Positions 1 to 42,602 of a stretch of DNA of 42,602 nucleotides are shown in pieces (position 1 is the first letter of the stretch; each line of letters opens with the position of its first letter). This DNA comes from a virus. The notes beneath the pieces were generated by a model that saw only the letters and a list, made by a program, of their open reading frames with translations, was not told where the DNA came from and did not search any database. The stretch lies in the IMG/VR virus record IMGVR_UViG_3300037467_001116. One strand, written 5' to 3'. A program made the position numbers and the translations under genes.

Positions 1-92
1 TCTGGTTCCTCCCGCTCCGAGATGGCGGGCGGGTGATTAACTGGACGGGCTGGCTGCCGAGCGAATGGTCAGAGGCTCAAAGGACTCGCTGC
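1..92. repeat. Direct terminal repeat, copy 1 (identical to 42511..42602)
   Basis: Base-for-base identity of the first and last 92 nt of the window. Implies a circular or terminally redundant genome with 42,510 bp of unique sequence. Confidence 0.95.
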
Positions 93-188
93 TGGTATCG
101 CTGGTTCGATGCCGCAATCCCGGCGACACGGCCCAGCCTCGACGAACGCTACCGCTATGCGAACGACCGCGACCATGTCCGCTGGTAG
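1..188 (+). CDS. 3' portion of a junction-spanning 63-aa hypothetical Trp-rich protein (true start ATG at 42507; codon phase here begins at nt 3)
   Basis: Joining 42507..42510 to 1..188 gives MIWFLPLRDGGRVINWTGWLPSEWSEAQRTRCWYRWFDAAIPATRPSLDERYRYANDRDHVRW. High third-position G+C. ATGA overlap with the stop of 42202..42510. Missed by the ORF track because the linearisation point splits it. Confidence 0.5.
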   Translation, partial: WFLPLRDGGRVINWTGWLPSEWSEAQRTRCWYRWFDAAIPATRPSLDERYRYANDRDHVRW

Positions 189-297
189 GGTCGCACTAAA
201 GGCCGCTGAGTTCATCGCGACCGCTCTAACTGTAGCGGTGTTCGTGACGACCGGCGAAACGCTGATCTGCTGGTGGCTGATCCGTGGACGAGACTGA
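175..297 (+). CDS. Possible 40-aa membrane peptide
   Basis: Internal ATG of track ORF 109..297. Hydrophobic stretch FIATALTVAVFVTTGETLICWWLI. The upstream part of the track ORF conflicts with the junction-spanning ORF. Confidence 0.25.
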   Translation: MSAGRVALKAAEFIATALTVAVFVTTGETLICWWLIRGRD

Positions 298-490
298 GCT
301 GGGCAGGGCCATGGATGATCTGGCGCGACGCCTGCTGAATGCCATTCTAGGCACAGCCCTCGATCCGGTCAAATCAGAAGCCGACCATTTCTACACCTGC
401 CAGCAATGCGGCCAGGCAGTGGATTACCGCAAGCTCGGGGACGTGCTTCACCACGAAGACGAAGGCCACAAGCCGATTCCGACAAATTAG
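284..490 (+). CDS. Hypothetical protein with CxxC motif
   Basis: 68-aa ORF (GTG start; alternative ATG at 311) with good third-position G+C bias. Contains CQQCGQ. Confidence 0.5.
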   Translation: MDETELGRAMDDLARRLLNAILGTALDPVKSEADHFYTCQQCGQAVDYRKLGDVLHHEDEGHKPIPTN

Positions 491-536
491 CCCGAAACTG
501 CCCACCCGATAGCGGGAGCAGAAAGCGAGGGACGCA

Positions 537-638
537 ATGACCGTTTACAAGCTCGCGAAGACGCATCCAGACTGGCAGGCGTTCGCAACGATTGTGGACG
601 GCGAGGTTCGAGTGTGGCGGGTCCGCATCAATGGCTGA
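537..638 (+). CDS. Possible 33-aa protein
   Basis: ATG preceded by GAGGGA. 8-nt overlap (ATGGCTGA) with the small-terminase start. Confidence 0.3.
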   Translation: MTVYKLAKTHPDWQAFATIVDGEVRVWRVRING

Positions 639-1002
639 AGACACAGCCGCTGTTCGCCAGACAATCATCGAAGAGCTGGAAAAGGGTAGAAGCCTCCTGT
701 CGATCTGCAAAGACGCAGGAATGCCGAGCCGCGAAGCTGTCCGGCTTTGGCAGAAAGCGGACGAGGCGTTCGATTTGGCAATTACGCGCGCACGCGAGGA
801 CGGTTTTTACTATCTGGCGGAACAAGCGAGGATCAAGGCGCAGACGGCCGAGGACGCGGCTAAGGGTCGCTTGGCCTTTGATGCCGACCGCTGGTATCTC
901 GGCAAGCTCAGCAACGCCTTCAGCGACAACAAGGCGCAAAAGCACGAGGTCACGCACGATCTAAGCGACAAGGCGAGGGCGTGGCTGGGCCTGGGTTCCT
1001 AG
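631..1002 (+). CDS. terS: Terminase small subunit (HTH type)
   Basis: Lies immediately upstream of the large terminase. HTH-like LLSICKDAGMPSREAVRLW. C-terminal RLAFDADRWYLGKL resembles the conserved small-terminase motif. Start taken at the internal ATG (MAEDTAAV). Confidence 0.6.
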   Translation: MAEDTAAVRQTIIEELEKGRSLLSICKDAGMPSREAVRLWQKADEAFDLAITRAREDGFYYLAEQARIKAQTAEDAAKGRLAFDADRWYLGKLSNAFSDNKAQKHEVTHDLSDKARAWLGLGS

Positions 1003-2468
1003 ACCTTTGCGCGGAGCGCTGGCCTGACAAGCTGGCGAGACTGCGCGGCGGGTTCTACACCATCAAGGACAAGACCGGCGCCGAAGTCCCGTTCGTGATG
1101 AACGAGGATCAAGAGCACTTCATGGACGAGCGCCACGGCCTCGATATTGTTCTCAAGGCCCGCCAGAAGGGATTCACGACGGTTATCCAGCTCGACATGC
1201 TGGACGACTGTTTGTTCAAGCCGAACACGTCCGCCGGCGTCATTGCTCACAACCTACAGGACGCCGAGGCGTTCTTCGCCGACAAGATCAAGTTTGCTTA
1301 CGACAATCTGCCGGACGAGCTCAGGGCCGTCGTGAGCGCTACCAGTGACACGGTTAGGAGCCTGAAGTTCAGCAACGGCTCCTCGATCCGGGTGGGCACA
1401 TCGCTACGCTCTGGCACGCTCCAACGCCTTCACGTTTCGGAATACGGCAAGCTCTGCGCCAAGTTTCCCGAGAAGGCGCGAGAGGTAAAGACTGGCGCGT
1501 TCAACACTGTGGCGCCTGGTCAGCAGATCACGGTGGAATCAACGGCTGAGGGTCAGTCGGGCGACTTTCACGCCATGACGACAGCGGCGCAGAACAGGGA
1601 ATTGAAGGGCGACCCGCTGACCGCGATGGACTGGAAGTTCCACTTCGCGCCGTGGTGGACGAGCCCCGAATACACCCTCGATGCCGATGTGATCGAGACG
1701 GCGGAAATGCAGGCGTATTTCGCCAAGCTTGAAGGCGAAGGCATCCACCTGACCCGTGAACAGCGGGCTTGGTATATTAAGAAGGCCGAGGAGCAGGGCG
1801 AGGACATCAAGCGCGAGTTCCCCTCCACTCCGAAGGAGGCGTTCGAGGCATCGATCGAGGGGGCATATTTCTCGACCGAAATGCGAAAGATGCGCGAACA
1901 GGGCCGCATCTGCCGTATTCCGATCCTCAACAAGCCGGTGGACGTTTACTGGGATCTTGGCGTCGGTGACGCGATGGCTTTGACCTTCAAGCAGCAGCTG
2001 GGGGCCGAAGAGCGGATCATCGACTATTACGAGAACAGCGGCGAAGGCTTCGAGCATTACGCCCGCTACCTCAACAGCAAGGACTACATCTACGGCCGCC
2101 ACTACTTCCCGCATGACGGGGACCAGCGCTCACTGGGCGCGGTTGCGAAGACCAAGAAGGAATGGGCCGAAGAGGCGGGCATCAGGCCCATCTCGATCGT
2201 CCCTCGCATCGCCACTGAGGCAGCGGGGATCGAGGCATCACGGGCCATGTTGCCGAGCGTATGGATCGATGAAGAGCGGTGCGCCCGCCTGATCCAGTGC
2301 CTCGACAACTACCGCAAGGACTGGGACGACAAGCTGGCGACGTGGAAATCCACGGCGCGGCACGATGAGTTTAGCCACGGCTACAAGTCGTTCGAGACGG
2401 CGGCGGTAGCGCCCAAGGCGGCATTTGCGGGCGGTAAGATCAATTACAGCAAGGGAGGCGTGGTTTGA
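981..2468 (+). CDS. terL: Terminase large subunit
   Basis: 495 aa. Position between the small terminase and the portal. The N-terminal half (DIVLKARQKGFTT, LHVSEYG) and C-terminal half (YWDLGVGDAMA, FPHDG) read as ATPase-like and nuclease-like regions, but no Walker or catalytic motif was explicitly mapped. GTG start. Confidence 0.85.
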   Translation: MAGPGFLDLCAERWPDKLARLRGGFYTIKDKTGAEVPFVMNEDQEHFMDERHGLDIVLKARQKGFTTVIQLDMLDDCLFKPNTSAGVIAHNLQDAEAFFADKIKFAYDNLPDELRAVVSATSDTVRSLKFSNGSSIRVGTSLRSGTLQRLHVSEYGKLCAKFPEKAREVKTGAFNTVAPGQQITVESTAEGQSGDFHAMTTAAQNRELKGDPLTAMDWKFHFAPWWTSPEYTLDADVIETAEMQAYFAKLEGEGIHLTREQRAWYIKKAEEQGEDIKREFPSTPKEAFEASIEGAYFSTEMRKMREQGRICRIPILNKPVDVYWDLGVGDAMALTFKQQLGAEERIIDYYENSGEGFEHYARYLNSKDYIYGRHYFPHDGDQRSLGAVAKTKKEWAEEAGIRPISIVPRIATEAAGIEASRAMLPSVWIDEERCARLIQCLDNYRKDWDDKLATWKSTARHDEFSHGYKSFETAAVAPKAAFAGGKINYSKGGVV

Positions 2469-4456
2469 TCGACAATCGCGAGCTCCTGTCCTTCCTCCAG
2501 CGCGAGGAAGAAAACTCATTCGACGGGACACTGCTCCAGGAAGTCGAGACCGCGCTCAAGGCTTATAACGGCGAGCCCTATGGCGACGAAGAGGATGGCC
2601 GCTCTCAAGTAGTGGCCCGCGATGTAGCCGAAACCACGGATTACATGCTCACGTCGGTCCTGGACGCGTTTGTGTCGTCGGGGCGGGTGGTCGAGTTCGA
2701 GCCTACGGACGAGGCGCAAGAGGATGTGTGCGATGACGCCACGGAGGCGATGCACTACCTCTATCGGAGGAAGTCGGGCTATCGCCTGATCCATGACTGG
2801 GCGAAGGGCGGGCTGCTCGAAAAGATCGCGATTGTTAAGTCCTGCGTCGAGCGCAAGCGGAAGCGCGTCGAGCGCGACGTTCCGACGATTTTCCTGCCTG
2901 ACAACGAGGACGAGCTAAGGGCCGCCGGCATAATCGCGGCTGACCAAATCGACGAAGAGACGCACCGCATTGCGACCATCGAGGAGTCGCCGGCGACGTT
3001 CCCGGATTATTTCGTGCCGCAGGAAGAGTTCCGCGTATCGCGCGACGCGCGGGATTTGGATAGCTCGGTCTATAACGCGCACATCTCCGAGAAGCTGGTT
3101 TCCGAACTGGTCGAGATGGGTTTCGACTATGACGAAGTCGCAAACCTTCAGGACGGCGGCAACAATGCCACGGTAGGCTTCGCCCGCGATGATGGGCGCG
3201 AGACGCTTAGGGACGACCGCACTGGCGCGCTCCGCAAGGTGTGGCTGCTGGAGGAATATGTCCTCTATGACCTGAACGGCGACGGCATTGCCGAGCGGCT
3301 GTGCATCCATCGGGTCGGAAACCACATCCTGTCGATTGAAGAGGTGGATTACCAGCCCTTCGAATTCTGGTGCCCGTTCCCGATGCAGGGCCGGCTCATT
3401 GGTCAATCGCTGGCCGACAAGACCGTGGACATCCAACGCGTGAACACCGCGCTTGAGCGGAACGGGCTGGACTCGCTCTACATGTCCGTTGCTCCTGGGA
3501 CGCTGGTTCACGAGGATTCAATCGGCGACAACACGATTGAGGATTTGCTGACCGTTCGCCCGCGCCGGATCGTTCGGTGGAAGGGCAGCGTCGAGCCCCA
3601 GCCCGAGACGGTCCAGGATATTAGCCAGATCGCGTTTCAGGCGATCGAGTTCAAGACGCGCCAGCGTGAGAGCCGCACGGGCATTACCCGCCTCAACAAG
3701 GGCGTGGACGAAGACACGCTCAACGACACGGCCAAGGGACAGGCGCAGCTCATGGCGCGCGGGCAGCAGATGGAGCGCTACATCATCCGCAACTTCGCGG
3801 AAGGCGTGGCCCGGCTGTTCATGAAGAAGGTTGGCCTGATGCGCCGCTACGGCCAGCCCTTCACCATTCGCGTCGATGGGGAATACAAGCAAGTCGATCC
3901 CTCGCAATGGCCCGAGGACATGGAGATCAATGTCAAGGTTGGTCTCGGCTCGGGCACGAAGGACGAGCGCCTGGCGTATCGGAACATGGTCGCCCAATCG
4001 CATTCGCTGCTGATGGGCGCTCAGGCCCCGATCTGCACGTGGGAGAACGTCTATAACAACCTGACCGCCGCCGCGAAGGATGCCGGACTGGCGCCGAACG
4101 ACCTCTACACCCACCCTGACGATGCGCCGCAGCAGGAACCGCAGCCCGATCCGGCGGTGATGAAGCTGCAAGCCGAGCTTCAGTTGAAGCAGCAGCAGTT
4201 GATGCAGGCCCAGCAGGACAGCCAGGCGAAGATCGCGTTGATGGCGCAGAAGGGCGCGAGTGACGCCCAAATCGCTCAGGCGCGAATGGAGAGCGAGACG
4301 CAACTGGCCCTCCGCCAGCAGAACATCGACGCATTCCTTCAGGCGCACGAAATGGCGATTGAGGCCCACAGGCACGCTGCCGAACAGCGGCGCGCCGAGG
4401 CGGAGAGCAAAGCGAAAGTCACATCCCTCCGCAAGGGTGGGAAGCTGAACAAATGA
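2465..4456 (+). CDS. Portal protein
   Basis: 663 aa directly after terL with a TTGA overlap. Size and Q-rich coiled-coil C-terminus are typical of portals. Confidence 0.75.
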   Translation: MIDNRELLSFLQREEENSFDGTLLQEVETALKAYNGEPYGDEEDGRSQVVARDVAETTDYMLTSVLDAFVSSGRVVEFEPTDEAQEDVCDDATEAMHYLYRRKSGYRLIHDWAKGGLLEKIAIVKSCVERKRKRVERDVPTIFLPDNEDELRAAGIIAADQIDEETHRIATIEESPATFPDYFVPQEEFRVSRDARDLDSSVYNAHISEKLVSELVEMGFDYDEVANLQDGGNNATVGFARDDGRETLRDDRTGALRKVWLLEEYVLYDLNGDGIAERLCIHRVGNHILSIEEVDYQPFEFWCPFPMQGRLIGQSLADKTVDIQRVNTALERNGLDSLYMSVAPGTLVHEDSIGDNTIEDLLTVRPRRIVRWKGSVEPQPETVQDISQIAFQAIEFKTRQRESRTGITRLNKGVDEDTLNDTAKGQAQLMARGQQMERYIIRNFAEGVARLFMKKVGLMRRYGQPFTIRVDGEYKQVDPSQWPEDMEINVKVGLGSGTKDERLAYRNMVAQSHSLLMGAQAPICTWENVYNNLTAAAKDAGLAPNDLYTHPDDAPQQEPQPDPAVMKLQAELQLKQQQLMQAQQDSQAKIALMAQKGASDAQIAQARMESETQLALRQQNIDAFLQAHEMAIEAHRHAAEQRRAEAESKAKVTSLRKGGKLNK

Positions 4457-4647
4457 CCCGCTATGTCGTCGGCCGCGCGAAAGCCGCCAAACCGCTCTAC
4501 ATCGAAACCCCGCTGTGGGATGATGCCGAGCCGATGCGCCCCATCCTCACGGTTGACGGCCCCGAGGCGGCGGACACGGGCCTGATTACAGCAACGGGTG
4601 AGCCGATCTTTCGCCTGCCAGAGCCAATGGGGTTCCATAAGCCATGA
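4453..4647 (+). CDS. Hypothetical protein
   Basis: 64-aa ORF coupled by ATGA overlaps on both sides. Confidence 0.5.
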   Translation: MTRYVVGRAKAAKPLYIETPLWDDAEPMRPILTVDGPEAADTGLITATGEPIFRLPEPMGFHKP

Positions 4648-4967
4648 CCCCCAGCGAGCGCATCGCCCGCGCGCATCGCGCAGAACGGGCGCTGGAAGAG
4701 TTCATTACGCCGATCCTGGCCGAATGCCGCGAGACCTACACCGCGCGGATTATCGAGGTTGCGGCCACCGAACTGAACCCGAAGAAGCGGGCCGACAAAC
4801 TCACTGCCCTGTCAACGGCAATGCGAGTCCTGGACAGCTTAGAGAACGGGATCCAGGCCGTCATGCTCGATGGGCAGATGGCCGAGAAGGATAGGCTCCG
4901 CGCCGATAAGATGGAGCGCATGACGCCGTCCGAGCGGCGCATCTTCGGACTCGTGCCAACACCATAA
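4644..4967 (+). CDS. Hypothetical head-module protein
   Basis: 107-aa ORF with ATGA overlap to the upstream gene and coding-like codon bias. Confidence 0.55.
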   Translation: MTPSERIARAHRAERALEEFITPILAECRETYTARIIEVAATELNPKKRADKLTALSTAMRVLDSLENGIQAVMLDGQMAEKDRLRADKMERMTPSERRIFGLVPTP

Positions 4968-5121
4968 AAGATAAGAGCGGGGCCAACCCGCCGAGAGTTT
5001 CGCTACCCGCAAAAACGAGCCGCAAAGTGGACGGGGAATGGCCCGAAAGCGAGCCGGTAACGGTCAAAGCCAAGCCGGGGGGCTGCCGCCAGAATGTGGC
5101 GCGGCAATCAATAGGTGACTG

Positions 5122-6129
5122 ATGACCCAGCAGGCTAACGAGCCCGCAGTCGGAGGTGACGACCATGTGGTTGCTGCCGAACTGACGCCCGAAGACCGTT
5201 TGAATGCGGCGTTTGCCGATCCAGAAAACCACAAGGAAGACGAGGACGATCCGGCAGAGGCGGGGGGTGAAGACCCATCCGCTGAAGATGCCGAAGACGA
5301 TCTGGAAATCGAAGCGGAGGAAGACGAGCTTCCGCCCATCGAGGCCCCGGTATCGTGGGACGCCGAAGCCAAGGAGCGCTTCGCCAAGCTTTCACGCGAG
5401 GACCAGGAGTATCTGGCGAAGCGTGAGGGTGAGCGCGAGCGGTTCGTCCAGCAGAAAGCGCAAGAAGCAGCCGGCGTGAAGCGGGAGGCTGAGCAGGCGG
5501 CAATAAGCCAGCTTGCACAGATCGAGCGCGGCTATGCCCAACAGCTTCAGCAGATTGCCGCCCAGTTCGATGTTCCGGAACCGGACATGGCGCTGATCGC
5601 GACCGATCCCGTGACCTACGCCATGCAGGCGCGAGCATATCAGAACGCCCAAGCCCAGCGTCAGCAGACGCAGCTGCAAGCGGAAGAGCTCGCCCGTCAG
5701 GCCCAGGCTCGCGAAGCTGAAGCCGATCGCTTGTTCCACGCGGAACAACGCCAAGCACTCGTCCAACATTTTCCCGAATATCTCGACCCCACGACCGGGC
5801 CGAAGCTCCAAACCGAGCTGTCGGCCGTCGCCAGGGAGTTGGGCTATTCGCCCGAGCTGATCGCGCAGGCCCGCGCCTCCGACATTCTTGCGATGAAGAC
5901 CGCTGCTGAGTGGAAGGTGAAAGCCGACCGCTGGGATAGGGCCAATTCAAAGAAGATGGAGAAGGTGCGCGCGGCCAAGACGCTGCCGAAGACTACGACC
6001 CCAGGCTCAGCCAAGGCCCCAGGGGCGGCGCGGCAAGCGGCATACGCATCAGATCGCGACGCCATGAAGCGCGGGGACAGGGACGCCACAATGCGTGTCC
6101 TCGATAGCTTCTTCACGCAACCCAAATAA
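5122..6129 (+). CDS. Scaffolding protein (putative)
   Basis: 335 aa between portal and capsid. Very acidic N-terminus and long Q/A/E-rich coiled-coil segments. Confidence 0.6.
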   Translation: MTQQANEPAVGGDDHVVAAELTPEDRLNAAFADPENHKEDEDDPAEAGGEDPSAEDAEDDLEIEAEEDELPPIEAPVSWDAEAKERFAKLSREDQEYLAKREGERERFVQQKAQEAAGVKREAEQAAISQLAQIERGYAQQLQQIAAQFDVPEPDMALIATDPVTYAMQARAYQNAQAQRQQTQLQAEELARQAQAREAEADRLFHAEQRQALVQHFPEYLDPTTGPKLQTELSAVARELGYSPELIAQARASDILAMKTAAEWKVKADRWDRANSKKMEKVRAAKTLPKTTTPGSAKAPGAARQAAYASDRDAMKRGDRDATMRVLDSFFTQPK

Positions 6130-6147
6130 CGAAAAGAGACATAGAAA

Positions 6148-7110
6148 ATGTCCGTTCCTTCAGGCACTTACCAAACCTACCAGGCGGTGGGTCGTCGGGA
6201 AGACCTTACCGATGTCATCCACGACATCTCCCCGACCAAAACGCCCTTCATGTCGAGCATCGGCAAGGGCAGCGCTGAGCAGAAGAACCACGAGTGGCAG
6301 ACCGACGTTCTGGCCGCCGCTGACGGCACCAACAAGGTGATCGAAGGCGACGATCCGAGCAACGATTCCGCGACTGCGACGGTGCGCCTGGGCAACTACA
6401 CGCAGCTCATGGACAAGGTGATTCAGGTCGCTTCGTCCAACCGCGTCGGCTCGAAAGCCGGTCGCGGCGACGAGCTCTCCTATCAGCGCTCCAAGCGCAT
6501 CAAGGAGATCAAGCGCGACATGGAGGCCCGTCTGACGGGTAACTATGCCAGTGCGGCAGGCGCTGCGGGCACGGCCCGTGAGTGCGCCGGCTTCGAGGCG
6601 TGGATCCAGACGAACTACTCGCGCGGCACGGGCGGTAGCTCAACCGCGTTCTCGGGCGGCATCCAGGCCGCTGCCACGGATGGCACTCAGCGCGCGTTCG
6701 ACGAGTCAATGTTGAAGACGGTCCTCGCTTCGATGGCCGACAACGGCGGCGAGGTCGATGGCGCGTTGGTCCTGCTCGGTTCGTTCAACAAGCAGGCCGC
6801 CTCGACCTTCGAGGGTATTGCAGCCCAGCGCCAGCAGGCAGGCGGCAATCTCGCGACGATCGTTGCCGGTGCGGACGTGTATGTGTCCGACTTCGGTCGC
6901 GTGAACATGGTTTATAGCCAGTTCTCGCGCTCGCGCTCGGCCCTCGTGGTCGATCCCGAGATGTGGAAGCTGTGCTATTACCAGCCCTTCAAGGTCGAAG
7001 ACCTCGCCAAGACGGGCCACAGCGACCGCCAGCTCCTCAGCGTCGAGTTCACGCTTGAGGCCTGCAACGAAAAGGGCAGCGGCGTGGTTGCGGACCTGAC
7101 CACGAGCTAA
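6148..7110 (+). CDS. Major capsid protein (HK97-fold, putative)
   Basis: 320 aa following the scaffold gene. N-terminal YQAVGRREDLTDVIHDISPTKTPF is typical of a phage major-capsid family. Followed by a strong terminator. Confidence 0.8.
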   Translation: MSVPSGTYQTYQAVGRREDLTDVIHDISPTKTPFMSSIGKGSAEQKNHEWQTDVLAAADGTNKVIEGDDPSNDSATATVRLGNYTQLMDKVIQVASSNRVGSKAGRGDELSYQRSKRIKEIKRDMEARLTGNYASAAGAAGTARECAGFEAWIQTNYSRGTGGSSTAFSGGIQAAATDGTQRAFDESMLKTVLASMADNGGEVDGALVLLGSFNKQAASTFEGIAAQRQQAGGNLATIVAGADVYVSDFGRVNMVYSQFSRSRSALVVDPEMWKLCYYQPFKVEDLAKTGHSDRQLLSVEFTLEACNEKGSGVVADLTTS

Positions 7111-7144
7111 CGCCCGACAACGAGCTAGTCTCAAACAGAAAAGG

Positions 7145-7175
7145 CGGCGGGAGGGCAACTTCCCGCCGTTCTCTC
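7145..7175 (+). terminator. Rho-independent terminator after the capsid gene
   Basis: CGGCGGGA(GG)/(CT)TCCCGCCG stem of 8-10 bp with a GCAA loop, followed by TTCTCTC. Confidence 0.55.
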
Positions 7176-7496
7176 ATGAACAAACGACTGCTCGACTACG
7201 ACCCGGCAACGGGTCTCAAGACGTTCCATTCCTATGACGAGACGGAGGATAAAACCTACATCTCGTATGAGCAGGATGTGCAGCCGATTTTGGACCGCAA
7301 CAAGGCGATCCAGAACCACGGTAATCACAAGATGGGTGATGGCTACATAGCCGCATCAATTCCCTGTTCGATCATGCTCAAGTGGCTGGTCGAATACGGC
7401 GTGGACGTAATGAACCCCGACCATGGCGATGCTGTGAAGCGCCTGCTGAACAGCAGCGACTGGCGGCACCTCAAACGAACACCCTTCACCATCTAA
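7176..7496 (+). CDS. Hypothetical protein
   Basis: 106-aa ORF starting directly after the terminator. Confidence 0.55.
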   Translation: MNKRLLDYDPATGLKTFHSYDETEDKTYISYEQDVQPILDRNKAIQNHGNHKMGDGYIAASIPCSIMLKWLVEYGVDVMNPDHGDAVKRLLNSSDWRHLKRTPFTI

Positions 7497-7510
7497 CAGG
7501 ACAACAAACA

Positions 7511-7987
7511 ATGGCTTCGATTCTTCGGAGGCTTCCGTCTGCGTCGTTCACGCGTCCGGCGGACACCACTGCCTATGCCTCGGGCGACCTCATGGCTAAC
7601 TCGACCACCGCCGGCTCAGTTGTGGCGATGACCTTTTCGCCCGTTACCAAGGGTTCGGGCCGCTCGGCTCAGATCCGCCGCGTGCGCGTGTCGAAGACGG
7701 GAACGAGCGTCACCAACGCTTCGGTTCGGCTTCACCTCTACACCACGTCTTCGATCACCGCCGCCAACGGCGACAATGGCGCATGGTCCACGGACAAGGC
7801 CGCCAACTATGTCGGCTCGGTTGATGTGACGATCGACAAGGCGATGACGGACGGCGCAGCTGGTAACGCGACGTGCGAGTTCAACATCAACAGTCTGTCG
7901 CTTTATGGCCTTCTGGAGGCCCGTGGCGCCTATACGCCGGCATCGGCTGAGGTGTTCACCGTCACCTTGGAATCGGCTGAAGACTAA
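7511..7987 (+). CDS. Hypothetical virion protein
   Basis: Internal ATG (MASILRRL) of track ORF 7382..7987, 158 aa. Located in the structural module. Confidence 0.5.
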   Translation: MASILRRLPSASFTRPADTTAYASGDLMANSTTAGSVVAMTFSPVTKGSGRSAQIRRVRVSKTGTSVTNASVRLHLYTTSSITAANGDNGAWSTDKAANYVGSVDVTIDKAMTDGAAGNATCEFNINSLSLYGLLEARGAYTPASAEVFTVTLESAED

Positions 7988-8646
7988 TGCCGATCATTGT
8001 CCCGATCGGGACCGGGGCAAGCGTTGGAACGGGCGTCACGACCTACGCGGGTCTTGTGGCGTCCGTTTCCGACTGGCTGAATCGGTCGGACCTCGACGCG
8101 AAGATTCCCGACTTCATTGCCCTGTTGGAAGCGCGCCTCAATCGTGAGCTGCGTGTTCCCGATATGGAGACGATCGAAGAGCTGACGGTTTCGGACGGCT
8201 CGGTTGATCTACCGACAGACTTTCTTGAGGCGCGGCACCTCTACATCGACCGCGACACGGATAGCGAAGTCGTCCCGGCTCCGCTGGACACCTTCAGGCG
8301 GCAATATCCGACCAGCGTTGCAGGCATTCCGCAAATATATGCCATTTCTGACGGGCAAATCTTGCTCGCCCCGTCTCCCGCCGACACCTACACGGCCTGG
8401 CTCCACTATTACCAGAAGCTGACCCCGCTTTCATCGGACAACCAGACTAACTGGCTGATCGTCTCGCACCCCGACGTTTACCTGTTTGGCGCATTGGTCA
8501 TGGCCGAAGCCTTCCTCTGGAATGATGAGCGGGTCGCGGGCTGGAAAAGCTTGTGGGATGAAGCCATCGCTAGTCTGCAAAAGCATGGGACCAAGAAGCG
8601 TCACGGCGGTGGCCCACTCTATCCGCGTGTTGCGGTCGCGCCGTGA
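7987..8646 (+). CDS. Putative head-tail adaptor / structural protein
   Basis: 219 aa with TAATG overlap upstream and GTGA overlap downstream. Call is by position only. Confidence 0.4.
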   Translation: MPIIVPIGTGASVGTGVTTYAGLVASVSDWLNRSDLDAKIPDFIALLEARLNRELRVPDMETIEELTVSDGSVDLPTDFLEARHLYIDRDTDSEVVPAPLDTFRRQYPTSVAGIPQIYAISDGQILLAPSPADTYTAWLHYYQKLTPLSSDNQTNWLIVSHPDVYLFGALVMAEAFLWNDERVAGWKSLWDEAIASLQKHGTKKRHGGGPLYPRVAVAP

Positions 8647-10040
8647 GACTGATTTTCGGGCCGCTGGAGCCCGATAAGCCCGACCACCTCCAAAAGGGCT
8701 TGCAGGAAGCGGATAACGTCTATCCGTCGCCTGACGGCTATCGCCCGATCAAGGCATTTGACGTAATGACCGATGCGCTGCCGGCCCTGTTCCAGGGCGG
8801 CGCGGCGTTCACCGGCTCGGACGGCACGGTGCAACTGCTGGCGGGGACGGCAACCGACCTCTATAGCTTCGACAACACGCTTTCGTGGTCTTCGATCCTC
8901 GGGTCTCTGACGGCTGGCCGGTGGTATTTCACGCAGTTCAACGATCATGCCATTGCGACCTATGGCGGGACGCCGGTTGACGTAAATATCCTGACCGGGA
9001 CCGGGGCCGATTTGGGTGGAAGCCCGCCCGACGCGGATTATTGCGCCACGGTGCGCGACTTCGTTGTGCTGGGCAAGGACAATACGATTACATGGTCCGG
9101 GTTCGAGGACCGCGCCGAATGGACGGCGGGAACCAATCAATCCGGCTCCAAGCCGATGCTGTCAGGCGGTAATATCACGGGGCTCGCCGGCGGTGAATAC
9201 GGGCTGATCTTCCAGCGGTCGCAAATCACCCGCATGTCCTATGTTGGTGTGCCTACGGTGTGGCAGTTCGACGTTATCTCGGCGAACATCGGCTGTTCCG
9301 CTGCTGGATCGATCGCCCAGGCGGGGCGACTGGTATTCTTCCTGTCCGATCGCGGGTTCATGATGACGGACGGCAACGACATCCAGCCCATTGGTGCTGA
9401 GCAGATCGACCGCACGTTCCTGGACACCTACACCCGTCAGGACATTGACGACTTCATGTATGCGACGATCGATCCGTTCAACACGATCGTCAAATGGGTG
9501 ATGCCGGGCAAGGCGTGGATCTTCAATTATCTGCTGAAGCAATGGTCCACGGAGACGTGGAACATCCGGGCCGCGCTCACGGCTTTTACCGCCGGGCTTA
9601 GCCTCGAGGATTTGGACGCGATTTACCCGGACATGGATGCCATGGGGCCGTCGCTCGACGATCCGATCTTCCAGGGTGGCGTTCCGATGCTTCTGGCGGT
9701 GAATGCCTCGAATGAGCTGGGGACGATGACCGGCGACAATATGGCGGCGACGTTCCTGTTGCCGAACATGGAGTTGGTCGAGGGCCGGGAGACACGCATT
9801 TCGCAAGTGCGGCCGATTACCGATGCCACGAGCGGCATTACGTTCGCGGTTACGTCACGCCGCAGGCTGGGGGATACGGGGACGACGCGCTCGTTCTCGA
9901 CCATGCAGGATTCGGGCGACATCGATTGCCGCATTTCGGGCCGGTATCTACGGGCTCGAGTGACAGTAGATGCCGGCGAGGACTGGTCATATATCCAGGG
10001 GATTGATGTACCGTTTGAAGCTGCTGGGGGTCGGCGTTGA
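8643..10040 (+). CDS. Putative tail tubular / nozzle-like structural protein
   Basis: 465 aa, called from position in the structural module. No specific motif recognised. Confidence 0.4.
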   Translation: MRLIFGPLEPDKPDHLQKGLQEADNVYPSPDGYRPIKAFDVMTDALPALFQGGAAFTGSDGTVQLLAGTATDLYSFDNTLSWSSILGSLTAGRWYFTQFNDHAIATYGGTPVDVNILTGTGADLGGSPPDADYCATVRDFVVLGKDNTITWSGFEDRAEWTAGTNQSGSKPMLSGGNITGLAGGEYGLIFQRSQITRMSYVGVPTVWQFDVISANIGCSAAGSIAQAGRLVFFLSDRGFMMTDGNDIQPIGAEQIDRTFLDTYTRQDIDDFMYATIDPFNTIVKWVMPGKAWIFNYLLKQWSTETWNIRAALTAFTAGLSLEDLDAIYPDMDAMGPSLDDPIFQGGVPMLLAVNASNELGTMTGDNMAATFLLPNMELVEGRETRISQVRPITDATSGITFAVTSRRRLGDTGTTRSFSTMQDSGDIDCRISGRYLRARVTVDAGEDWSYIQGIDVPFEAAGGRR

Positions 10041-10276
10041 GCCTGATCGTCCCGCCCACGGCCACATCGATGCCGGAATGGGTTCGACTTGTTGCCGCAT
10101 CATTGAACCGGCTGATTATCGGCAACCCGGTGCTGAAGTCCTACACGGTGGCAACGGTGCCTACGGGTGAGCCGGGGGAGATGATTTACGTTACCGACGA
10201 AAGCGGTGGTCCAACGCCGGCCTATAGCGACGGGACGGACTGGCGGCGGACCTCGGACGGAGCCGTCGTATCCTGA
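10037..10276 (+). CDS. Hypothetical structural-module protein
   Basis: 79-aa ORF, translationally coupled to the upstream gene. Confidence 0.5.
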   Translation: MSLIVPPTATSMPEWVRLVAASLNRLIIGNPVLKSYTVATVPTGEPGEMIYVTDESGGPTPAYSDGTDWRRTSDGAVVS

Positions 10277-10368
10277 TCGGGGTCGTTCCCGATCCACACA
10301 ACTGGCAATACTGGAACGAAGCTGAAGCCTTTTTAGAGCCCGCCAGAGCACGAGGCGGCTTTGAGGGC

Positions 10369-10668
10369 GTGTGGGAGCCTGACGAGCTGCTTTGGGCCTG
10401 TATGGACGGCCCTAGGCTGCTGGCGGTGGCAACGGCGTGGCTGAGTCCTGACGGATACGTGGAAGTGAAGCTTGTCGGCGGTCGGGACCACCGCCGCTGG
10501 CTCAGCGAATTGGACAGAAGGATTGGGGCGGCTGCGCGCGAAGCGGGGGCTACGCGGCTGGTCGCATTTGGGCGCGCGGGATGGACGAAAATCCTCCGCG
10601 CATATGGGTGGGAAGCGTTCAAGCTGGCGGACGGGTCAATGGCCTACTCGCGCCAGCTAGAGGAGTAG
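10369..10668 (+). CDS. Small GNAT-like (acetyltransferase-fold) protein; true start may lie upstream
   Basis: RRWLSELDRRIGAAAREAGATRLVAFGRAGWTKILRAYGWE resembles the C-terminal half of a GNAT fold. The frame is open from 10228, but the first canonical start is GTG 10369. Confidence 0.35.
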   Translation: MWEPDELLWACMDGPRLLAVATAWLSPDGYVEVKLVGGRDHRRWLSELDRRIGAAAREAGATRLVAFGRAGWTKILRAYGWEAFKLADGSMAYSRQLEE

Positions 10669-10671
10669 CGG

Positions 10672-11553
10672 GTGGGGAAGAAGAGCTCGAAGACCACGTC
10701 TTCGCCGTGGAAACCGGCGCAAGGCGACATCCTTGGCGCGATCGGCACCGTGCGGGATGTTGTCGGCAACAACCAGGGCAATTTGCAGAATATCGCCAGC
10801 GGCATTCAGGCGCAGCTCCCCGGCCTTGCCAACAAGGCGTTCGGGGACAGTCCGCTTCTCGATGCTGGGAACGCCTATGCGACCGACGTTCTCGGCGGAA
10901 AATATCTCAACGCCAACCCCTACCTCGATCAGATTGCGGCGCAGACGCGCGGCGACGTGGCCGATCAGGTCAATTCGCTGTTCGCCAAGTCCGGGGCATC
11001 GCTGGGAACGCAGCACGCGGGCGTCCTCACGAGCGAACTGGCAAAGGCGGAGAACAACCTTCGCTACGGCAATTACGCCCAAGAGCGGCAGAACCAGATG
11101 GCGGCGGCTGGGCTTATCCCGTCGATGTATAGCTCACAGTTCGCTGGCGTCGCGCCGTATGTGGGCGCGGCCACTGCGGCGGGGACGCTGCCTTATGCCG
11201 GGATCGGGGCGCTGTCTCCCATTATCGGGCTCGCCAACGGTTCGGGCCAACAGAAAGTGCCAGGCGGCTGGGGCAACGACCTGCTCAACGCTGCCGCCTC
11301 GATCGGATCGGGTGCGATCATGGCGTCCGATCCGCGCCTCAAGACGAACATCGAATACATCGGGCCGTGGGACGCGAAGGGCGACGGCCTGCAAAAAGCG
11401 CGCTGGAACTGGAAGGCCGATCCCAACGGCAAAAAGTTCGAGGGCGTGCTTTCGACCGACGTTCGCCGACTTCGCCCGTGGGCATTGGTCGAGAACTTCC
11501 GTGGCGACGGCATGCACGGTGTGAACTACGCCAAGCTTTCAGAGGCGGCATAA
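10672..11553 (+). CDS. Virion/tail protein with C-terminal S74-type intramolecular chaperone domain
   Basis: C-terminal SDPRLKTNIEYIG...GVNYAKL matches the hallmark of the auto-cleaving peptidase S74 (endosialidase chaperone) domain. Confidence 0.6.
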   Translation: MGKKSSKTTSSPWKPAQGDILGAIGTVRDVVGNNQGNLQNIASGIQAQLPGLANKAFGDSPLLDAGNAYATDVLGGKYLNANPYLDQIAAQTRGDVADQVNSLFAKSGASLGTQHAGVLTSELAKAENNLRYGNYAQERQNQMAAAGLIPSMYSSQFAGVAPYVGAATAAGTLPYAGIGALSPIIGLANGSGQQKVPGGWGNDLLNAAASIGSGAIMASDPRLKTNIEYIGPWDAKGDGLQKARWNWKADPNGKKFEGVLSTDVRRLRPWALVENFRGDGMHGVNYAKLSEAA

Positions 11554-12083
11554 TGGACGAAGCTCTCAACATCGCACCACCCTATGCCCAGATGCAATCG
11601 CCGGGCGTGGACCTTCCCGGAATGGCTAAGCCCAAAGGCGGCATGTTTGGCGGAGGCTTTGGCCTGAAGCAGGCGCTTGCATTCGGTCTCGCTGGTCTCG
11701 TAGCGCGGCGAAACCCTATGCTGCTGCAAGGGCTGCTCGGCATGATGGCGCAGAAGCAGCAGATGGCCCAGCGGGAACAGGAATACCAGCAGCACCGCAA
11801 TGACGACTTCGCCGATTGGCAGAAGCAATACGATTATTCGGTTGCGCACCCCAAACCGGTCAACAACGACACGGCGGCGGATTACGATTACATTGCGAGC
11901 AAGCTGGGCTCGGAAGCTGCACTTCAGTTCCTGAAGACGAAGACCGATCCGGTTGTGAACACGCAGACAGGCCCGGTGCTTTACTCGAACGTGTCGCGGG
12001 CACAGCAAGGCCCGCTGACCGACGCAGACATTGATCGGTTGACTGGAGGTGCGGGGTCGCCAGCCCCGCGTCCTTTTCGTTGA
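11553..12083 (+). CDS. Hypothetical virion protein
   Basis: Internal ATG ([10 protein letters not shown]) with TAATG overlap to the upstream stop, 176 aa. G/M-rich hydrophobic N-terminus. Confidence 0.5.
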
Positions 12084-12378
12084 CACGACCAAGCCGTATT
12101 ACGTTTCGCCGACCGACTTTCCGGACCCGATGAAGGCGCCCGGGCGCATGACTTCCGGTCGGCGCACCATTGAAGGGAACCGTCTCGTTGGCGGAGTCAA
12201 AAACTCGCACCATTTGACGGGCGATGCCGCCGACTATGTCGGCGCTTCGATGGGCCAGCTTCAGGGCTATTTCGGCCCCAACGCCCGTTACCTCAACGAG
12301 GGCGATCACATTCACGTTACGCTGCCCGGTTATGGCCGGGTTCCGTATTTCGGCCGCAACGGCACGAGGGGACTTTAG
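12049..12378 (+). CDS. Peptidase M15-like (zinc D-Ala-D-Ala carboxypeptidase fold) cell-wall hydrolase
   Basis: [11 protein letters not shown] and GDHIHV match the metal-binding SxHxxGxAxD and HxH motifs of M15 peptidases. Start uncertain (GTG 12049 or ATG 12130). Confidence 0.55.
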
Positions 12379-15300
12379 TGGCGCAATATAAAGACGGTGA
12401 CAGCCGTGTTATCAATGGCGTTACCTACACCCGCCAGAATGGGCAATGGCTCCCGCCGGCGAGTCCCTTCGCCAGCCCCAAGCTTCCGGGTGAACTGACC
12501 GGTCAGCAGCTCAACAACGCTGGGCAGGGCATCCACAACCGCAAGGACGAGGCCACCCTTCCCTATGACATTCGCTCCGCCCGAGCTCAGGCCGAAAAGG
12601 CGGAGATCGATGCAAAAACCGCCAAAGAACAGTATGACGCGCAGCATCCATCGGCGGACAAGACCGGCCTCTATGGTGCTGACTATCTAAAGACGCTTTC
12701 TGCCTCCGACCAAAACATGGTGAAGGCGCTGTCCGAAGGGCGATTGGCATTTCCGCAGGGCGCCGCGCTGCGCTCGCCGTTTTGGCAGGAAAAGCTTAGC
12801 CAGGTAGCCCAGTTCGATCCGACCTTCGACGCGACCAACTTCAACGCTCGCGCCAAGGGGCGAGCGAATGCGATTGCCGGCAAGCTCGGACAGTCCAACA
12901 ACGCTTTGAACACGGCTTTGGGCCACCTTCAGACGCTTTCCGATCAGATCGACGGCACCGCCTCGCATGGCGGCTTTCCGTTTGCCACGACCGTCAACCA
13001 TATTCAGAACGCCTATGCCCGCGGCCATGGCGATGCGGGCATTACCAATTTCACCGATACCGCGTCCAAACTAGCCGACGAGCTGGAGGCTGTTTATCGC
13101 AACGGTGGTGGCGCCGAGCAGGGCGTGGTGCGCCAGCTCCGCAATCTCGATCCTGATATGTCGCGAGATCAGAAGGTCGGGGTTATCCACAACGCGATGG
13201 ACTTGCTGGCCTCGAAGATGGCGGCCAATCTTTCGCAATATGACTTCGGCACTGGCGGTAAGCCCGCTTGGGATATGCTCGATCCGCACGCCAAGCAGAT
13301 CTTCGAGAAGAATGCTCCAGACATCCGTGACAAGTATTTCGCGCTCGCCCCAACAGCCCAATCTAACAATCCGCCTCCGGGGCCAGGTTTTGTTCCGCCA
13401 CCTACTGGGGCGAACAACAATCTCCGATCATCGGTCGATGGCTTCAGCGATAAGCCCGACCAGGAGAGCGCTGATTTTTGGGACCGCGCGCTACACAACG
13501 GTGTGCCGTATCGCACAGCGCTGAAACAGTGGCAAAGCGACATCAAGTTTCGCGGACTGTCGCAAGTAGAGCCCCCCGATCCCGCTGCCTACCACAAGGC
13601 AGCTTCCTACATCAGCAAATATCCCAACATCGAATATCACCCGTTTCAGAGCGTGACTAGGACGCCGATCGACGGCCTTTGGGATCAGGGCGCGCACTTC
13701 GTCGCCTCAAGCGGGCCAGGGGCCGGCGCGGGCCACTTCCTGAACGCGGCCACGGGCGGGCTGCCGGAGCGCGCAGCGGGGGACCAAGGGGCGTATTTCG
13801 ATGCTGTCAGTCGCCAAGAGCATCTCGGATTCTCGACTGCGGGCGATATTGGCGGGACGGTTTACGGTGCCTATCGCCTGAACAAGGGGCTGGGGCCCGT
13901 GTTGGGCAAACTGCCGGGGGCGGCGGGCCGCGTGTTCACGGCGGCTAAGGTCGCTGATAATCCGGCCCTTGCTGAGGCTGCGCCAGCAATCGCATCAAGC
14001 CGCCAGGCGCTTGCCACCGACACCCTGTTCGGCGGACTATCCGGCTCGATTCAAAATCCGGACCATCCGATTGAAGGTGCGGGCCTTGGTGCGCTGGCGA
14101 TGGGCGGCGGAAATCTGGCGGGGCGTTATACGCTCGGCCCAGCGCTGGGCTATTTGGGAGAGACGGGGCCAGGGAAAATAGCGGTCAATGCGGCCCGCAA
14201 GGGTGGCGCGAAGCTGCGCGGCATGTTTGGCGGCTCGGGTTCGTCAACGCCATTCAATCCTCCGGCCCCGCTCAATCCCGGCGAGAGCATGATTTTAAAC
14301 CAGGCCGGAAGATCTGGACTTAACGACCTTCACGCGAACCTGCGAGACGCCGGCGAGCTCAATCTACCCTACTCGTTGGCCGATGCAGATACGCGTCTGC
14401 GCATGCTCGCGGGTAGCGCCGCAAGAAAGAGTCCAAACGTCCGCAAATTCGCGGAAGACGTGCTTGGTCCGCGCCAGATGGGCCAGGCGGAGCGCGCCGT
14501 AAGCCTTATCGACTCCCAACTCGCTCCCGTTGGTGACGTGCCGACGATCAAGGCCCAAGCTCTGTCGCGGGCGAGGGACGCCAGCGCTCCGCTCTATGCG
14601 AAGGCGAAAAGCCGGGCTCCGGCCAATCTTGCCAATGAGCCAAGCCTGTCCGAAGTCCTGGCCCGTCCATCGGCGGAACGCGGTCTGCGTAAGGGCTACC
14701 AGATCGCAATGGACGAAGGCTCCAATCCCGCCGAATTGTCCTTCGCCACTGGTCCCAATGGCGAGACGATCCTTAACGGCAATCCCTCATGGCAGACGCT
14801 TCATTATGTTCGGCGTGGTCTGGATGAAGAAATTGCCAGCGCGGTCGATCCCGTTACCGGCAAGGTGAAGCCCGGCATGACCGACAGTCAGGGCGCGATG
14901 ATAAAGCTGCGCTCAGACTTGGACCGGGAAATCGGACGGATCAATCCAGCTTTCAAGGCAGCCGACGCCCGCTATGCGGACTTTGCTGGGCAGGGAGCTG
15001 CGGCGGAGCGCGGAGCGGCCGCTACGGGCATTCGCGTAACGCCGGAGCAAACGCAAAGCGCGTTAAACGCGAACTTCTCCGATCTTCCCTATTTCCGGAA
15101 GGGCTACGCTTCTTCAATGGCGGACGCCGTGGATCGGACTCGCCTTTCAGCCGATCCTTACGATGTGGTCTATGGATCGCCCGCACAGCAGCAGAAGCTT
15201 GGGATCGTTTTCCCGAAGGGGGCGGAACGATTCAGCCGAGCCCGCAAGCTAGAGCGGGATATGTCGAAAACCCACTATGAGGTGCTTGGCGGCTCTCCCA

Positions 15301-15626
15301 CGGCCTCGCGAATGGAGGCGGATAAGCTGTTTGAGGGGCCGGGGGCCGCCGTAACCGATTTGGCGTTTTCGGCGGCTACCGGGGCACCCAGCCCGACGCT
15401 CGTTGCGCGTGGACTTAGGGGGGTGAACGATTGGTGGCAGCTTGGTCGCGGAGCGAAGCGAGCTGACGAGATCGGTAATCTTCTCCTCGATACGGACCCG
15501 CGTGTGGCAAATGCGACGTTGCGCTACCTCGAATGGGCCAATGCCCAGCGCAAGGGGTATGTCCAGAATGCCCGCGCACTAGGCGGAATGTTTGGCGCCC
15601 CTATCGCTTACGGCGCGACCCGTTGA
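12378..15626 (+). CDS. Large internal virion / ejection protein (putative)
   Basis: 1082 aa, the largest gene. Lies adjacent to the peptidase gene. G/A-rich central region. Confidence 0.5.
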   Translation: MAQYKDGDSRVINGVTYTRQNGQWLPPASPFASPKLPGELTGQQLNNAGQGIHNRKDEATLPYDIRSARAQAEKAEIDAKTAKEQYDAQHPSADKTGLYGADYLKTLSASDQNMVKALSEGRLAFPQGAALRSPFWQEKLSQVAQFDPTFDATNFNARAKGRANAIAGKLGQSNNALNTALGHLQTLSDQIDGTASHGGFPFATTVNHIQNAYARGHGDAGITNFTDTASKLADELEAVYRNGGGAEQGVVRQLRNLDPDMSRDQKVGVIHNAMDLLASKMAANLSQYDFGTGGKPAWDMLDPHAKQIFEKNAPDIRDKYFALAPTAQSNNPPPGPGFVPPPTGANNNLRSSVDGFSDKPDQESADFWDRALHNGVPYRTALKQWQSDIKFRGLSQVEPPDPAAYHKAASYISKYPNIEYHPFQSVTRTPIDGLWDQGAHFVASSGPGAGAGHFLNAATGGLPERAAGDQGAYFDAVSRQEHLGFSTAGDIGGTVYGAYRLNKGLGPVLGKLPGAAGRVFTAAKVADNPALAEAAPAIASSRQALATDTLFGGLSGSIQNPDHPIEGAGLGALAMGGGNLAGRYTLGPALGYLGETGPGKIAVNAARKGGAKLRGMFGGSGSSTPFNPPAPLNPGESMILNQAGRSGLNDLHANLRDAGELNLPYSLADADTRLRMLAGSAARKSPNVRKFAEDVLGPRQMGQAERAVSLIDSQLAPVGDVPTIKAQALSRARDASAPLYAKAKSRAPANLANEPSLSEVLARPSAERGLRKGYQIAMDEGSNPAELSFATGPNGETILNGNPSWQTLHYVRRGLDEEIASAVDPVTGKVKPGMTDSQGAMIKLRSDLDREIGRINPAFKAADARYADFAGQGAAAERGAAATGIRVTPEQTQSALNANFSDLPYFRKGYASSMADAVDRTRLSADPYDVVYGSPAQQQKLGIVFPKGAERFSRARKLERDMSKTHYEVLGGSPTASRMEADKLFEGPGAAVTDLAFSAATGAPSPTLVARGLRGVNDWWQLGRGAKRADEIGNLLLDTDPRVANATLRYLEWANAQRKGYVQNARALGGMFGAPIAYGATR

Positions 15627-15741
15627 ACTGAAGATAGCGGATAGTCCCGAGGATCATTCCCGAGACGAACAAAGTCCAGAAGCCCTGCATCGGGCATGAA
15701 TAGCAAAAACCACTGAAAAATCAAACGAAACGGGAGAGTCT

Positions 15742-16404
15742 GTGGCGATCAGCGACTATAGCGCCACGGCCGCATCAAACGCGACCGTGCTGGGCATCAA
15801 TATTGGCGAAGGATGCGCTCCAGGCAACGTCAATAATGCCATCCGCCAACTATGCGCCGACATCGCGGCGGGCATCAACTTCGACCTGTTGGCGTCGTTC
15901 CTGTCCTCGACCACGCTAGACCAAGCGCGCGATGCCCTTGGCGTGCAGGAGACCAACCCGGAAGGATTGAACCCCGCCGGCTCGATCATCTGCTACGCTG
16001 GTGCAACGGCTCCCACCGGCTATCTCGAATGCGACGGCTCGGCAGTCTCGCGCTCGACCTATGCCACCCTGTTCGCGGCGATCGGCTCGACCTACGGCGC
16101 TGGCAACGGCTCGACCACCTTCAACCTGCCCGACCTTCGCGGCGAGTTCGTCCGGGGCTGGGATCACGGGCGCGGGGTGGACAGTGGGCGCGTTCGCGGT
16201 TCGGCCCAGTCGGCTGATGTAGCGGCGCACAGCCACGGCCTTCGGGTTTACGACCGCGCGGACACGGACTCGCTCGGCTCGGGTGGTGGTGGTGATAACA
16301 CCGTCTCGACCGGCTCCAGCTATGTCAACGGCTACATCGAGAGCGTTGGCGGCACTGAGACCCGCCCGCGCAACATCGCCATGATGATGTGCATCAAGAC
16401 GTGA
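15742..16404 (+). CDS. Tail fibre protein with phage tail-collar domain
   Basis: APTGYLECDGSAVSRSTYATLFAAIGSTYGAGNGSTTFNLPDLRGEFVRGWD is the classic tail-collar fibre motif. GTG start preceded by GGGAGAG. Confidence 0.7.
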   Translation: MAISDYSATAASNATVLGINIGEGCAPGNVNNAIRQLCADIAAGINFDLLASFLSSTTLDQARDALGVQETNPEGLNPAGSIICYAGATAPTGYLECDGSAVSRSTYATLFAAIGSTYGAGNGSTTFNLPDLRGEFVRGWDHGRGVDSGRVRGSAQSADVAAHSHGLRVYDRADTDSLGSGGGGDNTVSTGSSYVNGYIESVGGTETRPRNIAMMMCIKT

Positions 16405-16643
16405 GCGAGGTTCGCGACCAGGCGGCGCATTTCCTCGCCGCCGCCGTCATTCTGCTGCCGTTCGCCTTCCTGCCGCACTTCATTGCCGGCGCTTGGGCCG
16501 GGTTCGGGCTCGGCCTCGTGCGCGAGATTACCGAAGAGAGCGAGATCAGCCTTCACGCGCTCAAGCACTGCTTCACCGGCCCCAATTCGCGGCGCGACAT
16601 CCTGTTCTGGACCCTTGGCGGTCTCTTCGCGGGGATCTTATGA
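16401..16643 (+). CDS. Small multi-pass membrane protein inside the fibre cluster
   Basis: GTGA overlap upstream and ATGA overlap downstream. About three hydrophobic segments. Confidence 0.4.
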   Translation: MSEVRDQAAHFLAAAVILLPFAFLPHFIAGAWAGFGLGLVREITEESEISLHALKHCFTGPNSRRDILFWTLGGLFAGIL

Positions 16644-17683
16644 AAAAGCATACCGATTACGTGATTGACCGCGAAGGCAATGCCGTAGCGGGGGCGGAGG
16701 TGTATGTCCGTAAGCAGTCGGACAATACGCTCGCCACGCTCTATTCGGACAATGGCGTTACTCCGCTCGGCAACCCGGTCTCGACCGATAATGACGGCGA
16801 GTTCTCATTCTACGCCGGGGACAACACCTATAAGCTCCAGGTCTATATCGAGGGCGTTCAGCAGCAGGAAGTAACCAACTTCCAGCATTTCGATGATGAG
16901 GACGCGGAGATCGCGGCGCTGCGGTCGGTTACGTCGGCGGCCGACAAGCTGTTCTACTTCACCGGCTCGGGGACAGGCGCTGTAACGGACTTCAGCTCGT
17001 TCGGTCGCTCGCTGGTGGATGATGCCGACGCCGCAAGCGTGCGGACCACCATTGGCGCGACGACGGTTGGCGGCAACTTCTTCACCCTCACGAATCCGAG
17101 TGCGATTACCTTTCCCCGGATCAATGCCGACAACAGCGTTAGCGCATTGAGCGCGTCGGCGTTCCGAACCGCTATTGGAGCGGGCACGGGCGGCGGCGAT
17201 CTTCAGGCCGCGAACAATCTGTCGGACCTGGCGAATGCTGGAACAGCGCGGACTAACCTTGGGCTAGGCTCGATTGCTGTTGAGGCCGAAGCGACCGCCG
17301 CGCAAATTCAGGCGGGAACGGCCAGCAAGGCGGTGGCCGCAGACAAGTTACAAGCCGCAGCTGCCCCGCAAACGCTCACGGACGGCGCGACGATCAACTG
17401 GGATATGTCGGCGGGCTTCAACGCCAAGGTTACGCTCGGCGGCAACCGGACGCTTGCCACCCCAACTAATCCCTTTGTCGGGCAAACCTACACCCTGGCG
17501 GTGATTCAGGACGGCACCGGCTCGCGCACGATGACTTGGCCCTCGGGTTTCGATTGGGGAACGACCGGAGCGCCGACGCTAACCACAACCGCAAGCAAGG
17601 TGGATCTCATCACACTTGTCTGTTCGGACGCGGCAACGCCGAAGTTTCGCGCATTTCTGAGTGGCAAGGGCTTCGCGAGCTAA
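16640..17683 (+). CDS. Tail fibre protein
   Basis: Internal ATG (MKKHTDYV), 347 aa. Fibre-like motifs (ARTNLGLGS, A/G/T-rich repeats). Confidence 0.6.
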   Translation: MKKHTDYVIDREGNAVAGAEVYVRKQSDNTLATLYSDNGVTPLGNPVSTDNDGEFSFYAGDNTYKLQVYIEGVQQQEVTNFQHFDDEDAEIAALRSVTSAADKLFYFTGSGTGAVTDFSSFGRSLVDDADAASVRTTIGATTVGGNFFTLTNPSAITFPRINADNSVSALSASAFRTAIGAGTGGGDLQAANNLSDLANAGTARTNLGLGSIAVEAEATAAQIQAGTASKAVAADKLQAAAAPQTLTDGATINWDMSAGFNAKVTLGGNRTLATPTNPFVGQTYTLAVIQDGTGSRTMTWPSGFDWGTTGAPTLTTTASKVDLITLVCSDAATPKFRAFLSGKGFAS

Positions 17684-18423
17684 TGCTGCCTTTCCCCAGT
17701 CCTCTTCTCAGCGTCGTTGTCGCTGGCAGTGGCGCATTTAATCCGACAACGCTTTTTAGCGGAGGGGTCGCTGGCGGATGGTGGGACCCGTCCGACCTTT
17801 CCACTCTTTGGAAGGACACCGCCGGAACATCTGCCGTCACTTCGGACGGCGACGCCGTAGCCCGCATTGATGACAAGAGCGGGAACGGCAACAATCTTCT
17901 TCAGGCAACTCTTGCGAACCGGCCACTCTACAAAACCAGCGGTGGTCTTTCTTGGCTATTGTTTGATGGCTCGAATGACTACGTCCGAGCGACCTTTGCG
18001 ATGGGAACGACATGGGATCGTGTCATGGCCTGGCGCGATGTTTCCAGCGCATTCCCAAGACAATTCTTCGGCGGCGTGTCGGCCAATGAGTGTCTTTATG
18101 ACGGCGGCGCCGGCTCGTTCATCATGTTTAACGGGTCGGCTAACGGCCCGACCATGACCTCGACCACGTCCGATGTTGTTTCGACGGAGCGATGGGCCAA
18201 TCCGGCACCATGCCAAATAGCTGCCGACAACGGTTCCTACACCTCATCGCCGTCCATCGCGGCCGTCAATCCGGGCGGACTAACCGTGGCGGCAAGCAGC
18301 TCTGCCGGCGACTTCACTGGGATCCGCTGGTATGGCGGCGTGATGATCAACAAGGCGCTGACTGGGACGGAAATCTCCGGGTGCCGGACATTCTTCGGCG
18401 CGAAGCAGGGCCGTGTCCTTTAG
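17683..18423 (+). CDS. Tail-associated protein, LamG/lectin-like (putative)
   Basis: Internal ATG (MLPFPSPLL) with TAATG overlap, 246 aa. GNGNNLLQATLANRPLY...LLFDGSNDYV resembles the LamG-type domain found in phage fibre proteins. Confidence 0.5.
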   Translation: MLPFPSPLLSVVVAGSGAFNPTTLFSGGVAGGWWDPSDLSTLWKDTAGTSAVTSDGDAVARIDDKSGNGNNLLQATLANRPLYKTSGGLSWLLFDGSNDYVRATFAMGTTWDRVMAWRDVSSAFPRQFFGGVSANECLYDGGAGSFIMFNGSANGPTMTSTTSDVVSTERWANPAPCQIAADNGSYTSSPSIAAVNPGGLTVAASSSAGDFTGIRWYGGVMINKALTGTEISGCRTFFGAKQGRVL

Positions 18424-19161
18424 CCGCCACGGAAGCGAGTGCCATTCAGCGAGGGTTTTAGGCTCGTCAATCTCAAGACCGACTGCGGGCCATTCATCCC
18501 TCGCTGGCATGTAGAGTGTCCCAAATAGCCAATCCCAGAGCGGGCTAAGGGCCCCGAAATTTTTATTGAAGTGCCGCGCCTCAACCGAGTGATGGATGCG
18601 GTGATAGCGATTGTCGATCAGCAGCCACCTGAATGGGCCGGTGTGAAGCTTGGTAGGTGCGTGAATATAGAACTGCCAGTAATGGAATATCGCAGTCAGG
18701 AAGCCAAGCGTGGGGCCGACCTGGATGCTGACGAAGCATAAGGGGATGGTTAGCACGATCACGCCCCACAGTGCTTCGGTCCAATGGTGATAGGAATTGA
18801 TGGCCGAGAGGTTCCTGACCGAGTGATGCACGGCGTGGAAGCGCCACAGGAACCGATGCTCGATCCGATGCAGGAAGTAGAACTGTAAATCTATCCAGAG
18901 TGCCAGGGCGACTGCGGCGATGATCGGAGAACCGAAGCTCGCCCTCAGGACTATTGGGGGATCAGGCAGCCACTGGCTGACAGCAAGGCTCAAGGCCGCA
19001 GCAAATGGGGCTGCGGCCAAAAGGAACAGATAGCCTCTAGCCCGGTCGCGAACCGGCATTTTATCGCGCGGCAACAGGACTTCGAGCGGCACAACGAAAG
19101 CGGTGCCGATGGCCTGATACGCGATCACGCCGAGAAGCTGGCTGAAATACGTTCCTAACAC
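18280..19161 (-). CDS. Fatty acid hydroxylase / sterol desaturase superfamily membrane di-iron enzyme
   Basis: Three histidine boxes (HRIEH, HAVHH, HRIHH) embedded in hydrophobic segments. GTG start. Opposite strand to its neighbours and visibly lower G+C. Confidence 0.7.
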   Translation of the reverse strand: MLGTYFSQLLGVIAYQAIGTAFVVPLEVLLPRDKMPVRDRARGYLFLLAAAPFAAALSLAVSQWLPDPPIVLRASFGSPIIAAVALALWIDLQFYFLHRIEHRFLWRFHAVHHSVRNLSAINSYHHWTEALWGVIVLTIPLCFVSIQVGPTLGFLTAIFHYWQFYIHAPTKLHTGPFRWLLIDNRYHRIHHSVEARHFNKNFGALSPLWDWLFGTLYMPARDEWPAVGLEIDEPKTLAEWHSLPWRLKDTALLRAEECPAPGDFRPSQRLVDHHAAIPADPSEVAGRAACRHG

Positions 19162-19230
19162 ACGGCCACATAACCGAAATTAAACACCCAAGCCAAGCGG
19201 GGACAATCGTATGCGTTTCGGAACGACACA

Positions 19231-19401
19231 ATGACAAGCGACCTATCGAATGGCGCCAAGCATACCTTGGACGCTGTAGCCGGGCTAGCCGCCTTCGCTG
19301 CGCTGGCGAAGATCCTACCGCCGATCGCTGCGGCGCTATCCATCCTCTGGCTTTCGATCCAGTTGGTTGAATGGGCGATCCGCAAGGTGCGCTCTCTGTG
19401 A
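19231..19401 (+). CDS. 56-aa two-helix membrane peptide
   Basis: MTSDLSNGAKHTLDAVAGLAAFAALAKILPPIAAALSILWLSIQLVEWAIRKVRSL. High third-position G+C. Below the track cutoff. Confidence 0.45.
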   Translation: MTSDLSNGAKHTLDAVAGLAAFAALAKILPPIAAALSILWLSIQLVEWAIRKVRSL

Positions 19402-19511
19402 CCAAAGACGGCATCCGCGAGAAGGTCTCTCGCGACCTCCACCGCCTCTACGACGACACCCTTACCGAAAGGATTCCCGACAGCCTCAAACGATTGCTCG
19501 ACCGGCTTTAA
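19371..19511 (+). CDS. NepR-like anti-sigma factor mini-protein (47 aa; alternative GTG start at 19398)
   Basis: MGDPQGALSVTKDGIREKVSRDLHRLYDDTLTERIPDSLKRLLDRL. The L-x-x-L-Y-D...E-x-x-P-D...L-L-x-x-L pattern matches the NepR signature. Good codon bias. Below the track cutoff. Confidence 0.5.
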   Translation: MGDPQGALSVTKDGIREKVSRDLHRLYDDTLTERIPDSLKRLLDRL

Positions 19512-19529
19512 CCAGCGGGGGAAACCGCC

Positions 19530-20255
19530 TTGGCAGCAAACGACAATCCGCGAATCCTCTTTCTCGACATCGAGACCAAGCCAGCGCTTGTATATACCTT
19601 CGGTATACGCGACCAGCACCTGACCCATAACCAGATCAAGGAAGACGGCGGCACAATCTGTGTCGGGATGAAATGGGCCGGCGAGCGCAGAGTGACGGTG
19701 CTTTCCGAATGGGAACACGGCTACCGGCCAATGCTCGAAGGCGTCCACGAAGCGCTTTCCGAGGCCGACGCCGTCGCGAGCTACAATGGCATCTCGTTCG
19801 ACATGCCTAAGCTCATGGGTAACTTCCTCGTTGCGGGGATGCCGCCGCCCCCTCCGCCGACCCAAATCGACATTTACAAAGCCGTCCGCAAGATGGGCTT
19901 CATCTGCAACAAGCTGGCCTACATCGCTCCCCTTCTAGGGTTGGGCGAGAAGCTGAAGCACGAAGGTCTGCAAATGTGGATCGACGTGATGGCCGGTTGC
20001 CCGAAGGCCCAACGGAAGATGGCGCGCTACTGCGCTCAGGACGTGCGCTTGCTCGAAGACGTATATCAACGAGTTTTGCCCTACGTCCACAATCACCCGC
20101 ATCTGCACAAAGGCGGAGCGCTCCAGTGCGGTGCCTGCGGAAGTCAAAGAACCCAATCGCGCGGCGTGAGGCGGACGCGATCCAGCTTCATCCAGCGCTA
20201 TCAATGCCAAGCCTGCGGCGGTTGGTTCGACGGCAAGCGGACAAGGGCTGCGTAG
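19530..20255 (+). CDS. DEDD (RNase H-like) 3'-5' exonuclease with C-terminal zinc ribbon
   Basis: FLDIET, YNGISFDMP and YCAQDV match Exo I/II/III-type motifs. C-terminal CGACG...CQACG. TTG start after GGGGGA. Confidence 0.7.
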   Translation: MAANDNPRILFLDIETKPALVYTFGIRDQHLTHNQIKEDGGTICVGMKWAGERRVTVLSEWEHGYRPMLEGVHEALSEADAVASYNGISFDMPKLMGNFLVAGMPPPPPPTQIDIYKAVRKMGFICNKLAYIAPLLGLGEKLKHEGLQMWIDVMAGCPKAQRKMARYCAQDVRLLEDVYQRVLPYVHNHPHLHKGGALQCGACGSQRTQSRGVRRTRSSFIQRYQCQACGGWFDGKRTRAA

Positions 20256-20322
20256 GACGCGCAACTGCTCGGAAGCCCGCCCTACGCATGAGAACAATAC
20301 CAGAACATCGGGGAGACCGTCA

Positions 20323-20505
20323 ATGCCCGATTTCGGACCCATCCGAGCCGAGCTGCGCAAGCTCGCTTATCATCCGGACATATGCCAGTTCCCCGATAGG
20401 GCCGTAGCGATCGGGACGATGTCAGAAGCGCTGAACAAGCTAGCCGCCCGCGTTCATGGCCGGAGCAACGGAGCGGGGGGACCAACTCCAGAACGGCCCT
20501 ACTAG
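20323..20505 (+). CDS. Hypothetical protein
   Basis: 60-aa ORF upstream of the endolysin gene. Confidence 0.4.
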   Translation: MPDFGPIRAELRKLAYHPDICQFPDRAVAIGTMSEALNKLAARVHGRSNGAGGPTPERPY

Positions 20506-20547
20506 CGAGCGGCTTCGACCAAAACTCCTTCCGAGTCCGGGGGTTCC

Positions 20548-20991
20548 ATGAAAATCAACGAACGCGGCCTCTCGATCATCAAGAGGTTCGAGGGCCTGCG
20601 CCTGGAGGCCTACCGCTGCCCGGCGGGGATTCTCACGATCGGCTATGGCCACACGGGTTCGGACGTGCGCGAGGGCCAGATCATCACCCCCGGCGAGGCC
20701 GACAGGCTGCTCGCGGCGGACGTGGCGCGGTTCGAGCGCGGTGTGGAGGCGCTGGCGTCACCATGCAACGCCAACCAGTTTTCGGCGCTCGTGGGCTTCA
20801 GTTTTAACCTCGGCCTTCTAACGCTTCAGAAATCGACCCTGCTGAAGAAGCACAAGGCCGGCGACTTCGACGGAGCCGAACGACAATTCGCAGCCTGGAA
20901 CAAGGCGCGGGTCCATGGTCAGCTCGTTCCGCTCGCCGGACTCACTGCGCGCCGAGAAGCCGAGCGCATGCTTTACGCCGGTGAAATGTGA
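20548..20991 (+). CDS. Endolysin, GH24 (T4-type) lysozyme
   Basis: RFEGLRLEAYRCPAGILTIGYGHTG carries the E-x8-[D/C]-x5-T catalytic pattern (E15, C24, T30). No N-terminal signal-anchor segment. Confidence 0.85.
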   Translation: MKINERGLSIIKRFEGLRLEAYRCPAGILTIGYGHTGSDVREGQIITPGEADRLLAADVARFERGVEALASPCNANQFSALVGFSFNLGLLTLQKSTLLKKHKAGDFDGAERQFAAWNKARVHGQLVPLAGLTARREAERMLYAGEM

Positions 20992-21221
20992 CCCTGAAAG
21001 AACGCCTTGCCGCCACGCAAGATGCCATGCTCGATCTGGTTCAGAAATGGTGGCGCCCCGCTGCCCAGTGGTCGGTTGCCGGGGGCACGTTCGTCAACCT
21101 CGTCTATCTCCCGCTGAAGACAGGCAAATCGCCATCGCTGGCTGAAGCCGCAGCCTATCTGACCGCTCTCGGAACCCTGTTCGCTGTGCGCGCCTACGAA
21201 AAGGTCAAAGGCGCAGCCTAA
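20988..21221 (+). CDS. Putative holin / lysis membrane protein
   Basis: GTGA overlap with the endolysin stop. 77 aa with WWRPAAQW and hydrophobic segments. Confidence 0.4.
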   Translation: MTLKERLAATQDAMLDLVQKWWRPAAQWSVAGGTFVNLVYLPLKTGKSPSLAEAAAYLTALGTLFAVRAYEKVKGAA

Positions 21222-21236
21222 CCCAAGGAAACTGCC

Positions 21237-21782
21237 ATGCTGTTGCGTGCCGTGCTTTGCGCGTCGTTGATGCTCGCCCCCGCCCCGGCAGAGCAGAGTA
21301 AACTCACGCTGAAGCAGCTTCCGCAGGTCAAACGGGTGTGGTGTAATGGCGCAGCGGGAACAGCCTTCGTCGCGGGTGGACATCTGGTTACGGTTCGTCA
21401 CGTTGCCCAGATCGGCAACTGCCACATCGGTAGCGATCCGCTTAATGTGAAAAGCGATGAAATACTCGACTTCGCGGTGGGGGATGCGACCGAGCGGGGC
21501 TTGGAGATTGACTGCGGCGGGTTCCGGAAGGGCCACAAATATTACTCGGTCGGGTTCGCATTGAGCGAGGGATATCAGACGATCATCGAGCTTACCGCTA
21601 CCGGGGATTATGCGCAGAACGGCGAAGCTATCCTATGGGGCGCTCCGGCGATCATTCCGGGGATGTCGGGCGGGCCAGTTATCAGTGATGAGGGCAAGGT
21701 CGTCGGACTCAATAATATGTTCATGTCGCAATATCCGATAAGCCTTAGCCAGGAATTGAAAACCACAAGCCTGTGCTCATAG
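21237..21782 (+). CDS. Secreted trypsin-like serine protease
   Basis: Signal peptide MLLRAVLCASLMLAPAPA. Candidate triad His (TVRHVA), Asp (LDFAV) and Ser (GMSGGPV). Confidence 0.6.
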   Translation: MLLRAVLCASLMLAPAPAEQSKLTLKQLPQVKRVWCNGAAGTAFVAGGHLVTVRHVAQIGNCHIGSDPLNVKSDEILDFAVGDATERGLEIDCGGFRKGHKYYSVGFALSEGYQTIIELTATGDYAQNGEAILWGAPAIIPGMSGGPVISDEGKVVGLNNMFMSQYPISLSQELKTTSLCS

Positions 21783-21846
21783 CGTGCATCCGGCGTGGAT
21801 CTGCCGCTTGCGTTCCAAATACGCCTCGTGGGCCTCAATCTCGGTA

Positions 21847-22284
21847 TCAAACAACCCAATGTTGACCGGCTTTGCCGTTGTGACTGATGGCGGCCATCCA
21901 TCTACGCATACCGGGGTATTTGAAGGCGCCCATTAGCGTCCCGGACTTCTTGGACTTCCGAGCCCGTCGTTCGTTCTGCCGGTTAGTCTTCACATCGACC
22001 GCCCGAAGGTTTTCCCAGCGGTTGTCGGCCTTGTCGCCGTTGATGTGATCGACCTCTTCTGGCCAATCACCAGTCATGTAGAGGGTCGCGATGCGGTGCT
22101 GGAGGTAGGGCTTCCCGCCAACGCACATGCTAAGGTAGCCGTCCGGCCTTTTGGTTCCGACCGGATCGCCCGGAAAGGTGGCGCCACACCGAACTAGGCG
22201 CTCGAATTTTCCGCTCTCAGGATCGTAGCGATAGCAGCGCTTTAGCGTGGCCAGATCAGGCCCGTTTCCGCGTCTCTGTGGCAT
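21847..22284 (-). CDS. HNH homing endonuclease with a truncated AP2-type DNA-binding domain (frameshifted; see finding)
   Basis: VDHINGDKADNRWENLRAV is an HNH motif. RRWMAAISHNGK begins an AP2 domain, and its remainder (VNIGLFDTEIEAHEAYLERKRQIH) continues in another frame down to 21777. Confidence 0.7.
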   Translation of the reverse strand: MPQRRGNGPDLATLKRCYRYDPESGKFERLVRCGATFPGDPVGTKRPDGYLSMCVGGKPYLQHRIATLYMTGDWPEEVDHINGDKADNRWENLRAVDVKTNRQNERRARKSKKSGTLMGAFKYPGMRRWMAAISHNGKAGQHWVV

Positions 22285-22336
22285 CCGCCGTTAATGGCGG
22301 ATTTCCTTGACTTTGGCAAGAACAAAGGTAGAACGA

Positions 22337-22693
22337 ATGACGTTCTTTCTCACGCTCCTCGGCTTCGGTCGCGGCATCATCGGATGGCTATCAAAGCGAT
22401 CCCTTGCCGAGCTTGCTTCACTTGCTCTTGCCTTGGTGTGTGTAGTCGAATTTATCGCACTCAAAGCAGAGAAGCGGCATAGCTCGAAGCTTCAGGCTCA
22501 GATCGTCAAGCTCGATGCCCAGCTCAGAGCGATCACCACCGCCAAGAACGAGCAGAAGCAAGTCACCAAGGGCAATATCGTAAAGGCGGAAGAGGGGCGG
22601 AAGAAGGCGGACGTGGTTGCCAAGCGGATCGAACAGGCACCGCTACCGGGGAATTGCGCTACTCCGAAAGAGATTCTTGAGGCCGATCTGTAG
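22337..22693 (+). CDS. i-spanin-like protein (N-terminal TM plus coiled coil)
   Basis: Internal ATG (MTFFLTLLGFG). Membrane anchor, then a K/Q/A-rich coiled coil. Located in the lysis region. Confidence 0.45.
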   Translation: MTFFLTLLGFGRGIIGWLSKRSLAELASLALALVCVVEFIALKAEKRHSSKLQAQIVKLDAQLRAITTAKNEQKQVTKGNIVKAEEGRKKADVVAKRIEQAPLPGNCATPKEILEADL

Positions 22694-22894
22694 CGGCCGT
22701 TGCCAACCGAACGTGTCGCGCTCGTATCGTCCACCTAAAGGGCCGCGCCAGCAACTGGCCCAATCCTTCCGCTTCATCGCTTCATTATCCCAACGTGCGA
22801 TGCGCCACCGCCCGCCACCCCAATGCCGCAGTATGGCCCACGGAGCGCCTTCATAATCGTATGCGCCAATACCTCGCAAGAATTTAGCAAACAT
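22643..22894 (-). CDS. Possible Trp-rich hypothetical protein
   Basis: ORF on the opposite strand in a lower-G+C stretch. Weaker codon bias. Overlaps the 3' end of the i-spanin-like gene. Confidence 0.25.
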   Translation of the reverse strand: MFAKFLRGIGAYDYEGAPWAILRHWGGGRWRIARWDNEAMKRKDWASCWRGPLGGRYERDTFGWQRPLQIGLKNLFRSSAIPR

Positions 22895-22951
22895 GCCACT
22901 TGCTAGCACGATTTTTCTTGCGGAACAAGGGCGTATTTGGTAGGAGAATCT

Positions 22952-23119
22952 ATGCGGACGATCAGCGATGTTTCGCCGAGATTGCGTAAGCTAGATTTCA
23001 ATATCGCCCAGCTTCGCCACGCCTACACGCACTTGAAACGCTGGGGCATGTCGGAGTTCGCGGACGGCTTGCTGTCGCCGCAGATCAAAGACCTAGAAAA
23101 TCTGCGGGGCGAATTGTGA
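22952..23119 (+). CDS. Hypothetical protein
   Basis: ATG preceded by GGAGA. 55 aa. GTGA overlap with the next gene. Confidence 0.4.
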   Translation: MRTISDVSPRLRKLDFNIAQLRHAYTHLKRWGMSEFADGLLSPQIKDLENLRGEL

Positions 23120-23358
23120 AGGCCGCCACGTTGCTCACTCTCGTGCTGCTCACCGGCTGCGCCACAACCCACTACTCAACCGTCCACTGCATCACCAAAG
23201 AGCAATACGAACAGCTCCAGAAGGACAAACCCGGCAAGATTCACGACCAGCTAAACGGTCAGGCCGATCACGACATCAAGCCGATCGCCGGCAGATTGGT
23301 GCGCGTTGAAGCATGGGGCGACGGACTGCTCACCATCCTTGGCGGGTGTATCGGCTAA
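23116..23358 (+). CDS. Lipoprotein (candidate o-spanin or exclusion lipoprotein)
   Basis: MKAATLLTLVLLTGC contains a signal peptide plus lipobox (LTG-C). Confidence 0.6.
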   Translation: MKAATLLTLVLLTGCATTHYSTVHCITKEQYEQLQKDKPGKIHDQLNGQADHDIKPIAGRLVRVEAWGDGLLTILGGCIG

Positions 23359-23378
23359 TCCGTAGGTGGGTCGGGTAA

Positions 23379-23558
23379 TCAGCGGATCATGTCTTCCATC
23401 TGCCATCCGAGTGCCCAGGCCTCCTGCTTAGCGGCCCACTCTTCGATGGTCTCTCCGGTCTTCGCGGGCATGTTGGCCGACTTCAGATATGGGTTGTCCA
23501 TGTAGCTTTCGCCGCGAGCCCTTGCGTTCGCGCCGTGGAGTTGGATCTTCTCACTCAT
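23379..23558 (-). CDS. 59-aa Rmf/CrpP-like small protein
   Basis: MSEKIQLHGANARARGESYMDNPYLKS...EAWALGWQMEDMIR has the NPY...W..GW pattern of the Rmf/CrpP fold family. GGGGGA Shine-Dalgarno. Below the track cutoff. Confidence 0.4.
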   Translation of the reverse strand: MSEKIQLHGANARARGESYMDNPYLKSANMPAKTGETIEEWAAKQEAWALGWQMEDMIR

Positions 23559-23681
23559 CGGCTAATCCCCCTCTAGTTCTGGATGGTTGATTGGGCTTGG
23601 GCGATGCCCGACGGCCCGCGCTACTCACGAGCGGAGCCTTGCTTCGCGTCTCCGTCCTTCGGATGAGTATCGCTATCGCGG

Positions 23682-24056
23682 TCAAGCGGTTGCCACTTTG
23701 CGCGCCGCAATGATTTTCGCAATCTCATCCCAACTCTGGGCATTCCCGTTTAGGTGAACCTCTAAGGCGGTCGGGTGTCTCGGCAACCAATGCAGCGACG
23801 TGGCACCGTCATATTCAAAGACAAAGAATATGCGCGATGCCGTCCACGCATAGAGCGAGTGGCAATCCGCGCCGCCAAAGCCGTCGTCGTATTCGCGATC
23901 AACCTTGGCCAGCCCGGCCTCACGACTGAGAAGAACATTCTCGTCAGGCTGTGCGTCCGGATAAGGGTATTCCTCCAGTTTGCCGACAACCATAGCCTCT
24001 ATCTGTTCGCCGTAGAACGTCTCAGCCTCTTCGAGTTCGGTCTTTAGGTTTGCCAT
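23682..24056 (-). CDS. Hypothetical protein
   Basis: 124-aa ORF preceded by AAGGAAG. Confidence 0.55.
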   Translation of the reverse strand: MANLKTELEEAETFYGEQIEAMVVGKLEEYPYPDAQPDENVLLSREAGLAKVDREYDDGFGGADCHSLYAWTASRIFFVFEYDGATSLHWLPRHPTALEVHLNGNAQSWDEIAKIIAARKVATA

Positions 24057-24151
24057 GTTTCTTCCTTTACGCCGGATCGAAGCCCGTAGGGCGAAAAGCC
24101 GCAGGCTTTGAGTTCACGAGAGCCGGATTACGTCCAAAATATCCCGCCATC

Positions 24152-24511
24152 TCACTCCTCCCCCTGGGTAGAAACAGACTCATCACGAACCTTGATTGAA
24201 TGGCCGAGGTTGAGCTTGAGCGGTCGCGGAATTAAGCGCAGCCCCTCTTCGGCTAGCGCCTTGTAGTGGTCACGCTCAGTCCTGAGGCGGCGAATCTCCG
24301 CATCTTCCTCGTAGATCATCTTAAGCAGCGCGGCGGTCGCTCGCGTGGCAATATCGTAAGCGTAACGCTTGAAGTCTCGCCCGTCCTCAGGCTCGCCCTG
24401 TTCGGCCAGCGAGTGGACAAGCGCGGTATCCACCATCTGCCTCGCCCGCAGATCACTCTCTAGGAACTGACGTAGCTTCTGGGTGTCCACTATCTCATCT
24501 CGTAAGGTCAT
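24152..24511 (-). CDS. Hypothetical protein
   Basis: 119-aa ORF, helical and charged. Confidence 0.55.
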   Translation of the reverse strand: MTLRDEIVDTQKLRQFLESDLRARQMVDTALVHSLAEQGEPEDGRDFKRYAYDIATRATAALLKMIYEEDAEIRRLRTERDHYKALAEEGLRLIPRPLKLNLGHSIKVRDESVSTQGEE

Positions 24512-24537
24512 GGGTTACTCCGATCTGGTTTGGGCGG

Positions 24538-24714
24538 TCATGCTGGGTGCCTTCGCGCATATTCGCGCCATTTGCCGTTCTCATGACGCTCGATAGTCAC
24601 CGGGCCATCCTGGCCATAGACCCGTGCATAGTGGATGATATCGTCCAGCGCAGTCGGCCCCTCAACACCCGCTACGACCGTTCCATCTTGCTTCAGGCGA
24701 TAGCGCTCGATCAT
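24538..24714 (-). CDS. 58-aa hypothetical protein
   Basis: MIERYRLKQDGTVVAGVEGPTALDDIIHYARVYG... ATGA overlap with the upstream gene. Below the track cutoff. Confidence 0.4.
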   Translation of the reverse strand: MIERYRLKQDGTVVAGVEGPTALDDIIHYARVYGQDGPVTIERHENGKWREYARRHPA

Positions 24715-24893
24715 GACTCTGGCCTTGGCGTGACATCCTTGAGGTCTAGCCCTCCATCGGCCATGATGTGCATCAGATGCTCGAAGCCCTCGGCATCCAA
24801 GATGCGCCGACCGTCATCCAACTGGATCACGTCGATCTGGCAGCCGAACAGTGTGATCGTGCCTCGACTGATTTCACGCGGCAAGTCCTCCAT
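24711..24893 (-). CDS. Hypothetical protein
   Basis: 60-aa ORF coupled to the downstream gene. Confidence 0.45.
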   Translation of the reverse strand: MEDLPREISRGTITLFGCQIDVIQLDDGRRILDAEGFEHLMHIMADGGLDLKDVTPRPES

Positions 24894-24904
24894 AACTCAT
24901 CCTC

Positions 24905-25318
24905 CTAAGGGGCGCGCAGACGCTCGATCTCGGCTTCGATCTCGAGACAACGCTCGAACCATTCGCCGTGGAGACGGTGAGCAGCGAAGCGCCTGTGATA
25001 GGTGCGTTCGCGCAGCAATCCTCCAGGTGCCGTCGCCAGCAATTCTAGCCGGACGGGCGAGTTGACCTGCATGTGACTGAGGCGGTTACGGACGTGATTA
25101 GCATAGCCAATCTTGACCACGTTGAGTCCAGCAGCGCCGACGAAATAGCAAGACCCTTCAATGTGATTCTGAAGGTTCAGCGCGCTAGCATAGGCTTGGG
25201 CATACTCGTCGCTTTCGGGGTCGGGCAGATAGACGTATTCGGTGTCGCGCCGGAACCTCCAGCGCTGTTTGCCGTGCCTGTCCAGGAACGTCGAAACGTA
25301 TGGATCGAGGTTAGACAC
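24905..25318 (-). CDS. GIY-YIG/T5orf172-type domain protein with an integrase-like N-terminal (arm-binding-like) domain
   Basis: GTG start after GGGAGG. N-terminal LDPYVSTFLDRHGKQRWRFRR...YLPDP parallels the integrase N-terminus LDPYVSAFVDRHHKERFRFRR...YLPNP. The C-terminal half (CYFVGAAGLNVVKIGYANHVRNRL...GEWF) is T5orf172/GIY-YIG-like. Confidence 0.6.
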   Translation of the reverse strand: MSNLDPYVSTFLDRHGKQRWRFRRDTEYVYLPDPESDEYAQAYASALNLQNHIEGSCYFVGAAGLNVVKIGYANHVRNRLSHMQVNSPVRLELLATAPGGLLRERTYHRRFAAHRLHGEWFERCLEIEAEIERLRAP

Positions 25319-25492
25319 TTGCCGCCTCCCGCTTTGGGGCGGAACACGCCATTTCGGGAAGGTTAGACAGCTCCGAGCGTTGATTTCCTTGACTAAGCGC
25401 AGTCCCTCTGCCCCTGCCATGTCCGCCGAATAGCGACAGTTTTCCGCCAATTCTCGACGGGTTAGACAATCGCGCTACCCCAAGGTTAGCCA
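25309..25492 (+). promoter_or_regulatory. Candidate attP region with four direct GGTTAG(A/C)CA repeats (arm-type-site candidates)
   Basis: GGTTAGACA at 25309, 25361 and 25460, and GGTTAGCCA at 25484, all in one orientation. They sit in and around the noncoding gap between the int stop and the GIY-YIG start. Confidence 0.45.
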
Positions 25493-26556
25493 ATGTTCGT
25501 CTCCCGTTCCCACTCGATAACCTCGACCAGAGCGCTTTCTGCGAGCGCCTTCTGATTAGCGCCGGCCACGTAAACGGCGACCTCGCGATCCCCTGACCAT
25601 TGGCCGAGCGCCTTGAGTCCCTGCTGCGATACGTGGCGGTCAGCCGCGCGACGGGCCAGCGCCTTCCGCAGCCCGTGCGCCGTGCATTGCGGCAGCCCGG
25701 CGTCGTCGCACCATTCCCTGACCTTGTTCCCGAACCCGCCGACCGTGAACGGCTTGCCGTATTCGGTCACGAGCAGGGTCGTGATGCCCACAGTCGGCAT
25801 GGCGTCTATCGCCGCCTGGAGCTGCGGCGCAACGGGCAAATCCTGATCCTTGCCGGTCTTCTTCGCCGTGAAGGCAATGCGCCCGTTCTTCGGTGGTGCG
25901 GCCCTGTGAGCATCGCTCCGGCGCTTGCCCGTCCACAGGATCAGCTCCATCGCCAGCCTAGCCTTGGTGCCGAGCGGCCAGTAGGCGCGATATTGGGCGA
26001 TCTCTTCCTCAGTCCATTCGTGGAAGCCTACCTTCTTGTGCTTGACGGTCTCGGATTTCTCCACGGGGTTGTCGCTTCGCCATTCCTGGCGCACCGCGAA
26101 GTCGAAGAATATCTCCAACTGCTCGCGGAGCCTCAGCGCCGCATGGGATCCACCGATCCAGCGGCGGCCGACTTTCTTGCGGGTCAGTTTGGCGGCAATG
26201 ATGGCGTCAATGTCCTTCGGACGGAACGCGGCCACGGGATCATCGCCAAACTCTTCGCGGAAGCCCTCTAGCACTCGCCTGCGGGTCGCCTTCCATTCAT
26301 CGCTCCCTTGGCGGAAGCCGACGCTGGCGTAGAACCGCGGCATCAGGTCGCCAACGGTTCCGGGCTTGGCGCGGGGCGTGATGGGGATTGAGCCGAGCGC
26401 CTTCAGCGTGGCCTCTTCGTAAGCCGCCCGATAGTCCTTGCTCGTCGGGTTCGGCAGGTAGCAAGAGAAGCCGTTGCGCCTGAAGCGGAACCGCTCCTTA
26501 TGGTGGCGATCCACGAACGCTGAGACGTAAGGGTCGAGCTTGCGCTTCCTAGCCAT
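25486..26556 (-). CDS. int: Tyrosine recombinase / phage integrase
   Basis: 356 aa. C-terminal catalytic region has R (GKRRSD), HGLRK, and GQW/Y motifs (AHGLRKALARRAAD...LGQWSGDREVAVY). Confidence 0.85.
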   Translation of the reverse strand: MARKRKLDPYVSAFVDRHHKERFRFRRNGFSCYLPNPTSKDYRAAYEEATLKALGSIPITPRAKPGTVGDLMPRFYASVGFRQGSDEWKATRRRVLEGFREEFGDDPVAAFRPKDIDAIIAAKLTRKKVGRRWIGGSHAALRLREQLEIFFDFAVRQEWRSDNPVEKSETVKHKKVGFHEWTEEEIAQYRAYWPLGTKARLAMELILWTGKRRSDAHRAAPPKNGRIAFTAKKTGKDQDLPVAPQLQAAIDAMPTVGITTLLVTEYGKPFTVGGFGNKVREWCDDAGLPQCTAHGLRKALARRAADRHVSQQGLKALGQWSGDREVAVYVAGANQKALAESALVEVIEWERETNIG

Positions 26557-26734
26557 GGTGAAGCCTGTCCAGCGGGTTGGCCCTATCGTTCGCCGCCTCT
26601 TCCGCCGCCGTCAACATCTGCGCTTCGATTTCTCCGGATAACTTGATCGTCGCCCGCACTCGCACGTCCGCCTTCCGAGCCGCCTTGAACAGGCGCTCCA
26701 GGTCGGCTTGCGAGAAGCGGGCGCGGGCGGTCAT
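26549..26734 (-). CDS. Hypothetical protein upstream of int
   Basis: Internal ATG (MTARARFSQADLERLF) with ATGA overlap to the upstream gene, 61 aa. Confidence 0.4.
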   Translation of the reverse strand: MTARARFSQADLERLFKAARKADVRVRATIKLSGEIEAQMLTAAEEAANDRANPLDRLHHG

Positions 26735-27012
26735 CGACGCAGTTGCCCGCAGGTTTCGCATTTGGGCGGCTTGTCTAGGCGGTGATCGCGGCGCCATGCT
26801 TCGATAAGCGCTTGGAGGGCGTAGCCCGTGCTGCCGCTCAGGATGCGGTCGCGGTAGAGGTAGCGATATTGCGGCTTTATCAGCTTTAAGTCGCCAATGA
26901 GTTCCATTGTGACGCGGCGACCATAGGCACGCAGGCAGCGCGAGGGATTGAAGCGGGAACCGGCGAGACGCGCAGCGCCTCGATCCCGAAGGCTATAGAA
27001 CAGCGCTTTCAT
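26731..27012 (-). CDS. Hypothetical protein
   Basis: Internal ATG (MKALFYSL) with ATGA overlap to the HNH gene stop, 93 aa. Confidence 0.45.
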   Translation of the reverse strand: MKALFYSLRDRGAARLAGSRFNPSRCLRAYGRRVTMELIGDLKLIKPQYRYLYRDRILSGSTGYALQALIEAWRRDHRLDKPPKCETCGQLRR

Positions 27013-27521
27013 AGTGATGCCCACCTGCGACCCGACCTGATTTGTCGGACGGTAGCCTCACCTAGGCCCATCTCGCGGGCGAGGCCCCTGTGACTCTTCG
27101 AGGAGGCGCGGATAGCTAGAACTTCAGCTGCCGTCAGTTTGGCACGTGGGTGCCTTTCGCCAGCCTGGTGGGTACCGTGGGCCACCTTGTGAGATGCGTT
27201 CTCGCGAGGGCTGACCCACTTTAGGTTCTCAACGCGATTATCAGTCTTGTCACCATTCAGGTGCGCCACATCGCGGTGCAGGGCGTTCTTTTTGTCGGCA
27301 AGGAACGCGAGCGCCACCAAGCGATGAACCTTGTGGCGCTTTGCCGATCCGTTGTTGGTCAGCAAAACGCAGCGATAGCCGTATCTATCAACCGAGCCGC
27401 GCATGTAACCATCGCCCCGCCTAGCGTGCAGGGAATAGACGCGCCCCAGGCTTGAGACTTGATACAGTCCCTCGTGGCCCGCGACAGGCCGCCACTCCTC
27501 GCGAAGCACGCGCCCAATCAC
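27009..27521 (-). CDS. HNH homing endonuclease (NUMOD4-like N-terminus, C-terminal HTH)
   Basis: EEWRPVAGHEGLYQVSSLGRVYS (NUMOD4-like), HRLVALAF...HLNGDKTDNRVENLKW (HNH), and C-terminal GLAREMGLGEATVRQI. GTGA-coupled GTG start. Confidence 0.7.
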   Translation of the reverse strand: MIGRVLREEWRPVAGHEGLYQVSSLGRVYSLHARRGDGYMRGSVDRYGYRCVLLTNNGSAKRHKVHRLVALAFLADKKNALHRDVAHLNGDKTDNRVENLKWVSPRENASHKVAHGTHQAGERHPRAKLTAAEVLAIRASSKSHRGLAREMGLGEATVRQIRSGRRWASL

Positions 27522-27616
27522 CGCCACCGCCACATTGGAGGCATACCGCAGCCGATGCACACGATGCTGACCAGCAGGCAGCCAATCGCGCCGGCGAGAT
27601 GATCGAGGAGTTTCAT
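27518..27616 (-). CDS. 32-aa membrane peptide (micro-ORF)
   Basis: MKLLDHLAGAIGCLLVSIVCIGCGMPPMWRWR. ATGA overlap upstream and GTGA overlap downstream. Confidence 0.3.
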   Translation of the reverse strand: MKLLDHLAGAIGCLLVSIVCIGCGMPPMWRWR

Positions 27617-27771
27617 CGGGATAGTGCCCGTAAGGCTGCTGCGCGGCACTTCCGGCCTTCCGCAAGAGCCCGCAGCTGGGCCAAACGCATCATCGCTAAG
27701 AGGATAGCCAGCGGCACAAACACTAGCGCCATGCCGCCTGCGATCATCAGCCATTCGTCAAACGTCGGCAC
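27613..27771 (-). CDS. 52-aa membrane peptide (micro-ORF)
   Basis: GTG 7 nt after GGAG. A TM helix (MIAGGMALVFVPLAILLAMM) followed by a basic tail. Confidence 0.35.
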   Translation of the reverse strand: MPTFDEWLMIAGGMALVFVPLAILLAMMRLAQLRALAEGRKCRAAALRALSR

Positions 27772-27925
27772 AGTCAGTCTCCGCCCAGTAGAGATGCCCG
27801 CAGTTCGGGCAGCCGTTGCGTGTGTCGCCCTGAAACTGCGGCTGCGTCAGCTTTGCCCATCGGCCGGGGAAGTCCTGCCAGCGCGCCTTGCAGCGCCAGC
27901 ACTCGCAGTTCTTGAGCCGGGGCAT
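27758..27925 (-). CDS. 55-aa zinc-ribbon protein (micro-ORF)
   Basis: MPRLKNCECWRCKARW...NGCPNCGHLYW has paired CxxC motifs. Much higher third-position G+C than the alternative overlapping frame. Confidence 0.5.
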   Translation of the reverse strand: MPRLKNCECWRCKARWQDFPGRWAKLTQPQFQGDTRNGCPNCGHLYWAETDCADV

Positions 27926-28090
27926 TCATGCCGCCTCCGCTTCGTCGGATGGCTTGATCGGCTTGCCGGGACGATTGACGACCGAGACCTTCTGGAATTG
28001 ATAACGGTCGCCGTGAATCTCGACCATCAGCAGACCGCCGCTAAGCACCGCTTGCTTGACGTGCTGCGGATCGATGAAGAACCGGATCAC
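27926..28090 (-). CDS. 54-aa hypothetical protein (micro-ORF)
   Basis: GTG after GGGAGG. VIRFFIDPQHVKQAVLSGGLLMVEIHGDRYQFQKV... Strong codon bias. Confidence 0.45.
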   Translation of the reverse strand: MIRFFIDPQHVKQAVLSGGLLMVEIHGDRYQFQKVSVVNRPGKPIKPSDEAEAA

Positions 28091-28221
28091 CCCCGCCTCC
28101 CTTGTTTCTCCAGAATACGATCCGCCAGTTCCGTGGACTGCTCATAGGTCAGCCGGTAATCCTGGCTTAGGCGGTCGGCTATTCTCTGGCGCTCGACGCG
28201 GTGGTTGGTCTGAGTGGTCAT
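28087..28221 (-). CDS. 44-aa hypothetical protein (micro-ORF)
   Basis: MTTQTNHRVERQRIADRLSQDYRLTYEQSTELADRILEKQGRRG. ATGA and GTGA overlaps on either side. Confidence 0.4.
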   Translation of the reverse strand: MTTQTNHRVERQRIADRLSQDYRLTYEQSTELADRILEKQGRRG

Positions 28222-28322
28222 GGGCACCACGCATTCAAAAAGATCGCGGCCTGAAAACCGACGATGCTCCCTAGAATGAACGCGAGAACCATCAGCGTTC
28301 CGTCAGCTAGAAGCCGCCTCAT
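28218..28322 (-). CDS. 34-aa membrane peptide (micro-ORF)
   Basis: MRRLLADGTLMVLAFILGSIVGFQAAIFLNAWCP. ATGA overlaps on both sides. Confidence 0.35.
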   Translation of the reverse strand: MRRLLADGTLMVLAFILGSIVGFQAAIFLNAWCP

Positions 28323-28534
28323 CCCCTCCTCCGATCACTCTGACGGTCAGGGTTGGGCGATGGCTGCTCGATCAGAATAACCACCGCGATCAGCGGCCAC
28401 ACGGCGCAGCACAACAGCGCGGGAATTATCACTCCGCTGTCATGGGTTGTGCCCACTGTCCAACCGAACGCCAAGGCCACGCCAGAGACGGTGACCGCTA
28501 GGCCGATGAGGTAGACGGCGAGCACGACGCTCAT
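28319..28534 (-). CDS. Small membrane protein
   Basis: 71 aa with two hydrophobic helices. Coupled to its neighbours. Confidence 0.55.
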   Translation of the reverse strand: MSVVLAVYLIGLAVTVSGVALAFGWTVGTTHDSGVIIPALLCCAVWPLIAVVILIEQPSPNPDRQSDRRRG

Positions 28535-28755
28535 GCCTCACCGCCTCGCTGATCTTCGTCGATAACCATCAGCCCGCCGCGCGTGTTTTCGAGGCGCGTC
28601 CAAGTGCGCTTGTCCTGCGGTGTGAGATAGTCGTTATAGGCCGTTTCATCGCCTTGGTATGTGTTCGCTCCGTCACTGACGAGTCCGCGAATCAAAGCAA
28701 ACTCGGCATCCGTCATGGCAATGCGGTAGCCCTTCTTGAGGCGCGTGACTTTCAT
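28531..28755 (-). CDS. Hypothetical protein
   Basis: 74-aa ORF with ATGA overlaps. Confidence 0.55.
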   Translation of the reverse strand: MKVTRLKKGYRIAMTDAEFALIRGLVSDGANTYQGDETAYNDYLTPQDKRTWTRLENTRGGLMVIDEDQRGGEA

Positions 28756-29606
28756 GCGTCACCGCCGATCTTGGCGAGGAGGGCGTCGGCTCTTTCGAAG
28801 TCAGCCCGATCAGCGCTAGGCCGCAGGACGGCATACAGCGCCTCCACAAGCTCCGCATGATGGGATGCTTCGAGGGCGGCGTAATATCCTGCGGCAAACG
28901 CTTCGAACGTCAGATTCGGTCTATGGCGCGGATCGCCCTCTCGGCAAATGCTATTCCACCACGCCTTTCGTCGCGCCCTTAGATCAAGCTCATCGCAATC
29001 CTCGGCGAGGTAGTTGCGCTTCGTCCGCTCCACCAGCGGCGTGGGTTCGGCAGGAAGATGGGCCGGATCGGCTGGTATTGTGGTTGCGGGCTTCGTATCG
29101 TCAGCCCCTACCCCCTTGGTGGAGGAGAGGGCGTCCATGCCGCGCAATTCTAGTGCATAGATGAGCGTCGAGAGCTTACACCCCGCCCGAATTGTCGTGG
29201 CTGGAGGCACCTGAACGTCGCACGGCAGCAGCGCCTCCGTTACCTGACCTTCAGGCACGACATGGCTTAGCCGCACACCGGCCTTTTCCGCCGCAGCGAC
29301 AATCCGGTCGGCATTGGCGAACATTTCATCAGCGCCGAACAGGGCACTGGCGAGCGCCATGGCTGGCGAGCAAACGGCGGTCATGCCGTCTCTCCGCGAG
29401 CTTCCGCAAAGCGCGGCGCGCAGACCGATGATTTCCCGTTCGGCCATGCAAAGCGCTTCGGTCAGAACATCGTCCTCGGATGGCTTTCCGCCGAGTTTCT
29501 GCCAAGCAGCCGCTTTCCGTGCGAGAGCGGCCAGCGCAACCTCGTCACTGGATGCGTTCCGACTTGCGGCTGTAGCAGTCGGCCCCGGAGTGAACCCCGC
29601 ATTCAT
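28752..29606 (-). CDS. Hypothetical early protein
   Basis: 284-aa ORF. Its C-terminal LEASHHAELVEAL motif is shared with 29761..30579. Confidence 0.6.
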   Translation of the reverse strand: MNAGFTPGPTATAASRNASSDEVALAALARKAAAWQKLGGKPSEDDVLTEALCMAEREIIGLRAALCGSSRRDGMTAVCSPAMALASALFGADEMFANADRIVAAAEKAGVRLSHVVPEGQVTEALLPCDVQVPPATTIRAGCKLSTLIYALELRGMDALSSTKGVGADDTKPATTIPADPAHLPAEPTPLVERTKRNYLAEDCDELDLRARRKAWWNSICREGDPRHRPNLTFEAFAAGYYAALEASHHAELVEALYAVLRPSADRADFERADALLAKIGGDA

Positions 29607-29764
29607 GTGTTCCGGTCCTCTTCATTGGGCAGCGCTTCGAGCAGCCGTGCCGTGTGTTCCACGATGGTCCGAAGCTCCTGCCTGATCGTCGCGATTGGAA
29701 CGGCCGGGTCGACGTGGCGCATGTAGAGCGCGTCTATGGCGGCGGTGATTTGGTCGAGGGTCAT
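29603..29764 (-). CDS. 53-aa hypothetical protein
   Basis: MTLDQITAAIDALYMRHVDPAVPIATIRQELRTIVEH... ATGA overlaps on both sides. Below the track cutoff. Confidence 0.45.
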   Translation of the reverse strand: MTLDQITAAIDALYMRHVDPAVPIATIRQELRTIVEHTARLLEALPNEEDRNT

Positions 29765-30579
29765 TCTGCGCCGCCGATCAGAGCAAGGGCCGAGCCGACC
29801 TTGCTACTTGCTTCGTCCACGAACTCTATGTCGGTGACGTTGCCAAACTCGTTGATGTTATCGATCAAGCGCTTCGCTGACCGCGCGGCCTCCACTAACT
29901 CTGCATAGTGGCAAGCTTCGAGGGCGAGCGCTCTGTTGTGGGCCACGAGAGCGTTTTCATTCTCGATTTGAAGATCGAGAGCACACGATAACTGGCGGCG
30001 CTCATCTACAAGGTTAGAAATGTTGCGCTCGACGATGACGCGAAGTTCATCAGCAGAGACGCACATGGCCTCGCCTTCGGTGTAATCATCGCCCGGAAGT
30101 TCCGCGACATCACGCACGATGCCAGAGACAACCCGCTCCACCATTGCGCCGCTATCTGGCTTAATGGGGTCAGGTGCCTGACCTTCAGGTGCGACCGGCC
30201 ATGCTTCTTTGCCAACCTCGGACTCAAGCCACTCGATTTCCTCGGCGCTACGCTCAGGTGCCGCCTCTTGTGGTGATAGGGCGGCTTTGACTTTGCCGAG
30301 TGCGAAGTCGGCTCGGCGCACCAAGGCGCTGACGGCATCCGTGTCTGGCAAATCCTCCTGCTCGACCAGCAGTTGAAGCACTGTCGCAGTTTCGACTAAC
30401 GCCTCCCGCAGCGCCGAGCTAACCCCGCCTTCAGGTGAGGTGGATTGCCGCAGTCGTTGGATTTCGTCCAACAGTTCACCGAACTCTTCAGGGCAATACT
30501 CGTCGATTGCGCTCGTCATGAAACGCCGCTCGAACTTGGCGCGCATTTCTTCGATCTGCTCGTCAGTTATGTGTGTCAT
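29761..30579 (-). CDS. Hypothetical early protein (coiled-coil)
   Basis: Start taken at the internal ATG (MTHITDEQIEEM), 272 aa. Confidence 0.55.
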   Translation of the reverse strand: MTHITDEQIEEMRAKFERRFMTSAIDEYCPEEFGELLDEIQRLRQSTSPEGGVSSALREALVETATVLQLLVEQEDLPDTDAVSALVRRADFALGKVKAALSPQEAAPERSAEEIEWLESEVGKEAWPVAPEGQAPDPIKPDSGAMVERVVSGIVRDVAELPGDDYTEGEAMCVSADELRVIVERNISNLVDERRQLSCALDLQIENENALVAHNRALALEACHYAELVEAARSAKRLIDNINEFGNVTDIEFVDEASSKVGSALALIGGAE

Positions 30580-31174
30580 GGGGTTGCCTTGGGTGGGTGA
30601 TTGGGGGTGTTGGGCGATGCTCGCGATAAAATTGCGCGCTTCGGATTGCCCTGCATGTGGCGCACTGCCGGGCGCCATTGACCGCATAAACGTAGACGTT
30701 GTCCGGTGTCAGAGCGTGACCGTGGACGCAATGAGAGCGGCGGCGATCCTTCGTAGATCGTCCCTTCCGAACCATATCATCTGCGTTGTCTTGCTTGCTT
30801 CCGACAAACAGGTGTGCCGGGTTAACGCATTCGGGGTTATCGCAGCTGTGGCATGCCAGCATCCCAGGCGGGAAGTCTGCACCGTGGTGCATTTCCCATG
30901 AGATGTGCGTGGCCGCGCGCACCTTCCCATTGTGCCCGATCCTGCCATATCCATCTACGGTTTTAGAACCCAGCCAAGTCCAGCAATCGTCCCGACCGCG
31001 GCGTTCGACCTTTTCCCAAAACCTTTCTTCGAGCGACCTAGGCTTAGGTCGAGTCTGACCAAGTTGAGAGATGTTGAAGCAGTGCCTTGAGCAATACCGC
31101 CCCCGCCCCTCTCGTATACGGTAGGGCCAAGTCTGGAAGTCTCGGCCGCACTGATGGCAAGTGGCCGGTATCAT
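30563..31174 (-). CDS. HNH endonuclease (zinc-finger type)
   Basis: CWTWLGSKTVDGYGRI...ACHSCDNPECVNPAHLFVGSKQDNADDM is a typical HNH homing-endonuclease core. N-terminal CxxC...CxxxC. Confidence 0.7.
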   Translation of the reverse strand: MIPATCHQCGRDFQTWPYRIREGRGRYCSRHCFNISQLGQTRPKPRSLEERFWEKVERRGRDDCWTWLGSKTVDGYGRIGHNGKVRAATHISWEMHHGADFPPGMLACHSCDNPECVNPAHLFVGSKQDNADDMVRKGRSTKDRRRSHCVHGHALTPDNVYVYAVNGARQCATCRAIRSAQFYREHRPTPPITHPRQPHDTHN

Positions 31175-31353
31175 CGGACCTCCACCAGCTTGCCAAGCAC
31201 AAACTCGAATGTGCCGACCGGCTTTTCGAGCGGAACAAACTTACTCGGGCTTTCCAGTCCTACATTTCGTGTAAGACCGATAAACCTATCGCTGCCGTAG
31301 ATCCGCTCAGGAGGACGGCTTGCGACCAGTTTGAGTGCGGTGTTGCGTTTCAT
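31171..31353 (-). CDS. Hypothetical protein
   Basis: Internal ATG (MKRNTALKLV), 60 aa. ATGA overlap with the downstream HNH gene. Confidence 0.45.
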   Translation of the reverse strand: MKRNTALKLVASRPPERIYGSDRFIGLTRNVGLESPSKFVPLEKPVGTFEFVLGKLVEVR

Positions 31354-31358
31354 GGCAT

Positions 31359-31694
31359 CTACCTCAGGTTCATCTTCGCTCGTTCGGTCGCGTTGGCGGT
31401 GCGCCAGGCATCGAACCGCATCCGCTTCGCCTCGGCCTGAGCCTTCAGCGTCTCGGAGTCGTAAGCGGCCAGCTCCCAATCGACGCACGCGGCCTCATAA
31501 ACGGGGTCGGCCTCGGCCATCTGCTCGCTCTCGCCGATGCCGCGCCCTTCCCCTTTGTATTTGACGAATAGCGCAGCCCGGACGCGTTTCCTCCGGAGGT
31601 CCGCGGCCTCGGCGGCCACCTTGGCCTTGCCGGCCCGCACGAACAGTTCCTCGGCGTCGTGGATCGCCACGTCGATGTTGGTCATCGCGTTCAT
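31359..31694 (-). CDS. Hypothetical coiled-coil protein
   Basis: Internal ATG (MNAMTNIDV) with ATGA overlap to the upstream stop, 111 aa. Confidence 0.5.
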   Translation of the reverse strand: MNAMTNIDVAIHDAEELFVRAGKAKVAAEAADLRRKRVRAALFVKYKGEGRGIGESEQMAEADPVYEAACVDWELAAYDSETLKAQAEAKRMRFDAWRTANATERAKMNLR

Positions 31695-32017
31695 GCGGCT
31701 CGCCTTTCTAGTTCCATGCTTTCGTTCCAAAGCCGGTCGGCTTCCGCGAGAAGGTCGATGCCGTATTTGTTGAAGAACCCGGCGTGACCCAGGGCTTCGA
31801 CCGAGTGATCCCAGCCACCTTCGGCGCCGCAACGGTGGTGCTTAGGGCACAGGCCCACGACCCGCTCATCCGAGCGCGTGATGCGCCCCATCCTGTCCGC
31901 ATATCCGGTGACGTGGTGAATCTCGCACGGTGCCCCGCACACGACGCAGCCCTTGTCGGCTACGCGCGTGAAGTGCCGCTGGATCGTCACCGGGCGATAT
32001 GTGGACTTGCGGGCCAT
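31691..32017 (-). CDS. Ref-like (recombination enhancement, HNH-type) nuclease
   Basis: CVVCGAPCEIHHV...GLCPKHHR pattern as in the P1 Ref/DUF968-type family. Adjacent to the annealase and SSB-like genes. Confidence 0.55.
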   Translation of the reverse strand: MARKSTYRPVTIQRHFTRVADKGCVVCGAPCEIHHVTGYADRMGRITRSDERVVGLCPKHHRCGAEGGWDHSVEALGHAGFFNKYGIDLLAEADRLWNESMELERRAA

Positions 32018-32018
32018 G

Positions 32019-32279
32019 CTAAAAAGGGGCGTCCTCGGCGTCGCCAGAATAGGCTGGCTGCGACCGCTGCTGCGTCGTGCCATTGTTGCGCGGTTGTTCA
32101 CGCTCGCGCGGCTCAAACAGGTTGGCCACGCACCGGCCTTCGCTGTCGGTCAGCGGCAGGGCGTCGAACACAAGCTGGATGCCGCCGTTGTCGTTAAACC
32201 AGGCGGTGCCGATATTCGTCCAGAAGGTCTTGCCGTCCTTCCCCTTGCGAGGGGTGGCGATGTTCATTCTCTTGCTCAT
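32019..32279 (-). CDS. Short SSB-like protein with an acidic ...DAPF C-terminal tip
   Basis: 86 aa. Beta-rich N-terminus (FWTNIGTAWFNDNGGIQLVFDALPL), a disordered linker, and a C-terminal GDAEDAPF that resembles the bacterial SSB tip DDDIPF. Confidence 0.45.
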   Translation of the reverse strand: MSKRMNIATPRKGKDGKTFWTNIGTAWFNDNGGIQLVFDALPLTDSEGRCVANLFEPREREQPRNNGTTQQRSQPAYSGDAEDAPF

Positions 32280-33100
32280 CGAATGCTCTCCAGTTCTTCC
32301 AATTCACGGCGCTTGTTCGCCACGCGGATTGCGAGCGGGATGAACTCCGCCGGCATGTCTTCACCGCCAAGCCACCAACTCGGCATGTCGCGCTCGATCT
32401 GAGCGGCGAACTCCTTGAAGTCGGCGGTTGCTTCCCACGCCAGCAGCTCGCCCATATCGCCCATGTTTTCGAGCGTGGCGGCAAATGCCTTGGCAGCGGC
32501 TTTCAGGGCCGTGGCGGACGTATAGGGTCCGTCGAGCGGAACGCGCTTGGCGGGTGGCGTCTCGTCCGTCTTCGGGCGGAACTCCTGCTCCATTTCGCGG
32601 ACGTATTTGCTGTCGTCGAACAGCCCCATGTGAACGTCCGCGCCGACGCCAACGAACTTGAAGGCGTTGCCGAGCGCGTCGGTGAAGGCCTTCTTAAACG
32701 CCTCGTCATCGCAGAACGCGCCGCTCTGACGCTGGGCCACAACCTTGTCGCCGCCGACGCCGTAAACGAAGTGCTGCTTGCCGCCGTCCATGAACCATGC
32801 GGTTGCCGTGCAATAGACGAGCGTGTCTGTCGCGGTCGGGATGACCTGGAACTCGGGGCGCTCAAAGCCCCAACCGATGCCGCACGGGCCGAATAGCTCG
32901 GTCAGCCGCTGGGTAATCCAGATCGGCTTGATGGCCGTTCCCTTGAAGCCGCCGGCTCGCGAGAATTGCTTGGTATGCGAGGGGTCGGTCTTGCCGAGCG
33001 CCGTCCAGATGCGAAGGTTGTCCTCGCGGCGCTTGTCCATCGCCTCGATCTTTTCGCCGACCGTTTCAGCGGCTACCGGCTTCTTGCTTGGGGCGTTCAC
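32276..33100 (-). CDS. Single-strand annealing protein, Rad52/Sak-like
   Basis: GFKGTAIKPIWITQRLTELFGPCGIGWGFE and AFKKAFTDALGNAFKFVGVGADV resemble Rad52-type annealase motifs. Confidence 0.55.
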   Translation of the reverse strand: MNAPSKKPVAAETVGEKIEAMDKRREDNLRIWTALGKTDPSHTKQFSRAGGFKGTAIKPIWITQRLTELFGPCGIGWGFERPEFQVIPTATDTLVYCTATAWFMDGGKQHFVYGVGGDKVVAQRQSGAFCDDEAFKKAFTDALGNAFKFVGVGADVHMGLFDDSKYVREMEQEFRPKTDETPPAKRVPLDGPYTSATALKAAAKAFAATLENMGDMGELLAWEATADFKEFAAQIERDMPSWWLGGEDMPAEFIPLAIRVANKRRELEELESIR

Positions 33101-33315
33101 GAATTGCTGGCGGACGGCTTATTAGGCGCGTCCGCCTCCCTGGTGTTCGGTTGCGAAAGCGATGGAAGCCCGGAGGGGCTAGACACCGAAGAGTGGCTAG
33201 ACGGCGAAGCCGCGACAGCGCGGCGCGAAGCGTTCGCCCAAATGAGGTCGCAGAAGTCAGCTACATCACTGCCCCTCACACTCTCCCCCAAATCATATTG
33301 GAAAGGGTTACGCAT
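33097..33315 (-). CDS. Hypothetical protein
   Basis: Internal ATG (MRNPFQYDL), 72 aa, S/P-rich tail. Confidence 0.4.
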   Translation of the reverse strand: MRNPFQYDLGESVRGSDVADFCDLIWANASRRAVAASPSSHSSVSSPSGLPSLSQPNTREADAPNKPSASNS

Positions 33316-34045
33316 TATGCTGGCCCCTTCGGGCGTCTGGCTTCGCCACCGCGTGCTCACCCTTGCGGGCCAAGCCTACTCCGTGTCTTGGCGCTCCGCA
33401 TTTCGCCCGCTGACGCGCGGCGTGTTCCAGCTTGGCAATGGCGAGGATCGACGGGCGCACTCCCGGCGCCGCATCATCGAACGCCAGCTCGCGGCGATAA
33501 CGGTTTCCGCCCGCCAAGCGCGGCAGTAGCGCGCGAGGCACGGCTTCCCAATTCGACGGGTCGGTGTTCTGCCTGTTGCCGTCGAGACACTTCAGCGCGT
33601 GGCTGGCGGGAACGGGGCCGTTCGCTTGCTCCCAAACCCAACGATGCTTCAACACGTAGCGCCGCTCATATCCGGTGTGCGGGTTCGCTTCCGGCACACT
33701 GATCTCAACGTAGCCGTCTTTCGACACCCGTTCGTGCCAGAGGTAATTCGTGTTGTGCGGCTCTTGCCCGCGCCTGAATTGCATGCGCCGAGCATTAGGG
33801 TGCCTGCCGCCGCGACCCTCGGCGCACGGCTTGCCCTTGTTGTGCGGAGCCGCACCCTTCTCGAAGAAGCCTGTTCGTCCGGTCTTCCAGCCCTTGCGCT
33901 TGCGTAGCGCGTGCAGAGCTCCAGGCGTAACTTCGCGCCCAAACTTCGCGTTGAAGGCGCGGGCATAGTCGCTAATCGCCATCAGGCGATTGGCCTCCAG
34001 CCACGCCATTTCTGCGGCGCTGTATGGGATGCTGCGGCCCTTCAC
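33308..34045 (-). CDS. HNH homing endonuclease
   Basis: GTGA-coupled GTG start. YVLKHRWVWEQANGPVPASHALKCLDGNRQNTDPSNWEAV is an HNH_3-type core. Confidence 0.65.
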   Translation of the reverse strand: MKGRSIPYSAAEMAWLEANRLMAISDYARAFNAKFGREVTPGALHALRKRKGWKTGRTGFFEKGAAPHNKGKPCAEGRGGRHPNARRMQFRRGQEPHNTNYLWHERVSKDGYVEISVPEANPHTGYERRYVLKHRWVWEQANGPVPASHALKCLDGNRQNTDPSNWEAVPRALLPRLAGGNRYRRELAFDDAAPGVRPSILAIAKLEHAARQRAKCGAPRHGVGLARKGEHAVAKPDARRGQHNA

Positions 34046-34395
34046 GCTGCGGCCTTCGCTTTGCAGTGGGCAGATTGGCAGCGTGCCGCTTCTTCCGGCA
34101 TGACTTTCGCCTCGCACTGTTCGCACCAGCTTGCGGTCGGAACGGCTACCAGCGCCGGCGGCTGACGATCCTCCAGCATGGTCAGATGTTGGCCAACGCG
34201 GGCGCCGTGATTGGCGAGAAGGGTAACGGCCTTTAGCTGCAAATCGGCGTTGCGGACGATCTGACCCGACACACCAACAACGGCCTTGGCGCGCTTGACT
34301 TCCTGCTCGATCTGCTCTGCCGTCAAATCCTCGTCGGACAGCCGCTCAAGTTGCGCGAACAGGTGATTGTTCAAGTCGGTGAGTTTGTTTTTCAT
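34042..34395 (-). CDS. Hypothetical protein
   Basis: 117-aa ORF with a helical N-terminus and a C-terminal CxxC...C...C. Confidence 0.55.
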   Translation of the reverse strand: MKNKLTDLNNHLFAQLERLSDEDLTAEQIEQEVKRAKAVVGVSGQIVRNADLQLKAVTLLANHGARVGQHLTMLEDRQPPALVAVPTASWCEQCEAKVMPEEAARCQSAHCKAKAAA

Positions 34396-34670
34396 CGCGC
34401 GCCCTTTGCGATAGCGATGCCACTCCGCGAAGACGCCGCAGGCGACTGAGGCCGAAGGCTGGCAGCGCGGGCCGCAGGCATCGCCATGACGAACCGCAGA
34501 TCCCTCTCAACCTGTTTACTCAGCAACCTATCGCAGTAGATGCACAGCGTTTCGTCTTCGATTGCGGGCTGATCGTTGCACCTTTGACAAAGAGTGCCGT
34601 CCGGCTCTTCGTCGAAACAACGTCCGTCGCATGAACGACTGCCGCAGCCTGAGCATTCGAAGCGGCTCAT
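34392..34670 (-). CDS. Cys-rich zinc-finger protein
   Basis: 92 aa. CSGCGSRSCDGRC...CQRC...CIYC. Confidence 0.5.
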   Translation of the reverse strand: MSRFECSGCGSRSCDGRCFDEEPDGTLCQRCNDQPAIEDETLCIYCDRLLSKQVERDLRFVMAMPAARAASLRPQSPAASSRSGIAIAKGAR

Positions 34671-34813
34671 GCTTCACCTCGGATGTGATTTGCTGCCGAC
34701 CAGATATTGACGCAGACAATGCAGCCCCATGCGGCGACGAGGTTGTGAGCAACGAGAGCGCAGAACGTCCCGAAGGCCAGCCAAGCGAGCATGGCAACAA
34801 AGGCGCGGTTCAC
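34667..34813 (-). CDS. Possible small membrane protein
   Basis: GTG 34813 or ATG 34792. AMLAWLAFGTFCALVAHNLVAAWGCIVCVNIW. Confidence 0.3.
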   Translation of the reverse strand: MNRAFVAMLAWLAFGTFCALVAHNLVAAWGCIVCVNIWSAANHIRGEA

Positions 34814-34880
34814 ATCACCCTCACAAATTGCAGAGCAAAGTAAGAGATGTTGAGGATTGCGATTGTGATGCAGGTGCGGG

Positions 34881-35297
34881 TCATTGGGCGTGAGCCTTGG
34901 CGAGGGCGCTCTTGGCCTCAGCGAAGAGGTTGTCGAGATTGTCGCCCTTGCCGAGCGTATCGAACGTGCAGTGTTCGACAAACTTGGCCACGAAGGCGTA
35001 AAGTTCAGGAGCAGCCGCGATTAAGCGGGCGTTGGCTTGGCCTTCCGGATCTGGCGCTTTGTAAGCTTCACCGCGCTTTGCCTCACCTTTGAATGAGACC
35101 TCGCAAATCGGCCCGCCAACCTGAAAGCCCTCTTCATCGGTTTGCACGGCCGTGACGATCCACGCGCCGGAGTTGGCGCGATAGTAGCCCTCATGCTCGG
35201 CCAGGGTCTCACCCTTCAGCGCCGCGAACTCGACGGCACTGTCCATGCGGTTGAGCGACCACGGGCCAGCCGTCGGTTGTTTGGAGAGGCTGGTCAT
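34881..35297 (-). CDS. Hypothetical early protein
   Basis: ATGA-coupled internal ATG (MTSLSKQPT), 138 aa. Contains ARLIAAAPELY, a motif I recall as recurrent in phage early proteins (from memory, unchecked). Confidence 0.5.
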   Translation of the reverse strand: MTSLSKQPTAGPWSLNRMDSAVEFAALKGETLAEHEGYYRANSGAWIVTAVQTDEEGFQVGGPICEVSFKGEAKRGEAYKAPDPEGQANARLIAAAPELYAFVAKFVEHCTFDTLGKGDNLDNLFAEAKSALAKAHAQ

Positions 35298-35506
35298 GCC
35301 ACGAGACTCCGCAGGAACAGCCAAAGCCGTTCCCAAATGGTCAGCCGGAAACCGGCCTGATGAAGAGCATTGAGTTCCCAGTCCTCGAGCTCAGCCGCAG
35401 CGATGATCTCGGGCGGGGCCGGGTGGACGATGCGATAGCCCGGCGCGTCGGTCAGGGCATGAAGATGCTCGACCGGGATCGGGCGGACGAAAGGTTGGCG
35501 GGTCAT
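35294..35506 (-). CDS. Hypothetical protein
   Basis: 70-aa ORF with ATGA overlaps. Confidence 0.5.
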   Translation of the reverse strand: MTRQPFVRPIPVEHLHALTDAPGYRIVHPAPPEIIAAAELEDWELNALHQAGFRLTIWERLWLFLRSLVA

Positions 35507-36312
35507 GCCGCGGCCTTCTCAACCTGAAGCGCGGGGAGCGCTCCGCATTCACGCAGCTTGTCGGTGATATCCTTGACCGGCGTGCAGCCATGCAGGCGGT
35601 ATTTGCCGTCAGTGCCCAACGGAATGCAGGCAATGTCCGCATTCGTGTGCTCGATCAGAAGGATGCGGTAGCCTTCGCGCCATTCTTTAAGGCACCAAGG
35701 CAGATCGGCCACATGAATGCCGGCCGAACACATTTCGTTCGGGTCGGTGTCGGCATTCTTGACCGAAACACGCTTGCCGATCTTGTATTTCAGACCGCCG
35801 TTGATGTGGCCTTCGCCGCGCTCATTCACGACCTTGAAGGCATGAACGGTGGGCATGAACTTGAGAGACGCCAAATGCGTTGTCCGCTCGGGAATGAAGC
35901 CTTTGGCACCCGCGAGGTAGGCACGCGCGAGGTCGGCACCCGCGAGGTCGGCACCCGCTAGGTTGGCACCCGCTAGGTTGGCACGCGCTAGGTTGGCACC
36001 CGCGAGGTCGGCACGCGCGAGGTAGGCACGCGCTAGGTTGGCACCCGCGAGGTCGGCACGCGCGAGGTAGGCACGCGCTAGGTAGGCACCCGCGAGGTCG
36101 GCACGCGCGAGGTAGGCACGCGCGAGGTCGGCACCCGCTAGGTTGGCACCCGCGAGGTAGGCACCCGCGAGGTCGGCACGCGCTTTAAGAGCAGCCTTTA
36201 CGGCCAGCCCTAGTTTCACGCTTGGCAGAGCATCCGGAGAACAAGTGATCTCGGCGGTGAACATAACTTCGCCGGACCAGCGATTCTTGATCGGATATTG
36301 CTCGTTCGCCAC
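35503..36312 (-). CDS. Pentapeptide-repeat protein with a distinct C-terminal domain; first gene of the leftward early operon
   Basis: About 18 consecutive A-[D/N/Y]-L-A-[G/R] pentapeptides. GTG start 8 nt after AGGAG. About 115-aa non-repeat C-terminal domain. Confidence 0.8.
   Translation of the reverse strand: MANEQYPIKNRWSGEVMFTAEITCSPDALPSVKLGLAVKAALKARADLAGAYLAGANLAGADLARAYLARADLAGAYLARAYLARADLAGANLARAYLARADLAGANLARANLAGANLAGADLAGADLARAYLAGAKGFIPERTTHLASLKFMPTVHAFKVVNERGEGHINGGLKYKIGKRVSVKNADTDPNEMCSAGIHVADLPWCLKEWREGYRILLIEHTNADIACIPLGTDGKYRLHGCTPVKDITDKLRECGALPALQVEKAAA
35911..36180. repeat. 18 tandem copies of a 15-bp unit CGC[G/T]AGGT[A/C/T]GGCAC[C/G] (coding, in frame)
   Basis: Read directly from the sequence. 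12 of 15 positions are invariant across all 18 units. Confidence 0.95.
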
Positions 36313-36349
36313 TTGATCTGCTCCTGTCGGCTGTGTGCCGTGGAGCCGT

Positions 36350-36444
36350 GTTCGCACATTACGGACAGCGTGTAAAGCGAAATCCGCATATAACGGACAA
36401 CTAATTTAGCACCCCGTAGGGGTGAGTGTCCGTAAATCGTCTGA
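36350..36444. promoter_or_regulatory. Leftward early promoter/operator region: three copies of a 17-bp operator-like motif
   Basis: GTTCGCACATTACGGAC (36350..36366), ATCCGCATATAACGGAC (36382..36398) and an inverted copy GTCCGTAAATCGTCTGA (36428..36444). A CACCCCgtaGGGGTG hairpin lies at 36410..36424. Confidence 0.5.
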
Positions 36445-36446
36445 TT

Positions 36447-36761
36447 CTAGTTGCTGGTGCCGGTCTTGCGGAAGGATTCGAGGACGCGGAGCGCGGTCGC
36501 TTTGTCGCGCTCGTCGATCGCCGCCCAAATGTCGAGAATGTCGGTGTCGATATCGTTAGGATCGCTATCGAGGATGTGGCCGGCGTTTGTCCTCAGAGCG
36601 GGTGCTAGCCGACGCAGCCACTTATCGGACAGCCTTAGCCGTCCACGCTCCAGGTCGGAGATGACTGACTTAGACGTGCCCACCACATCGGCCAGCTCGT
36701 CCTGCGTCATTTCGCGGAACTCGCGCCATTCCTTCAGGTAGTGAGGCAGTTTCTCCGGCAC
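36447..36761 (-). CDS. XRE/CI-type HTH repressor (start uncertain: GTG 36761 or ATG 36857)
   Basis: LKEWREFREMTQDELADVVGTSKSVISDLERGRLRLS is a Cro/C1-type HTH. Divergent from a Cro-like gene. Confidence 0.65.
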   Translation of the reverse strand: MPEKLPHYLKEWREFREMTQDELADVVGTSKSVISDLERGRLRLSDKWLRRLAPALRTNAGHILDSDPNDIDTDILDIWAAIDERDKATALRVLESFRKTGTSN

Positions 36762-36847
36762 GTCCGTAATATACGTCAGCTCGTGCGGAGGGTCGTCTAG
36801 CGTTTCACGGATTTTTCCTATTGCATTCGTGTCCGTGATATGCGAAC
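36762..36847. promoter_or_regulatory. Divergent switch region with two more operator-like copies
   Basis: GTCCGTAATATACGTCA (36762..36778) and GTCCGTGATATGCGAAC (36831..36847). The latter is the reverse complement of GTTCGCATATCACGGAC and matches the 36350 site at 15 of 17 positions. Confidence 0.45.
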
Positions 36848-36855
36848 ACGGCGGC

Positions 36856-37077
36856 ATGGCGAAACCCACCATCCGGCAGCTCAACGAGGCGTTTGGCATT
36901 AGTCGCTCCTATGCGTGCGACATCCTGAACACCAAAACGCAGCCTCGTGGGCTTATCGTCCAGATATATCGGAAGTTTGGGTGGAAGGCTCCGCTGATCG
37001 CCCACCTCAACGAAGAGCAAATCGCCTTCATTGAGGAGGCCGAAAAGGTCGCGCCGACTGGGCGGCAGGCTGCGTAA
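36856..37077 (+). CDS. Cro-like small HTH protein
   Basis: Internal ATG (MAKPTIRQLNEAFGISRSYACDILN), 73 aa. Divergent from the repressor gene. Confidence 0.5.
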   Translation: MAKPTIRQLNEAFGISRSYACDILNTKTQPRGLIVQIYRKFGWKAPLIAHLNEEQIAFIEEAEKVAPTGRQAA

Positions 37078-37079
37078 TG

Positions 37080-37316
37080 TCAGCCGACAGCAGCCTCTTC
37101 GCTATCGGGTGTCGGGAAGCTGATAACTTCCGCGCCGCCTTGCCAAGCCCTGACAGCGGCATTGGCGCGACGGAGGGCTTTGAGGAACGTGTGGGGCGGA
37201 ATGACCCGCTCGAAGCGATATTGCCCGATGGTCTGGACCACGTGAAAATTTCCGCTGCGGTATTCGATTTCCGGCGGCTCTTCACAGAAGAACACGGCAT
37301 CCAGCTTCTCGGGCAT
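37080..37316 (-). CDS. Hypothetical protein (opposite strand within the switch region)
   Basis: 78-aa ORF with a strong third-position G+C bias. The overlapping + strand track ORF 37077..37484 looks like a shadow. Confidence 0.45.
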   Translation of the reverse strand: MPEKLDAVFFCEEPPEIEYRSGNFHVVQTIGQYRFERVIPPHTFLKALRRANAAVRAWQGGAEVISFPTPDSEEAAVG

Positions 37317-37486
37317 CCACAGGCCCCTTCCCCATACGCAACGACCGGCAAAAGATTTGGTGCCAGAGCGAAGGTGGACAGTTCATTAACGCACTGTAAC
37401 GGGACGTTTTTTGCGCCAGCTCCCGGCGCAGCGGGGCGAGTTACCCCTGACTCGCTCCGCATTCCTTTGACGGCGGAGACATAGCC

Positions 37487-37684
37487 GTGGCGGGGGGATT
37501 CATCATCGCCGCCGTTTTCGCCTTTCTCGGCTACCGCGTCCTCACGCGCATCATCCTGCCCGAACTCTCGGACAAGCTCCGGAAACAAGCGGGCGACTAT
37601 TGGCCCAACGGCCATCGGACGGCGGTTCCTGACGATTTCCATGGCGCCACAACTAACGGAACGGAGGCGCAACATCATGCGTGA
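37487..37684 (+). CDS. Possible small membrane protein
   Basis: GTG start. N-terminal TM (GGFIIAAVFAFLGYRVL). Good codon bias. Confidence 0.35.
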   Translation: MAGGFIIAAVFAFLGYRVLTRIILPELSDKLRKQAGDYWPNGHRTAVPDDFHGATTNGTEAQHHA

Positions 37685-38108
37685 CGCATCCAATATCATG
37701 CGCGACCGACAACGCGCGATCCGCCGCGAACTCGACCGCCGGGGCATCAGCCTCAAGGCTGTCAGTTTCGACAGCGGCATCCCGTATTCGACGCTCTGCT
37801 CGTACTTCCCCGGCAACGAAAACGGAAGCGTCGAGCGCAAGCCGTGCGAGATGCCAGTAGGTGCCGTTTACAGCCTGTGCGGCGCCATTCCCGACGACTT
37901 GCTCAACCTTCTCTGCCCCGAGGGATTCGCGGTTGTCCGCGTTCCTTCTGGCATTGATTACGACGAGTTCTCCGCCGGGTGCCGGGAGTTCATCGAGGCA
38001 AAGGATCGGGCGCACCACCCCGAGAGTGAGGCGGGTCGCGACATTGGCCCGAACGAGGCCAACGATCTTGGCGTGAAAGTCATTCAGCTTCGGGGGCGGG
38101 TGGCATGA
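37677..38108 (+). CDS. HTH regulatory protein (CII-like position)
   Basis: Internal ATG (MRDASNIMRDRQRAIRRELDRRGISLKAVSFDSGIPYSTLCSYF). HTH-like segment. Position is right of the cro-like gene. Confidence 0.4.
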   Translation: MRDASNIMRDRQRAIRRELDRRGISLKAVSFDSGIPYSTLCSYFPGNENGSVERKPCEMPVGAVYSLCGAIPDDLLNLLCPEGFAVVRVPSGIDYDEFSAGCREFIEAKDRAHHPESEAGRDIGPNEANDLGVKVIQLRGRVA

Positions 38109-38272
38109 GCGACGATGGCAACAACATCTGGAGCGACGACGACTTCACAGAGCGCATGATGAACATGGCGACGCTCCATGTTCCGCTCGCCGGCAAGGAA
38201 ATGGGTTGCGCCCTTATGTTCCTGCTGCCTGTCGGTCTAATCGTTCTCATCGGCGGATGGGCAATCGTATGA
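38105..38272 (+). CDS. 55-aa membrane peptide
   Basis: MSDDGNNIWSDDDF...GCALMFLLPVGLIVLIGGWAIV. ATGA overlaps on both sides. Below the track cutoff. Confidence 0.4.
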   Translation: MSDDGNNIWSDDDFTERMMNMATLHVPLAGKEMGCALMFLLPVGLIVLIGGWAIV

Positions 38273-38409
38273 CCCAAGCGCTTGTAGCATTCCGCGCCCT
38301 CATCAAATTCTATTCCCACTTCGGTGCCGGGTTCATCGTTGGCTGCATCTACGTCGCCATTCTGATGACGATACCCACGGCGCTACAAGCCGCTGCAAGG
38401 CTGTTGTAG
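38269..38409 (+). CDS. 46-aa membrane peptide
   Basis: MTQALVAFRALIKFYSHFGAGFIVGCIYVAILMTIPTALQAAARLL. Confidence 0.4.
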   Translation: MTQALVAFRALIKFYSHFGAGFIVGCIYVAILMTIPTALQAAARLL

Positions 38410-38784
38410 ATGGCCGGGGGGGACACACTCAGAATTGAGCTTTGCTGGCCCGCTAAGGAGCTAAGCCCCAACACGGCATGTCACCACATGAAGCGCAACC
38501 GCTTCAGGAAGTCGGCAAAGATTGAGGCTGGCTGGGCAACGCAGCTCGCTATCCAAGCCAATCCCGACTGGGAGCCAGCGGCAGAGACGATCAAGGTTCA
38601 CCTGCTGGCCCACCCGCCTGAAGCGTGGCGCACGGGCGACAAAGACAATTTCATCGCCCGCTGCAAGGCACACCTCGACGGTATCGCACTCAAGCTGGAC
38701 GTGAACGACCGCCTGTTTGAGGCCCCGACCGTTACGTGGGCCGATCGCTGCGAACACGGCAAGCTCGTGGTGGAGTTGGCCTGA
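38410..38784 (+). CDS. rusA: RusA-family Holliday junction resolvase
   Basis: LSPN...GDKDNFIARCKAHLDGIA...VNDRLF matches the RusA acidic catalytic motifs. 124 aa. Confidence 0.7.
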   Translation: MAGGDTLRIELCWPAKELSPNTACHHMKRNRFRKSAKIEAGWATQLAIQANPDWEPAAETIKVHLLAHPPEAWRTGDKDNFIARCKAHLDGIALKLDVNDRLFEAPTVTWADRCEHGKLVVELA

Positions 38785-39005
38785 TGTCGAACAACGCGAC
38801 GCCAGAGCGCAGCATCCCGCACGGCACCGCCTATCCGATCGAGGCGCGCCGCGCCCACACCATCAGGTTCATCGAGTTCATGGCGAGCATGAACGCTCTC
38901 GACCGCATTCGTCCGGCCCACATCGCCACAACTTACGGCGGATTTTCAGAGGCTCAGGTCGAGGCGGAAATGGTCAAGCATATGCCGGAGGATTCAGCGA
39001 AGTGA
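38784..39005 (+). CDS. Hypothetical protein
   Basis: Internal ATG (MSNNATPERS) with TGATG overlap, 73 aa. Confidence 0.45.
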   Translation: MSNNATPERSIPHGTAYPIEARRAHTIRFIEFMASMNALDRIRPAHIATTYGGFSEAQVEAEMVKHMPEDSAK

Positions 39006-39529
39006 TTGCCGCCCATTTGGAGCCCAAGGGCCTGACCCGCGACACCCCTGCGCTCTATACTGATGAGTACGTTATCAGCCGCGACGAAGCGGCGCGCGGC
39101 TCGCGCGATTTGCGGGATGCGATTCTCAAGCTGATTGGGATCGAGCCGCCGATCCGGCTTCCAGCGCCACCAGAGAGGAAGAGACCGGAAGCAATCGCGC
39201 TGCCATGCTTCTGCCCAACGTGCCACGCCCCAACCCACCGCCGGCGCCAGCTCATTTCCGAGATCCAGCGCGCGGTCGCCGATTACTTCGGGATTGAATC
39301 GACGTTGATGACGGCGGCCGACATGCGGCGTTGCGTCGCGCATCCGCGCCAGGTCGCGATGTATTTGGCCTCCGAGCTCACCGGGCAATCTATCGCCGAA
39401 ATAGGGCGGAGGTTCGGGCGGGACCATACGACCGTTCTATATGCGATCAAGGCCGTGAAAGCTCGCGCCGAAAACGATGATCAGGCGGCGTTCGACGTGA
39501 CTCTGTTGCGCGAAAGGCTGGCCGGGTGA
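39002..39529 (+). CDS. DnaA domain IV (DnaA-box-binding HTH) protein without an AAA+ domain
   Basis: GTGA-coupled start. IQRAVADYFGIE...RRCVAHPRQVAMYLASELTGQSIAEIGRRFGRDHTTVLYAIKAV closely parallels DnaA C-terminal domain IV. Confidence 0.7.
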   Translation: MIAAHLEPKGLTRDTPALYTDEYVISRDEAARGSRDLRDAILKLIGIEPPIRLPAPPERKRPEAIALPCFCPTCHAPTHRRRQLISEIQRAVADYFGIESTLMTAADMRRCVAHPRQVAMYLASELTGQSIAEIGRRFGRDHTTVLYAIKAVKARAENDDQAAFDVTLLRERLAG

Positions 39530-40317
39530 GCGGCTACGTTCGCATCCACCGCCCGCTCTTCGAAGAGCATCCGGCATTCCGCAACAGCCTAGAGGCAATG
39601 GCCTTCGCGTGGATGATCGTGAAAGCCCAATGGAAGCCCGCCGTCGTCCGTTACAAGGGGCACAAGCTCAATCTCCAGCGCGGGCAGTTGGCCGTGTCGC
39701 AGCGCGACCTCGCGCGAGCTTTCGACAAGGACAAAGCTTGGGTTGAGAGACTCTGGGGGCGTCTCCGGCGCGAGGCAATGATTGAGGCGCGCAGTGAGGC
39801 AGGTGTTACGGTCATAACCATCTGCAATTACAACGAATATCAGGCAGATGCAGTTCCGTGTGAGCCAGCTAATGAGGCACCTTGTGAGGCAGAGGTGAGG
39901 CAGCACCGAGCCACAGAACAAATAAGGGAAGAAAGGGAAGAAATAGATTCAGAAGCTAACGCTTCTGTGTCGCCGCGCCAGCCTTTGGCGGAAGCCCTTT
40001 CTTTCTGGAATGCCAATGCCGTCGCCGCTGGATGGCCGACGGCCCGCAGCTATGCAGGCCAACGCGAAAAGCACCTCCGAAGCCGATTGCGGGAAAACGG
40101 ACTCGACGGGTTCAAGGCGGCGATCATTCGCGCCCGAGCCTCGCCCTACCTGTCGGGCGCTGATCCGCCCGCGTGGTTCACGTTCCCCTGGATCATCAAA
40201 GCCGAAAACTTCCTCAAGGTCACCGAGGGCAATTATGACCGAAGCCACTCTTCCAGCAGTCCCGACCCAACACTTGTCGCGCTATCCAGCTTCGGAAACC
40301 CAAGCGCTTGCCGGTGA
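39526..40317 (+). CDS. Putative replication initiator (winged-helix N-terminus, O-like)
   Basis: 263 aa. Position in the replication module. Iteron array and A+T-rich tract lie inside its linker region. Confidence 0.45.
   Translation: MSGYVRIHRPLFEEHPAFRNSLEAMAFAWMIVKAQWKPAVVRYKGHKLNLQRGQLAVSQRDLARAFDKDKAWVERLWGRLRREAMIEARSEAGVTVITICNYNEYQADAVPCEPANEAPCEAEVRQHRATEQIREEREEIDSEANASVSPRQPLAEALSFWNANAVAAGWPTARSYAGQREKHLRSRLRENGLDGFKAAIIRARASPYLSGADPPAWFTFPWIIKAENFLKVTEGNYDRSHSSSSPDPTLVALSSFGNPSACR
39783..39960. repeat. Candidate origin: (G)TGAGGCA-like iterons followed by a polypurine A+T-rich tract
   Basis: Octamers at 39783, 39794, 39860, 39872, 39884 and 39895; the last four are 11-12 bp apart. 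They are followed by ACAGAACAAATAAGGGAAGAAAGGGAAGAAATAGATTCAGAAGCTAA (39914..39960). Confidence 0.4.
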
Positions 40318-40675
40318 GCTGGCAAAGTGCCTCAAGCTGGTCGCTGCGTCGAGCATGAACGCCGAGCAGCAGACCGTGTGGTTACACGCTGCGGTTGAAG
40401 CGCTTGAGGGCATCAGGGCATCAGAGGTTGCTGCTGTGTCTGCAGAAGTGCGCCGATCGGTAACTAGGCCAGCGCAAATCGTCCACGAGATTGCTAAGCT
40501 GGTAGCCGAACGTCGCAGCCGCCCCGTCGGCCGAAAGACCTTCACGGCACTAGATTTCTACCGCATCGCCACAGAGGACGGGAACACCGACCTCGCGGCC
40601 AAGTGGTGGGCTGAAGCGGTTGCCCGTGGCGAAGTCAACAGCGATCCGAAAATGCGCGCAGCGGGCGATGCCTGA
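40235..40675 (+). CDS. Hypothetical replication-module protein
   Basis: Internal ATG (MTEATLPAV), 146 aa. The 83-nt overlap with the upstream gene is unresolved. Confidence 0.4.
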   Translation: MTEATLPAVPTQHLSRYPASETQALAGELAKCLKLVAASSMNAEQQTVWLHAAVEALEGIRASEVAAVSAEVRRSVTRPAQIVHEIAKLVAERRSRPVGRKTFTALDFYRIATEDGNTDLAAKWWAEAVARGEVNSDPKMRAAGDA

Positions 40676-41196
40676 TGGGCAAGCGGTCGTCATTCGAGCG
40701 AGTCCCCCGCGACTTTTATCCGACGCCCTACCCGGCGGTCGTTCCGTTGCTCGCGCACCTTCGCCCGGAGACGCGGTTCGTCGAGCCGTGCGCTGGCGGC
40801 GGGGCATTGATCGAACACCTCCGCCGCCACGGCCACAAATGCGTTCTCGCTTACGATATCAAGCCGCTTCGCGATGGGATTTCCATGGCCGATGCCAGGA
40901 CGGGCCCGGTCGATCCGTTCGCGGTGACGATCACCAACCCGCCGTGGGACCGCAATATCCTTCACCCGTTGATCGAGCGGTTCAGCGCGGTCGGGCCCAC
41001 GTGGTTCCTGTTCGACGCCGACTGGATGCACACCAAGCAATCCGCGCCCTACATGAAGTGGCTCCACAAGATCGTCTCGGTTGGCCGGGTGAAATGGATC
41101 GAGGACTCGCCCTTCACCGGCAAGGATAACTGCTGCTGGTATCTGTTCGATCAGACTTGTGAGGCCCCGGCCCAATTTATCGGGAGGGCCGCATGA
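40675..41196 (+). CDS. Small SAM-dependent (probable N6-adenine DNA) methyltransferase, orphan
   Basis: FYPTP, EPCAGGGAL (motif I) and ITNPPW (motif IV). 173 aa. No restriction-enzyme partner seen. Confidence 0.6.
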   Translation: MGKRSSFERVPRDFYPTPYPAVVPLLAHLRPETRFVEPCAGGGALIEHLRRHGHKCVLAYDIKPLRDGISMADARTGPVDPFAVTITNPPWDRNILHPLIERFSAVGPTWFLFDADWMHTKQSAPYMKWLHKIVSVGRVKWIEDSPFTGKDNCCWYLFDQTCEAPAQFIGRAA

Positions 41197-41339
41197 CTGA
41201 AGAGCAGCGCCCCTATTACGAGGGAAAGAGGATGGCTTACGTCGAGCAGCGCGGGGAGCTGGACGCTAAAATCCGGTGGCTTGACGAGCTTTTGGGCGTG
41301 AAACCGAGTGGAGGCGTAGATGGCAAGAAAGCGCGGTAG
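41193..41339 (+). CDS. 48-aa hypothetical protein
   Basis: ATGA overlap and GGGAGGG Shine-Dalgarno. MTEEQRPYYEGKRMAYVEQRGELDAKIRWLDELLG... Confidence 0.4.
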   Translation: MTEEQRPYYEGKRMAYVEQRGELDAKIRWLDELLGVKPSGGVDGKKAR

Positions 41340-41976
41340 ACCGAGGAAGGAAGGGCCACGCGATCTTAGCGGTCGCCTGCTCGCCAACATTCCACCTTGC
41401 GAACGAGTCCAACAGAGGAGGGAGCTTTATGCCTTCGTCCGGCCAACGAAAGGCCCGGAAGGGCGCGGCGGATCGATCGACCAGGACGTGTGCGACGGTA
41501 TTGGTCAGCTTCATGCGCTTGGCCTTCTCGACGGACATGGATTCGATGCTCAAGACCTCCGTGACGCCGGGCGCCAGTGGCGGGATCACTACTGCGCGCT
41601 GATGAGGGGCCAAGGGTTCAAGACCGGCTCCTACGAACGCACGGACAAATCGCGATCTGAGCCGCGCTACACATCGCGGGACGAACGGTTCGACCGAACG
41701 GACATGGATTTGCGCGGGCTTGAGCGCAGCGCCCTGCTGAGCCTCCTGATCGATCCTGTCGTGGGATCTAGACCAGATGGCAAGGAGGATGCCCCGTGGG
41801 TCATGTCTCACATCGCTTATGCCCTGCTGGAGCGCAAGAAGATGATTCCGGCGTGGATGCAGCCCTGTCGTTTTCCGGACGCCCACGACCACGACTTGCT
41901 GGCAGCGGCCATTCGCGGGTTGCTGATCCTGGTCGATGGCAGCCTGCCGGCGAGATTTGAGCGGCGGGCGGCGTGA
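41320..41976 (+). CDS. Hypothetical protein; candidate late-gene regulator by position
   Basis: 218 aa with a basic N-terminus (MARKRGRPRKEGPR). Last gene before the intergenic promoter/terminator unit that precedes the late genes. Confidence 0.4.
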   Translation: MARKRGRPRKEGPRDLSGRLLANIPPCERVQQRRELYAFVRPTKGPEGRGGSIDQDVCDGIGQLHALGLLDGHGFDAQDLRDAGRQWRDHYCALMRGQGFKTGSYERTDKSRSEPRYTSRDERFDRTDMDLRGLERSALLSLLIDPVVGSRPDGKEDAPWVMSHIAYALLERKKMIPAWMQPCRFPDAHDHDLLAAAIRGLLILVDGSLPARFERRAA

Positions 41977-41984
41977 GATTTTTC

Positions 41985-42015
41985 TTGACTTTGTTCCCGA
42001 TTTGTGCTTTACAAA
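41985..42015 (+). promoter_or_regulatory. Possible promoter (TTGACT ... TACAAA)
   Basis: TTGACT at 41985. The -10 candidates are weak (TTTACA at 17-nt spacing, or TACAAA at 19-nt spacing). Confidence 0.25.
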
Positions 42016-42034
42016 ATGCGAAGCTTGGAATTGC

Positions 42035-42065
42035 GCCCGCCGGAGACGATCCGCGCGGGCTTTTT
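42035..42065 (+). terminator. Strong rho-independent terminator between early-right and late genes
   Basis: GCCCGCCGGA / TCCG(C)GCGGGC stem (10 bp with one bulge), 5-nt loop, then TTTTT. Confidence 0.6.
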
Positions 42066-42201
42066 CGTATTCGCGCGCGAGCCTGACACTCCCCCCAAAG
42101 CGAGTGTTGCAGTGCGCGACGGTCAGCAAAGCCTCTCAGGCCCGAGACAGACGTCGATTGCGGCAAGAAGCGCAACCTGACCACCCATTCAGGAGGACAA
42201 C

Positions 42202-42510
42202 ATGCCTCCGCGTTCAACAGCCCGCAAACATGCGATCGTCGCGAAGGATGATCCGGTGCCCGAAATTGCGTCCGAACTCGCCGAAGCCTTGCGACGGTGC
42301 GCGGACGAGCTCGCGGGTATTGGCGGATCGCTGGCCTATCTGGCTGCGGCAAAGCACAGCGGAACCGCTGGAGAGCAACGGCAACTGGCAGCCGTGATTT
42401 ACCACACGTCGATCCAGAGGTTCGGCGGCGTTAAGTATGACGGTGAGCCGATCGCCCAGAAAGACCTGGACGAGCTGACCAAGGTGTTCCGGGCGCTGAT
42501 GCGAAAATGA
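42202..42510 (+). CDS. Hypothetical protein (first late-operon gene)
   Basis: 102 aa. ATG 6 nt after AGGAGG. Confidence 0.55.
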   Translation: MPPRSTARKHAIVAKDDPVPEIASELAEALRRCADELAGIGGSLAYLAAAKHSGTAGEQRQLAAVIYHTSIQRFGGVKYDGEPIAQKDLDELTKVFRALMRK

Positions 42511-42602
42511 TCTGGTTCCTCCCGCTCCGAGATGGCGGGCGGGTGATTAACTGGACGGGCTGGCTGCCGAGCGAATGGTCAGAGGCTCAAAGGACTCGCT
42601 GC
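42507..42602 (+). CDS. 5' portion of the junction-spanning 63-aa ORF (continues at nt 1 via the repeat)
   Basis: ATGA overlap with the preceding stop. See feature 1..188. Confidence 0.5.
   Translation, partial: MIWFLPLRDGGRVINWTGWLPSEWSEAQRTRC
42511..42602. repeat. Direct terminal repeat, copy 2
   Basis: Identical to 1..92. Confidence 0.95.

Follow-up and report, generated by a model that had tools for sequence, protein, structure and literature searches.

What a nuclease domain does when it is joined to a domain shared with the neighbouring integrase, and is encoded directly beside what looks like that integrase's attachment site, is the question raised by the gene at 24905..25318. The gene lies in a 42,602-nt window (the whole stretch of viral DNA analysed here, IMG/VR record IMGVR_UViG_3300037467_001116) from a phage that is temperate and whose host probably belongs to Sphingomonadaceae-like alphaproteobacteria. 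Four further HNH genes are scattered through the same phage genome. The region is organized as follows.

24905..25318, minus strand: chimeric nuclease gene, 137 aa, GTG start (open reading frame and identical public protein P0001)
24908..25153, minus strand: T5orf172/MUG113 domain of the GIY-YIG superfamily (Pfam, 42 homologues, Foldseek against BFVD, hhalign)
25163..25318, minus strand: N-domain, aa 1-52 (BLASTP to the integrase, AF2, profile search, dN/dS)
25309..25317, minus strand: repeat 4, TGTCTAACC, putative outermost P'-side arm-type site, over the last 2 bases of the GTG and codons 2-3
25325..25329, minus strand: Shine-Dalgarno-like GGAGG (from the sequence), inside the conserved attP module, 6 nt before the GTG
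25361..25369, minus strand: repeat 3, TGTCTAACC, putative P'-side arm-type site, kept by both L107 and L108, with a variant form in L109
25403..25419, plus strand: TCCCTCTGCCCCTGCCA, candidate core of attP; tRNA-Trp(CCA) genes end in the same 17 nt
25460..25468, minus strand: repeat 2, TGTCTAACC, putative P-side arm-type site (pattern search, comparison of relatives)
25484..25492, minus strand: repeat 1, TGGCTAACC, with one mismatch, lying over the int stop codon
25486..26556, minus strand: tyrosine integrase, 356 aa (Pfam PF00589, PHROG 1), sharing with the nuclease the domain formed by its first ~50 residues

Public gene calling yields the same 137-aa protein (P0001), in agreement with the coordinates assigned in the sequence-only reading. 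Translation starts at a GTG at 25318, with GGAGG located 6 nt 5' of it. The protein comprises an integrase-type N-domain (aa 1-52), a linker of ~3 residues and a T5orf172/MUG113 domain (aa 56-137). The AF2 model has a pLDDT of 94.4, a confident predicted fold in which only ~3 linker residues separate the two domains. No PADLOC-DB family of catalogued defence proteins matched the protein at E<=0.01, and nothing in NCBIfam matched it. The 4.2-kb region used as a DNA query against GenBank phages matched nothing, and the T5orf172 domains that tblastn recovered were all distant and joined to replication proteins, the complete architecture occurring in no record.

The module that follows the N-domain was correctly recognized from the letters as T5orf172/GIY-YIG: MUG113 (PF13455) scores 36.5 bits against a cut-off of 22.3 and T5orf172 (PF10544) 25.2 bits against a cut-off of 20. 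Foldseek against BFVD also matched T5orf172/GIY-YIG proteins, the best with E=9e-11. Across 42 homologues Y58, K69-I70-G71, R79, E104, H108 and E119-W-F are invariant, and the domain is under stronger purifying selection (dN/dS ~0.07) than the N-domain (~0.18, measured against the L006 cassette). By hhalign the nuclease region is related to Odn (E=9.8e-5) in an alignment that ends just before an E-x3-H motif. E104-x3-H108 matches the Odn E-x3-H motif containing E180, an equivalence of E104 and E180 that rests on the shared motif and lies outside the hhalign alignment. The Odn E180A mutant is inactive (PMC8263062). Judged by these conserved residues, the product of 24905..25318 is plausibly competent as a nuclease.

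A formal pairwise alignment bears out the earlier claim that the first ~50 residues are shared with the adjacent integrase at more than half of the positions. BLASTP aligned nuclease residues 3-46 with integrase residues 6-49, free of gaps, with 25/44 identities (57%) and E=3e-14. In the AF2 model the N-domain consists of three β-strands (residues 8-12, 18-24 and 27-31) and a helix from 38/39 to 52/54. It has no match in Pfam, NCBIfam or the PDB; Foldseek against the PDB gave no significant match for either the full model or the N-domain alone, and a profile built from 54 N-domains matched no PDB sequence. A profile search of representative proteins found 374 carriers of the domain, mostly integrases, and those integrases that were examined at the N-terminus have it at that end or close by. 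Among the best 150 matches, 55 contain an integrase core/catalytic region and 13 representative clusters carry a T5orf172-type fusion.

Lambda Int and Tn916 Int are heterobivalent tyrosine integrases with arm-binding N-terminal domains. These domains likewise occupy the extreme N-terminus of the integrase, and they share with the present domain a length of ~50 residues and the presence of direct repeats around a tRNA-derived core in attP; the three-stranded sheet plus helix of the AF2 models may be a comparable topology. In contrast, neither sequence similarity nor significant Foldseek similarity to them is detectable.

The resemblance to the neighbouring integrase had been read as a copy of its N-terminal domain, which the comparison with other family members does not support. 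The nuclease N-domain is 57-59% identical to the clade of the adjacent integrase and 52-59% identical to other integrases of the family, so that the neighbour's clade is not clearly the nearest. In addition, a signature of its own, F-L-DRHGK-x-R-W-R (including L12 and W20), is present in 4/5 aligned T5orf172-linked N-domains, which points to an old fusion rather than local copying; a recent copy was rejected on these two grounds. On this alignment the domain is an older paralogous sub-lineage that appears to travel with the nuclease, sometimes beside integrases of another type.

The 167-bp gap between the two genes is, by its layout, the attP of the phage. The whole 42.6-kb window has three exact copies of GGTTAGACA (25309, 25361 and 25460), in one orientation and all within 160 bp, and a one-mismatch copy, GGTTAGCCA, lies at 25484 and overlaps the int stop codon. 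The gap is thus rich in repeats, as had been noticed, but the array is not confined to it, since the outermost copy falls in the nuclease gene (codons 1-3) and the innermost over the int stop codon. The four direct repeats are spaced by 24, 99 and 52 nt, and L107 has the same spacings; spans between exact repeats of 151 nt in L108 and 23+153 nt in L109 agree with this layout. The repeat is degenerate in some relatives (repeat 3 in L109, repeat 4 in L107). Between repeats 2 and 3 sits the 17-nt tRNA-Trp 3' end, and a pattern scan of metagenomes with this core returned 120 loci, of which 114 are tRNA-Trp 3' ends according to ARAGORN. L107-L109 have a different tRNA-like 3' end at the corresponding place. 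On each side of the candidate crossover region there are arm-type repeats that differ from the core. ARAGORN detected no tRNA within the window, and an Rfam scan of the 167-bp gap gave a chance-level match only. A promoter and terminator scan, which is weak evidence, detected neither a sigma-70-like promoter in the gap nor a terminator on the minus strand behind int.

Comparison with relatives places a sharp boundary at repeat 4. In L107, L108 and L109, whose integrases are 82%, 70% and 57% identical to that of the window, the int-attP segment aligns up to repeat 4, the homology stops at 25329/25309, and the nuclease gene is absent. The GCGGGAGGCGGC stretch at the Shine-Dalgarno-like region is also found in L108, which lacks the nuclease. 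Conversely, by blastn L005 and L006 have only 25309..24921 in common with the window, behind a different int-attP. Repeat 4 is the exact junction of the int-attP module and the nuclease cassette, and the nuclease gene is a discrete presence/absence cassette. Since the junction falls at repeat 4 and not at the core, integrase-mediated exchange at the att core was rejected as the source of the module swapping. A two-domain design of nuclease and DNA-binding domain together with presence/absence polymorphism at a fixed locus is what characterizes free-standing homing endonucleases.

The arrangement is also kept over larger distances. In L237 the HNH-orf-Int-attP-nuclease synteny persists at ~50-58% protein identity, and its nuclease gene likewise begins within repeat 4, as (TTG) TCT AAC C. 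In L008 and L241 the nuclease gene is inserted directly beside repeats 1-2. There are mismatches as well, cassettes with the same N-domain standing beside integrases of another family in L006 and L238 and probably in L007. The contigs of L005-L007 contain no TGTCTAAC; the cassette-bearing fragments of L005 and L006 thus lack the repeat, which is compatible with a foreign target. In the window, the exact repeats are found in the phage's own attP alone.

The pairing of an integrase with this type of nuclease recurs: in IMG/VR an integrase adjoins 34/83 T5orf172 ORFs of the same subfamily. Among 32 loci with an adjacent integrase, the nuclease N-domain matches a protein of its own locus in 7, compared with 3.7% of cross-locus pairs, an enrichment of about six-fold (binomial P=1.5e-4); in the other 25 no similarity of the N-terminal part to Int or Xis was detected. 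The nuclease N-domain of L011 is 44% identical to its own integrase over 52 aa (E=2e-10), and those of L023 and L063 match theirs with E values of ~1e-6 and ~1e-7. In L011 perfect copies of a 22-nt repeat lie on either side of a tRNA-like core, the second one in codons 7-13 of the nuclease gene. In L051 and L072 the nuclease N-domain is instead 35-38% identical to an Xis-like HTH_17 ORF just upstream of int; Pfam confirms an HTH_17 N-domain in L051 only (3e-8), and for L072 the assignment is by 35% identity to the neighbour. The Int-type domain is not restricted to T5orf172 partners. It is fused to HNH_3 in P0125, above the Pfam cut-off, and occurs in P0145 and P0128 with weak GIY-YIG matches, while in L110 an HNH_3 gene holds the equivalent slot after attP. 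P0160, P0199 and P0185 look like HNH fusions by eye; Pfam gave no match for them.

The view that no system of this kind has been described does not hold, as Odn (Gp88) of the Vibrio phage ICP1 (PMC8263062) and the HNH-AP2 homing endonucleases follow the same logic. Odn combines a T5orf172 domain with a DNA-binding domain 42% identical to the RepA_N of PLE and cuts the PLE origin in a manner that requires the iterons (Barth, Nguyen & Seed 2021, PMC8263062). Related RepA_N-T5orf172 proteins are ICP1 gp5 and those of Inny, Muut and Mt1B1_P17, which are E. coli phages, and T5orf172 genes are homing elements at recombination boundaries (PMC10448857). In both cases the T5orf172 domain is C-terminal and the N-terminal domain has its homologue in another protein with sequence specificity (42% to RepA_N, 57% to Int here), and the protein so mimicked binds an array of short repeats, which are iterons for Odn and putative arm-type sites here. 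Both are akin to homing-endonuclease genes, with the DNA-binding domain swapped and the nuclease kept among relatives; analogous pairs are seen with Int in L011, L023, L063 and L237 and with Xis in L051 and L072. The two differ in that Odn borrowed from a replication initiator and the present gene from the recombination machinery (Int, and Xis in relatives), and in that the target of Odn is a foreign satellite, whereas here the donor-type protein and its sites adjoin in the same genome. Odn belongs to a lytic vibriophage and the present nuclease to a temperate phage, and the similarity between them is at the profile level only.

The free-standing GIY-YIG enzymes of T4, I-TevI and the Seg proteins, show the same two-module design, the same presence/absence polymorphism between related phages and a gene beside its presumed target. 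The I-TevI site likewise covers the gene's own expression signals and serves autorepression. Their domain order is reversed, the DNA-binding domain being N-terminal here and the linker very short; their motif is YIG rather than the KIG of this T5orf172 subfamily, and their DNA-binding domains are of the HTH, Zn-finger or NUMOD type instead of integrase-type. HNH-AP2 homing endonucleases also join a homing-type nuclease to a small β-sheet domain that is found at integrase N-termini (Magnani et al. 2004, as relayed in a passage of PMC10448857). Their nuclease belongs to a different superfamily, and AP2 is known to Pfam, unlike the N-domain described above. We know of no report in which HNH-AP2 proteins are paired with an adjacent cognate integrase or attP. 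Recombination directionality factors (RDFs) are usually small winged-helix or HTH DNA-binding proteins without a catalytic domain. The present protein resembles excisionases and RDFs in being small, encoded by int/attP and plausibly able to bind the att arms, and the L051 and L072 proteins have an HTH_17-type N-domain. It differs from that class by its conserved nuclease domain, its Int-type, non-HTH N-domain and its dispensability in close int-attP relatives.

We give an even chance to the reading that the 24905..25318 product is a modular homing-type nuclease addressed to the arm sites of attP. Repeat binding, the cutting of DNA, the nature of the substrate and self-immunity are inferred. 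The integrase-family N-domain would dock the nuclease on the TGTCTAACC arm-type repeats of attP, and the tightly tethered T5orf172 domain would cut no more than one or two turns from the repeat on which it is docked. The attP flank of cassette-less relatives that use the same Int/arm-site system would probably be its substrate. The cut may destroy the competitor, or its repair from the nuclease-carrying genome may spread the cassette, as in homing or marker exclusion. In the phage's own genome the cassette replaces the sequence beyond repeat 4, which could confer self-immunity. All four repeats are intact in its own attP, and attL and attR of a lysogen would keep them too, so that self-cleavage must be avoided by a mechanism that can only be guessed at. 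Because repeat 4 overlaps the ribosome-binding region and the start codon, integrase or nuclease bound there would also stop synthesis of the nuclease, in the manner of I-TevI autorepression.

Three roles had been put forward at the outset: a directionality or excision factor, a competitor gating integration, and a nuclease directed against the attP of incoming relatives. The last fits best, because catalytic-type residues are retained, purifying selection acts on both domains, the cassette is present or absent as a unit with sharp boundaries, the Int-type domain is also fused to other homing-type nucleases, and Odn provides a precedent. The other two belong to a wider account in which the protein is a recombination regulator, whether a directionality or gating factor or a repeat-4 autorepressor or translational repressor, that competes or cooperates with Int and uses T5orf172 as a non-catalytic oligomerization or DNA-bending module. 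The shared Int-type N-domain, the position at attP with a repeat over the start codon and the Xis-type HTH_17 domain of some relatives would suit such a factor, and I-TevI, a GIY-YIG homing enzyme, doubles as a repressor according to a passage in PMC10448857. Integration would moreover part the gene from int, so that its expression could report the excised state. The invariance of Y58, R79, E104 and H108 and the tighter constraint on the nuclease domain (dN/dS 0.07) are left unexplained by an RDF or competitor, close int-attP relatives function without the gene, and the cassette is also found beside integrases of other types. To our knowledge no RDF combines an Int-type N-domain with T5orf172, and a regulator appears quite improbable.

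A selfish or accessory nuclease unconnected with attP is also unlikely, yet carries more weight. The site would then be a permissive "moron" slot and the N-domain a generic DNA-binding module, common in alphaproteobacterial phages, with its target elsewhere in host or other phage DNA. Unrelated ORFs do hold the same position in L107-L109, and an HNH gene in L110; the 25/32 loci without an Int or Xis match, the mismatched cassettes (L006, L007, L238), the sheer abundance of the domain family (374 representative clusters) and the four HNH genes elsewhere in the genome all agree with such a slot. It does not account for the roughly six-fold enrichment of own-locus matches (P=1.5e-4), which involves several unrelated domain types including an Xis-type HTH, for arm-type repeats over the 5' end of the nuclease gene in two independent systems (the window with L237, and L011), or for the genes directly beside repeats 1-2 in L008 and L241. 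Finally, a further integrase gene might have been disrupted and its leftover 5' end joined fortuitously to a nuclease ORF, so that the N-domain would be no working domain, as similarity limited to the first ~50 residues in a recombination-prone region could suggest. Conservation largely refutes this account: fusions 45-80% identical recur in numerous independent contigs (13 of the best 150 N-domain clusters). Together with the confident fold prediction, the N-domain dN/dS of 0.18 and the synteny with L237 across ~50% protein divergence, this makes debris scarcely credible.

A broader proposal, possible though on balance doubtful, is that a dedicated class of "att-directed" nucleases exists in temperate phages from alphaproteobacteria and certain other lineages. 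T5orf172 would repeatedly take up the local Int or Xis DNA-binding domain, use the attP arm sites as a hard-to-mutate address, and cut or home into competing phages or satellites, with expression tied to an intact (excised) attP through the repeat at the start codon. The arm sites cannot drift freely because Int needs them. If true, the attP-directed nuclease would extend the Odn principle from satellite replication origins to the integration machinery of temperate phages, and conflict between phages, or gene drive, would be seen to target the arm sites. Such a nuclease would also define an unannotated family of integrase N-terminal domains with a candidate cognate motif, supply naturally occurring pairs of small DNA-binding domains and sites in fusion with a compact nuclease, and explain a recurrent hot spot of mosaicism right beside attP. 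In three bacterial genomes the nuclease gene follows a complete tRNA at a distance of ~100-150 nt downstream, at an apparent prophage end.

Assembled as a circle, the window represents an entire phage genome of 42,510 unique bp, with an exact 92-bp direct terminal repeat at 1-92 and 42511-42602; its attachment site should therefore be intact. Structural genes occupy the plus strand (about 600-21000) and early genes the minus strand, on which int, a 167-bp gap and the nuclease ORF follow one another.

Features of the window
25486..26556, minus strand, tyrosine integrase (Int), 356 aa, PF00589, PHROG 1
26549-26734, minus strand, small ORF of 61 aa (longer call to 26797) overlapping the integrase start
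25403-25419, plus strand, candidate core TCCCTCTGCCCCTGCCA between repeats 2 and 3, a tRNA-Trp(CCA) 3' end
25317..25309, minus strand, repeat 4, overlapping the final two bases of the GTG start and forming nuclease codons 2-3
27009-27665, 21847-22284, 30563-31174 and 33308-34126, minus strand, four HNH_3-type endonuclease genes scattered in the early region, one also NUMOD4

The nuclease ORF begins with a GTG at 25318, with GGAGG 6 nt upstream, and encodes 137 aa; public assemblies call the identical protein (P0001). The sequence-only reading had aligned its N-terminus with that of the adjacent integrase at more than half identical positions, and BLASTP bears this out, with 25/44 ungapped identities between nuclease residues 3-46 and Int residues 6-49 (E=3e-14). 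Its assignment of the remainder to a T5orf172/GIY-YIG-type module also holds, as residues 56-137 score above the Pfam cut-offs for both MUG113 (36.5 bits against 22.3) and T5orf172 (25.2 bits against 20). The AlphaFold2 model of the full protein (51-sequence alignment, mean pLDDT 94.4) predicts an N-domain with strands at 8-12, 18-24 and 27-31 and a helix at 39-52, followed by about 3 linker residues and a β-β-α-β-α-β-β-α C-domain that resembles viral T5orf172/MUG113/GIY-YIG models (best E=9e-11). Residues Y58, K69-I70-G71, R79, E104, H108 and E119-W-F are unchanged across 42 homologues. By every test run, the gene product belongs to the T5orf172 family.

The gap between the two genes is repeat-rich, as had been noted: the window contains just three exact copies of GGTTAGACA, in one orientation and within 160 bp, and a fourth copy with one mismatch overlaps the int stop. 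Three IMG/VR phages, L107, L108 and L109, carry integrases 82%, 70% and 57% identical to Int, and the entire stretch from the int stop to repeat 4 is common to all of them and the window. L107, whose repeat 4 is a variant, has its repeats spaced 24, 99 and 52 nt apart as in the window, and this layout also fits the distances spanned by exact repeats in L108 (151 nt) and L109 (23 and 153 nt). A metagenome pattern scan with ARAGORN placed TCCCTCTGCCCCTGCCA at the 3' end of a tRNA-Trp(CCA) gene in 114 of 120 matching loci; L107-L109 have a different tRNA-like 3' end at this position. Because the repeat layout is conserved with related integrases and a tRNA-derived core lies between repeats 2 and 3, the gap is attP, with two int-side P repeats, the core and two P'-side repeats. 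By analogy to the general architecture of heterobivalent integrases, the Int N-domain would bind these repeats.

Beyond repeat 4, similarity of the window to L107-L109 stops entirely, homology ending at 25329 for L107 and at 25309 for L108. An 80%-identical nuclease in L005/L006 lies behind another integrase and another tRNA-like att fragment, and there homology to the window spans exactly 25309..24921. These boundaries indicate that the nuclease gene is a cassette. The corresponding slot is filled by an HNH_3 gene in L110 and, in L108, by an unrelated 82-aa Cys-rich ORF (5227-5475) that begins with the same GTG TCT AAC C. Since an unrelated ORF shares this start, the attP module supplies the ribosome-binding site and start codon to the slot occupant, and the attP arm thus doubles as the shared translation-initiation region of a swappable slot. 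The ribosome-binding site and start (G/TTG TCT AAC C) are seen within repeat 4 at 25309-25329 of the window and at about 3114 of L237. The latter, a distant relative (identity 52% for Int, 58% for the nuclease and 50% for the upstream HNH), preserves the order HNH-orf-orf-Int-attP-nuclease, and its nuclease gene again begins in repeat 4. The homologous gene of L008 and L241 directly follows repeats 1-2 at the int stop, with the remaining repeats and tRNA-like core of L008 downstream of it. Two insertion points, both abutting repeats, would be expected from a repeat-docking nuclease. Within L008 240-900, the gene has repeats 1-2 on one side and, on the other, an additional repeat pair (one copy inverted) and then the tRNA-like core; around the insertion, the P arm seems to be partly duplicated.

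Searches of the N-domain against Pfam, NCBIfam, PDB sequences and Foldseek-PDB gave no match, so that its modeled likeness to the arm-binding domain of lambda/Tn916 Int is topological only. With a threshold of E≤1e-3, the N-domain profile retrieved 374 representative proteins among 1.84 billion. The best 150 of these include 55 with an integrase core, 13 T5orf172 fusions (the window protein included), one HNH_3 fusion above the Pfam cut-off (P0125, with the domain at its C-terminus) and two with weak canonical GIY-YIG matches (P0145, P0128). Three representatives (P0160, P0199, P0185) join the Int-type N-domain to a common C-terminal module that is HNH-like by eye and has no Pfam match; P0124 also joins it to another module. 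A recent copy from the neighboring Int is ruled out as the source of the N-domain, which is 57-59% identical to the adjacent Int clade and 52-59% to other integrases. A Leu12 and Trp20 signature, present in four of the five aligned nuclease-linked N-domains, is absent from the aligned integrases.

The sequence-only reading knew of no described system of this kind; a precedent exists in Odn (Gp88) of phage ICP1, a T5orf172 nuclease whose N-domain is 42% identical to RepA_N of the PLE satellite (PMC8263062). Odn cuts the PLE origin and needs its iterons, and E180A abolishes activity (PMC8263062). It is the closest described system, aligning with the window nuclease family at the profile level only (E=9.8e-5), and its E180 lies within an E-x3-H motif that resembles E104-x3-H108. 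In contrast to Odn, the window protein would take its address from the neighboring recombination machinery, and its gene is embedded in attP. The laboratory that described Odn reported T5orf172 genes as homing-endonuclease genes marking genetic-exchange boundaries, with modular, swapped DNA-binding domains and RepA_N-T5orf172 fusions matched to satellites in several phages (PMC10448857). The domains listed there are zinc fingers and RepA_N, with a mention of HNH-AP2 homing enzymes and none of integrase or excisionase domains (PMC10448857). Among the papers searched, none connects T5orf172/MUG113 with attP, excisionase or arm-type sites. The closest T5orf172 domains of cultured phages map to genes annotated as replication proteins and may represent more fusions to origin-binding modules:

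Mx8 NC_003085 9635-9829, T5orf172 domain, p19 'replication initiation protein'
PP947710 64554-64787 and MZ127829 3797-4051, T5orf172 domains under DnaD-like loader and DnaB-like helicase genes

Further loci carry the same T5orf172 subfamily with N-domains that differ from that of the window and resemble proteins of their own neighborhood. The L011 nuclease N-domain matches the adjacent 453-aa integrase (44% over 52 aa, E=2e-10), and a perfect 22-nt repeat around the tRNA-like core has its second copy in nuclease codons 7-13, an arrangement identical to that of the window. Similar matches were found in L023 (41% over 51 aa, E about 1e-6) and L063 (40% over 53 aa, E about 1e-7; integrase convergent, tRNA-Arg between), and a weak one in L009 (E=0.005). 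Nuclease N-domains in L051 (3433-3735 / 4725-5243) and L072 (3023-3379 / 4827-5381) are of the excisionase-type HTH_17 kind, 35-38% identical to an Xis-like HTH_17 ORF that immediately precedes the adjacent int; Pfam detects HTH_17 in the L051 protein (3e-8) and not in that of L072. These proteins are the excisionase counterpart of the integrase-domain fusion. An integrase adjoins 34 of the 83 IMG/VR subfamily ORFs, and another 15 are at a contig edge. Three bacterial genomes have the gene at an apparent prophage end, some 100-150 nt downstream of a complete tRNA. Called integrase and T5orf172 ORFs run through tRNA-like sequence in L011 (4643-6004) and at the N-termini of P0012 and P0055; peptides such as RTRTCDPRITN, KAEATGSNPVG and GLNLRPHPCEG are a quick by-eye marker of an att core inside or beside an ORF.

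Comparison with Odn and the T5orf172 homing genes suggests that the window gene most probably works like an Odn-type or homing-type nuclease. Of the functions first guessed, the nuclease aimed at attP is favored; the first interpretation as a whole is supported in part. We give about an even chance to a homing or competitor-cutting nuclease directed at the attP arms, which may autoregulate via repeat 4. Such a repeat-guided enzyme would need to avoid self-cleavage, because the phage's own attP keeps all four repeats; replacement by the cassette of the sequence beyond repeat 4 is a candidate means.

A nuclease that simply fills the slot and has an unrelated target is a less probable reading, though a serious one. 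The phage has five homing-endonuclease-like genes, the four HNH_3-type genes and the T5orf172 gene; cassettes with the window-type N-domain lie beside other-type integrases in L006, L238 and probably L007, and TGTCTAAC was not found in the L005-L007 contigs. Of the 32 non-redundant loci where an integrase adjoins the gene, 25 have no detectable N-part match to the neighbor. Against the slot reading, 7/32 show an own-locus match, compared with 3.7% of cross-locus pairs (binomial P=1.5e-4). A recombination regulator is unlikely. Evolutionary debris is highly improbable: against the L006 cassette, the N-domain has a dN/dS of about 0.18 and the nuclease domain one of 0.07, with dS near saturation, and selection maintains both.

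The 61-aa ORF at 26549-26734 occupies the usual excisionase position; it has no PHROG match, and the L237 counterpart shares only 34% identity with it. On contig L001, which is identical to the window, precomputed Pfam marks point to a gene of the fatty-acid hydroxylase family (PF04116, about 18280-19161, minus strand) and a weak NepR-like small ORF (about 19371-19511, plus strand). NepR is an anti-sigma factor of the alphaproteobacterial stress response, and the two genes are possible host-modulating cargo.

Follow-up and report, generated by a model that had tools for sequence, protein, structure and literature searches.

The C-terminal domain of a pentapeptide-repeat protein from a temperate lambdoid-type phage is homologous to the conserved core of RIIB, the phage protein which, together with RIIA, has been known since the work of Benzer and allows T-even and other phages to escape the RexAB abortive infection of lambda lysogens. 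Five tests, based on PHROG families, tblastn, hhalign, Foldseek and reciprocal tblastn, agree on this homology. In the window, i.e., the whole stretch of 42,602 nucleotides that was analysed (IMG/VR virus record IMGVR_UViG_3300037467_001116), the gene would encode a cytosolic product made of three parts, a 45-aa N-terminal cap, a β-helix of variable length and the RIIB-core-like domain of about 100 aa (Table 1). The original prediction of a 269-aa pentapeptide-repeat protein at this place is confirmed by translation and by the Pfam family PF00805, while its statement that the C-terminal domain is uncharacterised has been overtaken by the RIIB homology. With about even chances, the protein is regarded as an early RIIB-type counter-defence or host-protection factor, the C-terminal domain of which would be the effector, carried by a β-helix rod and operating without RIIA.

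Gene layout and the RIIB-core domain

The minus-strand ORF is a complete coding sequence of 269 aa followed by a TGA stop. It opens with a GTG at 36312, and the same start codon occurs in the allele of a sibling phage (L023), which possesses an unrelated immunity module and becomes identical to the window from exactly 31 nt upstream of the GTG. A longer ORF of 284 aa from 36357 was rejected, as it would cross an operator-like motif and is devoid of a ribosome-binding site. The TGA shares nucleotides with the start codon of the following 70-aa gene (ATGA at 35506-35503), which suggests translational coupling of the two. The N-terminal cap has the predicted length and comprises, in the AlphaFold2 model, strands at residues 2-10 and 16-24 and a helix at residues 30-43, with pLDDT values of 93-95; it is kept among the relatives and matches phrog_31265 and phrog_31567. 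The part following the last repeat, expected to measure about 115 aa, actually amounts to 134 aa, of which about 100 (residues 155-255) form the conserved domain.

Table 1. Features of the pentapeptide-repeat gene and of the neighbouring immunity region, in window coordinates.
Feature	Coordinates	Strand	Basis or remark
Next operon gene, 70 aa	35294..35506	-	also 3' of the gene in the sibling phage
Pentapeptide-repeat gene, complete CDS	35503..36312	-	homologues carry a matching cap and C-terminal domain
Low-confidence C-terminal tail, residues 256-269	35506..35547	-	AlphaFold2
RIIB-core-like domain, residues 155-255	35548..35850	-	PHROG, tblastn, hhalign, Foldseek, reciprocal tblastn
Linker with short helix, residues 136-154	35851..35907	-	AlphaFold2 helix 146-152; family alignment
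18 perfect pentapeptide units, residues 46-135	35908..36177	-	15-bp tandem DNA repeat; about 4.5 coils of a quadrilateral β-helix
N-terminal cap, residues 1-45	36178..36312	-	AlphaFold2; β-hairpin and helix predicted to close the start of the β-helix
Shine-Dalgarno AGGAG	36321..36325	-	8 nt 5' of the GTG; identical in the sibling allele
Putative leftward early promoter	36348..36376	-	TTTACA (36376-36371), 16-nt spacer, CGAACA within GCGAACAC (36355-36348)
Operator-like motif GTCCGTAATGTGCG	36353..36366	-	occupies the spacer and overlaps the -10 of the putative leftward promoter
Second operator-like motif GTCCGTTATATGCG	36385..36398	-	32 nt upstream of the GTCCGTAATGTGCG copy
GC hairpin CACCCC-TAC-GGGGTG	36404..36418	-	just 3' of the cI-like stop; without U-tract
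cI-like HTH_3/HTH_31 repressor gene	36447..36899	-	longest ORF; family matches
Operator-like motif GTCCGTAATATACG	36762..36775	+	cI/cro divergent region
Operator-like motif GTCCGTGATATGCG	36831..36844	+	within the putative rightward promoter
Small Cro-like gene, oriented away from the repressor gene	36856..37077	+	sequence only

The homology to RIIB rests on concordant results. Two PHROG families of RIIB, phrog_11221 and phrog_609, match residues 155-253 (E = 4e-7 and 1e-5, respectively). When the domain was searched by tblastn in 50,697 phage records, 23 of them matched; three exceptions aside, the matches lie in genes annotated as rIIB or rIIB-like in Proteus T4-like and Caulobacter phiCbK-like phages, the exceptions being annotated as "hypothetical protein" (two) and "host ATPase affecting protein" (one). 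By hhalign, the family profile aligns with residues 209-307 of T4 RIIB (probability 92%, E = 6e-7), and with the RIIB proteins of Pm5461 (94%) and phiCbK (97%, E = 2e-11). The AlphaFold2 model of the C-terminal domain alone (pLDDT 90, pTM 0.83), submitted to Foldseek against BFVD, has mostly RIIB-named proteins as best matches (TM 0.64-0.72, E 2e-9 to 1e-5), the RIIB matches coming from Acinetobacter, Aeromonas, Escherichia RB43, Vibrio, Salmonella, Pseudomonas, Caulobacter, Delftia and N4-like phages. In the reverse direction, the RIIB proteins of T4, phiCbK and Pm5461 find, by tblastn in the window, a match only in the repeat-protein gene.

The RIIB proteins of T4 and phiCbK have T4 residues 154-309 in common, and the window domain covers residues 209-307 of this stretch; as judged from these alignments, the domain region belongs to the RIIB hallmark stretch. 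The alignment gives the superfamily a signature of invariant residues, A[FWY]KxV ... CxxG[IL][HNS] ... D[IV]xx[IV]P ... KxR, and the window protein shares with phage RIIB, both that of T4 and the divergent RIIB-like proteins of phiCbK-like, N4-like and other phages, the C-terminal core fold of about 100 aa together with the motifs A[FWY]KxV, CxxG[IL]H, D[IV]xxIP and KxR, at a low overall identity of the domain to RIIB (23-31%). The segment of about 55 aa that precedes the core in both T4 and phiCbK RIIB appears to be missing from the window protein, in which the 19-aa linker takes its place and only the equivalent of T4 residues 209-307 aligns. In addition, the N-terminal two-thirds of RIIB, which in T4 include a weak HTH-like match, are replaced by the cap and the pentapeptide β-helix. 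Classical RIIB proteins have a RIIA partner, whereas the window protein has none and occurs in a temperate lambdoid-type phage, under a control that appears to be of the repressor type. Searches with T4 and phiCbK RIIA gave no match in the window (best E = 1.7), and no rIIA was found beside the family members at 96 loci.

Among the Pfam models, only DUF7666 (PF24703) and DUF5758 (PF19062), both domains of unknown function, touch the C-terminal domain. The former is matched by 6 of 22 family members (best E = 9.7e-5, under the threshold of 27 bits) and the latter by 4 of the 22; gathering thresholds are not reached, the window protein scoring 12.3 bits for DUF5758 against a required 26.9. In the Foldseek BFVD list, viral proteins named DUF7666 come after the RIIB proteins. 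The literature search found no paper mentioning DUF7666 or DUF5758, and none connecting RIIB with pentapeptide repeats.

Another reading, compatible with a RIIB-type role, considers the core domain as a very divergent ADP-ribosyltransferase-like fold that would modify a host or defence protein. The best PDB matches of the domain model in Foldseek are proteins of the ART fold, namely Arr (2hw2, E = 0.11, TM 0.37), PARP13 and the TreTu toxin; a number of fungal NADases also come up, with TM values of only 0.12-0.17, and the alignments display an invariant Lys, Asp and Lys-x-Arg along with a near-invariant Cys. However, none of the Foldseek PDB matches is significant (0 at E <= 0.001), the rmsd values range mostly from 5 to 15 Å, neither an H-Y-E nor an R-S-E triad can be assigned, and the profile search of PDB sequences with the C-terminal domain returned no match. 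An ADP-ribosyltransferase fold is accordingly given only the slightest of chances, and the signal is kept as a weak lead from the predicted structure.

The pentapeptide rod and the question of DNA mimicry

The repeat region was expected to contain about 18 perfect A-[D/N/Y]-L-A-[G/R] units and contains exactly 18, all consecutive (ADLAG five times, AYLAR four times, ANLAG three times, and AYLAG, ADLAR and ANLAR twice each). The match to PF00805 (E = 2.7e-21, 75.2 bits for a cut-off of 20.2) assigns the protein to the pentapeptide-repeat family. At the DNA level, Tandem Repeats Finder delineates a 15-bp array at 35905-36183 (18.6 copies, 87% match), with a 45-bp period of 91% match. The AlphaFold2 model of the full protein (mean pLDDT 87) contains one strand residue per five residues over positions 51-137, and in Foldseek it matches the pentapeptide-repeat structures Np275/276, HetL, MfpA, Qnr and AlbG of the PDB, so that the right-handed β-helix of the original prediction is borne out as a predicted fold.

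The count of 18 units can be trusted no further than the assembly itself, a near-perfect tandem array of 270 bp being hard to assemble from short reads. The repeat array interrupts about 19 of 76 related IMG/VR contigs, one of which (L067) begins mid-repeat. In these loci the gene lies at the contig start and reads inward, an arrangement that had evoked an Ocr-like gene injected first from the genome end, in the T7 style; this candidate was rejected, since the contigs break inside the 15-bp array and the contig-start position is thus an artefact of assembly, and the gene is not followed by a T7-like RNA polymerase in the contig-start loci. The number of repeats differs by seven units between the window (18) and the 99%-identical sibling allele (25), is 3-7 in the next relatives and varies from 0 to 36 across the family. 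The length of the β-helix is a character that changes quickly in evolution.

The original prediction saw in this rod a DNA mimic, either of the Qnr/MfpA/AlbG type or of the Ocr/ArdA type. The former would imitate B-form DNA and bind gyrase or topoisomerase IV, the latter would absorb DNA-targeting defences. The pentapeptide fold itself, supported by Pfam, AlphaFold2 and Foldseek, is common to the window protein and to Qnr, MfpA, AlbG and McbG, the early-gene position would suit an anti-restriction role, and MfpA, Qnr and AlbG are found among the Foldseek PDB matches, although below generic cyanobacterial and synthetic pentapeptide proteins. Known mimics depend on an acidic, DNA-like surface (PMC10886550), whereas the window protein is basic (net +6, pI 8.96); its repeat region has a net charge of +1, and 7 Asp face 8 Arg at the outward-facing positions. 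For the same reason, the strongly acidic charge pattern of Ocr or ArdA is not found, and the fold is unrelated to either protein. The NCBIfam models stay far from their cut-offs, with 28.5 bits for Qnr (cut-off 240), 23 for MfpA (cut-off 360) and 21-33 for QnrA, B, S and other subfamily models (cut-offs 425-500). In Qnr and MfpA the β-helix is followed by a C-terminal dimerisation helix (PMC10886550), but the window protein is devoid of both this helix and the Qnr-type loops and carries instead a predicted globular part of 134 aa, including the extra, putative effector domain. Finally, the variation in length, from 18 to 25 units in 99%-identical alleles and more widely in the family, is unlike the known mimics, and the duplication period of 45 bp, i.e., three units, is out of register with the four-unit coil, so that a face-specific surface is not preserved. 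On account of charge, family models and unstable helix length, DNA mimicry was rejected and is considered very improbable.

The immunity region and the position of the gene

A 14-nt motif, GTCCGTNATRTRCG, occurs in four copies in the window, where 0.15 would be expected, and is restricted to the two regulatory gaps, with two copies upstream of the repeat-protein gene and two in the cI/cro gap. The claim that the gene comes just after an operator cluster, in the direction of its transcription, holds in this respect. Moreover, a 31-nt element, which includes the GTCCGTAATGTGCG motif, is common to both promoter regions. The putative leftward promoter (Table 1) has a counterpart of the same geometry, and with the same GCGAACAC, on the cro side, where TTGCAT (36821-36826), a 16-nt spacer and CGAACA would form a rightward promoter whose -10 is followed, 7 nt further, by the ATG of the cro-like gene (36856). 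In the sibling phage L023, the aligned counterpart of the leftward TTTACA is TTGACA. These elements are proposed from visual inspection, with the cro side and L023 as points of comparison, a scan for sigma-70 consensus promoters over 35200-37700 having given no match. The cI-like gene probably starts at the GTG at 36761, inside its longest ORF, and the Cro-like gene found no family match in the Pfam and PHROG searches. Repeated operator-like sites common to two promoters flanking a repressor gene are the hallmark of a lambda PL-type arrangement, and they are present here. Of the predicted repressor-controlled leftward operon, the shared motif and element on either side of the repressor gene have thus been found, and repressor control of the repeat-protein gene is, from these sequence elements, plausible.

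The gene occupies the position of lambda N, as had been proposed, being the first gene after the cI-like gene and past a left operator/promoter-like region, and it keeps this position in two relatives with unrelated repressors. The likeness to N ends there, since the 269-aa protein shows no sequence similarity to N, lacks the arginine-rich N-terminal motif and bears no sign of antitermination. Further downstream in the window come small ORFs and genes for HNH proteins, an exonuclease and an integrase.

The same position could also evoke an equivalent of rexAB, i.e., an exclusion or defence gene expressed from the prophage, co-transcribed with the repressor gene and protecting the lysogen. The gene does adjoin the cI-like gene downstream on the same strand, and the hairpin after the latter, which may be the terminator of the repressor transcript, has no U-tract, so that read-through from the repressor gene may occur in lysogens. 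Against such an equivalence, operator-like motifs and a promoter-like element separate the two genes and place the repeat-protein gene beyond the left operator, at the position of N and not of rex; its stop codon runs into the start of the following gene of the early operon, PADLOC gives no match, and the C-terminal domain is that of an anti-defence protein. A rexAB-like role is improbable. Returning to the early RIIB-type factor, RIIB is an early gene in T4, and early expression of the window gene would be expected from its position.

Relatives and proposed function

Proteins combining the repeats with the C-terminal domain number more than 1000 in metagenomic data. The full-length phmmer search against 1.8 billion representatives yielded 101,824 matches, swamped by generic pentapeptide proteins and useful only for picking proteins of the same architecture, and neither megablast nor tblastn of the region and the full protein, in which the low-complexity filter removes the repeats, found a close relative among sequenced phages. 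In a close homologue (P0004), the gene comes after a Peptidase_S24-type repressor gene, with a 75-aa gene between them, and YqaJ and RecT genes lie 774 nt further downstream; more distant members have varied neighbours, such as ERF, IstB-like loader, clamp loader and HTH proteins. When 4446 ORFs from 96 loci were clustered all against all, no neighbouring gene recurred in more than 11 loci, and the 11-locus cluster apparently represents an alternative-frame ORF of the gene itself, given a coordinate overlap in L070. A PADLOC search with the protein, its domain and the four downstream genes gave no family at E <= 0.01.

According to the proposed mechanism, transcription would start from the promoter inside the immunity module, which is overlapped by a motif also present on the cro-side promoter, so that no expression is expected in the lysogen, and the product should appear within minutes once infection or induction has begun. 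The C-terminal domain would act as the effector and do the job of RIIB against RexAB-like abortive-infection systems, the β-helix serving as a rigid spacer or interaction scaffold rather than as a DNA mimic. Classical anti-Rex activity requires both rIIA and rIIB; unlike the classical rII modules, the window protein would need no RIIA partner. A point against a RIIB-type role is that the protein keeps only the core of about 100 aa, without the N-terminal part of T4 RIIB.

Lambda RexAB is countered by divergent RIIA/RIIB pairs, and knocking down either rIIA or rIIB in five phages makes no difference when Rex is absent (PMC11879866). On its own, RIIB is toxic to E. coli, as reported for T6 RIIB, and triggers a bacterial gasdermin system (PMC10312443), its biochemical mechanism being still unexplained (PMC10312443, PMC11879866); to work like RIIB hence designates a phenotype and not a biochemistry. 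By analogy with these RIIB proteins, the function is probably directed against Rex-like abortive infection. Like RIIB, dispensable without Rex (PMC11879866), the window gene has the appearance of an accessory gene, located in variable early regions.

A more general host-takeover or toxic effector, unrelated to defence, would use the domain to perturb host membrane or energy functions and the rod to recruit a host protein. The toxicity of T6 RIIB expressed alone (PMC10312443) is in line with this view, as are the location of family members among replication and recombination genes and the lack of a conserved partner gene at the 96 loci. Pentapeptide rods also serve as protein-binding scaffolds in Salmonella PipB2 and E. 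coli NleL, both found, together with PipB, among the matches of the repeat region, and in both of which the β-helix stands beside another functional region as in the window protein; these are, however, secreted bacterial effectors acting in eukaryotic cells, and their partner domains are unrelated to the domain considered here. The silence of rIIA and rIIB knock-downs without Rex in the five phages (PMC11879866) argues that the known role of the domain is a conditional counter-defence, and the present data indicate no host target. Host takeover is rather unlikely, and the RIIB-type counter-defence factor is retained as the preferred function.

With respect to phage biology, the RIIB core occurs also in the form of a small, independent module, mounted on a β-helical rod, devoid of RIIA and located in the putative immediate-early slot of temperate phages. 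The window protein represents a minimal form of RIIB for structural and genetic work, and more than 1000 proteins labelled "pentapeptide repeat-containing" or "hypothetical" become re-annotated. A phage pentapeptide-repeat protein is not automatically a DNA mimic, and, as a lead towards an anti-defence role, the RIIB homology is more specific than DNA mimicry. It is further conceivable, though on balance doubtful, that the RIIB core is an autonomous, RIIA-free effector which a large unrecognised phage family mounts on a fast-changing pentapeptide rod, here as the product of the first early gene. If this were true, the compact RIIA-free form could reveal what RIIB binds or modifies, this target might even turn out to be enzymatic, in view of the faint ADP-ribosyltransferase-like signal of the fold, and the countering of Rex-like abortive infection would be suggested to extend far beyond the T-even phages.

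The pentapeptide-repeat protein and its rod

The protein consists of an N-terminal cap, a central rod of pentapeptide units and a C-terminal domain (Table). The reading frame, its 18 perfect units and a match to Pfam PF00805 (E = 2.7e-21) confirm the pentapeptide-repeat protein of the original prediction, and the cap agrees with the ~45 residues proposed; the sole correction to that observation concerns the part following the repeats, which comprises 134 residues instead of ~115. The expected β-helix was predicted by AlphaFold2 from a 71-sequence alignment (mean pLDDT 87), in a pentapeptide pattern of one strand per five residues, and the PDB matches of the model found with Foldseek are pentapeptide-repeat structures. 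The 15-bp DNA array also contains a 45-bp super-period (91% match); the ORFs 35590-35961 (+) and 35826-35954 (-), which encode REVGT or PTSRV repeats, are spurious alternative frames of this array.

Table. Features of the window around the pentapeptide gene and its product
Feature	Position	Strand	Remarks
Terminase and structural genes	left side of window	+
Large terminase	981-2468	+	closest: Sphingopyxis phage VSN-002, 66.7% aa identity
Integrase gene	25486-26556
Pentapeptide gene	35503-36312	-	ORF; 269 aa on translation
15-bp tandem array	35905-36183		18.6 copies, 87% match
GTG start of pentapeptide gene	36312	-	AGGAG 8 nt upstream
Cap	residues 1-45
Repeat region	residues 46-135		18 consecutive perfect A-[D/N/Y]-L-A-[G/R] units, exact count
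C-terminal part	residues 136-269
Motif copies facing pentapeptide gene	36353-36366, 36385-36398		GTCCGTNATRTRCG
cI-like gene	36447-36899	-	HTH_3/HTH_31; upstream of pentapeptide gene, same strand
Motif copies facing cro	36762-36775, 36831-36844		GTCCGTNATRTRCG
Small cro-like gene	36856-37077	+	divergent from cI-like gene

The number of units in the rod varies widely among relatives. The window protein has 18, and the sibling allele, with a 100% identical cap and a 99% identical C-terminal domain, has 25; the next relatives have 3-7, and 135 family members span 0-36, although counts from metagenomic contigs need caution because the repeat breaks short-read assemblies, and some may be assembly artefacts. 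About one quarter of the related IMG/VR contigs end within the pentapeptide DNA repeat, including L025, L030, L031, L049, L054, L055, L058, L067, L072 and L088. The duplication period of three units does not fit the four units that make up one coil, and face-specific surfaces are therefore scrambled; seven extra units would rotate the C-terminal domain by ~270 degrees relative to the cap. Owing to its unconserved length and scrambled faces, the rod looks like a spacer or a generic scaffold. Two proteins, P0148 and P0149, possess the same cap and rod (73% identity over residues 2-138 and 55% over residues 4-136, respectively) linked to a different, unannotated C-terminal domain of ~130 aa, an indication that different heads can be exchanged on the rod.

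MfpA and Qnr need both a charge distribution resembling that of DNA and C-terminal helices through which they dimerise (PMC10886550). In contrast, the pentapeptide protein is basic (net charge +6, pI 8.96; 7 Asp versus 8 Arg at the outward-facing repeat positions). In addition, its scores with the Qnr and MfpA family models fall short of the cut-offs by an order of magnitude. Together with the variable rod length, these features argue against the DNA-mimic role originally proposed, a candidate that was rejected and that we consider very improbable.

Homology of the C-terminal domain to RIIB

Five agreeing tests tie the C-terminal domain to RIIB by homology. PHROG families labelled 'RIIB lysis inhibitor' match residues 155-253, and a tblastn search among 50,697 phage records gave matches in 23, all to rIIB or rIIB-like genes of Proteus T4-like and Caulobacter phiCbK-like phages except for two labelled 'hypothetical protein' and one 'host ATPase affecting protein'. 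Single RIIB sequences aligned to the family profile with hhalign at 92% for T4 (residues 209-307, E = 6e-7), 94% for Pm5461 and 97% for phiCbK (E = 2e-11). The predicted model of the domain (ma0c657c068da; pLDDT 90, pTM 0.83) has top viral Foldseek matches that are mostly RIIB-named, from many phage groups (TM 0.64-0.72), with DUF7666 proteins ranking after them. Reciprocally, the RIIB proteins of T4, phiCbK and Pm5461 match the window at the pentapeptide gene only. Of the region common to T4 and phiCbK RIIB (T4 residues 154-309), the window protein matches the 209-307 portion. Invariant across the superfamily are A-x-K-x-V, the G of CxxG, D[IV]xx[IV]P and K-x-R. T4 RIIB residues 7-50 (L004:2469-3404, T4 rIIB) score as a helix-turn-helix slightly below Pfam thresholds (HTH_7, 23.6 bits versus 23.8; HTH_28, 23.1 versus 25), and RIIB may accordingly be made of an HTH domain and a core domain.

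The matched phiCbK gene adjoins rIIA. The window has no RIIA gene, and no neighbour gene is conserved across the pentapeptide-RIIB family. The domain, formerly described as uncharacterised, can now be placed by its RIIB homology; the family itself is populous but uncharacterised. Searching with the domain alone retrieved 8 close relatives with the same architecture, and a profile search retrieved 1041 proteins; among the matches listed, most also have pentapeptide repeats and a few consist of the domain alone. Source names are only 'hypothetical' or 'pentapeptide repeat-containing protein', Pfam coverage of the domain is limited to sub-threshold DUF7666 and DUF5758, and literature searches found no paper on either DUF or linking pentapeptide-repeat proteins with RIIB.

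PDB searches with the domain (window 35548-35850) found no significant likeness to a solved structure. An enzymatic, ART-like activity would fit the best matches, the ADP-ribosyltransferase-fold proteins Arr (E = 0.11, TM 0.37), TreTu and PARP13, but these are non-significant, and several fungal NADases match at TM 0.12-0.17; the fold likeness is a weak lead, and such an activity is hardly probable.

Regulatory setting of the gene

At 42.6 kb and ~60% GC, the window represents a temperate phage-like element. Its terminase likeness to VSN-002, which lacks the pentapeptide-RIIB gene, is a hint that the host could be a sphingomonad or another alphaproteobacterium. Against 0.15 occurrences expected by chance, the whole window contains four copies of the motif GTCCGTNATRTRCG, and a 31-nt element is common to the pentapeptide-side and cro-side regions. 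Both sides display a promoter-like layout of TTTACA or TTGCAT, a 16-nt spacer apparently occupied by the motif, and CGAACA; a sigma-70 consensus scan of these putative promoter regions gave no match. Only 7 nt separate the proposed -10 element (GCGAACAC; region 36821-36858, +) from the cro-like ATG that follows it, so that the cro-like mRNA may be leaderless, and the cI-like gene may start at a GTG at 36761, directly beside an operator-like motif.

The sibling contig L023 (IMGVR_UViG_3300038393_001228) carries the same pentapeptide gene beside an entirely different immunity module (L023:2440-3500 versus window 36300-36900). That module comprises genes for a repressor-like (178 aa) and a cro-like (69 aa) protein, together with a perfect TTGACA ahead of the pentapeptide gene. 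Identity with the window starts exactly 31 nt before the GTG, presumably near where the proposed promoter's transcript would begin; the mosaic junction is hence clean and coincides with this presumed start. The gene of another relative, P0004 (locus L003), comes after a Peptidase_S24-type repressor gene with a 75-aa gene between them, and YqaJ exonuclease and RecT genes lie 774 nt farther downstream. In the window, the pentapeptide gene stop overlaps the next gene's start (ATGA), followed by small ORFs, HNH genes, an exonuclease gene and the integrase gene. Motif repeats, promoter-like layout, relatives and operon order make the original reading, in which the pentapeptide gene would open a leftward early operon under repressor control, well supported at the sequence level.

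Three separate HNH endonuclease genes (33308-34126, 30563-31174 and 27009-27665, all -) occur in this one operon of a 42-kb phage. A 117-aa early gene product (34042-34395, -) matches phrog_2044, 'RNA polymerase beta subunit' (E = 2e-28, 78-position profile), a doubtful label for so small a protein.

Proposed role

In five phages, knocking down divergent RIIA and RIIB lowered plating only on RexAB-expressing cells (PMC11879866). T6 RIIB on its own is toxic and is enough to set off a bacterial gasdermin system, and the RIIB mechanism against RexAB is stated as unknown (PMC10312443). By homology and position, we give about even chances to the pentapeptide protein being an immediate-early, RIIA-independent RIIB-type effector. 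Produced immediate-early without a RIIA partner, it would use its RIIB-like domain to shield the phage, whether infecting or induced, from Rex-like abortive infection, e.g., of resident prophages, and the rod would present or space this effector domain; for this uncultivated phage, we infer every functional step. The same early gene could instead encode a general host-takeover effector, which seems rather unlikely, or an exclusion gene expressed in the lysogen, which seems unlikelier still. What we rate as new is the architecture of this RIIB-family protein and its regulatory setting, and the protein offers a concrete way into a long-standing question.
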